Source: Nitrososphaeraceae archaeon
Lineage (GTDB): Archaea; Thermoproteota; Nitrososphaeria; Nitrososphaerales; Nitrososphaeraceae
Direction of reading: 5' to 3'
Assembly: GCA_035250975.1 (NCBI GenBank)
Contig: DATFEP010000066.1
Location: 12,117-76,116 of the forward strand
Length of the DNA stretch: 64,000 bases
Numbering within the stretch: position 1 is the stretch's first letter; each line of letters starts with the position of its first letter. The translations under genes were made by a program, and so were the position numbers. Positions 1 through 64,000 of this stretch are shown piece after piece. The notes beneath the pieces are model-generated. The model did no database searches, had not been told where the DNA came from, and saw nothing but the letters and a program-made list of their open reading frames with translations.

Positions 1-1944
1 CATCATCGTTACTTCATTTGTCGTTCCGTCGAGTACACGTCTTCCCAAAGTTCCGTTAATTTGATAAGACACAAACATTATCTTGTTATTTAAAGACGTT
101 GCTATTTCTTTGAAATATTCCACTGAAGGGCCACCTTCTAACATTCCAGAAGTAGCCAAAATTATCGCAGGATTCTGATCGTTGAGCACCTCATCCCGTT
201 TTCCATATCCATTCACTACAGTAAAATATTCTGATTGAAATGGATTAATTCCCTGTGCAACAGAACGTCTTACTTCTTGCCCCAAATAATGGGCATAAGA
301 CATATGTATTCCACTTGCCTCAGAGATCATCCCTTCTATATAAATTGGAGATTCTACTAATCTTCCCTCTCTCATTTCCTTGTCAATAACGAGCATAATT
401 TCTTGAGCTCTTCCAACAGCTGGTACTGGGATGAGCACTTTTCCACCAGTCGTCAAGGTTCTGTTTATACTTTCAGTAAAGTTATTGTATACAGTATACT
501 GTTCAGGCATAATATCTGTTGATCCTCCGTAGGTACTTTCTGTAATCAACGTCTCTACTCGTGGATAAGTAGTGATTGCACTATCTAAAAGCTGTGTCTT
601 AGCATACTTATAATCTCCAGAATATAATATATTATGTACTCCAGACACATTCATATGAACAGTAGCACTTCCCATTATATGTCCGGCATTATTCATAGTA
701 ATAGTGATGTCCGGAGAGATATCAGTCGGTTTTCCATATGGCAAAGGTATAGTATGTTTAATAACTTCGTTAATGTCCCTGGTTTCATATGGACAATAAA
801 CTCCATTATTTTGGGCAACTTTAACAGAATCCATTTGTAGAAGAGACATCAGGGGAAGTGTAGGTTCAGTGCAATATACCGGACCATTATAACCGTATTT
901 AAATAAAGTAGGCAGAAATCCCTGATGGTCTATATGAGCATGACTAATTACTACAGCATCTAAATCATCTAGTCTAAAATTAAACCAGTCAATCCTAGGA
1001 TAAGCATCGATACTATTATTTTCTCCAGGATTAATTCCGCAGTCCAGCATAATCTTACTTTCAGAAGTGACTACTATAAAACAGGACCTTCCCACTTGCT
1101 TAACTCCACCTAAACAGAAAATTAATACTTCCTTAGAATTATTCCACGATTTTATTGGTTTTCCTAGTGCTTTACTAGAAGATTTCGTCCTATTATTATC
1201 AGAAATACTATTGCTATAATTACCATTCTCCTCTACTTTTTTAATTAAAGGTTCACGAAAAATTCGTTTTCCAAGATCTCTAAGAAAATTGGACCTTTCT
1301 TTAGAAGAACTTTTTAGAATTGTATTAATATTAGTAATGCTTTGTGATGAAATATGAGATGATCTTCTTAAATGCGCTATCCAGCCAGTAGAATGTGCGA
1401 TATTTATAAGTGTATCAGTATCAATTGCTTCAGGTTTGTTAACTTCAAGAATAACTTCTCCCGTTGCATCATCACAAAAAACTGCAGAAACGCTTACATT
1501 TTTAGTCAATATTTTAGAAATTATGTTTCTTGTCTCATCTTCACGTAAACGAATAGAGGGATCAGTCCTTAAGATGAATCGTTTTTTCAACGTTTTAGAT
1601 AGCGAAGAAAGATAAAAAGTTAATTCAGTTATAGAAAATTTGGGATTTTTTGTGTATAAGGCGATATTAGGTCCTTCAAATCTGGCCATGGTAATTTGTG
1701 ACTCTTTTGGTATTGAATTCAGTACTTTTTTAGTGATGCTTTCTTCATCTTTACTTGATATTGTAGTATTCTGATTGGAGTTTCCTTTTTCAGAGTGATG
1801 GTCGATGAACAGATTCGATTGAGTTAAGTTGGGATCATATTTTTCGATATTAGATAAAGTAATACTGTTATCATTTGGTGGCGGAACTGGAGTTAATAAC
1901 TCATCATTAACACTAATTTTACTATTATTTCGTTTTTTATTCAA
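1..1944 (-). CDS. aCPSF1/FttA-family KH-domain beta-CASP ribonuclease (3' end runs off the window)
   Basis: Not in the ORF track; translated by hand from TTG at 1944. Contains ITMARFEGPNIALYTKNP (KH region), LGGVKQVGRSC, DAVVISHAHIDH (MBL motif), GHIMGS, YSGDYK, ITESTYG and GKVLIPVPAVGRAQE. Confidence 0.92.
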   Translation of the reverse strand, partial: MNKKRNNSKISVNDELLTPVPPPNDNSITLSNIEKYDPNLTQSNLFIDHHSEKGNSNQNTTISSKDEESITKKVLNSIPKESQITMARFEGPNIALYTKNPKFSITELTFYLSSLSKTLKKRFILRTDPSIRLREDETRNIISKILTKNVSVSAVFCDDATGEVILEVNKPEAIDTDTLINIAHSTGWIAHLRRSSHISSQSITNINTILKSSSKERSNFLRDLGKRIFREPLIKKVEENGNYSNSISDNNRTKSSSKALGKPIKSWNNSKEVLIFCLGGVKQVGRSCFIVVTSESKIMLDCGINPGENNSIDAYPRIDWFNFRLDDLDAVVISHAHIDHQGFLPTLFKYGYNGPVYCTEPTLPLMSLLQMDSVKVAQNNGVYCPYETRDINEVIKHTIPLPYGKPTDISPDITITMNNAGHIMGSATVHMNVSGVHNILYSGDYKYAKTQLLDSAITTYPRVETLITESTYGGSTDIMPEQYTVYNNFTESINRTLTTGGKVLIPVPAVGRAQEIMLVIDKEMREGRLVESPIYIEGMISEASGIHMSYAHYLGQEVRRSVAQGINPFQSEYFTVVNGYGKRDEVLNDQNPAIILATSGMLEGGPSVEYFKEIATSLNNKIMFVSYQINGTLGRRVLDGTTNEVTMM

Positions 1945-2153
1945 ATTTTATCGTCCATTTTTTTATAATTCAATCATTGTCTATTTAATGAAGTTTACAA
2001 ATATAACCAATAGACATAAATTGATATAATGATCTAATATTTATTGAATCCATTAATATAGTTTTAGTTAATTAATCAAAAATCCTTGTAAATTCAGTAT
2101 ACTTGACTTTGTTATTTCACTTCAATAAAATAATATGAAATGTGAAAATTAAA

Positions 2154-3380
2154 TTACCACAGAATCCATGGTAGTACAAATGCCATTACAACTATTACTA
2201 ACATTATAAGTGTTAGAATAGTCGAAGGACTAAGTCTAGTATTCTTAGTTTTGATCTTTTTTTCAAGTAACGATCCATACCATTGACCTCCATCTAACAT
2301 AGCAATTGGTAGCGCATTGAAAATTCCAACATTAAAGTTGATAAACCAGTTCCAGAACAAAAAGTTAGATATGATAGGAAAGAAATCTCCAAAAAGACTC
2401 GAAGTATAATAGGGTGCCATTAGGTCAGAAAATGGGACTATACCTTGTTGAATGGTGGGAGGCATAAGTATAGCCAAGGGAGAAGACGTAAATGCGTTCT
2501 TATAAATATCTAATACTAAAACCGGGTCTGGATTTAAATTCGTTAAGGAAACACCCAATATAACGTTATTTGCAGGGGGAACATCAGGAAGTTTTACGGA
2601 ACTAAAACGATTTTGATTGTCGCTCGAAGTCCACTTGATCTCAATGTAAGAACCTAAATTGTCCTTCAAAATCTCGCGGAATTTTGAAACGTCATTCATA
2701 GGTTCTCCGTTAATTGATCGCAAAACTGAATCCTTTTCTAGTCCTATTGATTGAGCTAATGACTTATCATTAACACCCAGAATTTTTAAGCCTATGTCAG
2801 TCGGCTGAGAATTAGGAACAGGTGTAAGCGTTGAAACTACAAAAAATAATAACACAAGCGAGATCCCTGCCATAATCATATTATTTAAAGGTCCCGCAGT
2901 AAGAATTGCACTCTTTTGTTTGAAAGTTGTTTTATTCAATTCATCTTGCTGAATATTTACAAATGCACCAATAGGAATACCAAGAAATAGCACTATCCCA
3001 GTAGACTCAACTTTTGTATTATAGACACGTGCAACTATTCCATGACCTGCTTCATGTATTACAATAGTAACTATCAAAGCTGCCCATCCATAGGTCCAAG
3101 GAAGTATAGGGTTTAGTCCAGGAATCAAAATATTGCTTTGGGGCCCGAGATCTCTGACACCAGCTCTCGCTGAATCATTAGAAAAAAGAACAATAATAGA
3201 ACTCAATATCAAAAAAATTGCCAGTGCTGTAATCAGAGGCATTAGATAAGTATTAAAATCTGCATAAATTTTTCCAATCTTTGTTTTTGCTATTTTATCA
3301 AAAAATTCTAAACCAAATGGAGTATGAATAAGTATTAAAGGTAACTTGAGCTCAGTTTTAATGCCAATATTTTTTTGCAA
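2154..3380 (-). CDS. Site-2 protease (M50 intramembrane zinc metalloprotease) with PDZ domain
   Basis: HEAGH zinc motif, AGPLNN, FNALPIAMLDGG, multiple TM segments, PDZ-like insert. Confidence 0.92.
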   Translation of the reverse strand: MQKNIGIKTELKLPLILIHTPFGLEFFDKIAKTKIGKIYADFNTYLMPLITALAIFLILSSIIVLFSNDSARAGVRDLGPQSNILIPGLNPILPWTYGWAALIVTIVIHEAGHGIVARVYNTKVESTGIVLFLGIPIGAFVNIQQDELNKTTFKQKSAILTAGPLNNMIMAGISLVLLFFVVSTLTPVPNSQPTDIGLKILGVNDKSLAQSIGLEKDSVLRSINGEPMNDVSKFREILKDNLGSYIEIKWTSSDNQNRFSSVKLPDVPPANNVILGVSLTNLNPDPVLVLDIYKNAFTSSPLAILMPPTIQQGIVPFSDLMAPYYTSSLFGDFFPIISNFLFWNWFINFNVGIFNALPIAMLDGGQWYGSLLEKKIKTKNTRLSPSTILTLIMLVIVVMAFVLPWILW

Positions 3381-3480
3381 ATGTGATTGTTTGATCTAAA
3401 TCCTATTTAAATCAATCACAGAGCTACGATAGATATATTTTAATATGAACATTTCATCATTTTTTCCTAATTGATTTTCT

Positions 3481-4134
3481 TTGATAGCTAATATCCTAAA
3501 AAGGTCATTTTTTGAAAGAGATACTTCCATAGTTGCCAAAGAACTCGTAGGAAAATGTCTTGTCAGAAAATTGCAAAGAGAAAAAAAGATTTTGAAATTA
3601 TCTGGAATAATAGTTGAAACAGAAGCTTACGGATATATTGATGACGAGGCTAGCCATGCTTTCATTGGTTTAACTAAGAGAAACAGTGTAATGTTTGGAA
3701 GGGGAGGATTTGTTTATATTTATTTTACTTATGGAAACCATTATTGTTTTAACATCTCGGCACATGCCCCTGCAATGAGCGCGGGAGCAATTCTCATCAG
3801 AGCTATTGAACCTGTCAATGGGATTGAGCAAATGAAGAAATTTAGAAATAAGAATGATTTGTTAAATTTGGCTTCTGGTCCAGGAAAATTAACTCAAGCA
3901 TTTTCTATTAACATAAAACACAATGGGTATGACGTAACTAATTATAATAGTAATATTTACTTCCAAGAAAATCAGAGTCAAACAAGCATTGTAATTTGTA
4001 CCAAAAGAATAGGCATACGAAAGGACATTGAAAGATATTGGCGATTTTTATTAGCCGAGAAGGAAGGAAAGAGTATTTATATAAATAAATACGTTTCAAA
4101 GAAAAAAGAAAATCAAGATTATAAAATCTGCTAA
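3481..4134 (+). CDS. mpg: 3-methyladenine DNA glycosylase (MPG/AAG family)
   Basis: IVETEAY, YIYFTYGNHYCFNI, GAILIRAIEP, GPGKLTQA, RIGI motifs. Confidence 0.93.
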   Translation: MIANILKRSFFERDTSIVAKELVGKCLVRKLQREKKILKLSGIIVETEAYGYIDDEASHAFIGLTKRNSVMFGRGGFVYIYFTYGNHYCFNISAHAPAMSAGAILIRAIEPVNGIEQMKKFRNKNDLLNLASGPGKLTQAFSINIKHNGYDVTNYNSNIYFQENQSQTSIVICTKRIGIRKDIERYWRFLLAEKEGKSIYINKYVSKKKENQDYKIC

Positions 4135-4146
4135 TTTTAGTACTTC

Positions 4147-5361
4147 TTAAAGAGGGCTTTGATCCGAGGAGATTAAATATTTTCTTCCTCGCCAACTCAC
4201 CAATCCGTTCCTGTTTGATTTACTTATCCCCTTAATAAATCCGGAAACAATAATTAAAGCACCTAAGGGGGCACCTAGAGAATAAATTTTGTCCAAAAAA
4301 AGAGTTTTCTTTGTATGTATGATGTTTGTGAATGTGATTAGAGAAGCGACAACAAAAGAAATCATAGAAACAACTAAATTTAAATTGTCAAAAGTTAACA
4401 AATAAGAGATAAGGAAAAATGGGAAGAAAATAAACGGCGATAATAACAGAAAAAACAGAGAGATGGTTAACATTAATACTTTTACCTTATTTGCCTTAAA
4501 TAAGGGTACAACTAATCTGTCTATCGCATCTATTAATTCCTGAGAATTGCGCGCCCATACTGCATTAACAAAATTTTCACCTCTAATCATCATCATTTTA
4601 TAATTTCGTTCCTTCACTTTTTTGCCAAGGGCACCATCCTCGATTATCTCATGTTTTACGGACTGGTGCGATCCTATTTTTTGATACGTGTCTCTTGTTA
4701 TTATGAAAAAACTTCCAAAAAAATATCCTAATTTTGAATATGGGTCATTTACCTTTAATGGTGAATATCTAGTATGCATAAAAGTAATAAGTATTGGTAA
4801 TGTAATTTTGGTAAAGAAATCATTACATAATAACTTTGGCATCAATGTTAGTGCTTGTAAATCATTAGCGATCATATTTTCCACAGCTATTTTCAATGTA
4901 TTTTCAGAATGGTACGAATCAGCGTCCGTAAAAAGTAACAAAGTCCCACTTGATTTTATATACCCATTGAAACATGCCCAGTTTTTTCCGATCCATCCTT
5001 CAGGTCGTGGAGGGTTAGTGCATATAATAACATTAGGATTATGTTCCACATAGTAATTCATAATATTTAATGTATCATCATATGAGTCATCATTAACTAT
5101 AATAATTTCATAATTTGAATATGTTTGTTTCAAAAGGCTATCAATACAAGAGCTTAGATATTTCTCTTCATTTCTTGCAGGCAATATAATACTTACTTTT
5201 GGATATTTATAAGATTTATTTCTATTATGATCAATATAATCTTCTAACTTTGGTGATTTGGATATTGAATGTAACATAAAAATAAGAAAATAAACCCAAG
5301 TAATCAATATACCACCCATTATAAATATCAAAATAAGCATAAGAATAAATAATTCATACAT
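4147..5361 (-). CDS. Glycosyltransferase family 2, membrane-bound
   Basis: VSIILPARNEE, VNDDSYD, GWIGKNWAC, FTDAD, IIEDGALG; TM helices at both ends. Confidence 0.9.
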   Translation of the reverse strand: MYELFILMLILIFIMGGILITWVYFLIFMLHSISKSPKLEDYIDHNRNKSYKYPKVSIILPARNEEKYLSSCIDSLLKQTYSNYEIIIVNDDSYDDTLNIMNYYVEHNPNVIICTNPPRPEGWIGKNWACFNGYIKSSGTLLLFTDADSYHSENTLKIAVENMIANDLQALTLMPKLLCNDFFTKITLPILITFMHTRYSPLKVNDPYSKLGYFFGSFFIITRDTYQKIGSHQSVKHEIIEDGALGKKVKERNYKMMMIRGENFVNAVWARNSQELIDAIDRLVVPLFKANKVKVLMLTISLFFLLLSPFIFFPFFLISYLLTFDNLNLVVSMISFVVASLITFTNIIHTKKTLFLDKIYSLGAPLGALIIVSGFIKGISKSNRNGLVSWRGRKYLISSDQSPL

Positions 5362-5545
5362 CGCGATTGTTAATCTTTAAGTAGAGTGAACCAATAAAAA
5401 AATTTACTGAATTAATTATATATGTTCAAATGCCCTTTATTACAGAAATTATGGCAATCATAAAAATTCACAAATTATATACTAATTTTTGTTTATTTAT
5501 TAACTTTTTAAATAATTATCAGCTAAACTTAATATATCGAAGACA

Positions 5546-6229
5546 TTGTGGCTAAAGCAAATACCTATGCTAATAATATTTGATGTGGAAGGAGTTTTGC
5601 TTAATGCAGAATATCTTCCAGTTTTGGCTCAAGTATTTGGTCCGGAAAAAGAAAAAGAAATCTGGGATATAACTAAACAGGGCATAAGAGGAGATATTAA
5701 TTGGGAAGACGGTATAATAAAGAGAGTCCGCGCATTAAGAGGAATAAAATACGAAGATGCCAAGAAAATAGCTAAAAATTTGGAAATTATGCCTGGAGCG
5801 AAAGATCTCTGTTCTTCGTTAAAAAAAGCAGGGTGGAAAATGATTGCCGTCTCTGGGGGATTTAGCATAATTACAGATAGGTTAAAAAACGAATTAGGAC
5901 TGGATTTGATCTTCTCGAATGAGCTTATTTTTAAAGATGGAAAATTAGATGATATTGAACTTAGAGTAACTTCTGACAAGTCATTACTCGTAAGGCCGTT
6001 CATAAAACAATTTAATATTAAGAAGGAAGATATTGTTGTAGTAGTCGATGGGGCAAATGATTTAAAATTGTTCGACTTGGCCTCATATACTGTGGGTTTT
6101 TGTCCTGTAGACATGGTAAAAAAGAAGGCTGATGACGTAATAGAAATAAGAAATTTATCTTTACTTAAAGGCCTCTTAGAAAAAAGATTTGGCAGGTCAA
6201 TTCTAAATACGGTTCAGAAAGTTTCCTGA
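5546..6229 (+). CDS. serB: Phosphoserine phosphatase (HAD); true start probably ATG at 5567
   Basis: IIFDVEGVL, VSGGF, VDGANDL HAD motifs. Confidence 0.85.
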   Translation: MWLKQIPMLIIFDVEGVLLNAEYLPVLAQVFGPEKEKEIWDITKQGIRGDINWEDGIIKRVRALRGIKYEDAKKIAKNLEIMPGAKDLCSSLKKAGWKMIAVSGGFSIITDRLKNELGLDLIFSNELIFKDGKLDDIELRVTSDKSLLVRPFIKQFNIKKEDIVVVVDGANDLKLFDLASYTVGFCPVDMVKKKADDVIEIRNLSLLKGLLEKRFGRSILNTVQKVS

Positions 6230-6232
6230 AGA

Positions 6233-7009
6233 TTGCCAGTTAGCAAGTTAGAAATAATACCTATTTCAATTCTCTCGGAAATCAAGCCAAATGACAATCT
6301 TATAGACATTATTTTAAGTTCTCTGCATAAAAGTAATAGTATGCGCATAAAATTAAAAAATAAAGATATTCTGGTTATTGCTCAAAAAATAATATCGAAA
6401 CAGGAAGGAATGTTCGTGGAATTGGCACGTGTCATACCCTCCAAACAGGCACTTGAAATTAGAAAAAGTGTAAACAAAGATCCCAGGATAATAGAGCTTA
6501 TTTTACAAGAATCACGGAAGATAATAAAAATTTTTAATAAAACTATGATAGTTGAAACAAATCAAGGTTTCATTTGTGCCAATGCAGGAATAGATCAGAG
6601 TAACGTGAGTAAGAATAAAGATAGGGTTTTACTTTTACCAAGAAACCCAGATCAAACAGCAAGCCGAATCAGAAGAGAAATCAAGAGAAAAACTGGAAGG
6701 GAGATAGCTGTCATTATTTCAGATACATTTGGTAGACCCTTCAGGAACGGTCAAACTAATGTAGCAATAGGTGTATCTGGACTCAAACCTATCAAGAGTT
6801 ATATTGGTAAGAAGGATATGTACGGAAACGTCCTAAAAGTAACAGAAATTGCTATTGCTGATGAAATTGCTGGGGCTTCTGAACTAGTCATGGGAAAATG
6901 TAACAAAATTCCTGCTGTTATTATAAGAGGTTTTAATTTCACTATTACAAGAAAATCTAATATTAAGGATTTGAATAGAAGGGAGAAACTAGATATGTTT
7001 AGAAGATAA
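6233..7009 (+). CDS. cofE: Coenzyme F420-0:L-glutamate ligase
   Basis: AQKIISKQEG, ICANAGIDQSN, ISDTFGRPFRNG, ADEIAGA. Confidence 0.93.
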   Translation: MPVSKLEIIPISILSEIKPNDNLIDIILSSLHKSNSMRIKLKNKDILVIAQKIISKQEGMFVELARVIPSKQALEIRKSVNKDPRIIELILQESRKIIKIFNKTMIVETNQGFICANAGIDQSNVSKNKDRVLLLPRNPDQTASRIRREIKRKTGREIAVIISDTFGRPFRNGQTNVAIGVSGLKPIKSYIGKKDMYGNVLKVTEIAIADEIAGASELVMGKCNKIPAVIIRGFNFTITRKSNIKDLNRREKLDMFRR

Positions 7010-7222
7010 AAAATGAATTCCATCTATTCACAATTATCGCTTTTCTCATCAGAAAAATTTTCAGTCAAAAATGAATTCTAACAATGCTTCTTAAATATAT
7101 TAAATCTTTATTATTTGTATAAAATATCTTTAATATAGTATAACTATTCTTTTTAGTATTCCACTTCCTTAAAGTCATAAACATTTTATATTACATTCAG
7201 GTGTTTTATTTGTGATTACCAG

Positions 7223-7465
7223 TTGATTGATAATATGGAATTTAAAAAGATTATCGATGTAAGAGGTCTTTATTGTCCTGAACCAGTTTTTAGGACAAAG
7301 ATAGAAATGGAAAAAATGTCCATCGGAGAAAAATTGAAGGTCGTTGCTGATGATCCTCAATCTGAAGAAGACATTTCTCGATGGGTAAACAGAAATGGTC
7401 ATGAATTACTTTCTATTGATAAGAAAGAACAAGATCTAGAGTTTGTAATTAAGAAGGCTAAATAA
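7223..7465 (+). CDS. tusA: TusA-family sulfur carrier protein
   Basis: IDVRGLYCPEPV and VVADDP motifs. Confidence 0.9.
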   Translation: MIDNMEFKKIIDVRGLYCPEPVFRTKIEMEKMSIGEKLKVVADDPQSEEDISRWVNRNGHELLSIDKKEQDLEFVIKKAK

Positions 7466-7469
7466 CAAA

Positions 7470-8471
7470 ATGACTATATCTTCTACTACAGAAACGGAAA
7501 TAATTCAAAGAATAGGTAATACGCCTTTGATAGAGTTACCAAAGTTTTCAGTAAAACATGTAAGACTTTTTGCAAAATTAGAATGGTACAATCCTTTTGG
7601 TTCTGTAAAAGATAGAGCAGCTTATTGGATGATAAAGGATGCTGAAAAAAATGGAAAATTACGAAAAAACAAGAGCATCATAATAGAACCATCATCAGGA
7701 AATACTGGAATCGCTTTAACTGGAATCGCTTCCTCAATGGGATATAAGGTAGAAATTGTTATACCTGATAAAGTGAGTGATGAAACTAAAAAAATTTTAA
7801 GAAATTTAGGTGCAACAGTTCACGAAACATCTGATGATTTGTGCCCTAGAGTAGGAGCAGGAACTGATCAAAGTATTGCCTTAGCAAGAGCTATATCAAC
7901 TCCTAGACCTGACATTTACTATATGCCAAATCAATACGAGAATGATGCAAATTATCTTGCGCATTATGAAAGTACCGGACCTGAAATATGGAAGCAAACA
8001 AATGGATCCGTAACACATTTTTTGACTGGATGTGGTACTGGTGGAACTATTACTGGAACAGGAGTGTATTTAAAAGAGATGAATCCAAATATAAAAATCA
8101 TAGCTGTTCAAGCACAAAAGAATCATTTGTTACAGGGCTTGAGAAATTTTGAAGAATCAGCAATGCCTGAACTTTTCAAAAAACGAGAAACTGTGGTAAA
8201 TGAATGGTTTACTGCAACAAACGATGAATCTTTTAACATGGTAAAAGAATTAGCATATAAAGAAAAGCTTCTAGTTGGTCCATCTTCGGGATCCGTAATG
8301 GCTGCAATGATACAACAAAGAAACAAGACGGAAAAGGGAGTGATAGTAGGTATTTTTGCCGACGATGGAAGAAAGTTCAAAAGTTTGTATTTACAACAAA
8401 ATATATTCTCAGAAGAGGAATATGATAGAAACCTAAAATATGCAGGTTATCTGCCAGATCTATATTATTAA
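7470..8471 (+). CDS. PLP-dependent cysteine synthase family protein (CysK/CysM)
   Basis: IGNTPL, KLEWYNPFGSVKDR, SSGNTG, GCGTGGT, GPSSG. Confidence 0.9.
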   Translation: MTISSTTETEIIQRIGNTPLIELPKFSVKHVRLFAKLEWYNPFGSVKDRAAYWMIKDAEKNGKLRKNKSIIIEPSSGNTGIALTGIASSMGYKVEIVIPDKVSDETKKILRNLGATVHETSDDLCPRVGAGTDQSIALARAISTPRPDIYYMPNQYENDANYLAHYESTGPEIWKQTNGSVTHFLTGCGTGGTITGTGVYLKEMNPNIKIIAVQAQKNHLLQGLRNFEESAMPELFKKRETVVNEWFTATNDESFNMVKELAYKEKLLVGPSSGSVMAAMIQQRNKTEKGVIVGIFADDGRKFKSLYLQQNIFSEEEYDRNLKYAGYLPDLYY

Positions 8472-8563
8472 TCATTATTTAATCGTAATTTCCTCAAATT
8501 CATCATATATCATCGTACCAAATCGTTGTCCCATTATAAAATACGTATTACTTTTTTTTTCAT

Positions 8564-9550
8564 TTACTTTTTTTCATTTAACCATTTTTCGACATCCAAA
8601 GCAGCCATGCACCCGTACCCTGCTGCAGTAACTGCCTGTCTATAACGATAATCATGGACATCTCCGGCAGCAAAGACACCGTCGACACTAGTTTTCGTAT
8701 TTTCTTTCAACTTTATATATCCATGGTCATCCATGTCAATCTGACCTCTAAAAATTTTGGTGTTGGGTTCATGACCAATAGCAATGAACAAGCCACCAAT
8801 ATCTAGTTCAGTTTCTTTAGACGTATTCAAATCTTGTATCAGTACTTTCGATATTTTTTTTTCTCCTGTGATTGTTTTAACAGTACTATTCCAAATGAAA
8901 TCAATTTTAGGATTTTCAAATGCCTTTTCCTGAAGGATCTTACTTGCGCGAAGACTGTCTCTCCTATGAATGACTTTGACGGATTTACCGAATTTAGTCA
9001 AAAATGTCGCCTCCTCCAATGCCGTATCTCCTCCTCCCGCGACAACTATATCCTCTCCTTTAAAAAATGGTCCATCACAGGTAGCACAATATGATATTCC
9101 TCTGCCTGCAAATTTTTCTTCACCATCTACACCTAGTTTTCTTGGCGTTGCGCCAGTACAAATAAGAACAGATTTAGAAAGATATTCATTTGAATGTGTT
9201 TGGACTAAAAACGGTCTGTCTTGGAAATTGACTTCAATGACTTCATCGTCAATGATATTACATCCAAACCTTTCAGCCTGTTGCCTCATATTCATCATCA
9301 ATTCGGGACCAAAGATTCCATTTGGAAAACCAGGGTAATTTTCAACTTCGCTAGTAGTCATTAGTTGACCTCCTGGAAGCGAGCCTGTAATAATCAAAGT
9401 ATTAAGTTTAGCTCTGGATGTATAGGTACTTGCAGTATATCCTGCTGGGCCAGATCCTATAATAATGACATCAAAGTAGTTTGGATTATCGCCAGAATGA
9501 GAATCTTTGAAAGTGGTATTATTGGTATCATCATCTTCGTCTTTTTGCAT
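8564..9550 (-). CDS. trxB: Thioredoxin reductase
   Basis: GSGPAG, CATCDG, GGGDTA, HRRD, FAAGDV, YRQAVTAAG. Confidence 0.96.
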   Translation of the reverse strand: MQKDEDDDTNNTTFKDSHSGDNPNYFDVIIIGSGPAGYTASTYTSRAKLNTLIITGSLPGGQLMTTSEVENYPGFPNGIFGPELMMNMRQQAERFGCNIIDDEVIEVNFQDRPFLVQTHSNEYLSKSVLICTGATPRKLGVDGEEKFAGRGISYCATCDGPFFKGEDIVVAGGGDTALEEATFLTKFGKSVKVIHRRDSLRASKILQEKAFENPKIDFIWNSTVKTITGEKKISKVLIQDLNTSKETELDIGGLFIAIGHEPNTKIFRGQIDMDDHGYIKLKENTKTSVDGVFAAGDVHDYRYRQAVTAAGYGCMAALDVEKWLNEKK

Positions 9551-9688
9551 TATTATTATTAAGAAAATAGACTGATTAATAATTTGTTCGTGTAGAATAA
9601 AAAAATACGCTAAATTCGATTAGAAATAAAAATATTTTTAGAAATTGAAAAAAATTTGATAAAATCTCCTTAAATCGATTATTTTTAT

Positions 9689-10534
9689 CTAGATGTTATA
9701 ATCTCTTAAGATATATGTGTGTTTTTTACAAAGAGTTTTACTTTTACTCAATCTCATTAGATCTTCTTGCCAATGAGAATTGAAAAGTCTACAATTAGTA
9801 TCTTCACAAAATGCCTCACCTTCTTTGAAAAAATATAGGGATTGTATCACTAGACTTTCGATTATTTCATTTATCATCCAATCGTTATATTTGATAAATC
9901 TTCCTTTATATTGCTCGTCAAGTTTTTTAGCTATTTCAGGATCTTGAGAAAATTGTACCAACTTTAAGTAGTAGTCCTTGGGTTTGGCTGGTCCTTCTAA
10001 TATTCCTGATGTGGATATAATTGTTGGATTTCCTAATATAATATACCTCGCATGATATCTCCAGTCTGTTTCTTCAAAAGTACATATCAACTTATCAGTT
10101 ATAACGATAAACAAATTTGAAAGATCCAACTCCAAGCTTTTATTATTGAGAATTTCTTGATAGATTTTTTGTAAAATAAAACCATCATACATAATTGGTT
10201 CTTTGCTATCATTTTGAAAATATTCCTTGTCAATTTCAATACTATCGGGATGACAAATCCCTGGATCTTTTGTATGGTGACTCGTTTCTATTATGTTGTT
10301 ATCGACATTTAATATATTGTATATATTCAATTCATTTTTCACATCTTGAATAATCGATTGGTTTTCAATATTGTTTATTTCATCTGGTATTAAAAAAAAA
10401 TCATCTTTAAAATTTAGTTTTTCAAAGGATATACTTGAAAATATTTTCTTTAAGGAAAGTAGAATTTCATCAATATTTATCTTTGTCCACTTCGATTCGT
10501 TATGAAGGAAAATATGAGTATAGAAATCATTCAT
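9689..10534 (-). CDS. Conserved archaeal protein, putative metallopeptidase (DUF6775-like)
   Basis: YDGF, DWRYHAR, STSGILEGPAKP, FCEDTNCRLFNSHWQ, LCKKH. Confidence 0.7.
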   Translation of the reverse strand: MNDFYTHIFLHNESKWTKINIDEILLSLKKIFSSISFEKLNFKDDFFLIPDEINNIENQSIIQDVKNELNIYNILNVDNNIIETSHHTKDPGICHPDSIEIDKEYFQNDSKEPIMYDGFILQKIYQEILNNKSLELDLSNLFIVITDKLICTFEETDWRYHARYIILGNPTIISTSGILEGPAKPKDYYLKLVQFSQDPEIAKKLDEQYKGRFIKYNDWMINEIIESLVIQSLYFFKEGEAFCEDTNCRLFNSHWQEDLMRLSKSKTLCKKHTYILRDYNI

Positions 10535-10584
10535 TCCTTATAGTAACTTAAAAAAAAGTAATAAAAAATGGTTCTCTTACAGAC

Positions 10585-11394
10585 CTAATTCTGGATTTGA
10601 GGCAATTCTTTTAATTTGTTTGCTGCAATTTCTGCTGCCTTTTTACCTGACAGTAACATGGATCCAAAGGTTGGCCCCATTCTTGGCAATCCGTGTGTTT
10701 CAGTTACAGACATGCCCGTTGCAATCAATCCGGGAAAAACTTCTCCAGTATAATTCACAACTGAATCTTCGCTTGTATTTACACACATTGGATCCATTCC
10801 TTTCCACTTTACATAACCTCGTTCCATTAATCTTTTTACTGCAACAGAATCATGACCAGAAGCGTCAATGACTATCTTACTCTCAAATGCTATTGGATCT
10901 ACACAGGTAATATTTCTTGGTAAGGCAGATACTGGCATCCAATTAACTACTACACCGCCAACACGTTTATTCTTTATAATCAGATCATCAAATTTTGTCA
11001 ACTGTAAAAATCTAACTCCTGCGTCACAGGTAGCTGCTATTAATTTAGAACATGCATGGGGTCCCCATGTCGCATACAATCCTTCCCTTATAGTTCTATA
11101 TGGTACTCCTAGTTCATCCCATATCTTCTGAGCAGGTGCTCTTACTGTAACAGGATTCATCATATATCCACCTACCCAGTATCCCCCTCCGATGTAATTA
11201 TTTTGTTCAATGATTAGTGTTTTAATTCCGAGTCTTCCGAGATCTCTTCCTGCTGACAAACCAGCAGGTCCTGCTCCAATAATAATTACTTCAGAGTCGG
11301 TATACTCGTTCATAGTCTCCATAAACATTCCTGCAATTGATCTGCTAATTTCTTTCTCGCTGACGTCAGCAAAAATTTTTGGCATAAAATACAT
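10585..11394 (-). CDS. thi4: Thiazole synthase Thi4
   Basis: GAGPAG, GGGYWVGG, TCVDP, DASGHD, GLPRMGPTFGSMLLSG. Confidence 0.95.
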   Translation of the reverse strand: MYFMPKIFADVSEKEISRSIAGMFMETMNEYTDSEVIIIGAGPAGLSAGRDLGRLGIKTLIIEQNNYIGGGYWVGGYMMNPVTVRAPAQKIWDELGVPYRTIREGLYATWGPHACSKLIAATCDAGVRFLQLTKFDDLIIKNKRVGGVVVNWMPVSALPRNITCVDPIAFESKIVIDASGHDSVAVKRLMERGYVKWKGMDPMCVNTSEDSVVNYTGEVFPGLIATGMSVTETHGLPRMGPTFGSMLLSGKKAAEIAANKLKELPQIQN

Positions 11395-11552
11395 CCATAA
11401 ATAGATTATATATTATTAATGCAAAATATGAAACTATTTTCACAAATTAATGAGAAACAAAATAAAGAGAATCATAAATATAATAAAGAATAAGCATTAT
11501 TGTTTACTTATTTTCTAGCCTCTTTGGTATTGAAACTATAATATTTAGGAGG

Positions 11553-12845
11553 TTAGTTAGTACTGTTCAACATATCATCAGATACATGATGTCCACGGAT
11601 TTTACTATCAATCTCGTTTATCATGGATATGAAATCAGTTTTGTGCGAATTGAGATATTCTTGTCCTTTGTCCTTTAATCGATTTTGGTAAAGTCTGAGA
11701 TCACGATGTTCATTAAAGAATTTTTCGATCATCAAACTTCCATGAACTGTTGGATTGATTAGCTGGTCGAAATATTCCATAGTAAGATGAACATCCCCAT
11801 TTTCAACCGAATTTCTTGCTCTATTTAGTAACTCGGAAATATCTTTTAGTTGTTTCATTGGAGGAGTTATTTCTCTTGATTTACCCATAAAACCGGATCT
11901 TTTTACTGTACCTACTTTTGTGGCAAGTTCCTTAGCCACCTCATAATATTCTTCTTTGCTGAAAAGATTTTTCTTTACCTTTCTGATTATTAGCCCCTTC
12001 ATAGTTAATTTTAATAGAGCATCATCCACTTCGACTTTATCCATACCCGTTATCCACACTATCTTTCCAGAATAATCATATCCAAGGCGAATTGCTTCTA
12101 GGACAACAACCTCAACAATTCTTCTAAATCCTTCCTCAGCTTTTGCATTTTCAAAATCTTTATCCCGTACCGCTCTTTTTGCATAGGATATATCCATCTC
12201 AATAGAGCGTTTTAAAGCCTCAATTCCATCATCTACTCTTCCATCCAATACAAGATAACAAGCGAGATTATACCACGACATACCATCGTTATGATTGATA
12301 TCTAACGCTTTTTCACAGCATTCAACAGCTTTTTGTAGATTACCCATTCGATAATAAGATAGACCTTTCAGATTCCATGTTTCTGAATTATTTATATCCA
12401 AATCAAGGGCTTTATCATAACAGGAAATAGCAACTGTAAATTCATTCATATGAAAATGAGAATATCCTTTTTTTATCCATGCATTTGCAAATTCTGGATC
12501 TATTCTTATTGCCAATTCAAAGCATCTGATAGCATCAACTAGCTTTTCATTTGACATATGATTAATTCCTTTGTTATAAAGGTCAAATTTCTGAATATCA
12601 ACGACATTATTGATAGGTTTATGAATAGGAATTTCAGAATCTCCTTTCCCACATTCATCATTACTTTTTTTTATAGTATTTTCCAAAGTTTTACCCTCTT
12701 GATTATCACTATTTACATTATGATCATTGATAGCAGTATCTTCATTACTGATACTTTTTTCTAGTTTGGAAGGTGCTTCTCCGAGGTTAATTTTTTTTAA
12801 AATTTTCCTTCCTAAAAATCTATTCATATATACATATTTGATCAC
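11553..12845 (-). CDS. Tetratricopeptide-repeat protein with C-terminal wHTH-like region
   Basis: TPR consensus repeats (AWIKKG, ETWNLKG, SWYNLAC). Confidence 0.85.
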   Translation of the reverse strand: MIKYVYMNRFLGRKILKKINLGEAPSKLEKSISNEDTAINDHNVNSDNQEGKTLENTIKKSNDECGKGDSEIPIHKPINNVVDIQKFDLYNKGINHMSNEKLVDAIRCFELAIRIDPEFANAWIKKGYSHFHMNEFTVAISCYDKALDLDINNSETWNLKGLSYYRMGNLQKAVECCEKALDINHNDGMSWYNLACYLVLDGRVDDGIEALKRSIEMDISYAKRAVRDKDFENAKAEEGFRRIVEVVVLEAIRLGYDYSGKIVWITGMDKVEVDDALLKLTMKGLIIRKVKKNLFSKEEYYEVAKELATKVGTVKRSGFMGKSREITPPMKQLKDISELLNRARNSVENGDVHLTMEYFDQLINPTVHGSLMIEKFFNEHRDLRLYQNRLKDKGQEYLNSHKTDFISMINEIDSKIRGHHVSDDMLNSTN

Positions 12846-12961
12846 TGACGAAGATAAATAGATTATGATTCAATTAATATGGTGTCCAAAATATAGAATT
12901 TGATATATGAATATTATAGAAAGAAGATATTGAAATAAAAACCGAAAAAAATTATTATCTC

Positions 12962-13429
12962 GTGCAATTAATATATTTCCAAGTGTCAGATTATTATGAA
13001 ATTCTTGGATTAGGTAAGGATGCAACTCAAAACGATATTAAAAAAGCTTTCAGAAATTTAGCGTTGAAATATCATCCAGACAAGAACAAGAATTCAGAAG
13101 ACTCAAAGCATAAGTTTATGCAACTAATTGAAGCATACGAAGTACTGTCTGACCAAAATTTGAAGGAAAAATATGATTATTCATTATTTAATAAAAGGAT
13201 CCTGAACAAAAATGAATATGTTTATAATTCAGGATTCAAGTGGGTTCCGTCAGCAGATTTTGAGCATTTCTATAGTTACGAGAACCTCAAAAGACGATAT
13301 AGGCAGGAGAATTTTAGGGGAGGTATGTGGGATATTAATGAGAATGCCAATATTGGCTTGTGGAAAGCGACAATGATCTTATTTGGTACCCTTGGTTTGA
13401 TAGCACTCTTCATAATATTAATAAATTAA
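12962..13429 (+). CDS. J-domain (DnaJ-like) protein with C-terminal TM anchor
   Basis: [23 protein letters not shown]; hydrophobic tail. Confidence 0.9.
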
Positions 13430-13866
13430 GCCTATCGAGTTGAAAAATTGATTCCTTTGAGATAATATTAGAAATTAAAAAATTAAATATTCTAACCCAA
13501 AAAACAAATGTTAAGAAAAATATGGATACAAATTGTTTTTTTCCTTGTACAGTATTGGTTGGACTCACACAGAAATAAATAAGATTATTTGTAATTAACC
13601 TTATTGTAAATTTAAATTTCATATTCAAAAACTAGAATTATTAATATTGGAATAATAATTTCAAAAATATTTCTCGTAGTAATCGTTTTCCAAACTTACT
13701 CGATATATTCAATAGTTGTTAAAACAGCTATCAAAATCATCATTATCTTATTTACAATATATGCAAAATTAAGAAAAAGATTAAAGGCTATAACGAACGA
13801 AAAAGGGTTTTTTATACAATTTTATATAAAATAAAAAATTATATTTTAACTGGGAAATAGTATCAT

Positions 13867-15213
13867 ATGAAAATGAAATCTGTTTTGACCATTGCGGGAA
13901 GTGATCCCATTTCAGGTGCAGGTATACAGGCAGACCTAAAGACCTTTTCTACACTTGGAGTATATGGATTTACTGCAATAACAGCAATAACCGTCCAAAA
14001 TACAAAAACTATTTCAAGAATTTTTCCTTTACCTTCTTATCTGATAGCAGAGCAGATAAAATCAATAATTAGCGATTCAAAACCAAACGCAATAAAGGTT
14101 GGGATGGCATATAATCGATCGACTATTTTTCAATTGCAAAAAATTCTAAAAGATATTACAGATATTCCGATTATAATAGACCCGATTTTGATTTCTTCTA
14201 CAAATACAAGATTGTTGATGAAAGACGCATTGAATGATTTTGTAAAAAAATTGTTACCAATTTCAAATATTATTACGCCAAATATTGCAGAAGCAGAAGA
14301 GATAACCAAGATAAGAATACGAAAAGAACAGAATCTAATTGAAGCACTGAAAATGATAAAGGAAATGGGTGCGAAGAATGTAATTATAAAAAGCAGTCAA
14401 CTAAAAAAAGACAAGGTTATAGATATATTACTTGATGATGAAAATAAAATTTATAAATTTTCTAATCCAAAAAAACAAATACCTGAAAACCACGGTTCTG
14501 GATGTAATTTTTCAGCAGCCCTCTCTGCGTTTACTGCAAAGGGTTATAGAGTCGATCAGGCATGTAAATTTGCAAATAAGTTTATCCAGCAAATTTTTGA
14601 AAAAAGCGTTCTAGAAATTGGTAAAGGATTGCCCGTTGCAGACGCTGGTTTTGCCAACTATTATGATTCAATGAAATATAATGTTTTAGTAGAATTATCC
14701 AAGGCAGTGCGGGATTTCGAGGATATTAAGAACGTAGGACTATTTATCCCTGAAACGCAGACTAACTTTGTTTACGCATTACCTGATGCTGAGAACATAG
14801 GAGATGTGGCAGGAGTCAAGGGTAGAATAGTGAAATTAGACACTGGTGCTAAGGCTTCGTCTTGTGTAGAATTCGGTACTTCAACACATGTTGCGACTGC
14901 AGTCCTGACTTATATGCAGATAGACAACTCAATTAGATCTGCAATTAATTTAAGATTTAATGAAAAATTTATAAACATAGGTAAATCTTTTTTGAAAATT
15001 GTCCAATATGACAGAACTAAAGAACCTATAGAGATAAAAAGAAAAGAAGGATCTTCAATCCGATGGGGAATACAGTCCTGCTTATCACAAGAAAAGGAAG
15101 CAAGGATGATATTTCATCAAGGCGATATTGGAAAGGAGCCCATGATAATTTTATTTGCAGATAATCCACAGAAGATTATAAAATATATAAAAAAAATAAT
15201 TAATGAATACTAA
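13867..15213 (+). CDS. thiDN: Bifunctional HMP/HMP-P kinase - thiamine-phosphate synthase (ThiD-ThiN fusion)
   Basis: IAGSDPISGAGIQADLK, ITPN, HGSGC; C-terminal IPETQTN, GRIV, GDIGKEPM. Confidence 0.93.
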   Translation: MKMKSVLTIAGSDPISGAGIQADLKTFSTLGVYGFTAITAITVQNTKTISRIFPLPSYLIAEQIKSIISDSKPNAIKVGMAYNRSTIFQLQKILKDITDIPIIIDPILISSTNTRLLMKDALNDFVKKLLPISNIITPNIAEAEEITKIRIRKEQNLIEALKMIKEMGAKNVIIKSSQLKKDKVIDILLDDENKIYKFSNPKKQIPENHGSGCNFSAALSAFTAKGYRVDQACKFANKFIQQIFEKSVLEIGKGLPVADAGFANYYDSMKYNVLVELSKAVRDFEDIKNVGLFIPETQTNFVYALPDAENIGDVAGVKGRIVKLDTGAKASSCVEFGTSTHVATAVLTYMQIDNSIRSAINLRFNEKFINIGKSFLKIVQYDRTKEPIEIKRKEGSSIRWGIQSCLSQEKEARMIFHQGDIGKEPMIILFADNPQKIIKYIKKIINEY

Positions 15214-15444
15214 TGATCATTGATTGCAATTAAAACTTCAGACAGAAATAGATCATTTTTTTTAAAAATTATTATATTTTTAAGAAGCTGATTTTATATC
15301 TTTAATTATCTCTTTTACGGTTTATCATTCACAATAAATTGTACTAAATGTTCCGGTGCTCTCTTTTGTTTTAATTCTCGTTTCTCTTATTGAAATAATA
15401 TCTTAAAAGTATATTAATTTAGTATTTACTAAAGTTACTAAAAA

Positions 15445-16152
15445 ATGCAGGCTGTAATACTTGCGGGTGGCTTGGGCACCAGATTGCAACCCTACACCTT
15501 CTTTATTCCTAAGCCAATGTTACCACTAGGAAATAAACCATTATTGGAACATCTCGTAGAATGGATTGCAAGTAACAAAATTATTGATGAAATAATTATT
15601 TGTGTTAGTTATTTACATAGAACTATTGAGGATTATTTTGAGGACGGTGGAAGGTTGGGAATAAGAATATCATATGCACGTTCTGAAAGGCCTCTAGCGA
15701 CGGCTGGTCAGTTAAAAACAACTGAAAAATTACTTAAGGGTAGGTTTGTTTGTTTATATGGAGATTCTATTTATGACTTTAACTTAGAACAAATGATAAA
15801 GGAACATGAACAATCCAAGGCCTTTCTTTCGATGGCGTTGATGCAATATAAAACTAGATTGAAATATGGATTTATTGAAGTACAAAAAAAAAATAAAATA
15901 GTTACAGGATGGAGAGAGAAACCAGAAGTAGAAGGCTTGATAAACATTGGATGTTATGTTATGGAAAAGGAATTTCTGAAGTTCATTCCAAAATCAAGTA
16001 CCATTGGAATGGACAAAATTGTTCAAAAAATAATAAGGAAAAATAAATGTGTAAAGGCCTTTACGATAGAATCTGGATTTATTGATATTGGGGATAAAAG
16101 ATCATATTTAGAAGCTTACAAAGAGTTTACAAAGAAATTAGGAAAGATATAA
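15445..16152 (+). CDS. Sugar-phosphate nucleotidyltransferase
   Basis: AVILAGGLGTRL, PKPMLP, EKP, DIGD. Confidence 0.9.
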   Translation: MQAVILAGGLGTRLQPYTFFIPKPMLPLGNKPLLEHLVEWIASNKIIDEIIICVSYLHRTIEDYFEDGGRLGIRISYARSERPLATAGQLKTTEKLLKGRFVCLYGDSIYDFNLEQMIKEHEQSKAFLSMALMQYKTRLKYGFIEVQKKNKIVTGWREKPEVEGLINIGCYVMEKEFLKFIPKSSTIGMDKIVQKIIRKNKCVKAFTIESGFIDIGDKRSYLEAYKEFTKKLGKI

Positions 16153-16328
16153 TACTAAATTTGCAACAATCGAAATTCAGCCTAACATTTTTTTACTTTA
16201 TGGAGGTAATTTGCTAATAATCGTATTTTGTTTCCATTTTAGTGAAAACAAACATGAAAGTGCAAAAAGAAATTATTAATATACAACCAAGATGTTATAT
16301 TTTTTACAAATAAAGAAGGGGAATTGAT

Positions 16329-16685
16329 TTGTTCAAAGAAGATGAAAGCCATTTTGATAAATCTGGCTCAGATATCAACCCACAGTATTACGTAAGAAAA
16401 ATGCGTTATCAAGGATCATTAATGATAAATATTTGTGATGAAAATCTGTTGGGTAAGACAATTAAAGATGAATCGGTAAATATTGAGATTACAAGAGATT
16501 TTTTTAATGAATTAATGAGTGAACAAGAAATTCATTATTTACTTAAAAGATGTTCCATAGCGAATTTAATTGGCGAGAGAGTAATTAAAAAGACATTAAA
16601 GTTAGGATTAGCAAAGAAAGAAAGTGTCAAGGTTATTTCAGATATACCTTTTTTAATGATCTACACATTTCAGGGAAACTACTAG
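16329..16685 (+). CDS. DUF424 family archaeal protein
   Basis: NICDENLLGK and IANLIGE motifs. Confidence 0.8.
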   Translation: MFKEDESHFDKSGSDINPQYYVRKMRYQGSLMINICDENLLGKTIKDESVNIEITRDFFNELMSEQEIHYLLKRCSIANLIGERVIKKTLKLGLAKKESVKVISDIPFLMIYTFQGNY

Positions 16686-16799
16686 ATAAAAGTATTATGT
16701 GGAAAAAGAAAATTTAATAAAAATTATATATTTTTAATACATCCAAATAAATGAATATTTTATAAGTAATATTTTGTTAATTTATCTAGGGGAAAAATA

Positions 16800-17357
16800 G
16801 TGATTTATCAAAGAAGTATTAGAATTCAGAAGGACAGAATTGGAGCCATAATTGGCAAGAAAGGATCTACGAAACAAGAAATTCAAAGAAAGTTTAACGT
16901 AGAGATAGAAATAGATGGCGATTATGGTGATATTACCCTAAAATCCAAAGGAGAGGATTTAAACGTGCTTGACATAAACAACGCAATGGAAATAATTAGT
17001 GCTATATCAAAGGGTTTTTCGCCAGAAAGGGCATTCAATCTATTTAATGAAGATAACATACTTGAGGTTATTGATCTCAGAAACTTTGTGGGAAGATCAG
17101 AAAATGGCTTATCTAGAATAAAAAGTAGATTAATAGGAGAGAGAGGAAAATCGAGAAGAACCATAGAAGAGTTATCGGGAGCATATATTTCAATTTACGG
17201 TCATACAATTAGTTTGATAGGAACCTCCGAACAAATAAGACTTGCCTCAGAGGCTATAAACATGATATGTTGTGGAAGATCTCACAAAGTAGTCTATAAT
17301 TTCCTTCAGGAAACAAGGAGAAAGGCAAAGATCGAAAAGATGAGACTATGGGAGTAA
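16800..17357 (+). CDS. KH-domain rRNA processing factor (Dim2/Pno1/Krr1-like)
   Basis: RIGAIIGKKG, GFSPERA, RLIGERGKSRRTIEELSG. Confidence 0.9.
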   Translation: MIYQRSIRIQKDRIGAIIGKKGSTKQEIQRKFNVEIEIDGDYGDITLKSKGEDLNVLDINNAMEIISAISKGFSPERAFNLFNEDNILEVIDLRNFVGRSENGLSRIKSRLIGERGKSRRTIEELSGAYISIYGHTISLIGTSEQIRLASEAINMICCGRSHKVVYNFLQETRRKAKIEKMRLWE

Positions 17358-17586
17358 AAGTTTATGTAAAACTGTACCATTTTTAAGGCAAACATAAATT
17401 AGAGTTTTGAAAATTGAACGGGTTATAGCTTCAATAATTAATAAAGTACACAAGGAGATGAATATACGCATACTTTACATAAACTACATGAATTCATAAA
17501 TATTCAATATATGATGAAATTATTAGCCGTCTTGTATTGTTTATTTACTTAATTACATGGAAACATTTAAAACGTTAAAATTATAA

Positions 17587-18165
17587 CTATACAATTTCAT
17601 TATTTGATTTTTTGTTGCCCCATCTTGTAAACAAATTATGTTCGATGTTAAATTGATCCAACACTTTTCCTACTATATGAAAAATGATATCGTCCAATGA
17701 AGAAGGTTTGAAGTAGAATCCTGGCATCGCTGGCAAGACAGTAACGCCCAATGCTGAAAGTTTCACCATGTTTTCTAGGTGAATTTTTGAAAGAGGGGTT
17801 TCTCTTGGCACTATAATCAATTTTCTATTTTCTTTGATACAAACATTTGCAGCTCTGGAAATCAAAGTATCATCAAATCCATTTGAAATACTTGCAAGGG
17901 TTTTCATGCTGCAAGGAATTATTACCATTCCATCAGTTCTAAAAGAACCACTTGAGATTGGAGCGGCCATATTTTTATTATCATAACAATAAGTAGCTAA
18001 GGATTTTACCTTGCTAGGAACTGTGTCAGTCTCTATCTTAATGGTATTTGCACCCCATTCACTTAATATCAGGTGTGTTTCAATGTCAAGTGAACGTAAC
18101 GATTCCATTGTCTTGATTCCATAAATTACTCCCGAGCTACCTGTGATCCCGACTATTATCCTCAT
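17587..18165 (-). CDS. ubiX: Flavin prenyltransferase UbiX
   Basis: VGITGSSG, ISSGS, PCSMKTLA, RETP, PAMPGFY. Confidence 0.95.
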   Translation of the reverse strand: MRIIVGITGSSGVIYGIKTMESLRSLDIETHLILSEWGANTIKIETDTVPSKVKSLATYCYDNKNMAAPISSGSFRTDGMVIIPCSMKTLASISNGFDDTLISRAANVCIKENRKLIIVPRETPLSKIHLENMVKLSALGVTVLPAMPGFYFKPSSLDDIIFHIVGKVLDQFNIEHNLFTRWGNKKSNNEIV

Positions 18166-18234
18166 TATAACTTGAGAGTTAGAAGACCTATGATATGTAC
18201 CTATCTTAGTTGCGTATAAGAATTAATTTTTATA

Positions 18235-19167
18235 ATGCCCACATACCAAGATAAATCTATAATAAAGATGCTTACAATTTTTGGGACAATTGCTCTTGAT
18301 ACAACAAGAACTGGTTCAAGAACCGTAACAAGAATAATGGGAGGTGCTGCTACGTATTCATCTCTATCTGCATCGAAGTATGTGTCTACTAATATCGTTG
18401 GGATAATCGGTTCCGATTTTCCAATGAAATATAGGGAAATTTTGAATAATAATGTCAATACAAAAGGAGTTGTGATAAAAAAGAATGGAAAGACTTTCCA
18501 TTATGATTCGTCATTTGACGAAACGTTGACCATAAGAACATCAAACAAGACTGAATTGAATGTGATCGAAAATTTTCAACCTGTTATTCCAGAAGAATAT
18601 ATTGATTCAAAATTTATTTTTCTTGCCAACAATGATCCTGTTCAAAATATGAAAATGCTTGATTTATTTAGTGACCCGCAAATGGTTGTATGTGATACTA
18701 TTGAATATTGGATTCATAATAAATTTGACGAAGTCGTGGAAATGATGAAAAGGGTAAATGGAATTATAATAGATGCACAAGAAGCACGTTTGCTTACAAA
18801 AGAGCATAATTTGATAAGATGTGCGAAGAAAATAAAAGAGATGGTAAGAGATTTTGTAATTATCAAAAAAGGAGAACATGGTTCCATGTTGTTTTATAAT
18901 GATATCATTTTTTTGTCTCCCGCATTTCCCATCGAAATTGTGGTCGATCCCACAGGCGCAGGTGATTGTTTTGCCGGTGGATTTTTAGGTTATCTGGCAA
19001 AGAATAGAAAGATAAGTGAAAGTGCCATGAAAGAGGGTGCGGTTTATGGAAATATCATGGGCTCATTTGTTGTAGAAGATTATGGAGTGAACAGAATGAT
19101 AGACTTAACAAATAAAGATATTGAGCAAAGAGTTTATTTGTATAAGAGGTTTGTCGATCTGCAATAG
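18235..19167 (+). CDS. PfkB-family carbohydrate/nucleoside kinase; start probably ATG at 18268
   Basis: GGAATY, KKGEHG, DPTGAGDCFAGG. Confidence 0.9.
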   Translation: MPTYQDKSIIKMLTIFGTIALDTTRTGSRTVTRIMGGAATYSSLSASKYVSTNIVGIIGSDFPMKYREILNNNVNTKGVVIKKNGKTFHYDSSFDETLTIRTSNKTELNVIENFQPVIPEEYIDSKFIFLANNDPVQNMKMLDLFSDPQMVVCDTIEYWIHNKFDEVVEMMKRVNGIIIDAQEARLLTKEHNLIRCAKKIKEMVRDFVIIKKGEHGSMLFYNDIIFLSPAFPIEIVVDPTGAGDCFAGGFLGYLAKNRKISESAMKEGAVYGNIMGSFVVEDYGVNRMIDLTNKDIEQRVYLYKRFVDLQ

Positions 19168-19272
19168 GAATTCCTTCTTTATTAAATCGTTTTTATTTTT
19201 TATCTTTTAAAAATGACGAAATAAATTCTATCAACTAGACTGAATTAATTTACGTACTTAGTTTGTGACATG

Positions 19273-20097
19273 TCAATATTGAAATCGTTTGTTTTTTCTA
19301 ATTTCTTTTAAAAGATAATCAGTTTTTTGTATGGGACTTTTAGAGTGCAAGATGAATCTGCCCACGATTAAATAATCGGCTCCGGAATTGATCGTCTTGG
19401 TTATATTACCTCCTTGAGTTAATAATCCTGGAGAATAAATTGGTATTTCTCCTTTGTCTAAAGTTGATATTTCCTTAATTATTTCCGTTCTGGTAGCACC
19501 AATAACAAACCCGTCAGCATTGCTGGATTTGCCATAATTATAAAATAAATTATAAAGGTACGTAAATTCATTTTTGCTTGAATGTTTTTCGCTTTTTTGG
19601 AATGTCGAGTAAGTGGAATTTGCATTTGCTTTCTTTAATCCATATCCCTCTATCGCCCCGGGATGACTCATAAACAACAAACAGATAACACCGATGTTCA
19701 AAGAATGAGCATAATCAACGAGAGATTTTGTCTCTGTAATTCCTATAATTGGATTCATTATTACCGCGTCAAATCGTAAATCGCATAACCTGTTAACCGT
19801 TATCTTATTAGTATTTCCTATATCGTTTAGTTTTATGTCCGCTATTACCTGAAGATTTTTTTCTCGTGCAAATTTGTTTAATTGTAAAATCTCTTTCTTT
19901 GATAAAGATAAAAGTAAATGAAAATTGACCTTCAGTGCACATAACTTTTCGCCCAAATCTGAAATTAGATCATTGCATCTTTGAAATAATGAATCATCAG
20001 TATTCTCAAAATCTAATGCAAGGATAAGGGGGGTTTGTTTTTCCAATGATAAATAACGTATTCGAGATCGATAGGATTTGGAATAATTATTCATCAT
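19273..20097 (-). CDS. pyrF: Orotidine-5'-phosphate decarboxylase
   Basis: LILALD, LKVN, ADIKLNDIGNT, SPG, QGG, IVGR. Confidence 0.9.
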   Translation of the reverse strand: MMNNYSKSYRSRIRYLSLEKQTPLILALDFENTDDSLFQRCNDLISDLGEKLCALKVNFHLLLSLSKKEILQLNKFAREKNLQVIADIKLNDIGNTNKITVNRLCDLRFDAVIMNPIIGITETKSLVDYAHSLNIGVICLLFMSHPGAIEGYGLKKANANSTYSTFQKSEKHSSKNEFTYLYNLFYNYGKSSNADGFVIGATRTEIIKEISTLDKGEIPIYSPGLLTQGGNITKTINSGADYLIVGRFILHSKSPIQKTDYLLKEIRKNKRFQY

Positions 20098-20788
20098 TAA
20101 TCACAAGAGGGTGTTCTTGGACTAGATGTACTACTTTTAGATATATGTATCCATGTTCTTCTGTGTTATTTGTAAATATAGGCTTTTCAGATTTCTGGCT
20201 AGAATATTTTAGAAATTTGCCAGGTTCAAAATCTGTGTTCAAGTAATAATAATAAGTTAAACTATCATTGTCCATAAAATTTAACGATGACCCAAGTGAA
20301 TATTTTCCATTTTGCTTATTCTTGAAGGCAAAAATGGGCAATGGAGGTTCGTCATAAATAGTCTTGTACGCTGCAACTTTTGCAAGGCTTGATAGGTCAC
20401 GTAATTTGATTTTTGTATACGCTAGCTTTTTGCTCTTTCTTGAACTCTTTTCCATAACTGAAGGTAATTTTTCTATGTTAATAATTGGAGAATAAACATA
20501 GAGTGGATTTGATGCTGTTTCAACTGGAAAGACAGATTCAGACGAGCTTGTACATCTATAAGCAAGGTACTGATATGATATAGATTGCGCGTGACTTTGG
20601 TCCTCAGGATATTTTACGAAATAGATTACTGGAATTCCCCCCATGAATTCGGTTTGTACAGAAAAAATATGTACATTCTTAAGATGAACGGAAAAGGACG
20701 GTAGAGGAGAGCGCTCTAAAGCGCAAACGAGTCTACCAAAATTATTTAAATCTAATATTTCAACGTAGAAGGGTGATTTTAATTCCAA
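20087..20788 (-). CDS. Conserved hypothetical protein of Thaumarchaeota/Crenarchaeota
   Basis: 233-aa ORF overlapping the pyrF start; RLVCALER and SPIINIEKLP motifs. Confidence 0.7.
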   Translation of the reverse strand: MELKSPFYVEILDLNNFGRLVCALERSPLPSFSVHLKNVHIFSVQTEFMGGIPVIYFVKYPEDQSHAQSISYQYLAYRCTSSSESVFPVETASNPLYVYSPIINIEKLPSVMEKSSRKSKKLAYTKIKLRDLSSLAKVAAYKTIYDEPPLPIFAFKNKQNGKYSLGSSLNFMDNDSLTYYYYLNTDFEPGKFLKYSSQKSEKPIFTNNTEEHGYIYLKVVHLVQEHPLVINDE

Positions 20789-20944
20789 GCAAGTATCTTC
20801 AAAGATGAAGGTAATTAATATTTATGCAAAATTTCTTAGTTGAGGTGAAATTTACTCCGGGTCAGCCATTTGCTGAATTTTTCTCTATGATTTCTTTAAA
20901 TTTCTCTAAATTGTACTATTGATAAAGAATATTAAATTCAAAAT

Positions 20945-20984
20945 TCAGAATGAATCATAATTTGTCAGAATGAATCATAATTTG
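20945..20984. repeat. Perfect 20-bp tandem duplication (TCAGAATGAATCATAATTTG x2)
   Basis: Read directly from the sequence, in a divergent intergenic region. Confidence 0.9.
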
Positions 20985-21103
20985 ACAATCAATTTTACCT
21001 TTGCCAAGTGAAAATGGTAAGAATTCTGTATTTAGTTTATCTTTTAAAGGTCGATAACAAATATTACGATAAAGAAATAAACTTGAAGTTCTAACTACTA
21101 TAT

Positions 21104-21427
21104 ATGACAAGTTGTAAGGATTGCGATACTGAACTTCCTTTAAACTCAAAATTCTGTCTTAATTGCGGAACACAAATAGGAATAAAAAGAGATGTCTACC
21201 AAGTTTCAGGCGAAAATCTTATCGGAAAGGTTAAAGAGATGATGCAGGGTGCAAATGTTAGGAGAATTATAGTAAAGGATGAAAAGGGTAAGGTATTGGT
21301 TTCCATTCCAATTACTTGGGGTACAGCTGGTATCGTAGCAACAATTGCGTTGGCACCCTGGCTTGCTGCATTAGGGGTTATAGCAGGTGTTGTAACGAAA
21401 TGCACAGTAGAGGTAGAAAAAGCCTAA
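21104..21427 (+). CDS. Zinc-ribbon + DUF4342 domain protein
   Basis: CKDC..KFCLNCG; VKEMMQGANVRRIIVK; C-terminal CTVEVEK. Confidence 0.8.
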   Translation: MTSCKDCDTELPLNSKFCLNCGTQIGIKRDVYQVSGENLIGKVKEMMQGANVRRIIVKDEKGKVLVSIPITWGTAGIVATIALAPWLAALGVIAGVVTKCTVEVEKA

Positions 21428-21587
21428 AATGTTAGGATAAAAGTTGAATTTCTTTTTAAAGATTAAATCAAAAAGAGACAGTATTATTATCCTCAAATGA
21501 TCCTATGATATATGTTTTTGGAGTTTATAAGCATTTAAATCATTATCATTATATTGTTGGGTAGTAGATGTATCAACGATATTTATA

Positions 21588-22142
21588 TTGAATGGTGACG
21601 ACAACGACAGTAGGATCAGAGAAATTATCAATAACAGTATCAGATATCTTGAAATTTATCTTAACAACTTAAATGATGGCCAAAAAATTCCACAAAGTTC
21701 CAAAAATATGGAAAATAATAGGAAATCACATATTAAAAAAAATAAAAAAAATGCAAAAAATATAAAAGATAAAAGTTATCGTACTCATCAACATGCAATT
21801 CAGACTCCAAACACGCACAATCCAAGTAATAAAACAATATATGAACAAGAAATAACTTTAAATGAGAATGAATACAATATATGGAAAGCATACAGCTGGA
21901 TTGAATATTCTATACTGCAGCTCAGATTAAAAAAATACAATTTAATGGATACTTATTCCACTGATAAGACCATTAGTAAAAAAAGGAATAGAAAGATTGT
22001 AGATAATAAAAAGTTGATTATCGAATTAAAGCAACACTTGCAAAATTTGGATTATGATAATCATGAATCTCTTTTAAATAATTTAAGAGAAATCAGAAAT
22101 AATTTGATGATAATCGTAAAAAAAACAATCCTTAAAAGATAA
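21588..22142 (+). CDS. Hypothetical protein
   Basis: 184-aa ORF with IWKAYSWIEYSILQLRL core. Confidence 0.6.
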   Translation: MNGDDNDSRIREIINNSIRYLEIYLNNLNDGQKIPQSSKNMENNRKSHIKKNKKNAKNIKDKSYRTHQHAIQTPNTHNPSNKTIYEQEITLNENEYNIWKAYSWIEYSILQLRLKKYNLMDTYSTDKTISKKRNRKIVDNKKLIIELKQHLQNLDYDNHESLLNNLREIRNNLMIIVKKTILKR

Positions 22143-22259
22143 ATTGGTATTGCTGTTTTTTAAGTTTATTATTAATTAGGCCGGGTCGTTATTCTTTTTC
22201 TGTAGATATCACGTATAGCTAGTTGAAGTATGTCTCAATTATTGAATAATTTTGTAGTC

Positions 22260-23261
22260 CTATTTTCTTCTATCTATCACAGCATTTACGTCCGCACCGG
22301 TTCCAATTAGGACTATTTTAAGACCTAGTTCTGACTCGATGTTTTCAATAAAATTTCGTGCATTGATTGGAAGTTTTGTATATTCCGTGATTCCTGCAGT
22401 CTGAGGGTATAAAACATCCATTTTTGTTATAGCAAGACTAGTTGCACCATTGAGACGAATTGCTTTCTTTGCCATCTCGATGTTAAATGGTGACGACCTC
22501 CGTTCCCGTCCAGTAACGCTTCCAAATTCCAACCATCCTCGCTTGACAGACTCATCTCTGTCCAATTCATTTTCTAAGGGACCTGCACCTACCCTGGTAA
22601 CATAAGATTTGAATACCACCAAGACGTCATCTACATTTTTTGGACCAATGCCCACATCTGCACATATAGATGATGCAGTTACATCTTTTGATGTGACGAA
22701 TGGATATCCACCGTGAAATAGTGAGAGAAAAGTTCCTTGTGTCCCTTCTATAAGAACATCTTCTTTTTTGTCCAAATGGAAATGAATCATAGAGCTAACA
22801 TCAGAAATATAATCTTTTAATTCGGCCTGATCCTTGGCTAATGTTAATATTCGTAAAGCTCTGTCGGAATTTGCAGGTCCAGTACCTGTACCAGTCGTTC
22901 CAATATTTTTCAAATGGTTTATAGAAATATCTTTTTGAATATGTTCTTTAGAAATTATACCGCAATTTCCATCAATAAAGATTCTTTTGTGTGCATTAAA
23001 TGAAGTAATTTCTTGAATCAATACTTCCGGATTAACTAAAACCCCTGCACCTACCGCCAGTTTAGTCTTTGTGTTGAGGGCAGCACTAGGCAGCATCCTA
23101 ACTTTGAATGTCTTGTCACCCACTACAAAAGTATGACCAGCGTTGGGTCCGACTCCACCTCTTGCTGCAAGACTAGTATTATCCTTATTTACAATATGAG
23201 CTACAATCTTTCCTTTACCTTCGTCGCCAAAAAATCCGCCCACAACTACAGTACATCCCAT
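22260..23261 (-). CDS. purA: Adenylosuccinate synthetase
   Basis: GDEGKGK, GPNAGHT, EGTQG, YPFVTS, VTGRERR. Confidence 0.96.
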   Translation of the reverse strand: MGCTVVVGGFFGDEGKGKIVAHIVNKDNTSLAARGGVGPNAGHTFVVGDKTFKVRMLPSAALNTKTKLAVGAGVLVNPEVLIQEITSFNAHKRIFIDGNCGIISKEHIQKDISINHLKNIGTTGTGTGPANSDRALRILTLAKDQAELKDYISDVSSMIHFHLDKKEDVLIEGTQGTFLSLFHGGYPFVTSKDVTASSICADVGIGPKNVDDVLVVFKSYVTRVGAGPLENELDRDESVKRGWLEFGSVTGRERRSSPFNIEMAKKAIRLNGATSLAITKMDVLYPQTAGITEYTKLPINARNFIENIESELGLKIVLIGTGADVNAVIDRRK

Positions 23262-23399
23262 AAAAGATAGTAAAAATCATCTATATTTATTTCATGATTT
23301 AAAGCACAGAAGATATATTTTTAGTACGATGCAGGCTTTTTGAAAACAAAAACCCTTAAAAGGAATTACATATATTAGCAAAACCAGTTAATATTTTTA

Positions 23400-23861
23400 G
23401 TGTCTGCAACTCCCCAAACAACTGAAAATGTTATAGAGATTCTAGCTAATCTACAAGTTTTTTTACGAAAACCGATAATAAAAAATAAACTTTTAGATTT
23501 TTATAAATTAGAAAAAATTGATCAGATCGAAATAATTAATTTAGTATTGGAATCCATACCAAATGTAGATGTCAATACTTTTCAAGAATTAATTACATCG
23601 TGGTTTGAAGTTGTCTCAAAGTTTGATAATAAAAAAATTACCTATATCATGCAGATCTATCTTGAAGAAATAGTCAAAAGATCTGATCTGATTTCTAAAT
23701 TAATTCCGCCTGTAATTAAAGCAATAAAGAATATGAAGGAAGATGAAAAAGAAATACTAAGAATTTGCTTCTTGGAAACATTATTTACTATTAATTTTCG
23801 AAAAGAGATTATTAAAAACCTTGATAATTCATCACTTGATTTATTGAAGATTGCAAAATAA
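23400..23861 (+). CDS. Conserved hypothetical helical protein
   Basis: 153-aa ORF divergent from purA. Confidence 0.65.
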   Translation: MSATPQTTENVIEILANLQVFLRKPIIKNKLLDFYKLEKIDQIEIINLVLESIPNVDVNTFQELITSWFEVVSKFDNKKITYIMQIYLEEIVKRSDLISKLIPPVIKAIKNMKEDEKEILRICFLETLFTINFRKEIIKNLDNSSLDLLKIAK

Positions 23862-23933
23862 ACATTCTAAATTAACTGACTGCTAAATATCAAATATATA
23901 TAAATTTTTTAAAAAAAAGGTGAGAAAGGTTGT

Positions 23934-24299
23934 CTATGGTTGAAGCAGTTTTATTGCTTCATTGGCATGCATTAATGCAGAATCTTTGTTTCCCTCTTTT
24001 GCCATTTTAATAGCCGCTTCTACCCGCTTTTCTGCAGTTTTATCTGGCATATCCTCCATCAAGCCCTCAACTTGAATAAGGAGTTTCTTTGCCTTATTTG
24101 TATCATCATTATTTATTGCTGCAATCGCATCTTGTATTAAATTAATTTCTTCAGAAAATGTTCCCGTTTGAGACACATCAACTGAATTGGTAGTGTTCTC
24201 ATTTTGGGAGAATGAAGGTACAGTATTGTTTGCTGATAACAAAAATGCAAATGCTAATACTGTTGCACTCATTCCTGATAAAATCTTTTTTGTATCCAT
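23934..24299 (-). CDS. Secreted small helical protein
   Basis: N-terminal signal peptide; two amphipathic AIxAxxxxDxxxA-type repeats. Confidence 0.75.
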   Translation of the reverse strand: MDTKKILSGMSATVLAFAFLLSANNTVPSFSQNENTTNSVDVSQTGTFSEEINLIQDAIAAINNDDTNKAKKLLIQVEGLMEDMPDKTAEKRVEAAIKMAKEGNKDSALMHANEAIKLLQP

Positions 24300-24501
24300 A
24301 AAAAAGAGTACAGATAATCGATATATATAGATTTCTCATTTCTTAAATTATTGTTACCATATTATCAATATTTAATAACATATTAGAATAATTATTAATG
24401 ACATTATATTTTTTACAGTTAGAAAATAAAATAACGATAAAAAATGATCCTGGAGCTCTATCTTTGTTACAATGTTGTCTTGATAGAAGACACATCGTAA
24501 G

Positions 24502-24954
24502 CTATTTTTTAGCTTTGATATCCACCAGTTTCCTTTCCTTACCTCTCTGTATAGAACAAATCAGATAAATGGACAATGCTGATATCAATACCTGCAAAAT
24601 CTTACTTGCAATATCCATTTTTCCAATATAGTACTCTATTCCTATTGGAGGAACGCCAACGGTTCGTGAAGCAATATAAATTCCTATCAGAGTGATCGAA
24701 CCCGCTGTCAAAACTATATATGGTAATACTGACGAAAGTTTTTTCTTTATCATCCAAATCACAGTAAGCATATAACCTACTCCAGTAGTCAAGAACAATG
24801 TCATCTCAATCTGCTTTTCCTGTATTTCACCCAGTACTCCAGCATCAATAAAATCGATCAAGTCCGAGTACTCCCCAGAAGCCACATAAAAATACACGAC
24901 AGCAGTAGATACTACTATTCCAGCAAGAAGATAAACTAGTAATTTTGAAAGCAC
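24502..24954 (-). CDS. Four-helix membrane protein
   Basis: Four hydrophobic segments; YIASRTVGVP..DIASKILQ motif. Confidence 0.75.
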   Translation of the reverse strand: MLSKLLVYLLAGIVVSTAVVYFYVASGEYSDLIDFIDAGVLGEIQEKQIEMTLFLTTGVGYMLTVIWMIKKKLSSVLPYIVLTAGSITLIGIYIASRTVGVPPIGIEYYIGKMDIASKILQVLISALSIYLICSIQRGKERKLVDIKAKK

Positions 24955-26321
24955 GTTAGTATTTTCTTAATATATTATAATAACACTGAAGTAACAAAGT
25001 TAAGAATACATAGAACTTTGTTATATGGTTCTGGTAAGAGAAACTTATTTTCTATAATTTTGTTATATAAAACATAAATATAACAATAAATTTTTTTGAA
25101 AAAATTTTTCACATAACTATAGTAATTAACAATTACTGTTACAATCAATATATTTTTCGTATATTCCGATCTTTGTTATTTTTGGAAACTTTATTAGTAT
25201 ATAATTTTGCAACTTATTATTTTTCAAAAATATAGATTTATTACAATAAGGTAAATTTACAAATTTCCGTCAAATTCTCATAACCAAAAATACTCGATTT
25301 TGAAGGAAAAATTGGCGTGATTCATTTGGTATTTACAAATATCACATGACAACGAAGAAGCGTATAATTATAATTTTCTATGATGGACATAAACGAACAC
25401 AGCAGTTGAGGATAGCTAGATTAGCAGTAGGATTACCAATTGGATTGTAAAGAGACACGTAGACAATAAATATATTATTTTGTTAAAAACTAACCCTATG
25501 AATTTGAAAGTCTTTGTATATTTCTATCCGTGTTCATATAAATATCCTATGTTCCCAGAAACATTTGATTGCATATTCAACACTTTTATCATATCAAGTC
25601 TATCGTACATAACTTAGATTGGGTTTTTTCATCTTATTTCCGTATTCCTATTATATTTTTCATACTATTATTTGCGTCTTAATAACATAATACTCGAACT
25701 TTCTATTTTACACATTACTTAAACTTTATGAGCTCACTATTATATCTGTTAGTCATATTTATCCAAAATCCTTTCTACTTTTGATTCCTTTATTACAATA
25801 TTTTTAAAAATTTATTTTTGCACCTAGTATTATTGATAACCTGTTATCTTATCAGTACAGACTAATTTTTTAGACTCCTTCTTTTCGAATTTATTTCAGG
25901 TAATATATGTCTTTTATGACTAACTTTAATGAGAAATGAAATAATATTTTTGGCATTGCACCATTGTTTTTATTAATAAATTCCTGTAATATCTTATAGA
26001 AAAGAGATCATTGATGACCATAGAAACAGGTGCAAATTATATCTCAGTACTTCTCTTCGAATCACGCTGTTTTTGTTTCAATATTCTATTCTTGGAACAA
26101 TAATTATTTGTGACCCAGTATGTTAGTACAAGTGTTTTTTTCCCATATGCAAACATGAGGAGAGTATAGAAAGTCATAAAACATGATGATCTATCGTCCT
26201 AATGTAGATTTTCGATTATTTTATTTAATATCATATAAACCTTCTCTTATTTTTTAAAATTTTAGGGTCAAATAGATGTATATATATGTCAGTGTGAACA
26301 ATATTGCTCTAGCTTTATTAA

Positions 26322-26630
26322 TTGGGAAAACCGAAAAGATTCTCCGCTGAATACACAATGCTCACAATATTGGAGTATTTATGCCTAAATTCCAAAAATA
26401 CTCCGGTTAGTAAATACCACATAATGACCAAAATTCAAGAAATAAAACAACAGCGGCCAGACAGGATATCTATGCTTTTAAATAAATTAGAACAAAATGG
26501 TTATGTTTCCTCAATAGAAACGTCAAATGCGAGATTTTATACAATAACCCAGAAAGGAATATCTGAATATTTGAAGTGGGTTAAGGATTTTCTCTTGTTT
26601 GTAAGAACTAACAATCAAATGATTAGTTGA
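26322..26630 (+). CDS. Winged-helix transcriptional regulator
   Basis: LLNKLEQNGYV..FYTITQKG wing signature; TATA-like TATATATA upstream. Confidence 0.85.
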   Translation: MGKPKRFSAEYTMLTILEYLCLNSKNTPVSKYHIMTKIQEIKQQRPDRISMLLNKLEQNGYVSSIETSNARFYTITQKGISEYLKWVKDFLLFVRTNNQMIS

Positions 26631-26646
26631 AAGATTCTTGAGGCAG

Positions 26647-27426
26647 TTAAATTACAATAGTAGGTTTTTCAACTAAGATAATTTTCTTGACAACGTCATC
26701 AGTCGATAAGTGAACAAAATCATACACATCGCTAGAAATCTGTTCTGAAACGATTAAGGCAAGACCAATTTTATTTTTATAAGAATATTCCTTTAGCGCC
26801 TTCGTAAAAGAATTGAGGATTTTGGTATCAACCAAATCATTATAAATATTAATAATTATTGCACCGTATTCTTGCATGGAACGAGAAAGCTCGTTATCGT
26901 TTTTTACGGTTGTATTATCTACCAAGATATTAATTACATTTCCACCAAAATTGACGTCGAAGAATTCATCATGTACAGGTCTTGTTTCCAAGTAATTTTG
27001 CAGAGGGTCGTTTATTGGTTCAAGAATTGATGATACAGCAGATAAAACTTCATCCTTGTTTCTGTTAGAAATCATCATTTTAATTTCCACAGTTAATGAA
27101 TTTTTTTCGAAAAGATCGGCCCATTTTTCTAATACCCGCTCAAATTTAAATAGAGGTCTAAGAACGATTGTTAAAATGACAAGCATGATTAAAGATAAAG
27201 AAATAATTAACATATCAATAGATTTATCGCCGACAATCAATTTTAATCCCATATCAGCCGACAAATCTAGAACAGTTAATGAGATTAATCCAATAATAAT
27301 TGCGATAAGATATGGAAATTTTTTCGTAATGGATTTTATAAAGATTGACGCTTCATGCCCGTATCTCGTTGGCAAGGTAGGAGAGTCCGAATCGAAATAC
27401 CGTGAATTACCACTTGTATTTACCAT
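26647..27426 (-). CDS. Membrane protein: 2 TM helices plus soluble alpha/beta C-terminal domain
   Basis: Two long hydrophobic helices; convergent with the wHTH gene. Confidence 0.75.
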   Translation of the reverse strand: MVNTSGNSRYFDSDSPTLPTRYGHEASIFIKSITKKFPYLIAIIIGLISLTVLDLSADMGLKLIVGDKSIDMLIISLSLIMLVILTIVLRPLFKFERVLEKWADLFEKNSLTVEIKMMISNRNKDEVLSAVSSILEPINDPLQNYLETRPVHDEFFDVNFGGNVINILVDNTTVKNDNELSRSMQEYGAIIINIYNDLVDTKILNSFTKALKEYSYKNKIGLALIVSEQISSDVYDFVHLSTDDVVKKIILVEKPTIVI

Positions 27427-28016
27427 ATTTTTCTTAATACTTTTTTATGTATTTTTAACTATATAAGCAGTAATAGAACTATTTTACTGTAGTACAGGTA
27501 AAATAATTATTTTTTGGCTTTGCTAAGTTAAACCTCTTGATCTCTGTTAGATTCAAAATTAGAATAATTATTACCGCTTATAGAGCCATCATACATACAA
27601 TGAAAGGTTTGTACCCGCTTATCTACATATAATAGGATGATTTAATTTGCACACATGGATGGTCCTTAACAAGATTTTCTATTCTATCACCGAAATGTTG
27701 ATTAATTTTTTCCATCTGACATTTCCTTACAGGAGAATATAGATAGTGTTTAAATCAAAAAATATTGCATGCTCGATCATATACCATGTACTGCCTTTTG
27801 TAGCTGTATGTTTAGAACGTTTTCTCCTAAAGTAAAGGTCCAAAATATAAAATTAAATTTAAAAACTAAATTGTGACTGTAAAAAGAGACTGTCTTATTA
27901 AACAGTCAATAATATACAACAAAAGATAGTAAAAAAACATCAACTTTCTATTATAGGTATATTTCAAGAATACCAAAAATTACTAACCATTATAAATGTT
28001 AAAAGATAACCACATA

Positions 28017-28265
28017 TCACGGGTTATCTGGGTTCTTTTGTATTTCTTCTCCCTGTTCTAGACCAAAGAATATCTTCTCGTGTTTTTTCAGCGCTTTTCT
28101 ATGCTCTGCTAGTGACATATCTAATCTCATTTCATTTATAACCATAACTGCATAAGTTGTCCACTCCTTCCAACATTCAAGGCACGATGCATATTTTTGT
28201 GCCCCTGGGTCATTGACTAAATTTTCGTCAAAAGTTTTTTTACATTTAGAACATGTCTTAGCCAT
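28017..28265 (-). CDS. Fe(II)-trafficking / Fe-S protection protein (YggX-like)
   Basis: CLECWKEW..MVINEMRLDM..RKAL..IFF matches the YggX pattern. Confidence 0.8.
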   Translation of the reverse strand: MAKTCSKCKKTFDENLVNDPGAQKYASCLECWKEWTTYAVMVINEMRLDMSLAEHRKALKKHEKIFFGLEQGEEIQKNPDNP

Positions 28266-28282
28266 TTGATTTTAAATATATA

Positions 28283-28350
28283 AATTAGACTATATTTTAT
28301 TCTTCTGGATTTCCATAATTAGACTATATTTTATTCTTCTGGATTTCCAT
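28283..28350. repeat. Perfect 34-bp tandem duplication (AATTAGACTATATTTTATTCTTCTGGATTTCCAT x2)
   Basis: Copies at 28283-28316 and 28317-28350, in the promoter region of the YggX-like gene. Confidence 0.93.
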
Positions 28351-28376
28351 ATATTTTGATTCTTATCTATGATGTG

Positions 28377-28592
28377 TTATTTCTTTTTCATAACGTTGTA
28401 CGAATGAGATTTTTTTATATGATCTCGCATTTGTTCCATCCCATCAAAACTCAGATTGCATTTGTTGCATGTATATGATCTACCGGTTCCATGAATTACC
28501 TGTTGGTGTTGCATAGATTCTTCTATCTTTCTAAATTTTTTTTTACATATTTTACACTCATATCTCTTGAAAACTTTTTCAAAAAAAATCAA
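28377..28592 (-). CDS. Tandem C2H2 zinc-finger protein
   Basis: YECKICKKKF..HQQVIH and YTCNKCNLSF..HIKKSH. Confidence 0.88.
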   Translation of the reverse strand: MIFFEKVFKRYECKICKKKFRKIEESMQHQQVIHGTGRSYTCNKCNLSFDGMEQMRDHIKKSHSYNVMKKK

Positions 28593-28831
28593 TAGTTAAG
28601 TAGTGCTTGAAAAAATATAAAAACATTTGGTCTGAAGAGTAATATAGCTGGAAAAGGGTCTGTTGATTTAAGATTATATGAAATTGAGTTATCCTTCCTA
28701 TCTGCCTCAGCCGTAACTGCAGATATAGTTCCGATACTCACCTTCATTAATTTGTGGATTTCAAAAGTCGAAAGCCCTTCTAAATATTTTGTAATAATTT
28801 CTGATTTTATTGATTCGGGAAAATGTCTCAC
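28589..28831 (-). pseudogene. Truncated HTH protein, related to the HTH-coiled-coil gene at 41756-43151
   Basis: IKSEIITKYLEGLSTFEIHKLMKVSIGTISAV HTH followed by a degenerate tail. Confidence 0.55.
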
Positions 28832-29132
28832 TTAAAAGAAGAATAGGAATTTATTTAAAATATTTACTATCTATTTAATAAATTTGAATTTAAAATCTAT
28901 TAAATTCTAATATTCAAGATGATTTACACTAAATTTTAATTTTTTTTATATTAATTCTTCGAATAAACATATCTATTACTTTTTTTTGGACGAACTAGCT
29001 TAGTAAACATATATCCGTGAAAATTTCTAGTGATAACGTCAGGATAAATTTAAAAACGTAAATAGCATATATCAATTTCTTCTTCTGGTATTGCCATAGT
29101 GATATATCGATATGTGCACAAAATCGCTGTTT

Positions 29133-29254
29133 TGAAAGGTACTTGAAAGAAATTTGAAAATTATATGAAAGCTAAAAATACTTAATTGAAAAGCTCATCA
29201 AATGTGTTTGAAAATTTTCAATAAAAAAGACACCCTTTTGAAAATAACCTGAAA
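29133..29254. repeat. Helically phased TGAAA direct-repeat array
   Basis: TGAAA at 29133, 29144, 29155, 29166, 29187, 29209, 29239, 29250; TCAAA at 29198. Confidence 0.65.
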
Positions 29255-29647
29255 ACCACTTATTATTTTGTAAACATTATTATCCAGTCATTATCTTTTA
29301 ATCTCTTTTAGAATGCAGATAAAATAAAAGATTTGTATTATAACATTTGTACCAGTCAAATGTTAAACCAATCGATGATATTTGATCAAATTAGACAAAT
29401 GAAATGCAAAGGGATGATTATTTAGTATTTATAGATCAGGTATAAACCGGTCAAAATGGTTACAGTCAAATACCACAAAAAAACTAATGATGAGGTTAAA
29501 CGAACACTCCTGCCAAAAATTAATCTCAGTTAAGTAATTATGCTGTTATCCAATTGTACGAATAAAAATATAATTTCTTGCACATTAAATAACTATCAGC
29601 TATCTTTAACCTATTCTAAAAACATAAAAAATTAAAATAAAAAGTAC

Positions 29648-29782
29648 TTAACTTTTTGATTTGAATGCTAACTTTTCAATGGCTTGACTATAATTAGTCA
29701 TTCCCATTTTCTTTGCATATTCTTCAATAATTAATAATTCATCTGGTTTAAAGCATATAGGCATACTTCTCTTCTGACTCAT
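29648..29782 (-). CDS. Small (44 aa) ribbon-helix-helix-like protein
   Basis: Hand translation MSQKRSMPICFKPDELLIIEEYAKKMGMTNYSQAIEKLAFKSKS; beta-helix-G-helix pattern; below the ORF-track cutoff. Confidence 0.7.
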   Translation of the reverse strand: MSQKRSMPICFKPDELLIIEEYAKKMGMTNYSQAIEKLAFKSKS

Positions 29783-29875
29783 ACGGTAAGAGACGGGTCT
29801 GTACTTTTTATGTGTTTCCAAAAATTTTATGCATTTTCAATTATAAATATTATAAATTAAATTAAAATAAGATAT

Positions 29876-30268
29876 TTATCCTTTAGCTCTCACTATCTTG
29901 ACTCTATCAAGAACCTTCCAGTATTCAATTTCTCCTCCTTGAACAATCTTATCTCTTACCTCTTCCTCGACCGAAGAAGTTTCAAATACCTCAAACGTTT
30001 CCAGATCCATTATTTGTAATGAAGAACCTGTTATAGAAACTATTTGACCACTTCGTTTGTCTATCAATGGAACTTCCACATTAGCAGAAACAGGTGAAAC
30101 CATGCTATGCTTGGATCCGTCAAAAACACCTATTGCTGAGACTCGAGCTTTTGCAGATCCATGTTTTCCCGGTTTGCTATGATCATAAGAAACTATTCTA
30201 CAAGGTTCATTATCAATAATAATGTAGGATCCAACTTTTAAACTTCCAAGATCCATTGGTTTACTCAT
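29876..30268 (-). CDS. eif5a: Translation factor aIF5A
   Basis: Hypusine loop SKPGKHGSAKAR. Confidence 0.97.
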   Translation of the reverse strand: MSKPMDLGSLKVGSYIIIDNEPCRIVSYDHSKPGKHGSAKARVSAIGVFDGSKHSMVSPVSANVEVPLIDKRSGQIVSITGSSLQIMDLETFEVFETSSVEEEVRDKIVQGGEIEYWKVLDRVKIVRAKG

Positions 30269-30593
30269 AATTACTCAAAGAGAAAACATTTTGGTATATA
30301 ATATTTCTGTTTCATCTTGAATATTCTAAGCGAATTATCACTCTTTGACACTAGTTCTATATAAACTGGGAAATATCACCAGTCATCAACCGAGTAGAAG
30401 ATACATAAAACGAGAAAATTCTAACGTAGTCCGTTGATTACTTAATACGTTAAGATAATTGATACCAACAAAACTACCAATACACAATAAGATAAAAAGA
30501 TAGAAAATGAATAAGATATAGCAGAACATAAACAAAATATGCTAAAAAAATAAACAAATGGCTTTTAATATTTAAAATAACAAGAACAGTATT

Positions 30594-30731
30594 ATGAATA
30601 ATACGTGCTGCTACGGCTGTAATACACCCATATACTGGCATACTGTCCGAGGAGAATATTGGGAGCTATACACAAACAAGAAACATAAATGTCCCTTTCT
30701 GCAGAAACAACAACTACAAGAAATAAAATAA
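30594..30731 (+). CDS. Small (45 aa) zinc-binding protein, CxxC...HxC
   Basis: MNNTCCYGCNTPIYWHTVRGEYWELYTNKKHKCPFLQKQQLQEIK; TATA-like TTTAATAT/TTTAAAA about 25 nt upstream. Confidence 0.7.
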   Translation: MNNTCCYGCNTPIYWHTVRGEYWELYTNKKHKCPFLQKQQLQEIK

Positions 30732-30877
30732 GGAAAATATTATTATAATCCTCTTGCGGAGATATTATTGTTATAGCTATATTATTATGGAATTATTAGT
30801 ATTATGAAATATTTAATTAAGTAATTTCTGCTTCAATCACTTCTACCTATTAGCATGTTTAAGGCTAGGAAAAATAT

Positions 30878-31753
30878 CTATCTCTTGGTACTTTTTGCTA
30901 CGTACCATTTGGCAGAGGAAATTTTTTTTGAATATCTCATTTCATAATAAGGGATGAACATGTAACAATATATGGTAGATAATCCACCAACCGGATCCTT
31001 TAAAAAACAACCTATGGTTGCTTTTAAATTCACGCTTGTTGACAGTTCTTCTCCCTTGTAAAAAGAGATCTGTCTGTGACCAGATCTAGCTCTTAAGACT
31101 TGGGACGAAAAATCGTAAAGCGTAGATGGGGACTTGAAAAATACCTTTGCATCATCATTATACCATATCTTCTCATCTAATTCAATAAGCTTATTTTGTA
31201 AAAAAAGATCAATTGCAATAATATTTTCGGGGATGAATATCTTTTTTGCCAAGTCATTACGTATTGCAAGTCCTCTTCCCATTACAGTATACCTGGTCAG
31301 ATTCGATCTCCGAATTTTTCGCAGCCAATTAGAAATGAATGTGGTTGCTCTGCCGTATATGTTAGAATATTTGATTGGTTGTGGATTTGAAGCACAAAGT
31401 CCGATATCTTTTCCAGAAATGGATTTGACTAAGTTAAAAGTACAGTTCTTTTCCAATCTTATATCAGCATCATAAAGAACTAGGATATCTCCACTTGATT
31501 CCCGAAATATTTCGTTCCATCCTGACGCAGCACCCCTTCTTGTCTCTGAATGAAATAGTCGAATAGACATATTGGGATTTGCCTTTATAAAATCCCTTAT
31601 CAAATCAGGAGTAACATCAGAAGAGTCATCAGATATGACTATTTCCTTTAAGAGAAATGGAGCAGGAATATTTTGCGATTTTATAGAATTTAGTAAGGTA
31701 ATAATATTTTTTTCCTCATTATAAGAAATAATACCAATAGAAATTTCCTTCAT
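30878..31753 (-). CDS. Glycosyltransferase family 2
   Basis: ISIGIISYNEE, SDDSSD, LYDADI. Confidence 0.88.
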   Translation of the reverse strand: MKEISIGIISYNEEKNIITLLNSIKSQNIPAPFLLKEIVISDDSSDVTPDLIRDFIKANPNMSIRLFHSETRRGAASGWNEIFRESSGDILVLYDADIRLEKNCTFNLVKSISGKDIGLCASNPQPIKYSNIYGRATTFISNWLRKIRRSNLTRYTVMGRGLAIRNDLAKKIFIPENIIAIDLFLQNKLIELDEKIWYNDDAKVFFKSPSTLYDFSSQVLRARSGHRQISFYKGEELSTSVNLKATIGCFLKDPVGGLSTIYCYMFIPYYEMRYSKKISSAKWYVAKSTKR

Positions 31754-32046
31754 GATTAATCAATCTGAAATATTATCGTAAATTTCGATAATATTAACTT
31801 TTTATATTAAGAAATATACAAAACTTTTTTTATCAGTTAAAATTTTTATGCCTGATATTCTACTATCAAAAATAGTATTGATATATGTATGCATAAGCTC
31901 CTATAGAATTTTGATGTAATAAAATTCAAAATTATTAAGCAATAATACTTTTACCTTTCTTACTTTTGATATTTTCATGATTATAATTTTATATTGCTTT
32001 TAATCATTCATGTTAAAAAATAAAAGTACTCTTATATATTGAAAAT

Positions 32047-33201
32047 ATGGAAAAAGGTAATATTTTTAATTTCGGAAATAACTTTTTTATTTCAATTATT
32101 TTTCTCTCGTTATTAATAGGTGTCATTGGAAATGGATTGGTCTTGGGTCAAGTATTTGCAAAAGAACATACTTCGCAGATTGATGGAGACACAGAGGGGA
32201 TTGAAGTATATCCTCATTCATACGAAAAATCAGCAAGTGATAATCCCTCATATAATGACAAGACATTTCCATTAAAATTTCAAGAACAAAAAGACGAGAA
32301 GACGGATCTAAATATAATATCAAAATCAAAGGAGCAAATGAATGCTGAAAAAAAATTTGAAGAACGGCAAGATGATACCCTAATCATGAAAGGACCAGTA
32401 TATGATGAAGAAAAAGGAGATTATGAAAAGGACATCAAGAAAGAAGATTATACGTACCAAGATAAATCCAAATATATAAGTGATCAAGAGGAAATCCAAA
32501 GTAAGAGAGATTTGCTGCGTCTGCTGCTCTTCCTTTCAAGCATTGATAGAAGCCATGAAGAGGAAAGGGATAGTAGCAGAGATTCAGGCATGGATAGAAG
32601 CAATGAAGAGGATGAAGAGGAAAGGGAAAGTAAAAAAGATTTTGCTGATGATTTCAAAGAAAGTCATTCCAATAAAAATGACAAAAATCAATTAGTTGAA
32701 AATGAAAAATCTAACCAAGAGTTTAAAAAGATTAAAGAAGATGTAATTGAAAACGAAAACAGTAGACTCCTCTCAGAAGCGAGTCAAATGGAACAAAATT
32801 CCTCAGATGTACAACCTGTATATATCAATTCAAAAAATAAATTCCATGAATATGAAATTCTCATCGCAAATGCAGGATTAGACCAATCTCTATCAGAAGA
32901 TGAAAAAATAGTTCTTGATGCATCCAATAGTTTTTCTAAAGACAACTCGATAACGGGATTCAAGTGGGAACTAATTGGTGACTCAGATATCGAAATAGAT
33001 CCTAGCAATATGCAGGTATATACACTCGATGTCCCAAATGACGTGAAGGATAAACCTTTGGAATTCCAACTAACTGTGACAAATGATGATGGACTAACAG
33101 ATACCGATACAGTAAAAGTATTGATAAATGACGAACAAAATGACGAAGATGACGAAGAAGATGACGAAGAAGATGACGAAGAAGATGACGAAGATAACTA
33201 G
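32047..33201 (+). CDS. Secreted/surface acidic protein with PKD-like Ig domain
   Basis: Signal/TM segment; IANAGLDQ..VLDASNS..FKW..FQLTVTNDDGLTDTDTVKV; D/E-rich tail. Confidence 0.8.
   Translation: MEKGNIFNFGNNFFISIIFLSLLIGVIGNGLVLGQVFAKEHTSQIDGDTEGIEVYPHSYEKSASDNPSYNDKTFPLKFQEQKDEKTDLNIISKSKEQMNAEKKFEERQDDTLIMKGPVYDEEKGDYEKDIKKEDYTYQDKSKYISDQEEIQSKRDLLRLLLFLSSIDRSHEEERDSSRDSGMDRSNEEDEEERESKKDFADDFKESHSNKNDKNQLVENEKSNQEFKKIKEDVIENENSRLLSEASQMEQNSSDVQPVYINSKNKFHEYEILIANAGLDQSLSEDEKIVLDASNSFSKDNSITGFKWELIGDSDIEIDPSNMQVYTLDVPNDVKDKPLEFQLTVTNDDGLTDTDTVKVLINDEQNDEDDEEDDEEDDEEDDEDN
33148..33194 (+). repeat. Coding 12-bp tandem repeat (GATGACGAAGAA, about 4 copies; DDEE)
   Basis: Read directly from the sequence. 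Confidence 0.9.
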
Positions 33202-33273
33202 TCCCAGAACCCTCGTTTGGAGGCTAATAGGAAAATTTAAATTTTCTATATTTTTTAATTATATCGATAAGAA

Positions 33274-34422
33274 ATTCCCATACTTTATGAAAAATACACT
33301 GGATATTATGCGAAACTAGTATTGGAAAATGGTAAATCGTTTTCTGGAACAGGATTTGGTTATCCAGTGCAGAGCTCTGGTGAAGTCGTTTTTAATACAG
33401 GAATGGTTGGTTATACTGAGAGCCTAACGGATCCATCTTATAATGGTCAAATATTATGCATGACCTATCCTCTTGTTGGCAATTATGGAGTGCCACAGAA
33501 GGACATTTTAGACGAATTCGGTTTACCCAAATTTTTCGAGTCCGAAAGAATACAAGTCAAAGGATTGATAATTCATTCATTATCAAATATCGCAAGTCAT
33601 TGGAGTTGTGTAAAAACACTAGATGAATGGTTATATGAAGAAAAAATTCCTGGGATATACGGAGTTGATACTAGAGAACTGACAAAGATAATACGCCAAA
33701 AGGGAGTCATGATGGGAGTTTTATCTGTCTCTGAAAAACCACTTGAAAAAATAGACATATCTCAAATTGTTAAAAACGAAGATTACGACAATAAAAATTT
33801 CATGTCTGCAGTAAGTTCCAATCAAATTAGAACATATGGTCATTCCAACGAAAAGATTATTGTATTGTTAGATACAGGAACCAAGTATAGTATTATCAGG
33901 GATTTACTGAAGAGGGGTTATAGGGTAGTACAACTTCCTTGGAATTCATCGTTTGATAGAGTAATATCTTACAATCCAGATGGTGTTGTAATTAGTAACG
34001 GTCCGGGAGATCCAAAGATGTGCAATGCAACGATTGAAACAGCAAAAAAATTGCTAGATAATTCGATTCCAACACTTGGCATATGTCTTGGCAATCAGAT
34101 TTTGGCTCTATCTGCAGGAGCAGACACGTATAAATTAAAATATGGCCACAGGGGACAAAACAAATCATGTATAAATATTAGGAATGAAAATTCCTATATC
34201 ACCAGTCAAAACCATGGATATGGAATAGAAGCCAAAAGTCTAGAAAAGACAGGATTCGAGCCATGGTTTTATAATCCAGATGACAAAACTATAGAGGGTA
34301 TAATACATAAAGATAAACCTGCGATAGCGGTACAATTTCACCCAGAGGCATCACCAGGACCTTTTGATTGTACATTTGTTTTTGATAAATTTAAAGAAAT
34401 TATTAATTTAAATAAGAGATAA
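33274..34422 (+). CDS. carA: Carbamoyl-phosphate synthase small subunit; probable non-canonical start (ATT 33274 or ATA 33280) upstream of the track's TTG at 33322
   Basis: AKLVLENG, GEVVFNTGMVGY, SNGPGDP, GICLG, QNHG, QFHPEA. Confidence 0.95.
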   Translation: MPILYEKYTGYYAKLVLENGKSFSGTGFGYPVQSSGEVVFNTGMVGYTESLTDPSYNGQILCMTYPLVGNYGVPQKDILDEFGLPKFFESERIQVKGLIIHSLSNIASHWSCVKTLDEWLYEEKIPGIYGVDTRELTKIIRQKGVMMGVLSVSEKPLEKIDISQIVKNEDYDNKNFMSAVSSNQIRTYGHSNEKIIVLLDTGTKYSIIRDLLKRGYRVVQLPWNSSFDRVISYNPDGVVISNGPGDPKMCNATIETAKKLLDNSIPTLGICLGNQILALSAGADTYKLKYGHRGQNKSCINIRNENSYITSQNHGYGIEAKSLEKTGFEPWFYNPDDKTIEGIIHKDKPAIAVQFHPEASPGPFDCTFVFDKFKEIINLNKR

Positions 34423-34469
34423 AAATTACCATATTAAACCTATATAAAATACATGTAAAAATAGAGTGA

Positions 34470-34476
34470 GAGGTGA
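34470..34476 (+). promoter_or_regulatory. Shine-Dalgarno-like GAGGTGA before carB; TATA box TATATAAA at 34441-34448
   Basis: Archaeal SD consensus 5 nt before ATT-CCA-AAA (MPK). Confidence 0.6.
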
Positions 34477-34481
34477 AAATA

Positions 34482-37400
34482 ATTCCAAAAAATAATGATA
34501 TAAAAAAAGTTGTTCTGTTGGGTAGTGGGGCAATAAAAATCGGAGAAGCAGGCGAAAGTCATTAGAAGATGACCGCAAATTTGATTACTCTGGTTCACAA
34601 TGCCTCAAAGCTCTAAGGGAGGAGGAAATTGAAACAGTTTTAATTAATCCCAATATTGCTACTATTCAGACGGATACAAGGTTTTCTGATAAAGTCTACC
34701 TTTTGCCTATCACTCCTGATTATGTTTCCAATATTTTAGAAATTGAAAGACCAGATTCTATAATGTTATCATTTGGGGGACAAACTGCCCTAAACTGTGG
34801 TACATCATTATTCAAAAACGGAATTATTGACAAATACGGAATAAAAGTGCTTGGAACACCAATTAACGGAATAGAAAGAACTGAAGATAGACAACTTTTC
34901 AAAGAGGCCATGCAGACAAGTAATGTTCCTGTATTACCTAGTTCCCCAGCATATTCTGTTGAAGAATCAATTCACATTGCAAAAAAAATTGGTTATCCTG
35001 TGATAATCAGGGTTGCATACACTCTTGGAGGAAAGGGAGGAGGAGTTGCCTATAATGAATATGAATTACAAGAGATAGTACATCGAGGTCTCTCAGTTAG
35101 TATGACCAGTCAAGTTTTAATAGAGAAATATGTTGGTAACTGGAAACAAATAGAATATGAAGTAATGCGAGATTATAAAGGAAATTCTATAATTGTTTGC
35201 AACATGGAAAATATTTTGGCTATGCGAGTTCATACAGGCGATAACATTGTAGTGGCTCCATCTCAGACTCTTAATAACTACGAATATCACATGTTGCGTT
35301 CTGCAGCGATCAGAGCGACGAAAGAAGTAGGTATTATTGGTGAGTGTAACATTCAGTTTGGACTCGATCCTAAAAGCGAAGAATATTGTGCAATAGAGAT
35401 AAATGCAAGACTTTCTAGATCATCAGCACTTGCTAGCAAAGCAACTGGATATCCGCTAGCATATATGGCTGCAAAATTGGGTTTGGGATATTCACTAGAC
35501 GAGTTAGTGAATAAAGTTACCAAGAAAACTACTGCATTTTTTGAACCATCTTTAGATTATGTAGTAGTAAAGATGCCTAGATGGGATTTTAATAAATTTG
35601 AGAATGTTAACCGAAGACTCGGAACTGCTATGAAATCAGTTGGAGAAGTAATGGCTATTGGGCGAACTTTTGAAGAATCCATTCAAAAAGCAATAAGAAT
35701 GTGTGACATCGGAAAGAAAGGTCTGGTTGAAAACTATGAATTCACAGAGCCCAACGAAGAAGAGTTAGAAAATATTGAACACGCACTTTTGTATCCTGAT
35801 GACAGCATCCTGTTTCAGGTTGTGAGAGCAATATACAGCGGCATGACCATAGAAAAGATAAATGAATTATCAAGCATAGATCCATGGTTTCTTGCCAAAA
35901 TAAAGAACATAATAGACATGGAAAGAAGGTTGAAAAATTCGGGAAATGATTTTGATGAAAGCCTTATAAAAGAAGCTAAAGAATCAGGGTTCTCGGATAT
36001 ACAATTATCTTCTTATTTAAAATTGGATGAAATAACTGTTAGAAAACTTAGGAAAAAATTTGGAATACAGCCAGTCATCAAACAGATTGATACCTTAGCT
36101 GCTGAATGGCCTGCTCAAACTAACTACCTTTATCTTACCTACGGCGGTGATACCGATGATATCAAGATTAGAAAGAAAGATAAGAATGCAATAGTCCTGG
36201 GAGCAGGTCCGTATAGAATTGGAAGTAGCGTAGAGTTTGATTGGGGTACTGTTAACATGGTTAGGGGTTTGAAGGAAAATGGAATAAATGAAGTATCAAT
36301 AATAAACTGTAATCCCGAAACAGTTTCTACAGACTTTGATATATCTGACCGGTTATACTTTGAGGAGATTACCTTTGAAAGAGTTATGGATATTTATGAA
36401 AAAGAAAATGATGCTGAAATAGTAACATGTGTTGGCGGTCAAACTGCTAATAATCTGACGTTAAAACTGGCAAAAAATGGAGCAAAAATAATAGGAACAG
36501 AAGCCAAAGATGTTGACAGAGCTGAAGACAGAGAAAAGTTTGGAAAATTACTTGATTCATTAAAGATTAAACAGCCTCCTTGGAAAAAATTTACAAGTCT
36601 AGATGAGGCAACTATTTTTTCCCAAGAGGTAGGATATCCCGTGCTTGTGCGACCGTCATATGTATTAAGTGGTGCAGCAATGAAGGTAGTATGGGATGAC
36701 AAACAGTTGGAAATATTTATAGAAAATGCCACAGAGGTCAGCCCGGATCATCCTATAGTTATTAGTAAGTTTTTCCAAGATGCTGCAGAAGTAGAAGTGG
36801 ATGGAATCAGCGGGAAAGACAGAATAATTATTGGATCCATTATAGAACACATAGACAACGCCGGAATACATTCAGGTGATGCGATGATGTGCATACCTCC
36901 GTGGAGATTAAATAGGGATATAATGGATACAATAACAGGCTATTCAAATAAAATAATCAAAGCTCTCAATGTCATTGGACCATTTAACATTCAGTTTCTT
37001 GTAAAGAATGACGAAGTACTTGTAATCGAGGCAAATATCAGGGCATCAAGGTCAATGCCTTTTGTTTCTAAATACGTAGGTATAAATCTGATGAATCTTG
37101 CCGCAAAAGCGATGTTAGGTAAACCTCTCCCAGAGATAAAGGATTTATGGTTGAAAACGAGCGGTTTTGGTATTAAAGTTCCTCAATTCTCCTTTATGCA
37201 ACTAGAAGGTGCCGATATAGTTTTAGGTGTAGAGATGCATTCTACTGGAGAAGTTGCGTGTTTTGGAACAAGCTTTTATGATGCTCTAAGTAAAGCCTTC
37301 CTAGCCGCAGGATATTCGCTGCCGTTACGTGGAACTTCTTTAATCACAATAGGAGGCCAAAAAAATAAGGAAAAATCGCTTCCTCTTATGTCTTTGATTT

Positions 37401-37777
37401 CATCAATGGAATTTAATATTTTAGCGACAGAACATACAGCTGACTTTTTGGAAAATAATGGTTTTAACGAAGTCCAGAGGGTTTATAAAATAAGTGAACC
37501 TGACAGGAAACCAAACATCACAGAATTACTATATGATCATAAAATTGATTTTATCATAAATATTCCTGCAACTGTAACTGTGGAAAAATATTTGGATATG
37601 TTAAATGATGAATACCAAATAAGGAGGAAAGCGGTCGAGATGGGTATTCCGGTAATGACAACCATAGAGGCAGCAATATCGTTTGTAAAAACGTTACAAT
37701 GGCTGAAAAGCAATGCTCCAACAATAGTTCCATTGAAGAATTACTTAGAAGAAGACACGATCAGTGAAAAAAATTAG
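34482..37777 (+). CDS. carB: Carbamoyl-phosphate synthase large subunit, split: join(34482..34556, 34580..37777); alternative start GTG 34473
   Basis: Exon 1 PKNNDIKKVVLLGSGAIKIGEAGE joins exon 2 FDYSGSQCLKALREEEIETVLINPNIATIQTD, which is in frame with ORF 34703-37777 (two ATP-grasp domains, MGS domain). Confidence 0.95.
34557..34579 (+). other. Candidate 23-nt archaeal mRNA intron (bulge-helix-bulge/loop type) in carB
   Basis: AGTCATTAGAAGATGACCGCAAA: hairpin GTCAT/ATGAC; central helix GGCG/CGCA; 3-nt bulges AA^A and AA^T; removal restores G-E-F-D-Y-S. Confidence 0.8.
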
Positions 37778-38568
37778 TGAAACTTTTCAGTTTTTACATC
37801 CCCTATAACAGAACCTTCCAAAGTAAATAGCATTCCAGATAAAATTGCATTCTGTTCTAAAAATAAATTAATAATTGGAGAAGGAGAAGATGTCGAATTC
37901 TTAAACTTGTGAGTTGATACCAGAGTAGAGTAAAAGTATTTGTTAAATGTTGGAATAATTATAATCTCCAAAATTCCGTTCTTTTGCAATCCATAAAGAA
38001 TTTCTTTTTTTACCTTAAGATATATCCATACTCTCTTTCCATGAACGGTGCTCTTAGGATCTATAAATATTGGATGAAGATGACCCATTATTATCTTGTT
38101 AATATTTGATTTTATTTTATTTGGAAGAGTATGACCGTGTATTAACAAAGTATCGTCAATAATAAGTCCACTAGTGTTGCATGTAACCACTGATTCTGGA
38201 ACGAGTAGATCGATATTTCCATCGTGGTTTCCAGGTATTAAGAAGACATCTAGATCTTTGGATAATTTATCCAAAAAATAAGGAACGATATTCCATTCAA
38301 TTTTGGTAATATGAGTGATGGAGCTCTTGAGGTCTCCTAAAATTATGATTCCATCTATTCTTTGTGATTTTCTTATTTCGTTAATCTCTTCTAAAATATC
38401 ATTTACTATTTGATTTGAATCAATGTTAATTCCCTTCTGAATTAGAGAGGATTCAAATCCCAAATGAAGATCTGATACTACAATGAATATTTTTTTTTTA
38501 TTTTCTCTTTTATCGATGTATTCCAAAATAAGAGCTGCATGAGGATTTATAGGATATGCCTTAGTCAC
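37774..38568 (-). CDS. Calcineurin-like metallophosphoesterase
   Basis: SDLHLG, LGD, GNHD, HGH, GHLHP. Confidence 0.9.
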   Translation of the reverse strand: MTKAYPINPHAALILEYIDKRENKKKIFIVVSDLHLGFESSLIQKGINIDSNQIVNDILEEINEIRKSQRIDGIIILGDLKSSITHITKIEWNIVPYFLDKLSKDLDVFLIPGNHDGNIDLLVPESVVTCNTSGLIIDDTLLIHGHTLPNKIKSNINKIIMGHLHPIFIDPKSTVHGKRVWIYLKVKKEILYGLQKNGILEIIIIPTFNKYFYSTLVSTHKFKNSTSSPSPIINLFLEQNAILSGMLFTLEGSVIGDVKTEKFH

Positions 38569-38869
38569 AACATAAATATAATACTACTTGATCTATTAAT
38601 TATTTTACTTGATATTCTATAAAAGTAAAAAATATCTTCATTTGATATCTTTCAATAGCTATTAGTTGATTAAATGTAAATAAAGGGTTTTTGATTGATT
38701 ATTATATATACTAAGATACTAGAAAATGCCACAGTTACAAAACAGATTATAATAAAGTATGTAATTATCTTGTAAATATTAAAGATTAATCTGTAAAAGT
38801 GAAATATTTAATGATTCTATCAAGATATCTATTTATAAATTAAATTAGTGATTTTATTATGGAATTTAT

Positions 38870-39709
38870 ATGATTATTAGCGGAGTCGAAGTCTCGACCA
38901 AATTAAAAACTGAATTAATACAAAAAGTTGAACTTCTGAAGAAAAAAGGAATTGATCCATGTTTAGCTACCATTTTGGTGGGCGATGATCAGGCTTCTGC
39001 AATTTATATTAGAAATAAACATAAAGCATGTTCTGAATTAGGAATTAAGACTAAAGACAACACGATGCCATCGTCAATTGAAGAAGAAAAACTGATCGAA
39101 TTGATAAATTCATTAAACAATGATCCATCTGTTCATGGAATATTATTACAGTTACCTCTTCCCAGTCATATAGATCAGTTCAAGGTCATAAACAAAATTA
39201 AACCTACAAAAGATGTTGATGGATTAACATACCAAAATGCAGGATTACTATTAAACAAAAAATCATCTTTGATACCCTGCACACCTTTAGGAGTTATGGA
39301 ATTATTTAATTACTACAAAATAGAACTAAAAGGAAAAGATATCGTAATTATAAATAGAAGTATTCTAGTTGGAATACCACTTTTTTTGCTGTTATTGGAG
39401 AAGGATGCAACCGTAACAATATGTCATTCAAAAACTAGAGATTTGGAAGAAAAATTGAGAAGGACAGATATAATAATCACCGCAGTTGGAAATAGGAAAC
39501 TTTTTACTCTAAAACCAGAACATGTTAAAGAGCATGTAGTGATAATTGATATCGGAATATCAAGAGAAAATGGAAAGATAATAGGTGACACAGATTTTGA
39601 AAGAGTTGCACCAAAAGCTTCTTGGATAACACCAGTTCCAGGAGGAGTTGGTCCCATGACTATTACAATGTTATTAAACAACACTATAAAAGCTGCATCA
39701 AATTTTTAG
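38870..39709 (+). CDS. folD: Methylenetetrahydrofolate dehydrogenase/cyclohydrolase
   Basis: YIRNK, HGILLQLPLP, KDVDG, PCTP, TPVPGGVGPMT. Confidence 0.96.
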   Translation: MIISGVEVSTKLKTELIQKVELLKKKGIDPCLATILVGDDQASAIYIRNKHKACSELGIKTKDNTMPSSIEEEKLIELINSLNNDPSVHGILLQLPLPSHIDQFKVINKIKPTKDVDGLTYQNAGLLLNKKSSLIPCTPLGVMELFNYYKIELKGKDIVIINRSILVGIPLFLLLLEKDATVTICHSKTRDLEEKLRRTDIIITAVGNRKLFTLKPEHVKEHVVIIDIGISRENGKIIGDTDFERVAPKASWITPVPGGVGPMTITMLLNNTIKAASNF

Positions 39710-39733
39710 AACCTTATCAGTGTACACTAAAAA

Positions 39734-40339
39734 ATGTTAGACCAATCTTCTAAGGAGGAAATTCGAAAAAAAACATTAAGCAAGAGAAATCAATTATCGG
39801 AGAAAGACCGAACCATGTTCAGCGAGATAATATTTAACAAGTTAATACAATCCCAAGAATACAAAAAAGCAGATCGAATTGCAGTTTATTATCCAGTAGG
39901 TTCTGAGGTACAAACTTTGGAGATTATAAGAGACGCCTTAATAAACAAAAAAAAAGTTGGTCTTCCAAGAGTAATTAATGATGATGAAATAAAATTTTAT
40001 CAAATCATGGAAAAATCTTTAGAAGAAGTTGAATTTACTAAAGGGAAATACGGTATTATGGAAAATATAGCTTCAACAGTCGAATTGGATCAAATCGATC
40101 TTTTGATAATACCAGGTGTGGCATTTGATGACGAGTGCAATAGAATTGGATATGGCAAAGGATATTATGATAGATTTCTGGGTCAGAATGATATTGGATT
40201 TATAGTAGGATTAGCTTTTGAAAATCAAATGGTGAAGTACATTCCCATAAATGAATTAGATCAAAAAGTTGATTGCATTATAACAAACAAGAATAATTAT
40301 TATCATAAAAACAATAGAAAAATAAATAAAATTTTATGA
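39734..40339 (+). CDS. 5-formyltetrahydrofolate cyclo-ligase
   Basis: LPRV, IIPGVAFD..RIGYGKGYYDR. Confidence 0.93.
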   Translation: MLDQSSKEEIRKKTLSKRNQLSEKDRTMFSEIIFNKLIQSQEYKKADRIAVYYPVGSEVQTLEIIRDALINKKKVGLPRVINDDEIKFYQIMEKSLEEVEFTKGKYGIMENIASTVELDQIDLLIIPGVAFDDECNRIGYGKGYYDRFLGQNDIGFIVGLAFENQMVKYIPINELDQKVDCIITNKNNYYHKNNRKINKIL

Positions 40340-41602
40340 GAATCTTTTTCCAATATCATTTCTATAGTAATGATAATTGTGTCCCCAATGAATCATTTTT
40401 ACTGCTGAATAGACATTTATTCTGGCTGCATTGAAATTCTCGCCTAATGCGGTAACACCTAAAATCCTGCCACCATTGGTGAGAACTTTATTATCCTTTA
40501 AAATAGTTCCTGCATGAAATACCATAACATTATCACCAAATTTGCTATCCAAACCATAAATTACATTCCCTTTTTCGTTCTTTATCGGATATCCTTTCTC
40601 TGCCATAACTACGCATATAGCAGGTTTTTCTGACCACTCAATGTCAGGTAATATATCCAAATTTTCATCTATTGAAGCGTCAAGATATTCATATAAATCT
40701 GATTTCATACGCATCATTATAGGCTGGCATTCTGGGTCACCCATTCTCGCGTTAAATTCAAGAACATAAGGTTTAGATGTTTTGCTCTCTATCATCACAC
40801 CGGCATAAAGAAATCCTTTGAATGGATTGTTATGATTTTGCATTGAATTAATTGTCTTTTCCATAATATTTTTCATGATATCATTAAAGAGAACGTCATC
40901 AACTAGAGGCGAAGGAGAAAAACTACCCATTCCTCCGGTGTTAGGGCCTTTATCATCATCATATATCCTCTTATGATCTTGACTGGTAGCAACAGGAATA
41001 ATTTTTTTTCCATCAGAAATGCCAATGAAAGAAACTTCATTTCCATAAATCCTTTCTTCAATCACTACTTTATCCCCGGAATCTCCAAATTCTTTCAAGA
41101 TCATGATTCTATTGATCGCATCTATAGCCTCGCTTTCAGAATCGCAAACGATCACACCTTTTCCAGCAGCTAGCCCATCTGCTTTGATGACCAATTGTTT
41201 TTCGGTGTTACGTATGTATTCTATTGCATTTTCTGGATCTGTAAAGATTGAGAAATCTGTAGTGGGGATATTATTATTTTTCATGAAGAGTTTTGCGAAC
41301 GACTTACTTGATTCTAGCTGTGCTGCCTCTTTTGTGGGACCAAATATCTTAACATTGTTGGACAACTCATTAACTATTCCCTTTGTTAAAGGTTCTTCTG
41401 GACCAACTACAATCATACAATCGTTCTGTAACGCATACAATCTAATTTTTTCAAAATCAGTAATTTTGAATTCTAGGTTTTTTGATGTACCTCCATTGCC
41501 AGGAGCGAAAAAAACATTTTGTACTAATTTGCTCTTGGAAAGTTTCCATCCCAATGCATGTTCTCTTCCTCCAGAACCAACGATCAATACGTTTTTGTTC
41601 AA
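40334..41602 (-). CDS. purD: Phosphoribosylamine-glycine ligase
   Basis: GSGGREHA, KADGLAAGKGV, QDHKR, GPNTGGMG, EFNARMGDPE. Confidence 0.96.
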   Translation of the reverse strand: MNKNVLIVGSGGREHALGWKLSKSKLVQNVFFAPGNGGTSKNLEFKITDFEKIRLYALQNDCMIVVGPEEPLTKGIVNELSNNVKIFGPTKEAAQLESSKSFAKLFMKNNNIPTTDFSIFTDPENAIEYIRNTEKQLVIKADGLAAGKGVIVCDSESEAIDAINRIMILKEFGDSGDKVVIEERIYGNEVSFIGISDGKKIIPVATSQDHKRIYDDDKGPNTGGMGSFSPSPLVDDVLFNDIMKNIMEKTINSMQNHNNPFKGFLYAGVMIESKTSKPYVLEFNARMGDPECQPIMMRMKSDLYEYLDASIDENLDILPDIEWSEKPAICVVMAEKGYPIKNEKGNVIYGLDSKFGDNVMVFHAGTILKDNKVLTNGGRILGVTALGENFNAARINVYSAVKMIHWGHNYHYYRNDIGKRFS

Positions 41603-41755
41603 TTATAGGTGATAAATAGATCGCACATAATATTTGTTACATAATGATTTTTATAATTTTTCCATCAAAATTGAAATGAAAGTTTTATCTCAGGAATCAG
41701 AAAAAAAATGATAATCAACTAAAGATAGGTTAACAATCGAAAAATATTCGTTTGG

Positions 41756-43151
41756 TTAAAATGAATTTTCAGAATTATTAATTGAAGATGACTTATTTAA
41801 TCTATTTATCTGATGCTGTATATTCTCTATATTTTCGGTATTTAAGATAGCATCGATCTCCCGTGTCAAATTCATTTTTGCTAATCTCAAATTACTATAA
41901 CTAGACAAGTCATTTATTACCTCTCTTTTTTCATTTAGTGTCTGCCCATCCTTTTTCCATATCAAGTAAAAATACATCAATAAGGGCCTTTATGAGTATT
42001 ATATTACTCTCGTCTATTCCATAACTGAACAAATTTTTTAAACAAGGTCCAACTAATTCCTGACAATATAATAAATTTCTCTTTCTTTCGATTTGACCTT
42101 GAAGAATGTTAAAGATTTGCAGTAATCTATTATTTTCACTTTCTAAGGCCATTCTTCTTTCATAACTTTCCAACAATTCAAAAATTAATACTTTTAACTG
42201 TTGGATGTTTACCTTATGTTCAGAGGATATTTCAGTTAAAAACCCTTTTATTTTTCTTAGATCATGGATAGAAAATCCTAGATTTTCCAATTCGTCTAAA
42301 TTCTTTAATTTAATAATTGTTGTGTTTAATATATTCTCATAATCGGATTGTTTTTTTTCCAATTTTTTAATATTTATTTCTAAAATTTTGACATTTATCT
42401 CTAAATCAGACTTTGTTTTTTGTTTACTTTCAGTTTCAATTTCTAATTTTTTTAAATCAGAAAACTTTTCAATCAGTTTGAATGGATCATAGTTCGAAAA
42501 ATTTCTAATCCCTTCTATACATCTGACAAATTTATCGATATTTTGTACAGGCATACCATAGCTTTCTAGTTTATTTATTGTGTTCATGAAATAATCTAGG
42601 TTATTAGACGTAATCTTTGCATTTTGGTAAAGATTCCTTAATTCCTTTTCTCCAGATTCCTTTTCTTTTTTTAAATGAGTTGTTTGTTCCTCCAAATCTC
42701 TTTTTTCACTCTCCAATTTTTCAATTTCTCCTCTCAGTGACTGTAAATAATTTGGTATTTCAGAGATAGGCGTTATATTTGAGAGCCTAGCAATTTCTTT
42801 TAAACCGTCGTATAATATATCCCAATTTATTCCCATTTTTTGTGAGAATTCAGATATTCTTGTCAAAAAATTTTCAATATCCTCTTCCTGTAGCATCAAT
42901 TTTTGAATAATTCAATGTATCCTGGATCCAAAGACACAGTCCGCAGCTGTCATACCTTCTTGTCTTAAATATCGTACAAATTCTCTGATTGAATCGAATT
43001 CATAGTTGCCTAGACTTTTCCGTAATTTATCTAAAATATTCGAAACTGTCCCGTTACCTACTCCAAATTGCTCAGCTGTTTCGTCTCTAGATGCCCCCCT
43101 TAGCCAAGCCTGAATCATTGCTAACCGTAAATAATTTGCAATTTCTTTCAT
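41756..43151 (-). pseudogene. HTH + long coiled-coil protein, disrupted (in-frame TGA at 42912-42914; probable frameshift near 41950-41980)
   Basis: ORFs 42912-43151 and 41931-42899 share a frame (GSRIH*IIQKLMLQEEDIENFL); heptad-rich body. Confidence 0.7.
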
Positions 43152-43201
43152 CCATATCTATTATTGTATCCAAAAGCATATAAAAAAATCGTTGAATAGT
43201 T

Positions 43202-43261
43202 TCGTCAAGATAATCGTCAAATCGGTAGGGCTTTTCGTCATTATCGTCAAATTCTTCGTCA
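43202..43261. repeat. TCGTCA direct-repeat array upstream of the HTH-coiled-coil gene
   Basis: Copies at 43202, 43214, 43235, 43244, 43256. Confidence 0.8.
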
Positions 43262-43923
43262 AATGTTTTATTCGTAAATAATTACCGTACATAAAAATCG
43301 AGATAAATTTATTTTTAGAATATACATCTAGAAGATTGAAGGTAAAAAGCAAAATTTCGAATACTGATAAATTAGTGTTTTTTAACACATACGTGGTGAT
43401 ACCCATAGCGCACATATATAAGATACCAACTGCCATTCTACAATGTTTCATTCAGGTTGCATCTTAAGTCAGATACTACTTTTTTAATATCTTGTTCATT
43501 TCTAAATTTATAATTAGTTATTTACTGCCCCCTTTCATCGGTAACGATCTCACTTCAAATTTAATTGGATATCCCGTGACGGTATTTCTGCATGATGGCT
43601 TCTCGGACCTGTGCATTGACGTATAATGCAGTTCAAGAAATGTTTGCCAGACAGAGAAATTATATAATGAGCGCAAACCTCGGATGGTGGATAGCGATCT
43701 TAAATAAAAAGAATAAAAAAGTGGTGCAAAAAATAGCCAATTAATAAATAGTGTAGGGTTGGCAAGTTCGACATACTCCAGTAGCCTTGCATTTTGTCTT
43801 TGTCACGATTCTTCACCCGATTTTCATTTGGGCAAAAGTAATTAAAGTAAACATTTTTGATTAAGAGTAACCGGATATATCTGACTGAGACGTTTAAAAA
43901 TATAGTGAAGTTTTTTTAACAAT

Positions 43924-44235
43924 TTAATGGGTTAGGGTATAGTTCCAAGATAGGACATCTTTGAGAAGAGATGTAAGAAAACCAACATATTCATCATCTT
44001 GAAATTCTATCCTATCATATTCTTTTAATCTTAATGCCTCAGCCAATGATTTTAAATGGATACAACTATCCTTTCCAGAGAGAGTTTTAAAGAAATAATA
44101 TTTACAAGTACAATAATCTAAATCCAGATCCAACCAATATTCATTGTTCTTACTAACTATTGTCCAAATTTTTCTATTGCTTGGAACAAAAATATGAAGT
44201 TTTATCCTACTGTAAGAACCAATAGTACTTGTCAT
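43924..44235 (-). CDS. SWIM zinc-finger protein
   Basis: YCTCKYYFF..SCIHL (CxC..CxH). Confidence 0.8.
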   Translation of the reverse strand: MTSTIGSYSRIKLHIFVPSNRKIWTIVSKNNEYWLDLDLDYCTCKYYFFKTLSGKDSCIHLKSLAEALRLKEYDRIEFQDDEYVGFLTSLLKDVLSWNYTLTH

Positions 44236-44282
44236 TTTATTATGTTAAATATAATTTTGACATGCTTAAAATGCCTTTTCAA

Positions 44283-44900
44283 TTACAAAATAATTACTTT
44301 TCTACCTTCTACCTTTAATCTGTTTTCTGCAAATAACTTTACTGCCTGAGGATACAATTTATGTTCCAACTCTAATATCCTATTTGAAATATCTTCTTCA
44401 GTATCAGTTGTGTAAACATTAACTGCTTGTTGAAGAATAATTGGTCCCGTATCAACCTCATCATCAACAAAATGAACCGTACATCCGGACACTTTAACAC
44501 CGTAATCCAGTGCCTGTTTCTGTGCGTGTAATCCCCTAAATGAGGGTAGTAACGCAGGATGAATATTCATTATTCTAAATTTATATTCATTTACAAATTC
44601 CGTACTAATAATTTTCATATATCCTGCAAGACAAATCAATCCATTTGATGGAAGAACATTATATGACCGTAATATTGACACTATGTCTTTATCATAATCC
44701 CATCCTTTCTTTCCATTACCTAGAACAATTTCAGTAGGAATATTAAAATTATTTTTTGCTACTTCAAGTCCAATAGCATCTTTTCTATTTGAGATAACTA
44801 CAGCAGGGTTCACATTCTTTAAATTGCCGCTCAAGATAGAAGAAAGAATGGCTTTCATATTACTGCCCCTACCAGAAATGATGATTGCGAGATTTATCAT
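44283..44900 (-). CDS. purN: Phosphoribosylglycinamide formyltransferase
   Basis: ISGRGSNM, LAGYMKI, NIHPALLP, GCTVHFV, DTGPII. Confidence 0.96.
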   Translation of the reverse strand: MINLAIIISGRGSNMKAILSSILSGNLKNVNPAVVISNRKDAIGLEVAKNNFNIPTEIVLGNGKKGWDYDKDIVSILRSYNVLPSNGLICLAGYMKIISTEFVNEYKFRIMNIHPALLPSFRGLHAQKQALDYGVKVSGCTVHFVDDEVDTGPIILQQAVNVYTTDTEEDISNRILELEHKLYPQAVKLFAENRLKVEGRKVIIL

Positions 44901-45183
44901 TATATTTTGAGATTATAATTGCTAGAAAATATATTAAAAGTTTCGAATTCAATAGATAAAATCAAAATAGTAAATAAGTTGAACAGTATATTTTTAAAAA
45001 CTTATTTTATTGAAATTTATTGGTGGAAATTATACACATTATATGTACAGGAAAAATCATGAAGAGTCTTCTTAAGACTGAAAATATTGAAAAGTTAGTT
45101 TATATGCTCCAAAGAATGTGAAAATGAAGTATTAATAATCGTAACAGAAATAAATGAATATTGATGTTATAGAACGTATTTAA

Positions 45184-45822
45184 TTGTCAAATAAATGGCT
45201 ATCCTGGGTTCGGACAAACGATAAGGACATCCTTGACAGTTTGGAAAGTCAAGGTTCTAATCTTGTTAAGTCAACCACACTTTTGGTAGAAATTCTAACA
45301 GATTACGAAAAATCTCTGGAAGAAAAAAAACAAAAGATAAGAGAATTAGAGCATACTGGGGATGAAATTTCACACCGGCTATTTACCATAATTTCCCAAA
45401 CATTTGTAACTCCAATCGATAGAGAAGATATATCCAAACTTACCAGCTCTATAGACGAGGTTCTTGATTATGTTGATGGAATTTCTGAGAGATTTGTTCT
45501 TTTTAAAATAAAGAAACCGACGCAATACATGATGGAATTGGGAAAAATCATTTTATCAGCTTCACAGGAGATATATATTTTAGTAACTATGTTAAAAAGA
45601 ATAAAAGATCATCAAGAATTACGCAACCATTGTGCAAACATTAAGAAATATGAACATGATGCAGACAAGATTTATAGAAAGGCGATTGCAGAATTGTTTG
45701 AAACCAATGATCCAATAGAGATAATAAAACTTAAAGAAGTATATGATAACCTTGAAGAATCTCTTGATAAATGTCAGGATGTTGCAGATATCGTAGAGGA
45801 TATCTCTTTGAAATACGGATAG
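45184..45822 (+). CDS. DUF47 / PhoU-like phosphate transport regulator
   Basis: ELEHTGD, TFVTPIDREDI, EHDAD; upstream of pit. Confidence 0.9.
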   Translation: MSNKWLSWVRTNDKDILDSLESQGSNLVKSTTLLVEILTDYEKSLEEKKQKIRELEHTGDEISHRLFTIISQTFVTPIDREDISKLTSSIDEVLDYVDGISERFVLFKIKKPTQYMMELGKIILSASQEIYILVTMLKRIKDHQELRNHCANIKKYEHDADKIYRKAIAELFETNDPIEIIKLKEVYDNLEESLDKCQDVADIVEDISLKYG

Positions 45823-45855
45823 CTCAATTTGTTTAAAAAAGGTGGTTGCTGAATA

Positions 45856-46866
45856 ATGCCCGTGGATAGCGGAATAGTACTAATATGTGGAATATTAACA
45901 GCTTTATTCTTTGATTTTGTAAATGGATTTCACGATTCTGCAAATGCCATTGCAACAGTTGTCGGTACCCGTGTCCTTAAACCACTTCAAGCAGTGTCTA
46001 TGGCTGCTCTAGCTAACTTTGCAGGTCCTTTTGTATTCGGTACAGCAATTGCAGCTACGGTCGGAAAGGGAATAATACAAGCAGAATTTTCAACGTTTGA
46101 AGTAATTATTGCAGGTCTTATAGGCGCTATTGTATGGGATTTATTGACCTGGTATTTTGGTTTGCCATCATCTAGCAGTCATGCATTAATAGGAGGTTTA
46201 ATTGGGTCTGCATTAGTGGCGGGTGGTGTCCAAGCCCTTGTCTTTGGCGGCATAGAAAAAGTACTTACTTTTATAGCAGTTTCACCTATGTTGGGATTCA
46301 TAGTTGCTTTATCTTTTGCGATAGTTATAATGTATTTTTTAAGGAAGTATCGACCATATAAAATCAATAAGGTATTTGGAAAATTGCAGATCGTTTCTTC
46401 TGTATTCTTTTCACTTACGCACGGCGCAAATGATGGACAAAAAACAATGGGAATTATTACAGCATTACTAATTGCTGGTGGACTTTTAGATGCTAAATCA
46501 TTTGTTGTACCAACATGGGTTATTTTAGTATCTGCCATAGCTATTGCCTTGGGGACGTTTCTAGGTGGCTGGAGAATAGTAAAGACTATGGCTTTCAGAA
46601 TTACAGACCTAAAACCGTTCCAAGGATTCTGTGCTGAAACTGGAGGAGGAGTAATACTAACCACAATGGCATGGCTTGGAATTCCCGTGAGTACTACGCA
46701 TGCCATATCAGGTGCCATAATGGGTGTGGGTTCGACAAGAAGACTTTCTGCTGTAAGGTGGGGTATTGGGAGAAGAATAGTCTATGCTTGGTTAATTACT
46801 ATTCCAGCTAGCGCAGCAGTTTCTGCAATTGTTTTTGTAATGATAAAAACTATTAATGGAAATTAA
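45856..46866 (+). CDS. pit: Inorganic phosphate transporter (PiT family)
   Basis: NGFHDSANAIAT, PSSSSHA, HGANDGQK, PVSTTH. Confidence 0.95.
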   Translation: MPVDSGIVLICGILTALFFDFVNGFHDSANAIATVVGTRVLKPLQAVSMAALANFAGPFVFGTAIAATVGKGIIQAEFSTFEVIIAGLIGAIVWDLLTWYFGLPSSSSHALIGGLIGSALVAGGVQALVFGGIEKVLTFIAVSPMLGFIVALSFAIVIMYFLRKYRPYKINKVFGKLQIVSSVFFSLTHGANDGQKTMGIITALLIAGGLLDAKSFVVPTWVILVSAIAIALGTFLGGWRIVKTMAFRITDLKPFQGFCAETGGGVILTTMAWLGIPVSTTHAISGAIMGVGSTRRLSAVRWGIGRRIVYAWLITIPASAAVSAIVFVMIKTINGN

Positions 46867-46902
46867 ATATAATTTGCCAATAAAATAATTGAGAACTATA
46901 AA

Positions 46903-47100
46903 TTAGATTTGTTTTGGAAGACAGTTTTGACAGGATCTTTTTAGAAAAAGAATACCCTCGATATTACTGGAAGTATACACGTCGTAAGAAGCTAATTCTT
47001 TTTTGCATGTATCACAATGTATTATCTGCAGGCCTAGTATCGATTCTGAAATAGGTTGTATCTGCTTTATGTCAGCGTTAAAGGTTTCTTGGTATTTCAT
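46903..47100 (-). CDS. Small CxxC...CxxC zinc-finger protein
   Basis: CDTCKKELA..KRSCQNCL; TATA-rich region upstream. Confidence 0.65.
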   Translation of the reverse strand: MKYQETFNADIKQIQPISESILGLQIIHCDTCKKELASYDVYTSSNIEGILFLKRSCQNCLPKQI

Positions 47101-47860
47101 TGATATAATATAGCCATCCTCGCTTTAATATACTCTTTATATATATACTATATAGATATCATAAACTATATAGAATAAAATAGATTTAGTTCAAAAATCA
47201 TATGGTAACTTCCAATGATATTACTCAAGAAATCTTTTCCTCATAGAAGTTTTTAACCCTAACTACTTTGGGAAAGAGTGTTTCATTGTCACACCAATGT
47301 AATCTTTTTAGTGAATGCTTTCAGGTGGAGAAATAACAAATGAAAATTTAGTAAATACAATATAAAATTTTAATCGATATTTTCTTTCTTTGTTGATTTT
47401 ACTAATATTAATTTAAATTTAATGAGAAAACGTGAAATAAAAATATAAAGAACACAAATCTGCCCTAATTTTCTATTTACTATTCCTAAAAATTCAACCC
47501 TTCCACTAAAATTCATGAGATCCATAATTTCTAATATCTTTAAAAGCTGTAAGGTTTGAAACTCAGAGATTGAAAGTATAAATAGAAAATATCTAACTAC
47601 AAATGTATGTATCCTGTTTCTTGTAAATATGATTATTTATTCTAATACCATATTCACGAATGGATTTTACGACTATAATTATCAGTACCAAATCAGCAGA
47701 TCGTTTGACGTTTGCAGTTCATATTTTGCTTTTACAAAATTTCATTCTAATATGTCTTACCTAAAGCACATAAAAATTCTTCAATTTTTTTAGATATTTG
47801 CATAATATGTGAACAGCGAATCAATTTTTATCAAAAATAAAGAGATGTTTATATCATGCC

Positions 47861-48994
47861 ATGAATGAAAAAACAATAATTAAAATATTAGGTTTAAAAA
47901 TCCATAGTATGGTTTCTGGCGTGAAGTTTACTGATGAAGGTGTCTCAATTGAAAATAGTAACTCAAAAATATTGCTAGATCCAACAAAAATCAATAACCA
48001 TGATTTTGTATTTGTTTCCCATGCTCATTCAGATCACGTTTATAGAAAGCCAAAAAATAAAAAAAATATTGAAACTTTAGTTTCTCAAGAGACAGAAATG
48101 ATTGCAAATGCAAGAGGATATGATATTACTAATCCTATTTATGATAAAAAAGATTTTGAATTAATAGACACTGGTCACATATTAGGATCAAGAGGGTTAC
48201 TTGCCTATAACGATGTATATTACACAGGAGATATATCTATAAGAAAAAGAGGATTTATGAACCCATCTAAGAAGATTCCCAAGGTCGACATATTAATAAT
48301 AGAGTCTACATTTGGAAAAGCTGAGTATATTTTCCCTAATCCAAAGGATATAATACATCGAACAAACAATATTATCTCAAATGCATATGAAAAGGGAATT
48401 CCAGTTATCATTATGGGATACCCTCTTGGAAAGGCTCAGCTATTAATGGATTTTTTCAGTCATTGGGATCCTTTTTATGTATTCGATTCTATAGAGACAA
48501 TAAATTCCGTATATAGAGAAATGAATATTCCTTTAAGGGATGTTATAACTTATGGCAAAGCAGAAAAAAATAATTCTTTATCAAAAAAACCGTGGATAAT
48601 GCTATCATCATTAATGAACGGAAGAACAAAATTACTCAAAAATATTAAAGAAAAATATGAGGCTATCACGATAGGTTTTAGCGGATGGGCATGTAATCCA
48701 AGTTATAAATATATGATGGATCTTGATTATGCCATGCCTTTAAGTGACCATTGTGATTACAAAGATCTTTTACATATAGTTGAAAAAGGCAATCCAAAAA
48801 AAGTATTTACTTTTCATGGTTTCGCAGATGAATTCGCTAGATCTTTAATAAATTTAGGATATAATGCCGAACCCATTAGGAAGGGATATAGAAAAGATAG
48901 TAACAAAGCAAATAAAAAGATAAAGGAAAATAAACATTTGAGATCAAAAATAATAGAAAGGAAAGATCGATCATTGGATTCATTTTTAAAGTAA
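47861..48994 (+). CDS. MBL-fold / beta-CASP exonuclease (RNA processing or DNA repair type)
   Basis: SHAHSDH, GHILGS, YTGD, IESTFG, LGKAQ, LSDHCD, HG. Confidence 0.88.
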   Translation: MNEKTIIKILGLKIHSMVSGVKFTDEGVSIENSNSKILLDPTKINNHDFVFVSHAHSDHVYRKPKNKKNIETLVSQETEMIANARGYDITNPIYDKKDFELIDTGHILGSRGLLAYNDVYYTGDISIRKRGFMNPSKKIPKVDILIIESTFGKAEYIFPNPKDIIHRTNNIISNAYEKGIPVIIMGYPLGKAQLLMDFFSHWDPFYVFDSIETINSVYREMNIPLRDVITYGKAEKNNSLSKKPWIMLSSLMNGRTKLLKNIKEKYEAITIGFSGWACNPSYKYMMDLDYAMPLSDHCDYKDLLHIVEKGNPKKVFTFHGFADEFARSLINLGYNAEPIRKGYRKDSNKANKKIKENKHLRSKIIERKDRSLDSFLK

Positions 48995-49089
48995 AAAATT
49001 TATTTTATACTTTTTAAAAAAATAGATCTTGAATACACACTAATATCAGATAAAAAAGATGAAAGTTATTAAAAAAGTGTAACCTTATT

Positions 49090-50172
49090 TTATTTCTTTT
49101 CCTGTTCTCTAAAATATGGGATTACTTTTTTACCAAACATCTCTATATTTTTGAAGTATCCATCACCCCAGAACCTAATAATGAAATGATTCACACCAGA
49201 ATTAATAAATCGCTCTAGCATTTCGATTACTTCATCGGGTTTACCAACGCCTATTGCAGTTCTTGCTACGCTGTCTGGGATGGATAATGCAGCCTTTTTC
49301 ATTTGTTCCATAAGTTCTGGCTTATCCATTGTATATTCAGTAAAATATCTTCGAAAATCAAATTCGGAATCCTGCTGTATATTATGAACTTTCAATAATT
49401 CAGGTTTATAAAGACTAACTTTCACAGCATTTTTCATTTTGTTCCATGCTTCTTCTCCATCTTCTGTAAAATAGATATCGACATCGTTTGCAAATTGGAA
49501 ATCAGTCAAATCTCTCCCTAAAGTCTTTGCATGTCCACGTATTACGTCTGCATGGGCTTTAAATAACCCAGGGGTATAACCTATCGGAATCCAACCATCA
49601 CCATATCTAGCACATAATTCGAGCGTTTTTGGTGCACCGGCGGCAATATAGACAGGAGGTCTTGGTTTTCGAATACTCGCAGCTTGCAAACAGGCATTAA
49701 TTAGTCTATAATATTGACCATCATAATCAACTCTATTATCTGGATCTGATTGAAAGAGCTTATCAATAACTTCTAGTTGTTCCTTTAATTTGGTAACAGG
49801 TTTATTAAATTCAATACCAAAATCTACAACATTCTGAGCTTCGCCTGCACCAATACCAAGCATTCCTCTACCATTAGTTATTCTATCCAGGGTTACAGTT
49901 GCCAAGGCTATTGCAGAAGGATGTCTCCTAATTGCATCAGTAACACATGTACCTAATTCAACTTTATTCGTTAATGCACCTATAGCTGCTAGTAATAACC
50001 AAGCGTCATTTACAACAGCGTTTTTCCATTGGGGAACGTTAGTATGATCCATCGCCCATATGGAATCATAATCTAGTCTATCAGCCATCTGGCATGCAGT
50101 AATAATTTGTGTTTCATCTAAACCAAGTCTCGCAACATTAAGTCCTTGAGTAAAACCAAATTTTATCTTCAT
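49090..50172 (-). CDS. LLM-class (probably F420-dependent) oxidoreductase
   Basis: DSIWAMDH, ELGTCVT, GRGMLGIGAG, YGDGW; cofE is present in the window. Confidence 0.88.
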   Translation of the reverse strand: MKIKFGFTQGLNVARLGLDETQIITACQMADRLDYDSIWAMDHTNVPQWKNAVVNDAWLLLAAIGALTNKVELGTCVTDAIRRHPSAIALATVTLDRITNGRGMLGIGAGEAQNVVDFGIEFNKPVTKLKEQLEVIDKLFQSDPDNRVDYDGQYYRLINACLQAASIRKPRPPVYIAAGAPKTLELCARYGDGWIPIGYTPGLFKAHADVIRGHAKTLGRDLTDFQFANDVDIYFTEDGEEAWNKMKNAVKVSLYKPELLKVHNIQQDSEFDFRRYFTEYTMDKPELMEQMKKAALSIPDSVARTAIGVGKPDEVIEMLERFINSGVNHFIIRFWGDGYFKNIEMFGKKVIPYFREQEKK

Positions 50173-50586
50173 TAATATATTATCTCCCCGCTTTTCAAGA
50201 TATTAAAGATTACTAAAAAGTTGTTGAGAATCACAATTGTTGAAAAGAACTTCAACCATATTTATGCATTTTCAGATAGAATAGAAAAAATATATTAAAA
50301 TATGAATAAATTTCAAATATCAATTGAATTCTTATAAAATTTATACTATAAAAGCAAGGGGAATTTTGTAGAATACTCTGTAAAGAATTTCAACATTATG
50401 ATATAATAATACAAAAAAATAAAATTAGAAAAAAGTAAATTACAAAATTTAGAATAACATATAAAAGTTTATCGTGTACAATTTTCATTTAAAAGGTTGG
50501 TTACTGGTAATAAGAAAATTTAATTTGATTAAAAGATTTTTATTAATTAAAAGGTACCAGAATAACATTAAGTTATATATAAGATA

Positions 50587-51024
50587 GTGATAAGAATCGA
50601 TATGTCTTACAAAATAAAAGGCATCTCATTATTGGTTTCTGATATTAAAAAAACTTTAGAATTTTACAAGAATGTCTTGGGAATAAATATAAATCAAAAA
50701 AATGACAATACAATAGAATTTTCCTATAAAGGGTCAGATAGTATCAACTTTGTGTTAGCAAATAGAAATTCAGAAGAAAACAAAGATACTCAGCTCCCGC
50801 AAAATGGAAACATAATGATAACGTTTTTAATTAATAATTTTGATGAAATTCACAATAACCTCATTCAGAAAAATGCTAAAGTTTATAGTGAAGCAACGCA
50901 AGGACCAAATACAAAAAATGTCATAATAGAGGATCCTGATGGCTATCTGATCTCACTTGTTGAAATCATTCCAAAAGATGAATTCTCGCAAATACCGTAT
51001 TATCATGGTTTTGCTCCAGAATAA
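50587..51024 (+). CDS. VOC/glyoxalase family protein
   Basis: LLVSDIKKTLEFYKNVLG and IEDPDGYLISL. Confidence 0.88.
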   Translation: MIRIDMSYKIKGISLLVSDIKKTLEFYKNVLGININQKNDNTIEFSYKGSDSINFVLANRNSEENKDTQLPQNGNIMITFLINNFDEIHNNLIQKNAKVYSEATQGPNTKNVIIEDPDGYLISLVEIIPKDEFSQIPYYHGFAPE

Positions 51025-51254
51025 CTATATTTTTGATTATTATTCATATCTTCAATAATATGATAAAATTTTTTTATAATTTTTGATATTAAAACTTTTA
51101 AAATATGTTTAACTAGATGGGTTAAATAACAACAATAAAAGGAAAACAGACACAAGCAGAGATATAAATATCTGTTTACTAGGAAAAAATTACTAAACAT
51201 GAAAGAACATAGCTAAAGTAATAAATTACATCGTATAGCATTATATTTCTGAAT

Positions 51255-52730
51255 TTATTTACTTTGATCAGAGTTACCCTTATTTCTGTCCGTTAGGTCT
51301 TTTAGCATATCATAAAATTTTTCAATTAGAATAGTATATTGGTCTTTAGTTATTCTGCCTCTAATAAATTCATGTTTAATAATCTCTATAGCATTCTTAA
51401 CATTATGTATCGATTCAGGGATATTATTTTCATCATAATTTTTATATATTTTTCGAAGGTAGCTGCTAGCAATGCGTTTTTTATTGTAATCATTAACAAG
51501 ACGTGAAACCGATGGAATGAATATAGTAAACAGAGCTGTTAAAATAACTGCCATATAACTAGCGGGAATTTCAGGGAACGAAAATAAGAAAGGGGAAGAC
51601 TTTTGAACATTCAAACTCAAATAAAGAATTTTTGAATAATTATGTACTTGAGTTAATGGACTAGTTTGATTATAATCAAGAATTTGTGAGTTGAGGATAC
51701 TATAAGATAAATTTAATGGTACAATATAATTTTTAAAGTCGATTTTTGGATCTATATTAAAATCAACCAGTATTGAACCCGATCCGCCAAATAAGTCTAG
51801 TTTGCTTCCCTGGGGCAAGTTTATATTAATTTCCTTCGGATAAGTTTTGTTTGAAATATCAACATTTACAAAGAGATCGTTATTGGATGTACTGTTGAAA
51901 ATTAAAATATTTGAATGTTTTCCAGGAGATAAGTTTATCCCTTTATTACTAATTGATAGGTCTGGAACAGGAAAATGAAGCTGTCCAATGGTATCTATTA
52001 TTTTGTAGTGTTTTGATTTTGCCCCTAGCTGAACTAATATAGAATAATCGCTTGGATAATTCATCTGTTTTAAATCAATTATGGTTTTAATCCCGTCAGA
52101 AATAAAGGACATATATTTATAATCAGCGGCAGAACTAAAAAATAATGGGTCGTAATTATAGTCGATTATTTCGTATCCACCAATTGTCCAATTAAAGTAA
52201 TCAAATGATTCTGTGAATTCAAACTCATTAGGAAGTGAGCTATTTTGAAAATCTTGATTGGATAATAGACCGAACTCATGTAGCGATTTGGCAGTACCTG
52301 TTGTATTTGATTTAAAATCTAAATTCTTGTTTTCTATTGTTTTTGAATTATTGTGATTTATTAAATATCTATAGTCATATCCTAAAAATCCCGTATCAAT
52401 ATCGTCATCAGAATTTATCAAAACGTTGATGAAAAATTCGTTTGAGTTATTGTTCTTTAAAAATTGAAACACTTCTGAAGGTAAATCTTCGGAAAATATC
52501 TTTATCTCTAAATGAGTTCCGTTACTTGAAATCGAAGTAGTTTCTATGTTAACCAATGATTTGATTCTTGAAAGTTCACTATCATCTGTTAAATTTTCAT
52601 ATAATACGGTTACATCACTAGTTTTATCCTGAATGGTCGTTCTACTGAATGTTGGAGAAATTGCATAGATATCAGAGATATAAAACACAAAAAATATGCT
52701 AATTAAAAGAAAACAGATCAAATGATTCAA
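51255..52730 (-). CDS. Secreted, membrane-anchored hypothetical protein
   Basis: Signal peptide, many N-x-S/T sequons, C-terminal TM helix plus short cytoplasmic domain (GRITKDQY). Confidence 0.75.
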   Translation of the reverse strand: MNHLICFLLISIFFVFYISDIYAISPTFSRTTIQDKTSDVTVLYENLTDDSELSRIKSLVNIETTSISSNGTHLEIKIFSEDLPSEVFQFLKNNNSNEFFINVLINSDDDIDTGFLGYDYRYLINHNNSKTIENKNLDFKSNTTGTAKSLHEFGLLSNQDFQNSSLPNEFEFTESFDYFNWTIGGYEIIDYNYDPLFFSSAADYKYMSFISDGIKTIIDLKQMNYPSDYSILVQLGAKSKHYKIIDTIGQLHFPVPDLSISNKGINLSPGKHSNILIFNSTSNNDLFVNVDISNKTYPKEININLPQGSKLDLFGGSGSILVDFNIDPKIDFKNYIVPLNLSYSILNSQILDYNQTSPLTQVHNYSKILYLSLNVQKSSPFLFSFPEIPASYMAVILTALFTIFIPSVSRLVNDYNKKRIASSYLRKIYKNYDENNIPESIHNVKNAIEIIKHEFIRGRITKDQYTILIEKFYDMLKDLTDRNKGNSDQSK

Positions 52731-52806
52731 TTATTTCATTAGAGTTTCATCCTTTTATAATTTTTATTTTGAAGATCGATGTTCGAAAAGTCGACAGGAT
52801 TTTATA

Positions 52807-53334
52807 ATGAATTGTAATAGTAAATTCATGAAAATAATACTATTAACAACTGGAGCTCTGATTTTGTTTCTTGGCACATTCTATCCCATAAATTTCAATA
52901 GCATCATTTTTGCACAAGAAGCAGAATCAGGAAATGCACAATCTATCGTAAGTTTAGAGATGAATATAAGGAATATACAATCTATTTCAAGCTATTCAAG
53001 TATAATTGATTTTGACACTAATTTCACGGTTACAGGAAGCAATACAAATATAATCAAAGAGGCAAATTTAATAAAAAATACAATAATAGAAGATTTTGAT
53101 AAGTCACCTACAATAGGATATGTAAAAATTCAAAATGGCGCTGATCAAGTAAATAATACTACTTTATCCAGCCCATTTGCAAGTAAACAGCAAATAGATG
53201 ATAAGATTTCAATTGAATTCGATAAGGCTATAAAAGAGTCTGAAAATTCAGCCACCGCATCAGGGATAGTAAATTGTGAGTTTGGTATGTATTTATCCAA
53301 TTTTCGATGTTCTTTTTCCGAATTGCTCGAGTGA
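52807..53334 (+). CDS. Secreted hypothetical protein
   Basis: Signal peptide ending FAQ; C-terminal Cys pair. Confidence 0.7.
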   Translation: MNCNSKFMKIILLTTGALILFLGTFYPINFNSIIFAQEAESGNAQSIVSLEMNIRNIQSISSYSSIIDFDTNFTVTGSNTNIIKEANLIKNTIIEDFDKSPTIGYVKIQNGADQVNNTTLSSPFASKQQIDDKISIEFDKAIKESENSATASGIVNCEFGMYLSNFRCSFSELLE

Positions 53335-53754
53335 TCTAGTTCAAATTTACATATTTTTTGTGTCTTTTTTTGGAAAAACGGGTTTAAACGATAATAAGGT
53401 AGTAATTAAGGTATAACATCAGAACTGATGACCGACAAGAGACAATTGAAAATTACCTTTGGTAATTACATAAATGCGATAAAAAGGCCAGTAACCAAAG
53501 TATTCCTACTTATCTTCATTTCAATAAATGAATAGACTTTTTCTAAAATGTTTAAAATATTCAGAAATCTAGACTGATATTTATTATCACTCTATTTTTT
53601 ATGGCTTGTGACAGTTTATTTTTATCTCGGTCCTATTATTGATTATTCTAACAAGTAACGAAATATTTAATCAAAATATTATTTAGTTTCCAAAAAATAA
53701 CTATTAATCACCTGCACGTAATATAATAGAATTTTAGTAAAGATTAAATACATC

Positions 53755-54234
53755 TTGGCTAATTCAAAAATAATGTATAACCTTGGTACTATTTTAATAC
53801 CAATTATGACATTACTAATTCTAACGCTCTTATCTAACCCATCAGCAACACCATCGATGGCACAAACAACAAACAATGAAACTAACGAAAAAACCGAAGA
53901 AACTTCCCAACCGGAAAAACCTTTTTTTTTCTTATTTAATTCTGAATTACCTGCCTTTAATGTAACGGAATTTCCACCTGATGTTTTCTCTCAAACAACA
54001 TTAGAAGTCAATGAGGGCGACGAAGTAACTGTATATATGTACAATCAGGAAGCACCAAACGCCGATCGACACTCCTTTACTATAAATGCACCATATAATA
54101 TTAACTTGGACTTGCCACCTGGCAAAAACGGAAACGTAACTATCAACGCAGACCAAGCCGGCATTTATAGGTTTTACTGCGAATACCATGAACCAACTAT
54201 GAGTGGACAATTAATTGTATGGCCTAAAGGATAA
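53755..54234 (+). CDS. Cupredoxin (blue copper) domain protein, secreted
   Basis: RHSFTI..FYCEYHEPTMSG: type-1 Cu ligands H, C, H, M. Confidence 0.9.
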   Translation: MANSKIMYNLGTILIPIMTLLILTLLSNPSATPSMAQTTNNETNEKTEETSQPEKPFFFLFNSELPAFNVTEFPPDVFSQTTLEVNEGDEVTVYMYNQEAPNADRHSFTINAPYNINLDLPPGKNGNVTINADQAGIYRFYCEYHEPTMSGQLIVWPKG

Positions 54235-54475
54235 TTCGCATTCTATACCAGTTAGGAAAAGTTCAATGGCGAAATTATGGATTCTAGACTGAATACTATA
54301 ATAATTGTAGGTATAGCTATGACAATTGGTATATAGGATGTTTAAACGAAATGGTGAAATACACAACTAATAGGCTTTGTCAAAAAGCAATTTTTTTAGA
54401 AAAATAAAATAATAATATTTTTTATTGACAAATACAGAAATATTTTTATAATAATCTTTTAGAATAAAAAACACC

Positions 54476-54736
54476 ATGAAAAATACAAGAATTTTCTTGA
54501 TGTTCGCAGGAATTTTTTCCTTAGGATTACAAGGCTACATCTATACAACAAACAATGCTTTCGCTCAGGGAGAAACAGTAGAAGATTTGGAAAAAATTGC
54601 TGGAGATGAGAACGTGCAAATTATAGAGAATAATACTGCAATTAGCAATCCAAATAACACACTTTTAGATGCTGAGGAAGTTAACATGGAAGAAGAATGT
54701 ATGACTTTGCCAGATGGTAGTAAAGACTGTCCATAA
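54476..54736 (+). CDS. Small secreted acidic protein
   Basis: Signal peptide (AFAQ); C-terminal CMTLPDGSKDC. Confidence 0.7.
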   Translation: MKNTRIFLMFAGIFSLGLQGYIYTTNNAFAQGETVEDLEKIAGDENVQIIENNTAISNPNNTLLDAEEVNMEEECMTLPDGSKDCP

Positions 54737-54927
54737 TTAGAATAAAATTTTTATTTTTTGTCATTTTTTTATAAATCATGAAAATTTTTGATATCAATTT
54801 ATGAAACTAGTTACCTACGCAAGATTAGTCTTTTGGTCACTGAATTATTATTAAAATTATTAAATTGAAAATTTCAATAACAAAAACAGGAGGCTAATGA
54901 TTTAGTGATGGTTCTTAAAAAATACGT

Positions 54928-55242
54928 TTAGTCATCTGTCATTTCTTCGGATGAAATTGGCACTGATGCAAAGATGTCAAGTCCATTTGAAATCTCTTGA
55001 ATATTGTCGGTCACATTAGATAAAATACGTAATGCAGCTTCAGTATCACCGGATTGAATTGCATCAATAGTTTGATTGACATTATTACCAGTACTCTTGA
55101 TTAATTCTGACAATTTCAGATATATACCTGCTTCTGTAGGGTCTTCAAAAAAAGGGTCGTATGCATAAGCGTTATCAAATAAAGAAGCATTGAGAATAGA
55201 TAAGAAAGAAGCAATGATCAAAAGTTTTTCACCTAATTTCAT
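54928..55242 (-). CDS. Small secreted helical protein
   Basis: Signal peptide (AYA); TIDAIQSGDTEAALRIL. Confidence 0.7.
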   Translation of the reverse strand: MKLGEKLLIIASFLSILNASLFDNAYAYDPFFEDPTEAGIYLKLSELIKSTGNNVNQTIDAIQSGDTEAALRILSNVTDNIQEISNGLDIFASVPISSEEMTDD

Positions 55243-55748
55243 AAAATCTGTTCATTCAATAATTATATAAACATTTTTAGAAGTATAATTTGCATTTATA
55301 CTTGTGATATTGCAATATCTGTATGTAACTAATTATTAGAACATTTCTTATTTGATTTAGTAGATATAAAATTATGTAAAACGTCATAATTTAAAATATA
55401 CACCTCACTTAGAGTCTTGATTATGTAAATACAAGAGATTGTTTTATACAATCTAAATATTATACATGTAATGGTTCTAAAATTCAGATTAAAAACATGC
55501 CTATGACAATTATACTATACCCTAGGAATAAAGAGACTATTAACTGGATTGCTTCACAAACTGAGACTGGAACCTCTGTTATAATATGCATTTTGATATC
55601 ATTAACAGAATAAAAAAGATAGGTAATAGAATCGGCTTCTGAAATATTTGCTTAAAAGTGCAAATACATACTAAAATAGAGTCTTTTGATATATTAAAAG
55701 ACTAAGATAAAGAAAATTTATATAATTTATGTTATAATTAACTATTAG

Positions 55749-56156
55749 ATGCTTTTACCTGCAGAAATTGAAGCAAAGTCACTCATTCCAGCGATTAGAG
55801 CTATTCTTGCCAAAAAATTAATCACTGAATACAAGATGAAAGAAGAAGTTATTGCTAAGGTGTTAGGAGTAACCCAAGCAGCAATAAGCAACTACATTAG
55901 GGGAACAAGAGGTGACTTAGAACTGATAGATAAATTATCTGCTATTCACGAAATAATGAGAAAGGTAGATGATATCGCCCAAGATTTGGTATCAAATAGA
56001 GCATATACTCCAGGTACAATGGCAAAATTCGTAGAGCTTTGTAATTTTATGAGATATTCTTTTATTATTTGCGATGTTCATCACAAGATAGAATCAAATA
56101 TAGATGAACAGGTATGCGAGCTATGTAAAGATAATTTAATTGGAAGCAAGTTTTAA
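55749..56156 (+). CDS. Archaeal HTH transcriptional regulator (COG2522-like)
   Basis: LIPAIRAILAK, IAKVLGVTQAAISNY..RG, CDVHH..CELC. Confidence 0.85.
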   Translation: MLLPAEIEAKSLIPAIRAILAKKLITEYKMKEEVIAKVLGVTQAAISNYIRGTRGDLELIDKLSAIHEIMRKVDDIAQDLVSNRAYTPGTMAKFVELCNFMRYSFIICDVHHKIESNIDEQVCELCKDNLIGSKF

Positions 56157-56198
56157 TTGATAAATTTTAAAATAATGAAAAATAAAATTTAAGTAAAA

Positions 56199-57488
56199 TT
56201 ATCTTACCATTTTGATTGCTATATCCAATACTTGGGATCCCATTAATGTACCTAGATTTCCTTTTTTAGCAAAAAATTCAGTGAATCTCTTGCTGCCATC
56301 TTTTGGAATTTGGTTACCAGATATCAGGAAGGGCACAGGGTCATCACTATGGCTTTTTTTAACACAAGGAGTTGAATGGTCTCCGGAAACCATGATAACT
56401 GCGTCATCGACATTCAATTCAGCAATTAAAGTTCCAAAGAAATTTTCATCAATTTTTTCTATGTTCTTTTGTTTTCCAATAGCGTCACCATCGTGACCAA
56501 ACTCATCGGGTCCCTTTATGTGTACATATACCACATTATACCTTTTCAATTTCTCAGCAGTGACCTTTGCTTTAGTAATATAGTCATTGACATTGCCTGC
56601 AGGAATTGAATCCATTTTTAATATTTTTGATATTCCTATTTCAACTGGCATATCAACAATAGATGCAACATCGAGATCATATTTCTTATTTATAGGCACA
56701 TAATCTGGCAATTCATTACCTGCATCTCTTACTAAAATACAATTCATAGGGTTCAAATTTCTTTGGATTCTAGAAAGATTTATGGGATGGTTTTTTGTTA
56801 AGGAAATAACTTGGTTTGTAAAATCATTAACCAGATCTGCTGAAATTCTCGAGGATGCATCATTATTTTGTGGCTCAGATTTTAGAACATGCATCTGTTC
56901 AATATCTGTTTTTGCAATTCCGATACCATTTACTTTATCATAGGCAGGATCGGTATTAGTTATTTGATCAGAAAGTTTTGTCTTTTTATGCCTAAATCTT
57001 ATGGTAACTCTATGAGCAATGGTAGGAACTACAACAACGGAAGCATCTGGATCCTGAAAAGAAATTTTTTTGTTAAGTATTTCACAGACCGATCTGGCTT
57101 CATCGTCTGTTATAATACGCCCTGCACGTCTATCTACAATTTTTAACCCGTTGTCAACTGTTGCAAAATTCCCTCTTAATGCTAAATCTCCTTTCTGAAA
57201 ATCTAGACCACATCCAATAGATTCTACAACTCCTCGCCCGACATAAGGAGTATCCCTAAAATTATACCCTAACATGTTAAATACTGCTATGTCTGATTGA
57301 GGAGCTATTCCCTTACCCACAGTAATTACTTGCCCCATACTACCATTACTTGCAATCTTATCTAGATTAGGAGTATATGCTGCAGCCAGCGGAGTCAAGT
57401 TATCAAGAGATTCATGTGGAAGATCGCCAATTCCATCCAAAATTACGTAGATGATTCTAACTGAATTCTTGCTATTTTTTCCTTTCAC
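56199..57488 (-). CDS. apgM: 2,3-bisphosphoglycerate-independent phosphoglycerate mutase, archaeal type
   Basis: LDGIGD, TPNLD, RGNFAT, DRRAGR, HIKGPDEFGHDG, GDHSTP. Confidence 0.92.
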   Translation of the reverse strand: MKGKNSKNSVRIIYVILDGIGDLPHESLDNLTPLAAAYTPNLDKIASNGSMGQVITVGKGIAPQSDIAVFNMLGYNFRDTPYVGRGVVESIGCGLDFQKGDLALRGNFATVDNGLKIVDRRAGRIITDDEARSVCEILNKKISFQDPDASVVVVPTIAHRVTIRFRHKKTKLSDQITNTDPAYDKVNGIGIAKTDIEQMHVLKSEPQNNDASSRISADLVNDFTNQVISLTKNHPINLSRIQRNLNPMNCILVRDAGNELPDYVPINKKYDLDVASIVDMPVEIGISKILKMDSIPAGNVNDYITKAKVTAEKLKRYNVVYVHIKGPDEFGHDGDAIGKQKNIEKIDENFFGTLIAELNVDDAVIMVSGDHSTPCVKKSHSDDPVPFLISGNQIPKDGSKRFTEFFAKKGNLGTLMGSQVLDIAIKMVR

Positions 57489-57565
57489 AAGGAAAAAGAT
57501 ATTTTAACTAAATTTATTTTTATTTAATAAAAAAATAAAATTATAGCTAAAAAAGGTATTTATAA

Positions 57566-57784
57566 TTAAGTTTTGTCTTTCGTTCCACCCTTTTTCCAAA
57601 CTTGTATTTGTCCTCCATAGACCTCATCGGCATATACAAATGAAGGAATTTGAGCATAATATCCTTCTCTACCAGTACTAAAAGTCTTTCTAACTAGGGG
57701 AATTTCATAATTTTTTCCATCAGGCATCAATAAAGTCGCGATAGCGAACTTTCTTTCTTTGGTACCTTCGAGATCTTCTGTCAT
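57566..57784 (-). CDS. Small conserved hypothetical protein
   Basis: 72 aa; RKTFSTGREGYYAQ..GGQIQVW. Confidence 0.7.
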   Translation of the reverse strand: MTEDLEGTKERKFAIATLLMPDGKNYEIPLVRKTFSTGREGYYAQIPSFVYADEVYGGQIQVWKKGGTKDKT

Positions 57785-58463
57785 ACTAATTATCTTATTG
57801 ACATGCTGAAATATAAAAATAATATTAATCAGAAGAATCTTAATGTTATAGTTAATGTAAAAAATGCGAGAAAATTAATTGTTTATTACTAGATTTAAAA
57901 TGAATTTGTAATCAGAAGATTTGATTGCTCCGTTCAAGTTATGTATCAAAGATAGTTAATATTCAGGATTGTTTGGATCACGAAATGTTGAATGCATCAA
58001 AATTATATATCTATATAAATTTTAAAAGTAATAAAAAGATAGAAGACTAGATCCTTTCATTAATCCGTTTTTATCTAATCTATTTAAATGATAAATATAA
58101 TATAATATAATATCTTACGATCGTCAAATGAAAATTTTTATTGTATTTTTGTTTTGTGTTATAATATTATCTTTCACTCACACCAAACAAACACATTTCC
58201 TTATACCAATCTTTAATAAAATCAAACCAAGATAAAGAGAGAGCAAAATTGAATAAAGTAAACTAGAATGATTTTATTAAGAAAAGAATTCTATTCGGAT
58301 TTCGGTGATAATCAAAAAAGTAATTGATATTTAATCCCCCAAATAACTTGATAGAACAATACCAAAGTCTCAAATTCTAGTAGATTAAATGTCATGCTAT
58401 TGAATTTTATAAAATTGCATGATTTAAAACAATTTTATATATTACAGATATGAAATCAATTAG

Positions 58464-59357
58464 ATGGATTTTTTAGAATGCTATAGAAAAGCTGGAAAGA
58501 TAGCGAGTACAGTTAGGGAGAACGCTAGGGAGAAAAACCATATTGGATCAACTATGTTTAAAATCTGTGAAGAAATAGAAGTAGAAATAAGGAAGAAAGG
58601 AGCAGAGCCGGCATTTCCAGTCAATGTTAGTCTAAATGAAATTGCGGCACATTATACGGCAGAACCCAACGACCCCACTCCGATAAAAGATGGTGACATT
58701 TTAAAAATAGACATAGGAGTTCATGTTGATGGATATATAGCTGATACTGCTGTAACTGTTTGTTACAATCCAGAATTTGATTCTTTGGTAAGATCCTCAG
58801 AAATCGCATTAAATGAGGCGTTGAAAATATCCAAAACTGGTGTTAGATCGTCTGATATTGGAAAGGTAATCGAAAGTAGTATTATAAAAGGTGGATTTAT
58901 ACCTATAAAGAACTTGAGTGGTCACTCATTAGAACAATACACAATTCATGCTGGAAAATCAATTCCCAATATTGACACATTTGGTTCTTTTCGATTAGAG
59001 ACTAACCACATCTATGCAATAGAGCCCTTTGTAACCGTCAAGAATGGATTAGGGATAGTACATGAAGGAAAAATCGCAAATATTTTTGCAATAGTGTCAA
59101 GAAAACCTACAAAAGAGAAGGAGACGGACGAGTTCTTGAACGAATTATGGAATAGATTTAGATCATTGCCTTTTGCGTTGAGGTGGTTACTTGATTCTCA
59201 TGAAGAGAAGAAAGCAAGAGAGTTACTGGAAAAACTGAAAAAAAGAAAAAATGTTCATGCATACCCAGTTTTAATAGAGGGTAAAGGAATGATAGTGGCC
59301 CAATCTGAACACACCATAATACCTATTGAGAATATCGTTGAAGTCATTACTGCATGA
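58464..59357 (+). CDS. map: Methionine aminopeptidase type II
   Basis: AFPVN, AAHYT, DIGVHVDGYIADTA, GHS, IHAG, AIEPF, QSEHT. Confidence 0.96.
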   Translation: MDFLECYRKAGKIASTVRENAREKNHIGSTMFKICEEIEVEIRKKGAEPAFPVNVSLNEIAAHYTAEPNDPTPIKDGDILKIDIGVHVDGYIADTAVTVCYNPEFDSLVRSSEIALNEALKISKTGVRSSDIGKVIESSIIKGGFIPIKNLSGHSLEQYTIHAGKSIPNIDTFGSFRLETNHIYAIEPFVTVKNGLGIVHEGKIANIFAIVSRKPTKEKETDEFLNELWNRFRSLPFALRWLLDSHEEKKARELLEKLKKRKNVHAYPVLIEGKGMIVAQSEHTIIPIENIVEVITA

Positions 59358-59452
59358 TTCTTTAGTCTAATTTTAAAACTACAATAGTTTAAAAGAAAAC
59401 TTCCGAAACTTAAAATTATATACTAAAAAAATATTATTTAATTGTAAAATAA

Positions 59453-59526
59453 GGGGTCGTTGTCTAGCTTGGTATGATGCCAGCCTTGGGCGCTGGAGTT
59501 CGCCGGTTCAAATCCGGCCGACCCCA
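59453..59526 (+). tRNA. tRNA-Pro (anticodon TGG), intronless, CCA not encoded
   Basis: Acceptor stem GGGGTCG/CGACCCC; anticodon arm CCAGC-CTTGGGC-GCTGG; T arm GCCGG-TTCAAAT-CCGGC. Confidence 0.96.
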
Positions 59527-59888
59527 TTGATTCTTTGGATGAAAGCAAATTCGAACTTTTTTTGATAAATAATATGAAGAACGTAGTATATGTACCTAAT
59601 ACTTAGTAACAAATAATTAGTGATTATGATCTCATACCATATCTTTAATATGTCTCCCCTAATGAATGCAAATTTGCTTCTGCTAAAAGTGGTAGAAGTA
59701 CTACCGTATAAAGCAGAAAAAGATTAGACGAAACTTGTGATCGGTAAAGTCCTTAATTTAAAACACGTGAATAAGTCATACATTATTATAACAACAAAAA
59801 ATTGATTTTACTTTGGAATTCCTCGAATCCGTCAACCGTGTACAATAAAAAAAACCTAACACATCTTGTGGGTCGACTGAAATAGAGT

Positions 59889-59982
59889 AAGACTTAAGAG
59901 ATGTCTTATTTTAAATATCCATACAAAGCAGGTTTATTGATTATTGCAGAGAGACAGAATTTATTTAATAATAGACATTTTA
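59889..59982. repeat. 94-bp direct repeat, copy 1 (promoter plus first 13 codons of the wHTH gene)
   Basis: Identical to 61320-61413 except for one A/G difference. Confidence 0.93.
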
Positions 59983-60216
59983 ACAAAATTAACTGAATAT
60001 GGAGAAATAAACCAATCATCTCTTTTACTTTATTGTAGATTAAATTTAACTAAACATAAAGAAATTTTTGATGAGTTAGAGGAAAATAAATTTATTGAAA
60101 GAACAGAGTCTTTTTTAGGAAAAAAGCTCATTATCACTTATAAAATAACTATAGAAGGACTAGAATTTTACAAGAAAATCTTAGAACCATATGAAAAATT
60201 TTTCCCAAGAAGATAA
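59944..60216 (+). CDS. Winged-helix transcriptional regulator
   Basis: RDRIYLIIDIL..CRLN..ELEENKFI..YKITIEG. Confidence 0.85.
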   Translation: MQRDRIYLIIDILTKLTEYGEINQSSLLLYCRLNLTKHKEIFDELEENKFIERTESFLGKKLIITYKITIEGLEFYKKILEPYEKFFPRR

Positions 60217-60258
60217 CTCCGAATAAGATAATTATAAAGGGCGAAGATTAATCAAAAC

Positions 60259-60654
60259 TCATGATTGTTGTTCTTTTCCATCGACATCGTCTATTTCCAT
60301 TTTGAATTTTTTTGCTATGTATTTATTGAGATCATCTTTATCCTTTTTGAATGATTTGTATTTCTTGTGCCATGAACCTATTTGCCTAAATTGTAAAATT
60401 CCAGTGACAAATACTATTGATGATATTATTATAACAGAAGACAGTAAAACAACTAGCCCTAATCCAAATTGACTTTCTGATTCTAAAATCCTGAAGAACG
60501 ATGGATGACTAAATAAGAATATTGCCAGCGAAATTGCAATAGGGGTAAGAATAACTGATGAAATTGAAACTCCTATAAGGAATTTTCTTATTCTATCTAT
60601 TTGTTCAATAAAACTATCTAAAAGGGTTAGTATATTAGTTCTGTCAGGATCCAT
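60259..60654 (-). CDS. Two-TM membrane protein
   Basis: Two hydrophobic helices with a charged C-terminal tail; convergent with the wHTH gene. Confidence 0.75.
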   Translation of the reverse strand: MDPDRTNILTLLDSFIEQIDRIRKFLIGVSISSVILTPIAISLAIFLFSHPSFFRILESESQFGLGLVVLLSSVIIISSIVFVTGILQFRQIGSWHKKYKSFKKDKDDLNKYIAKKFKMEIDDVDGKEQQS

Positions 60655-60717
60655 CTACAAATCACTTTTATTGTTATTGTTCAATATTTATCTGTCTTTT
60701 TGTTTTATTTACTATAT

Positions 60718-61236
60718 TTATGTATGTACTATGATTTTACCTTTCATTTCTGGATGAATACTACAATAATAATCAAATGTTCCACTTTTGTTTGCACTGA
60801 AAGTTACAGTTTGAGTCTGGAAATATCCTAAATCTCTTGTATGAACGTTAAATTCATCTATGTTTAGATTATGTTTAGAATGTTTCACTGAATCTTCATT
60901 AATTAGATGAATTGATAATGAATTACCTTGATTAAGAGTAATTGTAGGATTATGACCAAATCCTCCACCTTTGCTTCCTGCACCACTATTTAATGATTTA
61001 GCCGTCCCTGTAGATTGACTGGTAAATAAGTAGCCTGTATTTTGGGAATACATCGCTTTAAGGAAAATGTTTCTGGGTGGAGAGGATAAAAAAATGCCAT
61101 TGGAAGTCTTCAAGGAATTTATCCCTCCATAAATGATTAAACCTCCTATAGTAAATAGAATTCCTAAAATAATAATTCTTTTTCTAGATAAATTTATAGT
61201 ATTTTTTTGATTAATTGTCTTATTTCTTTTATTCAT
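60718..61236 (-). CDS. Membrane-anchored cupredoxin
   Basis: N-terminal TM; KHNLNI..YYCSIHPEMKG. Confidence 0.9.
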   Translation of the reverse strand: MNKRNKTINQKNTINLSRKRIIILGILFTIGGLIIYGGINSLKTSNGIFLSSPPRNIFLKAMYSQNTGYLFTSQSTGTAKSLNSGAGSKGGGFGHNPTITLNQGNSLSIHLINEDSVKHSKHNLNIDEFNVHTRDLGYFQTQTVTFSANKSGTFDYYCSIHPEMKGKIIVHT

Positions 61237-61319
61237 AAAAATGAAATAATTGTGTTATGTATTTAAGGAAGAGTGAACAATGTTAATAGATATTTATTAT
61301 ATTTTTATGCATTAGTTAA

Positions 61320-61413
61320 AAGACTTAAGAGATGTCTTATTTTAAATATCCATACAAAGCAGGTTTATTGATTATTGCAGAGAGACAGAATTTATTTAAT
61401 GATAGACATTTTA
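61320..61413. repeat. 94-bp direct repeat, copy 2
   Basis: Matches 59889-59982 at an offset of 1431 bp. Confidence 0.93.
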
Positions 61414-61634
61414 TAGATTTGCGGAGAATAAGATCCCATTATATCATTATTTATATTAACCCGCTCGTCTGAGTTTAACGAATATACAAATTGAAAAGTT
61501 GATTGATATAAAAAGACAGCTGTAAATATCCAGATAATTAGCTTAACTACTGATGACATAGAAATCATTGAGTTGTTATATACATTGATTATATTTTTCT
61601 TTCCTATCATTTTTCCCTTAAATATCCTGTTCAT
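61392..61634 (-). pseudogene. Possible truncated secreted protein ending inside repeat copy 2
   Basis: Signal-like hydrophobic segment; last codons come from the repeat. Confidence 0.35.
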
Positions 61635-61985
61635 TATAATATATCAGCAGGTTCATAATATGTAAAAGATTGTTATACAATAAGAGATGCCATATCTGTT
61701 CAACGTTTTATTAAGATATCATCTCATAATATTTATCAAGATTTTCAAAGGATTCTATTCCAATATTAACTTAGTTAAGTTATACTTAAATTTGTTCTTA
61801 ATTTTGTTTCTGGCGGTTTCAGACACAAGAATCTGATATTTTGCTGGTACTTTTTCTAATAGTATATGTCAAATTTGAAGATCGTCAACCTCTCCGATCA
61901 CCAGCATTAATTCTTTTATCATAGAAAGATCGGTTAACTTAATTGACTCATACTTATATTTAACAAATAATATATTTTATTAAAC

Positions 61986-63263
61986 ATGGAAACGAAATGT
62001 ATTTCTGGAATTAATCTAAGGACAGATAATCAACTTACAAAAAAAAATAAACCACATTATGAAAATTACATGCAATCAGTTATTCCTATTGAAAAAAATG
62101 CCTTAGAAATAGATTATTCAAGTTTCGACTCAAGTACCAGGATCAACTCGATAAATTCTATTCGGGAAAAAGAATTAGGTAAAGAAACGGTCCTTATAAT
62201 GCAAGGAGGAGGATCGCTAGGTGCTTATGAATGTGGTGTGTACAAAGTTTTAGAAAAACATAATATAAAATTTGACATACTAGCTGGTACGTCTATTGGT
62301 GCTATCAATGCCTCAATTATAGCCGCAACAAAGACTGATACTCCAGCACTTGCACTGGAAGATTTTTGGTATTCATTAGCAGAAAACTCGACATCATCAT
62401 ATTTTTCAGGCGAACTGCGGTGTTATTATTCATCCATGTACGCAGCAATTTTTGGCAATCCGAACGTCTTCATCCCGATATGGCTCAAACCATTTTCATA
62501 CTATTCTTATATAAATTCAAATTATATTTATGATCTTACTCCATTAAAAAACAAAATCACTGAATACATAGATTTTGAGAAAATTACAACAGATTCTAGT
62601 CCACGACTGATCCTAACGGCCACTGATATCCAAAAAGGTGAATTGATAAAATTTGATAGCAACAAGGATATAATTGATCTGAATACTATCCTTGGATGTG
62701 CTGGTTTTCCTTTCTACGGGATTAAATGGACAAGAAAAGATGACAAGTACCTTTGGGACGGCGCACTTGAAAGTAATACACCATTAAAAGCAATATTGGA
62801 TTCTTCGCCCAAAATCAATAAACTCGTATACATGATTAATTTATTTCCTCGGGTTCAGTCCGAACTACCAAAAAACATGTTAGAAGTTTGGCATAGAGCA
62901 CGAGATATTATATATAGTGACAAAACTCGGGCAAATGTTGAGATTTATAAATCTATTTCAGAGTATATTTTTCTCTTAAAGGAAATGAATGAGATAATAT
63001 CAAATAATGAGTCTCGCCTGGACTTTGAAGCAAAATTCAAATTCAAAGAAATACAAAAATTGTACGATAAACTAGCAGTTGAGAGGGGTGCAATATTAGA
63101 AAAAATAATTCGAATAGAACGAACAGAAAGAATTCACTTCCTTTTTGAAGATGTAGATTTTTCTTTAAAGACGATAAAAAAACTAATAAAACAGGGAGAA
63201 CAAGATGCAGAATTAGAAATATCTAAACAAAAATGTGAAAAGCCACTCTTGCTAACCCAGTAA
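61986..63263 (+). CDS. Patatin-like phospholipase
   Basis: QGGGSLGAY, GTSIG (GxSxG), WDG. Confidence 0.9.
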   Translation: METKCISGINLRTDNQLTKKNKPHYENYMQSVIPIEKNALEIDYSSFDSSTRINSINSIREKELGKETVLIMQGGGSLGAYECGVYKVLEKHNIKFDILAGTSIGAINASIIAATKTDTPALALEDFWYSLAENSTSSYFSGELRCYYSSMYAAIFGNPNVFIPIWLKPFSYYSYINSNYIYDLTPLKNKITEYIDFEKITTDSSPRLILTATDIQKGELIKFDSNKDIIDLNTILGCAGFPFYGIKWTRKDDKYLWDGALESNTPLKAILDSSPKINKLVYMINLFPRVQSELPKNMLEVWHRARDIIYSDKTRANVEIYKSISEYIFLLKEMNEIISNNESRLDFEAKFKFKEIQKLYDKLAVERGAILEKIIRIERTERIHFLFEDVDFSLKTIKKLIKQGEQDAELEISKQKCEKPLLLTQ

Positions 63264-63850
63264 TGGAATCCAATTATTCAGATAAATAAAATATAAAAAG
63301 TATAATGAATTACTTTATCTTTATCTATAGATAGAATTTGTATGGATCGGTCATGTTAGTATGATTATAGATTTGTACATAACTATCAGGCTTACACATA
63401 ACATCAACTTCTATTTGTTCAGATAATTTCATAAAATGTATTTCGTGCAGCAATAAATTATAAATTGCCTGTCCAAATATTCTAAATCCTCGTCCAATTG
63501 TTGTAGACCTAATGGCATGAACATCGATTACAAATAGAGATAACAAATGAAATATTATATCAAAGGAGATTTTTAATGTAATCAAATAAGTATATGCGTA
63601 ATCACTAAAAACATATTCGCAGGGTTTACATGAATACATTTTATATCTAAAAAAATAAGTTACATATCTATGATTACATCTTGGATATTCTTTTTCCATG
63701 TTACCTAGCATGCAAAAATATAATCTACTTTTCTGGCTATCTGTAATCAAAGTCAAAGGATTGTTCTCATGTACATATCGCGCAAAAAGTAACAATCATT
63801 ATTATGAACTTTTTATTTCAAATGTTTTAAGTATTACCTAAAACAAAAAA

Positions 63851-64000
63851 TTACTTTATAAAAATTTTGTACTTGTATACTTCATTTGTATCGATACTCA
63901 AGAAAACTTCTCTGCCATTACATAAATCAATGAATTGAATAGGAAATTTGAAGATTCGTTTGCCCTGGACAGTGATGTATCCACTATCTGTCGCTATCAC
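63851..64000 (-). CDS. Possible 3' end of a gene entering from beyond the window
   Basis: Open frame ..VIATDSGYITVQGKRIFKFPIQFIDLCNGREVFLSIDTNEVYKYKIFIK*. Confidence 0.35.
   Translation of the reverse strand: MIATDSGYITVQGKRIFKFPIQFIDLCNGREVFLSIDTNEVYKYKIFIK

Follow-up and report, generated by a model that had tools for sequence, protein, structure and literature searches.

A short tRNA-type intron in the carB pre-mRNA of a soil ammonia-oxidising Nitrososphaeraceae archaeon: evidence from RNA contigs and related genomes

A BHB intron has reportedly been found in the pre-mRNA of crenarchaeal cbf5, the gene of a pseudouridine synthase, by Watanabe in 2002 and Yoshinari in 2006. Outside the archaea, the unconventional splicing of HAC1/XBP1 removes a short mRNA intron through cleavage by IRE1 and ligation by RtcB, which changes the translation product. 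This HAC1/XBP1 splicing is mentioned in the excerpts of PMC13149111. The cbf5 intron is described as a short tRNA-type intron situated in the coding sequence in Crenarchaeota, and the table of the same source lists no cbf5 intron for Cenarchaeum symbiosum or Nitrosopumilus maritimus (Yokobori 2009, PMC2738675, excerpts). In Haloferax volcanii, the 5' UTR of HVO_1309 carries a BHB intron and its mRNA is processed by EndA; the excerpted text of that report gives cbf5 as the only other mRNA example at that time (PMC7714728). The relaxed tRNA introns of TACK archaea, of the HBh' or bulge-helix-loop type, are cut by an (alpha-beta)2 EndA (PMC5829648, excerpts).

Here we analyse the carA-carB locus of a soil ammonia-oxidising Nitrososphaeraceae archaeon, where carB, encoding the large subunit of carbamoyl-phosphate synthase, is split by a 23-nt insert. 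The carB pre-mRNA very probably (probability about 0.9) contains an archaeal tRNA-type intron whose BHB motif is relaxed on the 3' side and which would be cut by EndA, the exons being joined by RtcB. No report of a carB intron was found in the main texts of openly accessible papers, and the excerpts of PMC4836417, PMC4839502, PMC3082918, and PMC13149111 contained nothing relevant to it.

Organization of the interrupted carB gene

The features of the locus are collected in Table 1, with coordinates in the window, i.e. the whole 64,000-nt stretch of DNA that was analysed.

Table 1. Coordinates of the carA-carB locus and of the structural elements around the carB insert
Feature	Position	Strand	Remarks
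carA (small, glutamine-amidotransferase subunit)	33322..34422	+	directly 5' of carB; Pfam CPSase_sm_chain 1.5e-48, GATase 8.5e-51
carB exon 1	34473..34556	+	28 codons from GTG 34473; last codon Glu GAA 34554-34556
Helix h, 5' strand TCGGAG	34540..34545	+	exon-exon; partner 34588-34593
Central helix H, 5' strand GGCG	34551..34554	+	exon 1 GGC and G of GAA; partner 34574-34577
5' splice-site bulge AAA, 3 nt	34555..34557	+	closed by H and h'; predicted cut after 34556
Intron, 23 nt	34557..34579	+	in-frame TAG 34563-34565; absent in RNA contigs, present in DNA contig
Inner hairpin h'	34558..34573	+	stem GTCAT 34558-34562 / ATGAC 34569-34573; loop 34563-34568
Central helix H, 3' strand CGCA	34574..34577	+	last A opposite G 34551, a G.A mismatch
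3' splice-site bulge AAT	34578..34580	+	predicted cut after 34579; no closing adjacent helix; relaxed, loop-like
carB exon 2	34580..37777	+	1065 codons and stop; Pfam CPSase_L_D2 5.4e-109, CPSase_L_D1, CPSase_L_D3, MGS
Helix h, 3' strand CTCTGG	34588..34593	+	exon-exon; partner 34540-34545

Exon 1 (34473-34556) translates as VKIIPKNNDIKKVVLLGSGAIKIGEAGE, and the same frame continues as S-H-stop, so that the unspliced message holds 30 codons followed by TAG 34563. Exon 2, in a frame shifted by 2, reads FDYSGSQCLKAL from 34580 and remains open until the stop codon at 37775-37777, while the longest conventional carB ORF starts at 34703. Removal of the insert creates the junction …GAA/TTT… (slash at the junction), read as …A-G-E-F-D-Y-S-G…. 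The removals 34555-34577, 34556-34578, and 34557-34579 are equivalent and lead to an identical product because AAA stands before the inner stem and AAA also closes the insert. The original prediction, made from the sequence, had placed the exon end at 34556, the TAG of a 23-nt insert at 34563, and the resumption of the frame with FDYSG at 34580, which is exact to the base; it had also described the duplicated C-terminal half as free of an insert, and the second half of carB (…GSSVEFDWG…) is indeed translated without interruption.

The exon 1 peptide aligns to positions 1-20 of the Pfam CPSase_L_D1 model at an E value of 0.007, which is under the curated cut-off because the peptide is so short, and the sequence 5' of the insert is conserved among relatives. 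A start at ATT 34482 is possible instead of GTG 34473; this codon aligns with the TTG-CCA of relatives. The neighbours in the window are carA and genes for a PKD-domain protein, a metallophosphoesterase, and FolD; a Pfam search of the five ORFs from 32047 to 39709 of the window revealed no homing-endonuclease gene beside carB. One copy of carB is present in the genome assembly (91 contigs, 94.6% complete), with no second intact gene of which this one could be the decaying duplicate, a situation that the original prediction had named as speaking against it.

RNA and DNA records across the insert

Two metatranscriptome runs of one study, X15 and X16, each provide one assembled contig (not reads) that runs across the site. 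Record 2 has 402 nt (34483-34884) and record 9 has 390 nt (34468-34838), and in both exactly 23 nt are missing at 34555, equivalent to the removal of 34557-34579. These contigs differ from the window at 8 and 7 further positions, respectively; with an identity of ~98%, their source is a close strain and not the genome of the window. None of the RNA contigs of runs X15, X16, and X17 covers the intron, the third run, X17, having no cover at the carB site. In contrast to the RNA, an 8947-nt contig of the DNA run X2, which spans 34531-37780 with 0 gaps, retains the insert, with a deletion-bearing depth of 0 of 52.9; the assembly artefact that the original prediction had listed as a refutation is countered by an independent DNA run with the same insert. 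In an additional X15 contig, exon 1 runs directly into 38 nt unlike the window. When its flanks were compared by eye with the related locus L044, whose DNA is intron-bearing, 29/30 and 24/24 letters agreed. Excision at the RNA level is therefore observed at the positions predicted by the bulge rule, and the exon junction that had been proposed as a check is the one found in the X15 and X16 contigs.

One could object that a closely related strain with insert-less DNA is the source of the RNA contigs, or that the libraries were contaminated with DNA, in which case splicing would not have been observed. The 7-8 differences from the window, the origin of the assemblies from one study, the fact that RNA libraries can include DNA, and the occurrence of interrupted and uninterrupted carB side by side in some genera of the order are in keeping with such an objection. 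We consider it very unlikely, however, as the insert is present in 22/22 genomes examined from the window's own genus, and the members of this genus in the order sample show the interrupted pattern in 11/12 cases and the uninterrupted one in 0/12. The X2 contig keeps the insert as well, and the stop-bearing inserts, the presence of every length class, the covarying stems, and the sole carB copy require removal even if the RNA is set aside.

RNA structure, its conservation, and its distribution

In the genome of the window, the central helix is made up of three G-C pairs and the G.A mismatch. Among the protein-found relatives (n = 33), the position facing G 34551 mostly provides a fourth pair (G.U in 18, G-C in 8, unpaired in 7), and the bases of the 5' bulge are A, A/G, and A/T. 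At the 3' site a single A-U pair is adjacent and the following positions are never paired, which RNAalifold renders as a 5-nt bulge. Measured against the BHB definition of two 3-nt bulges separated by a 4-bp helix, the 5' bulge and the helix are conserved whereas the 3' site is a bulge or loop of 3-5 nt: the motif is a relaxed form and not a canonical BHB. Both flanking helices are present, h' on the intron side and h on the exon side, the latter displaced by an internal loop. The segment 34530-34600 folds with -15.5 kcal/mol (z = -2.66), and 1/200 dinucleotide shuffles is as stable, which makes the single-sequence fold just moderately unusual; the main weight of evidence is carried by the relatives and the RNA, not by this fold.

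The inner stem, the AAA bulge, and the GGCG/CGCA helix with its G.A mismatch were all found where the original prediction had drawn them. The outer helix that it had proposed, AATCGG/TTGATT, can form in the genome of the window, but fits the relatives less well than helix h: over 140 distinct sequences it is paired in 717/840 cells, its second pair being A.C in 120/140 sequences, versus 831/840 cells for h, which RNAalifold also selects (columns 4-9 with 81-86).

The core of the structure, with its central helix, bulge, and inner stem, covaries strongly. In the protein-found set, helix H is paired in 149/156 cells, with a compensatory change from C-G to U-A in 2 sequences. In an alignment-free anchored count, the h' stem is paired in 185/192 cells in register versus 9-49% in slid registers, and 0/1000 permutations reach the observed value; 4/5 of its pairs are changed on both sides. 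Counting all pairs of the structure in 33 sequences, 95.9% of the cells are paired versus 83.4 ± 1.1 after shuffling (0/500 reach this), and changes on both sides amount to 45 cells versus 10.4 (0/500), with 18-55% pairing in slid registers. The RNAalifold consensus comprises 18 pairs, 6 of them with compensatory changes. The carB 5' ends of relatives, to which the original prediction had pointed as a check, hence display same-site inserts with covarying stems. The structure is also reflected in the exons: synonymous sites within helix h are 93-98% conserved versus 40-80% outside the helices, and the Gly codon of the protein-found intron-bearing sequences is GGC in 35/37 and GGU in 2/37, both GGU being accompanied by a compensating A, whereas uninterrupted carB genes use GGA, GGU, GGG, or GGC. 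Constraint on the exons at the carB site is confined to genes that have the intron.

Removal at the RNA level by a machinery other than EndA and RtcB could be argued from the 3' site, which is not a canonical bulge, and from the G.A mismatch in the window's central helix. This seems highly unlikely to us, since the conserved 4-bp helix, 3-nt bulge, and inner helix are exactly the features that EndA reads, cuts after the second bulge nucleotide yield the observed junction, and relaxed motifs are reportedly tolerated by EndA of the heteromeric type (PMC5829648, excerpts). A self-splicing group I or group II intron was considered and rejected: such ribozymes need a core of hundreds of nucleotides, which an insert of 17-52 nt cannot accommodate.

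Among genus- and family-level relatives, the insert lies at the same codon boundary in 29/29 loci. Farther out in the order, 13/27 genomes have a same-boundary insert, while the other 14 read GE/FDYSG (or AE/FDYSG) unbroken. The 140 distinct inserts range from 17 to 52 nt, with each of the three length classes modulo 3 represented; every insert divisible by 3 contains an in-frame stop (64/64), and the remaining 76 cause a frameshift. This bears on translational recoding, in which the ribosome would bypass the 23 nt or shift frame on an unspliced mRNA. Known bypass signals have a hairpin directly after the codon and a stop close behind, and the carB site, with its hairpin right after the codon and its nearby stop, resembles them. 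Recoding is nevertheless extremely improbable: the RNA contigs are physically devoid of the 23 nt, no single frameshift rule copes with this spread of lengths and in-frame stops, and no matched take-off and landing codons stand beside the insert. A programmed frameshift or bypass site was rejected on the first two of these grounds.

In a sample of 401 genomes of the order, carB is interrupted in 225 and uninterrupted in 125. Pseudogene decay or an assembly artefact, in favour of which the formal frameshift and an assembly of 91 contigs with 94.6% completeness might be invoked, is hardly conceivable for an insert that is conserved to this extent and recurs in an independent DNA run, the more so as the genome has no other carB and the reading frame of this one stays open over the other 1065 codons, with full domain matches. 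A GTDB-wide pattern scan, restricted to introns of up to ~45 nt and to GGC as the Gly codon, returned at least 120 loci. The matches listed include the named strains Ca. Nitrosotenuis chungbukensis MY2, Ca. Nitrosopumilus salarius BD31, Nitrosopumilus sp. b1, and Ca. Nitrosotalea bavarica SBT1, all insert-bearing, as well as a locus labelled Candidatus Iainarchaeum (DPANN), L148, which has a 39-nt insert at the same boundary with the same kind of hairpin. In the phylum sample outside the order, 1/336 genomes matched, and inspection showed this to be a random hit within an uninterrupted gene; the negative is a weak one, since the pattern demands Ala-Gly-Glu before the junction. Taken together, the intron is shown to be old, widespread in the order, and precisely lost in many lineages.

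Proposed processing, significance, and comparison with known systems

The EndA family (PF01974) is represented in the genome by two genes: the 184-aa product has both the N- and C-terminal domains (PF02778 and PF01974), the 113-aa product the C-terminal one alone (PF01974). RtcB (PF01139) is represented by one gene; from the gene content, EndA would be of the two-gene, heteromeric type. Aragorn reported 19 tRNA genes in the genome, 6 of them intron-bearing, a set too incomplete to say more than that tRNA introns exist. A covariance-model search of the genome for other copies of the intron core retrieved carB alone (41.2 bits, E 2.7e-8). The next match (E 0.4, window 49057-49090) was discarded, as it lies between two convergent ORFs and interrupts no gene; a third one (E 0.55) lies on contig C44.

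In the mechanism that we propose, the transcript would fold into a rod composed of the exon-exon helix h, the internal loop, the 4-position central helix, the 3-nt bulge, and the intron hairpin. Heteromeric EndA would cut the 5' bulge between its second and third nucleotides (after 34556) and the transcript again at the symmetry-related site of the opposite strand (after 34579), and RtcB would join the exons, giving full-length CarB. We infer the exact cuts within the AAA ambiguity, and EndA and RtcB as the enzymes from the RNA shape and the presence of their genes. The core of the original prediction, a BHB or bulge-helix-loop intron in the carB mRNA with exact boundaries, is borne out by the RNA contigs, the relatives, the intron-less orthologues, the single carB, and the presence of the EndA and RtcB genes.

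The carB intron is most likely a tolerated, selfish, or relic intron, which the cell must splice because it interrupts the only carB copy. A regulatory use of the splicing, as the original prediction had suggested, is a speculative possibility. It is rather unlikely that the intron is more than a relic, namely a checkpoint of splicing capacity or a site-specific mobile RNA element. As a checkpoint, it may make the synthesis of carbamoyl phosphate for arginine and pyrimidines depend on how much the RNA-splicing machinery can process, and a role of its own may fall to the 30-codon product of the unspliced message or to the small RNA that is excised. As a mobile element, it may have been inserted by a reversed EndA/RtcB reaction at the short palindrome CGAA/TTCG, which would explain how ammonia oxidisers and a DPANN genome came to have the same boundary occupied.

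According to literature from 2020, tRNA-type introns in coding sequences were known from one archaeal gene, cbf5. carB adds an essential metabolic gene, in a group that is among Earth's most abundant archaea. Gene callers see carB as frameshifted or N-terminally truncated, so that arginine or pyrimidine synthesis could be mistaken for a defective pathway when the metabolism of ammonia oxidisers is reconstructed. The presence and precise absence of the intron inside single genera offer a natural system for the study of archaeal intron gain and loss, and the carB case shows RNA structure constraining synonymous sites of the flanking exons. Because named public strains carry the insert, the splicing claim is directly testable in culture.

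Among the known systems, HAC1/XBP1 splicing resembles the carB case in that a protein endonuclease and an RtcB-type ligation remove a short mRNA intron; it differs by its endonuclease, its eukaryotic hosts, and its nature as a regulated stress switch, regulation of carB being no part of the likeness. In HVO_1309 the intron lies in the UTR and not in the reading frame, and the host is a euryarchaeon with a homomeric-type enzyme (PMC7714728, excerpts). The relaxed tRNA introns of TACK archaea share with carB one canonical 3-nt bulge between the 4-bp and inner helices and a looser second site (PMC5829648, excerpts), and the carB organism likewise has two EndA-family genes, yet the carB substrate is an mRNA without a tRNA body, and its exon-exon pairing, unlike that of tRNA introns, comes from coding sequence with constrained synonymous sites. 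The cbf5 intron is, like that of carB, a tRNA-type intron within a protein-coding sequence of archaea with heteromeric EndA, with a patchy distribution, gains and losses, and annotators' confusion with frameshifts (PMC2738675, excerpts); the carB intron is found in another gene, lineage, and position, and is shorter (17-52 nt), lying 25-28 codons into an essential metabolic gene.

The carB gene and its insert

The carB gene, which encodes the large subunit of carbamoyl-phosphate synthase, is divided by 23 nt that a sequence check located exactly where the original prediction had placed them. The start codon, read from the sequence, was taken as GTG 34473, after carA; translation in this frame gives VKIIPKNNDIKKVVLLGSGAIKIGEAGE up to 34556, followed by S-H-stop, while FDYSGSQCLKAL… starts in a frame shifted by two and remains open for 1065 codons. 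All CarB domains are found in exon 2 (Pfam), and the exon-1 peptide aligns with positions 1–20 of the CPSase pre-ATP-grasp domain, a weak match (E 0.007) that its very short length keeps below the cut-off. The start itself is uncertain: GTG 34473 is the sole standard start within the frame (34473–34490), and a TTG found in relatives immediately 5' of CCA-AAA aligns with ATT 34482, with a GGTGA-like stretch just upstream. A protein search of the genome (91 contigs, 94.6% complete) found no second carB, its two other matches being ATP-grasp paralogues with 28–29% identity. The five ORFs around carB include no homing-endonuclease gene (Pfam).

Features of the carB region and of one further match in the window
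Feature	Position	Strand	Remark
carA	33322–34422	+	Pfam; upstream of carB
carB exon 1	34473–34556	+	
Insert	34557–34579	+	23 nt
In-frame TAG	34563–34565	+	
carB exon 2	34580–37777	+	
Exon-exon helix	34540–34545 with 34588–34593		
Central helix	34551–34554 with 34574–34577		
5' bulge	34555–34557		AAA
Inner stem	34558–34562 with 34569–34573		
3' bulge	34578–34580		
ORF	47861–48994	+	convergent with the next ORF
Intron-core match	49057–49090		E 0.4
ORF	49090–50172	-	

The original prediction had called for a comparison of carB 5' ends, and same-site inserts are indeed present in relatives. When the first 300 residues of exon 2 served as protein query, all 60 relatives searched gave a match, and the DNA upstream of it was read in 29 loci, 22 from the window's genus and 7 from other genera of the family. 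The insert occurs at the identical boundary in 29/29; 28 are complete and one (L019) is cut by the contig end, with its 3' part present. Another 27 genomes of the order comprise 13 with an insert and 14 with an uninterrupted gene (…GE-FDYSG… or …AE-FDYSG…, hyphen at the junction), which places the exon junction without recourse to any structural model. When the loci found by protein search and by pattern were pooled, giving 140 distinct sequences, insert lengths ranged from 17 to 52 nt; the length is divisible by three in 64, every one of which (64/64) holds a stop in the exon-1 frame, and the remaining 76 shift the frame. No single recoding rule could cope with such a mixture of lengths, stops and frameshifts.

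Pairing around the exon junction

The region 34530–34600 folds to -15.5 kcal/mol (z = -2.66; 1 of 200 shuffles equally good), and in the prediction three G-C pairs of the central helix form, together with the AAA bulge and the inner hairpin. Such a single-sequence prediction would not be convincing alone. Pairs were also counted without alignment, at fixed distances from the protein-defined junctions: among 39 distinct protein-found sequences, 149 of 156 cells are paired at the four positions of the central helix, and 185 of 192 at the first five of the inner stem, where registers slid by 1–3 give 9–49% and none of 1000 permutations attains the observed value. A core alignment of 33 sequences has 95.9% of cells paired vs 83.4 ± 1.1 in shuffles, and 45 cells changed on both sides vs 10.4 (0/500 in each case). 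The covarying stems anticipated in relatives are borne out, compensatory changes being present at 4 of the 5 pairs of the inner stem and at 1 of the 4 in the central helix. The compensatory central pair is telling: of 37 distinct sequences, 35 use GGC as the exon Gly codon and the other two GGU, and both of these have an intron A replacing the opposing G. At the outermost central position, G.U (18), G-C (8) and unpaired (7) combinations occur among the 33 sequences, the window's G.A belonging to the unpaired minority.

The 3' side of the structure is relaxed: a single pair (A-U) is possible immediately past the 3' bulge, and each of the next three positions is paired in 0/37. The outer helix first proposed, AATCGG/TTGATT, gave way to another: it is paired in 717 of 840 cells, its second pair being A.C in 120 of 140 sequences, vs 831 of 840 for the exon-exon helix listed in the table. 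RNAalifold (37 sequences) picks this latter helix, with two extra pairs and a 5-nt bulge that holds the 3' cut site. Synonymous sites of intron-bearing genes are 89–98% conserved inside the helices vs 40–80% outside, in a set that is mostly kin and was partly selected by a pattern fixing GGCGA; the helix-equivalent sites vary freely in the 10 uninterrupted genes analysed.

Spliced carB in RNA contigs and the putative processing enzymes

In a sequencing-run search, 14 DNA runs contained at least half of the sampled words, and parts of them were present in 6 RNA runs. RNA runs X15, X16 and X17 and DNA run X2, which had not been flagged as a possible source, were compared with the window. The predicted junction lacking the 23 nt was recovered from X15 and X16, as one site-spanning contig each (short side at least 72 nt) with exactly 23 nt missing at 34555, which the AAA repeats make equivalent to removal of 34557–34579; both contigs are assemblies, from a single study and without quantities, and come from close strains rather than the window genome. 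Neither run has a contig that covers the intron sequence itself. DNA run X2 has a contig of 8947 nt that extends gap-free over 34531–37780, with a deletion depth of 0 of 52.9; X17 has zero cover at the junction. Another X15 contig matches the window only at 34524–34556, followed by 38 differing letters. Its flanks fit by eye (29/30 and 24/24 letters) the locus L044, from a genome of another family with a 21-nt carB intron in its DNA, so that carB of a second organism appears to be spliced in X15 too.

The genome has one RtcB gene and two EndA-family genes, one of 184 aa with N-terminal and catalytic domains and one of 113 aa with a catalytic-type domain only. This layout is that of the heteromeric enzyme and fits the endonuclease type originally envisaged. 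According to PMC5829648, the (alpha-beta)2 EndA type occurs in Thaumarchaeota, and relaxed motifs are cut by no types other than (alpha-beta)2 and epsilon2. We infer that EndA and RtcB of this genome act on carB. Aragorn found only 19 tRNA genes, 6 with introns, in the 94.6% complete genome, where many are probably hidden by non-canonical introns. The intron-core model also gave one weak match between convergent ORFs, an A/T-rich hairpin that is probably a chance match or a terminator.

Distribution, role and comparison with known introns

In an even sample of 400 genomes of the order plus the window's own, pattern matching identified an interrupted junction in 225/401 (223/399 without G282 and G293, flagged as unpublished) and an uninterrupted one in 125/401, reversed-pattern controls giving 0 in every genome listed.

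Junction states in families of the order
Family	Interrupted	Uninterrupted	Genomes
f13	71	41	112
f1	98	6	111
f4	9	0	9
f7	0	11	13
f12	0	9	10
f15	0	14	15

Both states occur within single genera: g39, g35 (27 interrupted and 6 uninterrupted of 37) and g22 (12 and 18 of 55). This implies repeated precise loss, or gain, and points to such events being frequent. A sample of 336 genomes from the phylum outside the order gave one match, a weak negative given the narrow pattern; that match was rejected as an intron, being a chance match inside an uninterrupted gene. A GTDB-wide scan gave at least 120 loci, and 118 of the matches listed are labelled Nitrososphaerota, Thaumarchaeota or unspecified archaea. 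Insert-bearing loci among the listed matches carry the labels of ammonia-oxidising archaea: Nitrososphaeraceae, Nitrosopumilaceae, Nitrosocosmicus, Nitrosotenuis, Nitrosotalea, Nitrosarchaeum, Cenarchaeum and Nitrosopelagicus. One of the two exceptions, L100, is a 2.5-kb contig with the label Heimdallarchaeota; it has a carB 5' end and intron closely like Nitrosopumilaceae-labelled loci and is probably mis-binned. A 182-kb contig labelled Candidatus Iainarchaeum (DPANN; L148) has a 39-nt insert in GQAGE-FDYSG with a GGCG/CGCC central helix; the site is therefore occupied outside the phylum too. The junction is the centre of a palindrome, CGAA-TTCG, in 58 of the 140 distinct intron-bearing sequences (34553–34583, loci L005–L183; CGAA-TTTG in the window), which may be linked to occupation of one site in distant lineages.

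The evidence supports a need for splicing of the carB message to produce the cell's only CarB. A passive, tolerated intron is most likely; a regulatory or mobile-element role is improbable.

According to PMC7714728, mRNA BHB introns reported as of 2020 are limited to crenarchaeal cbf5, besides that paper's own UTR intron. A table in PMC2738675 shows Cenarchaeum and Nitrosopumilus without a cbf5 intron, and the paper gives splicing as confirmed for no archaeal protein gene other than cbf5. The original prediction was aware of no described carB intron, and our full-text literature search likewise found no report of one. As far as the literature searched shows, the class of mechanism is known, and what is new is the gene involved, its lineage and how widely the intron occurs.
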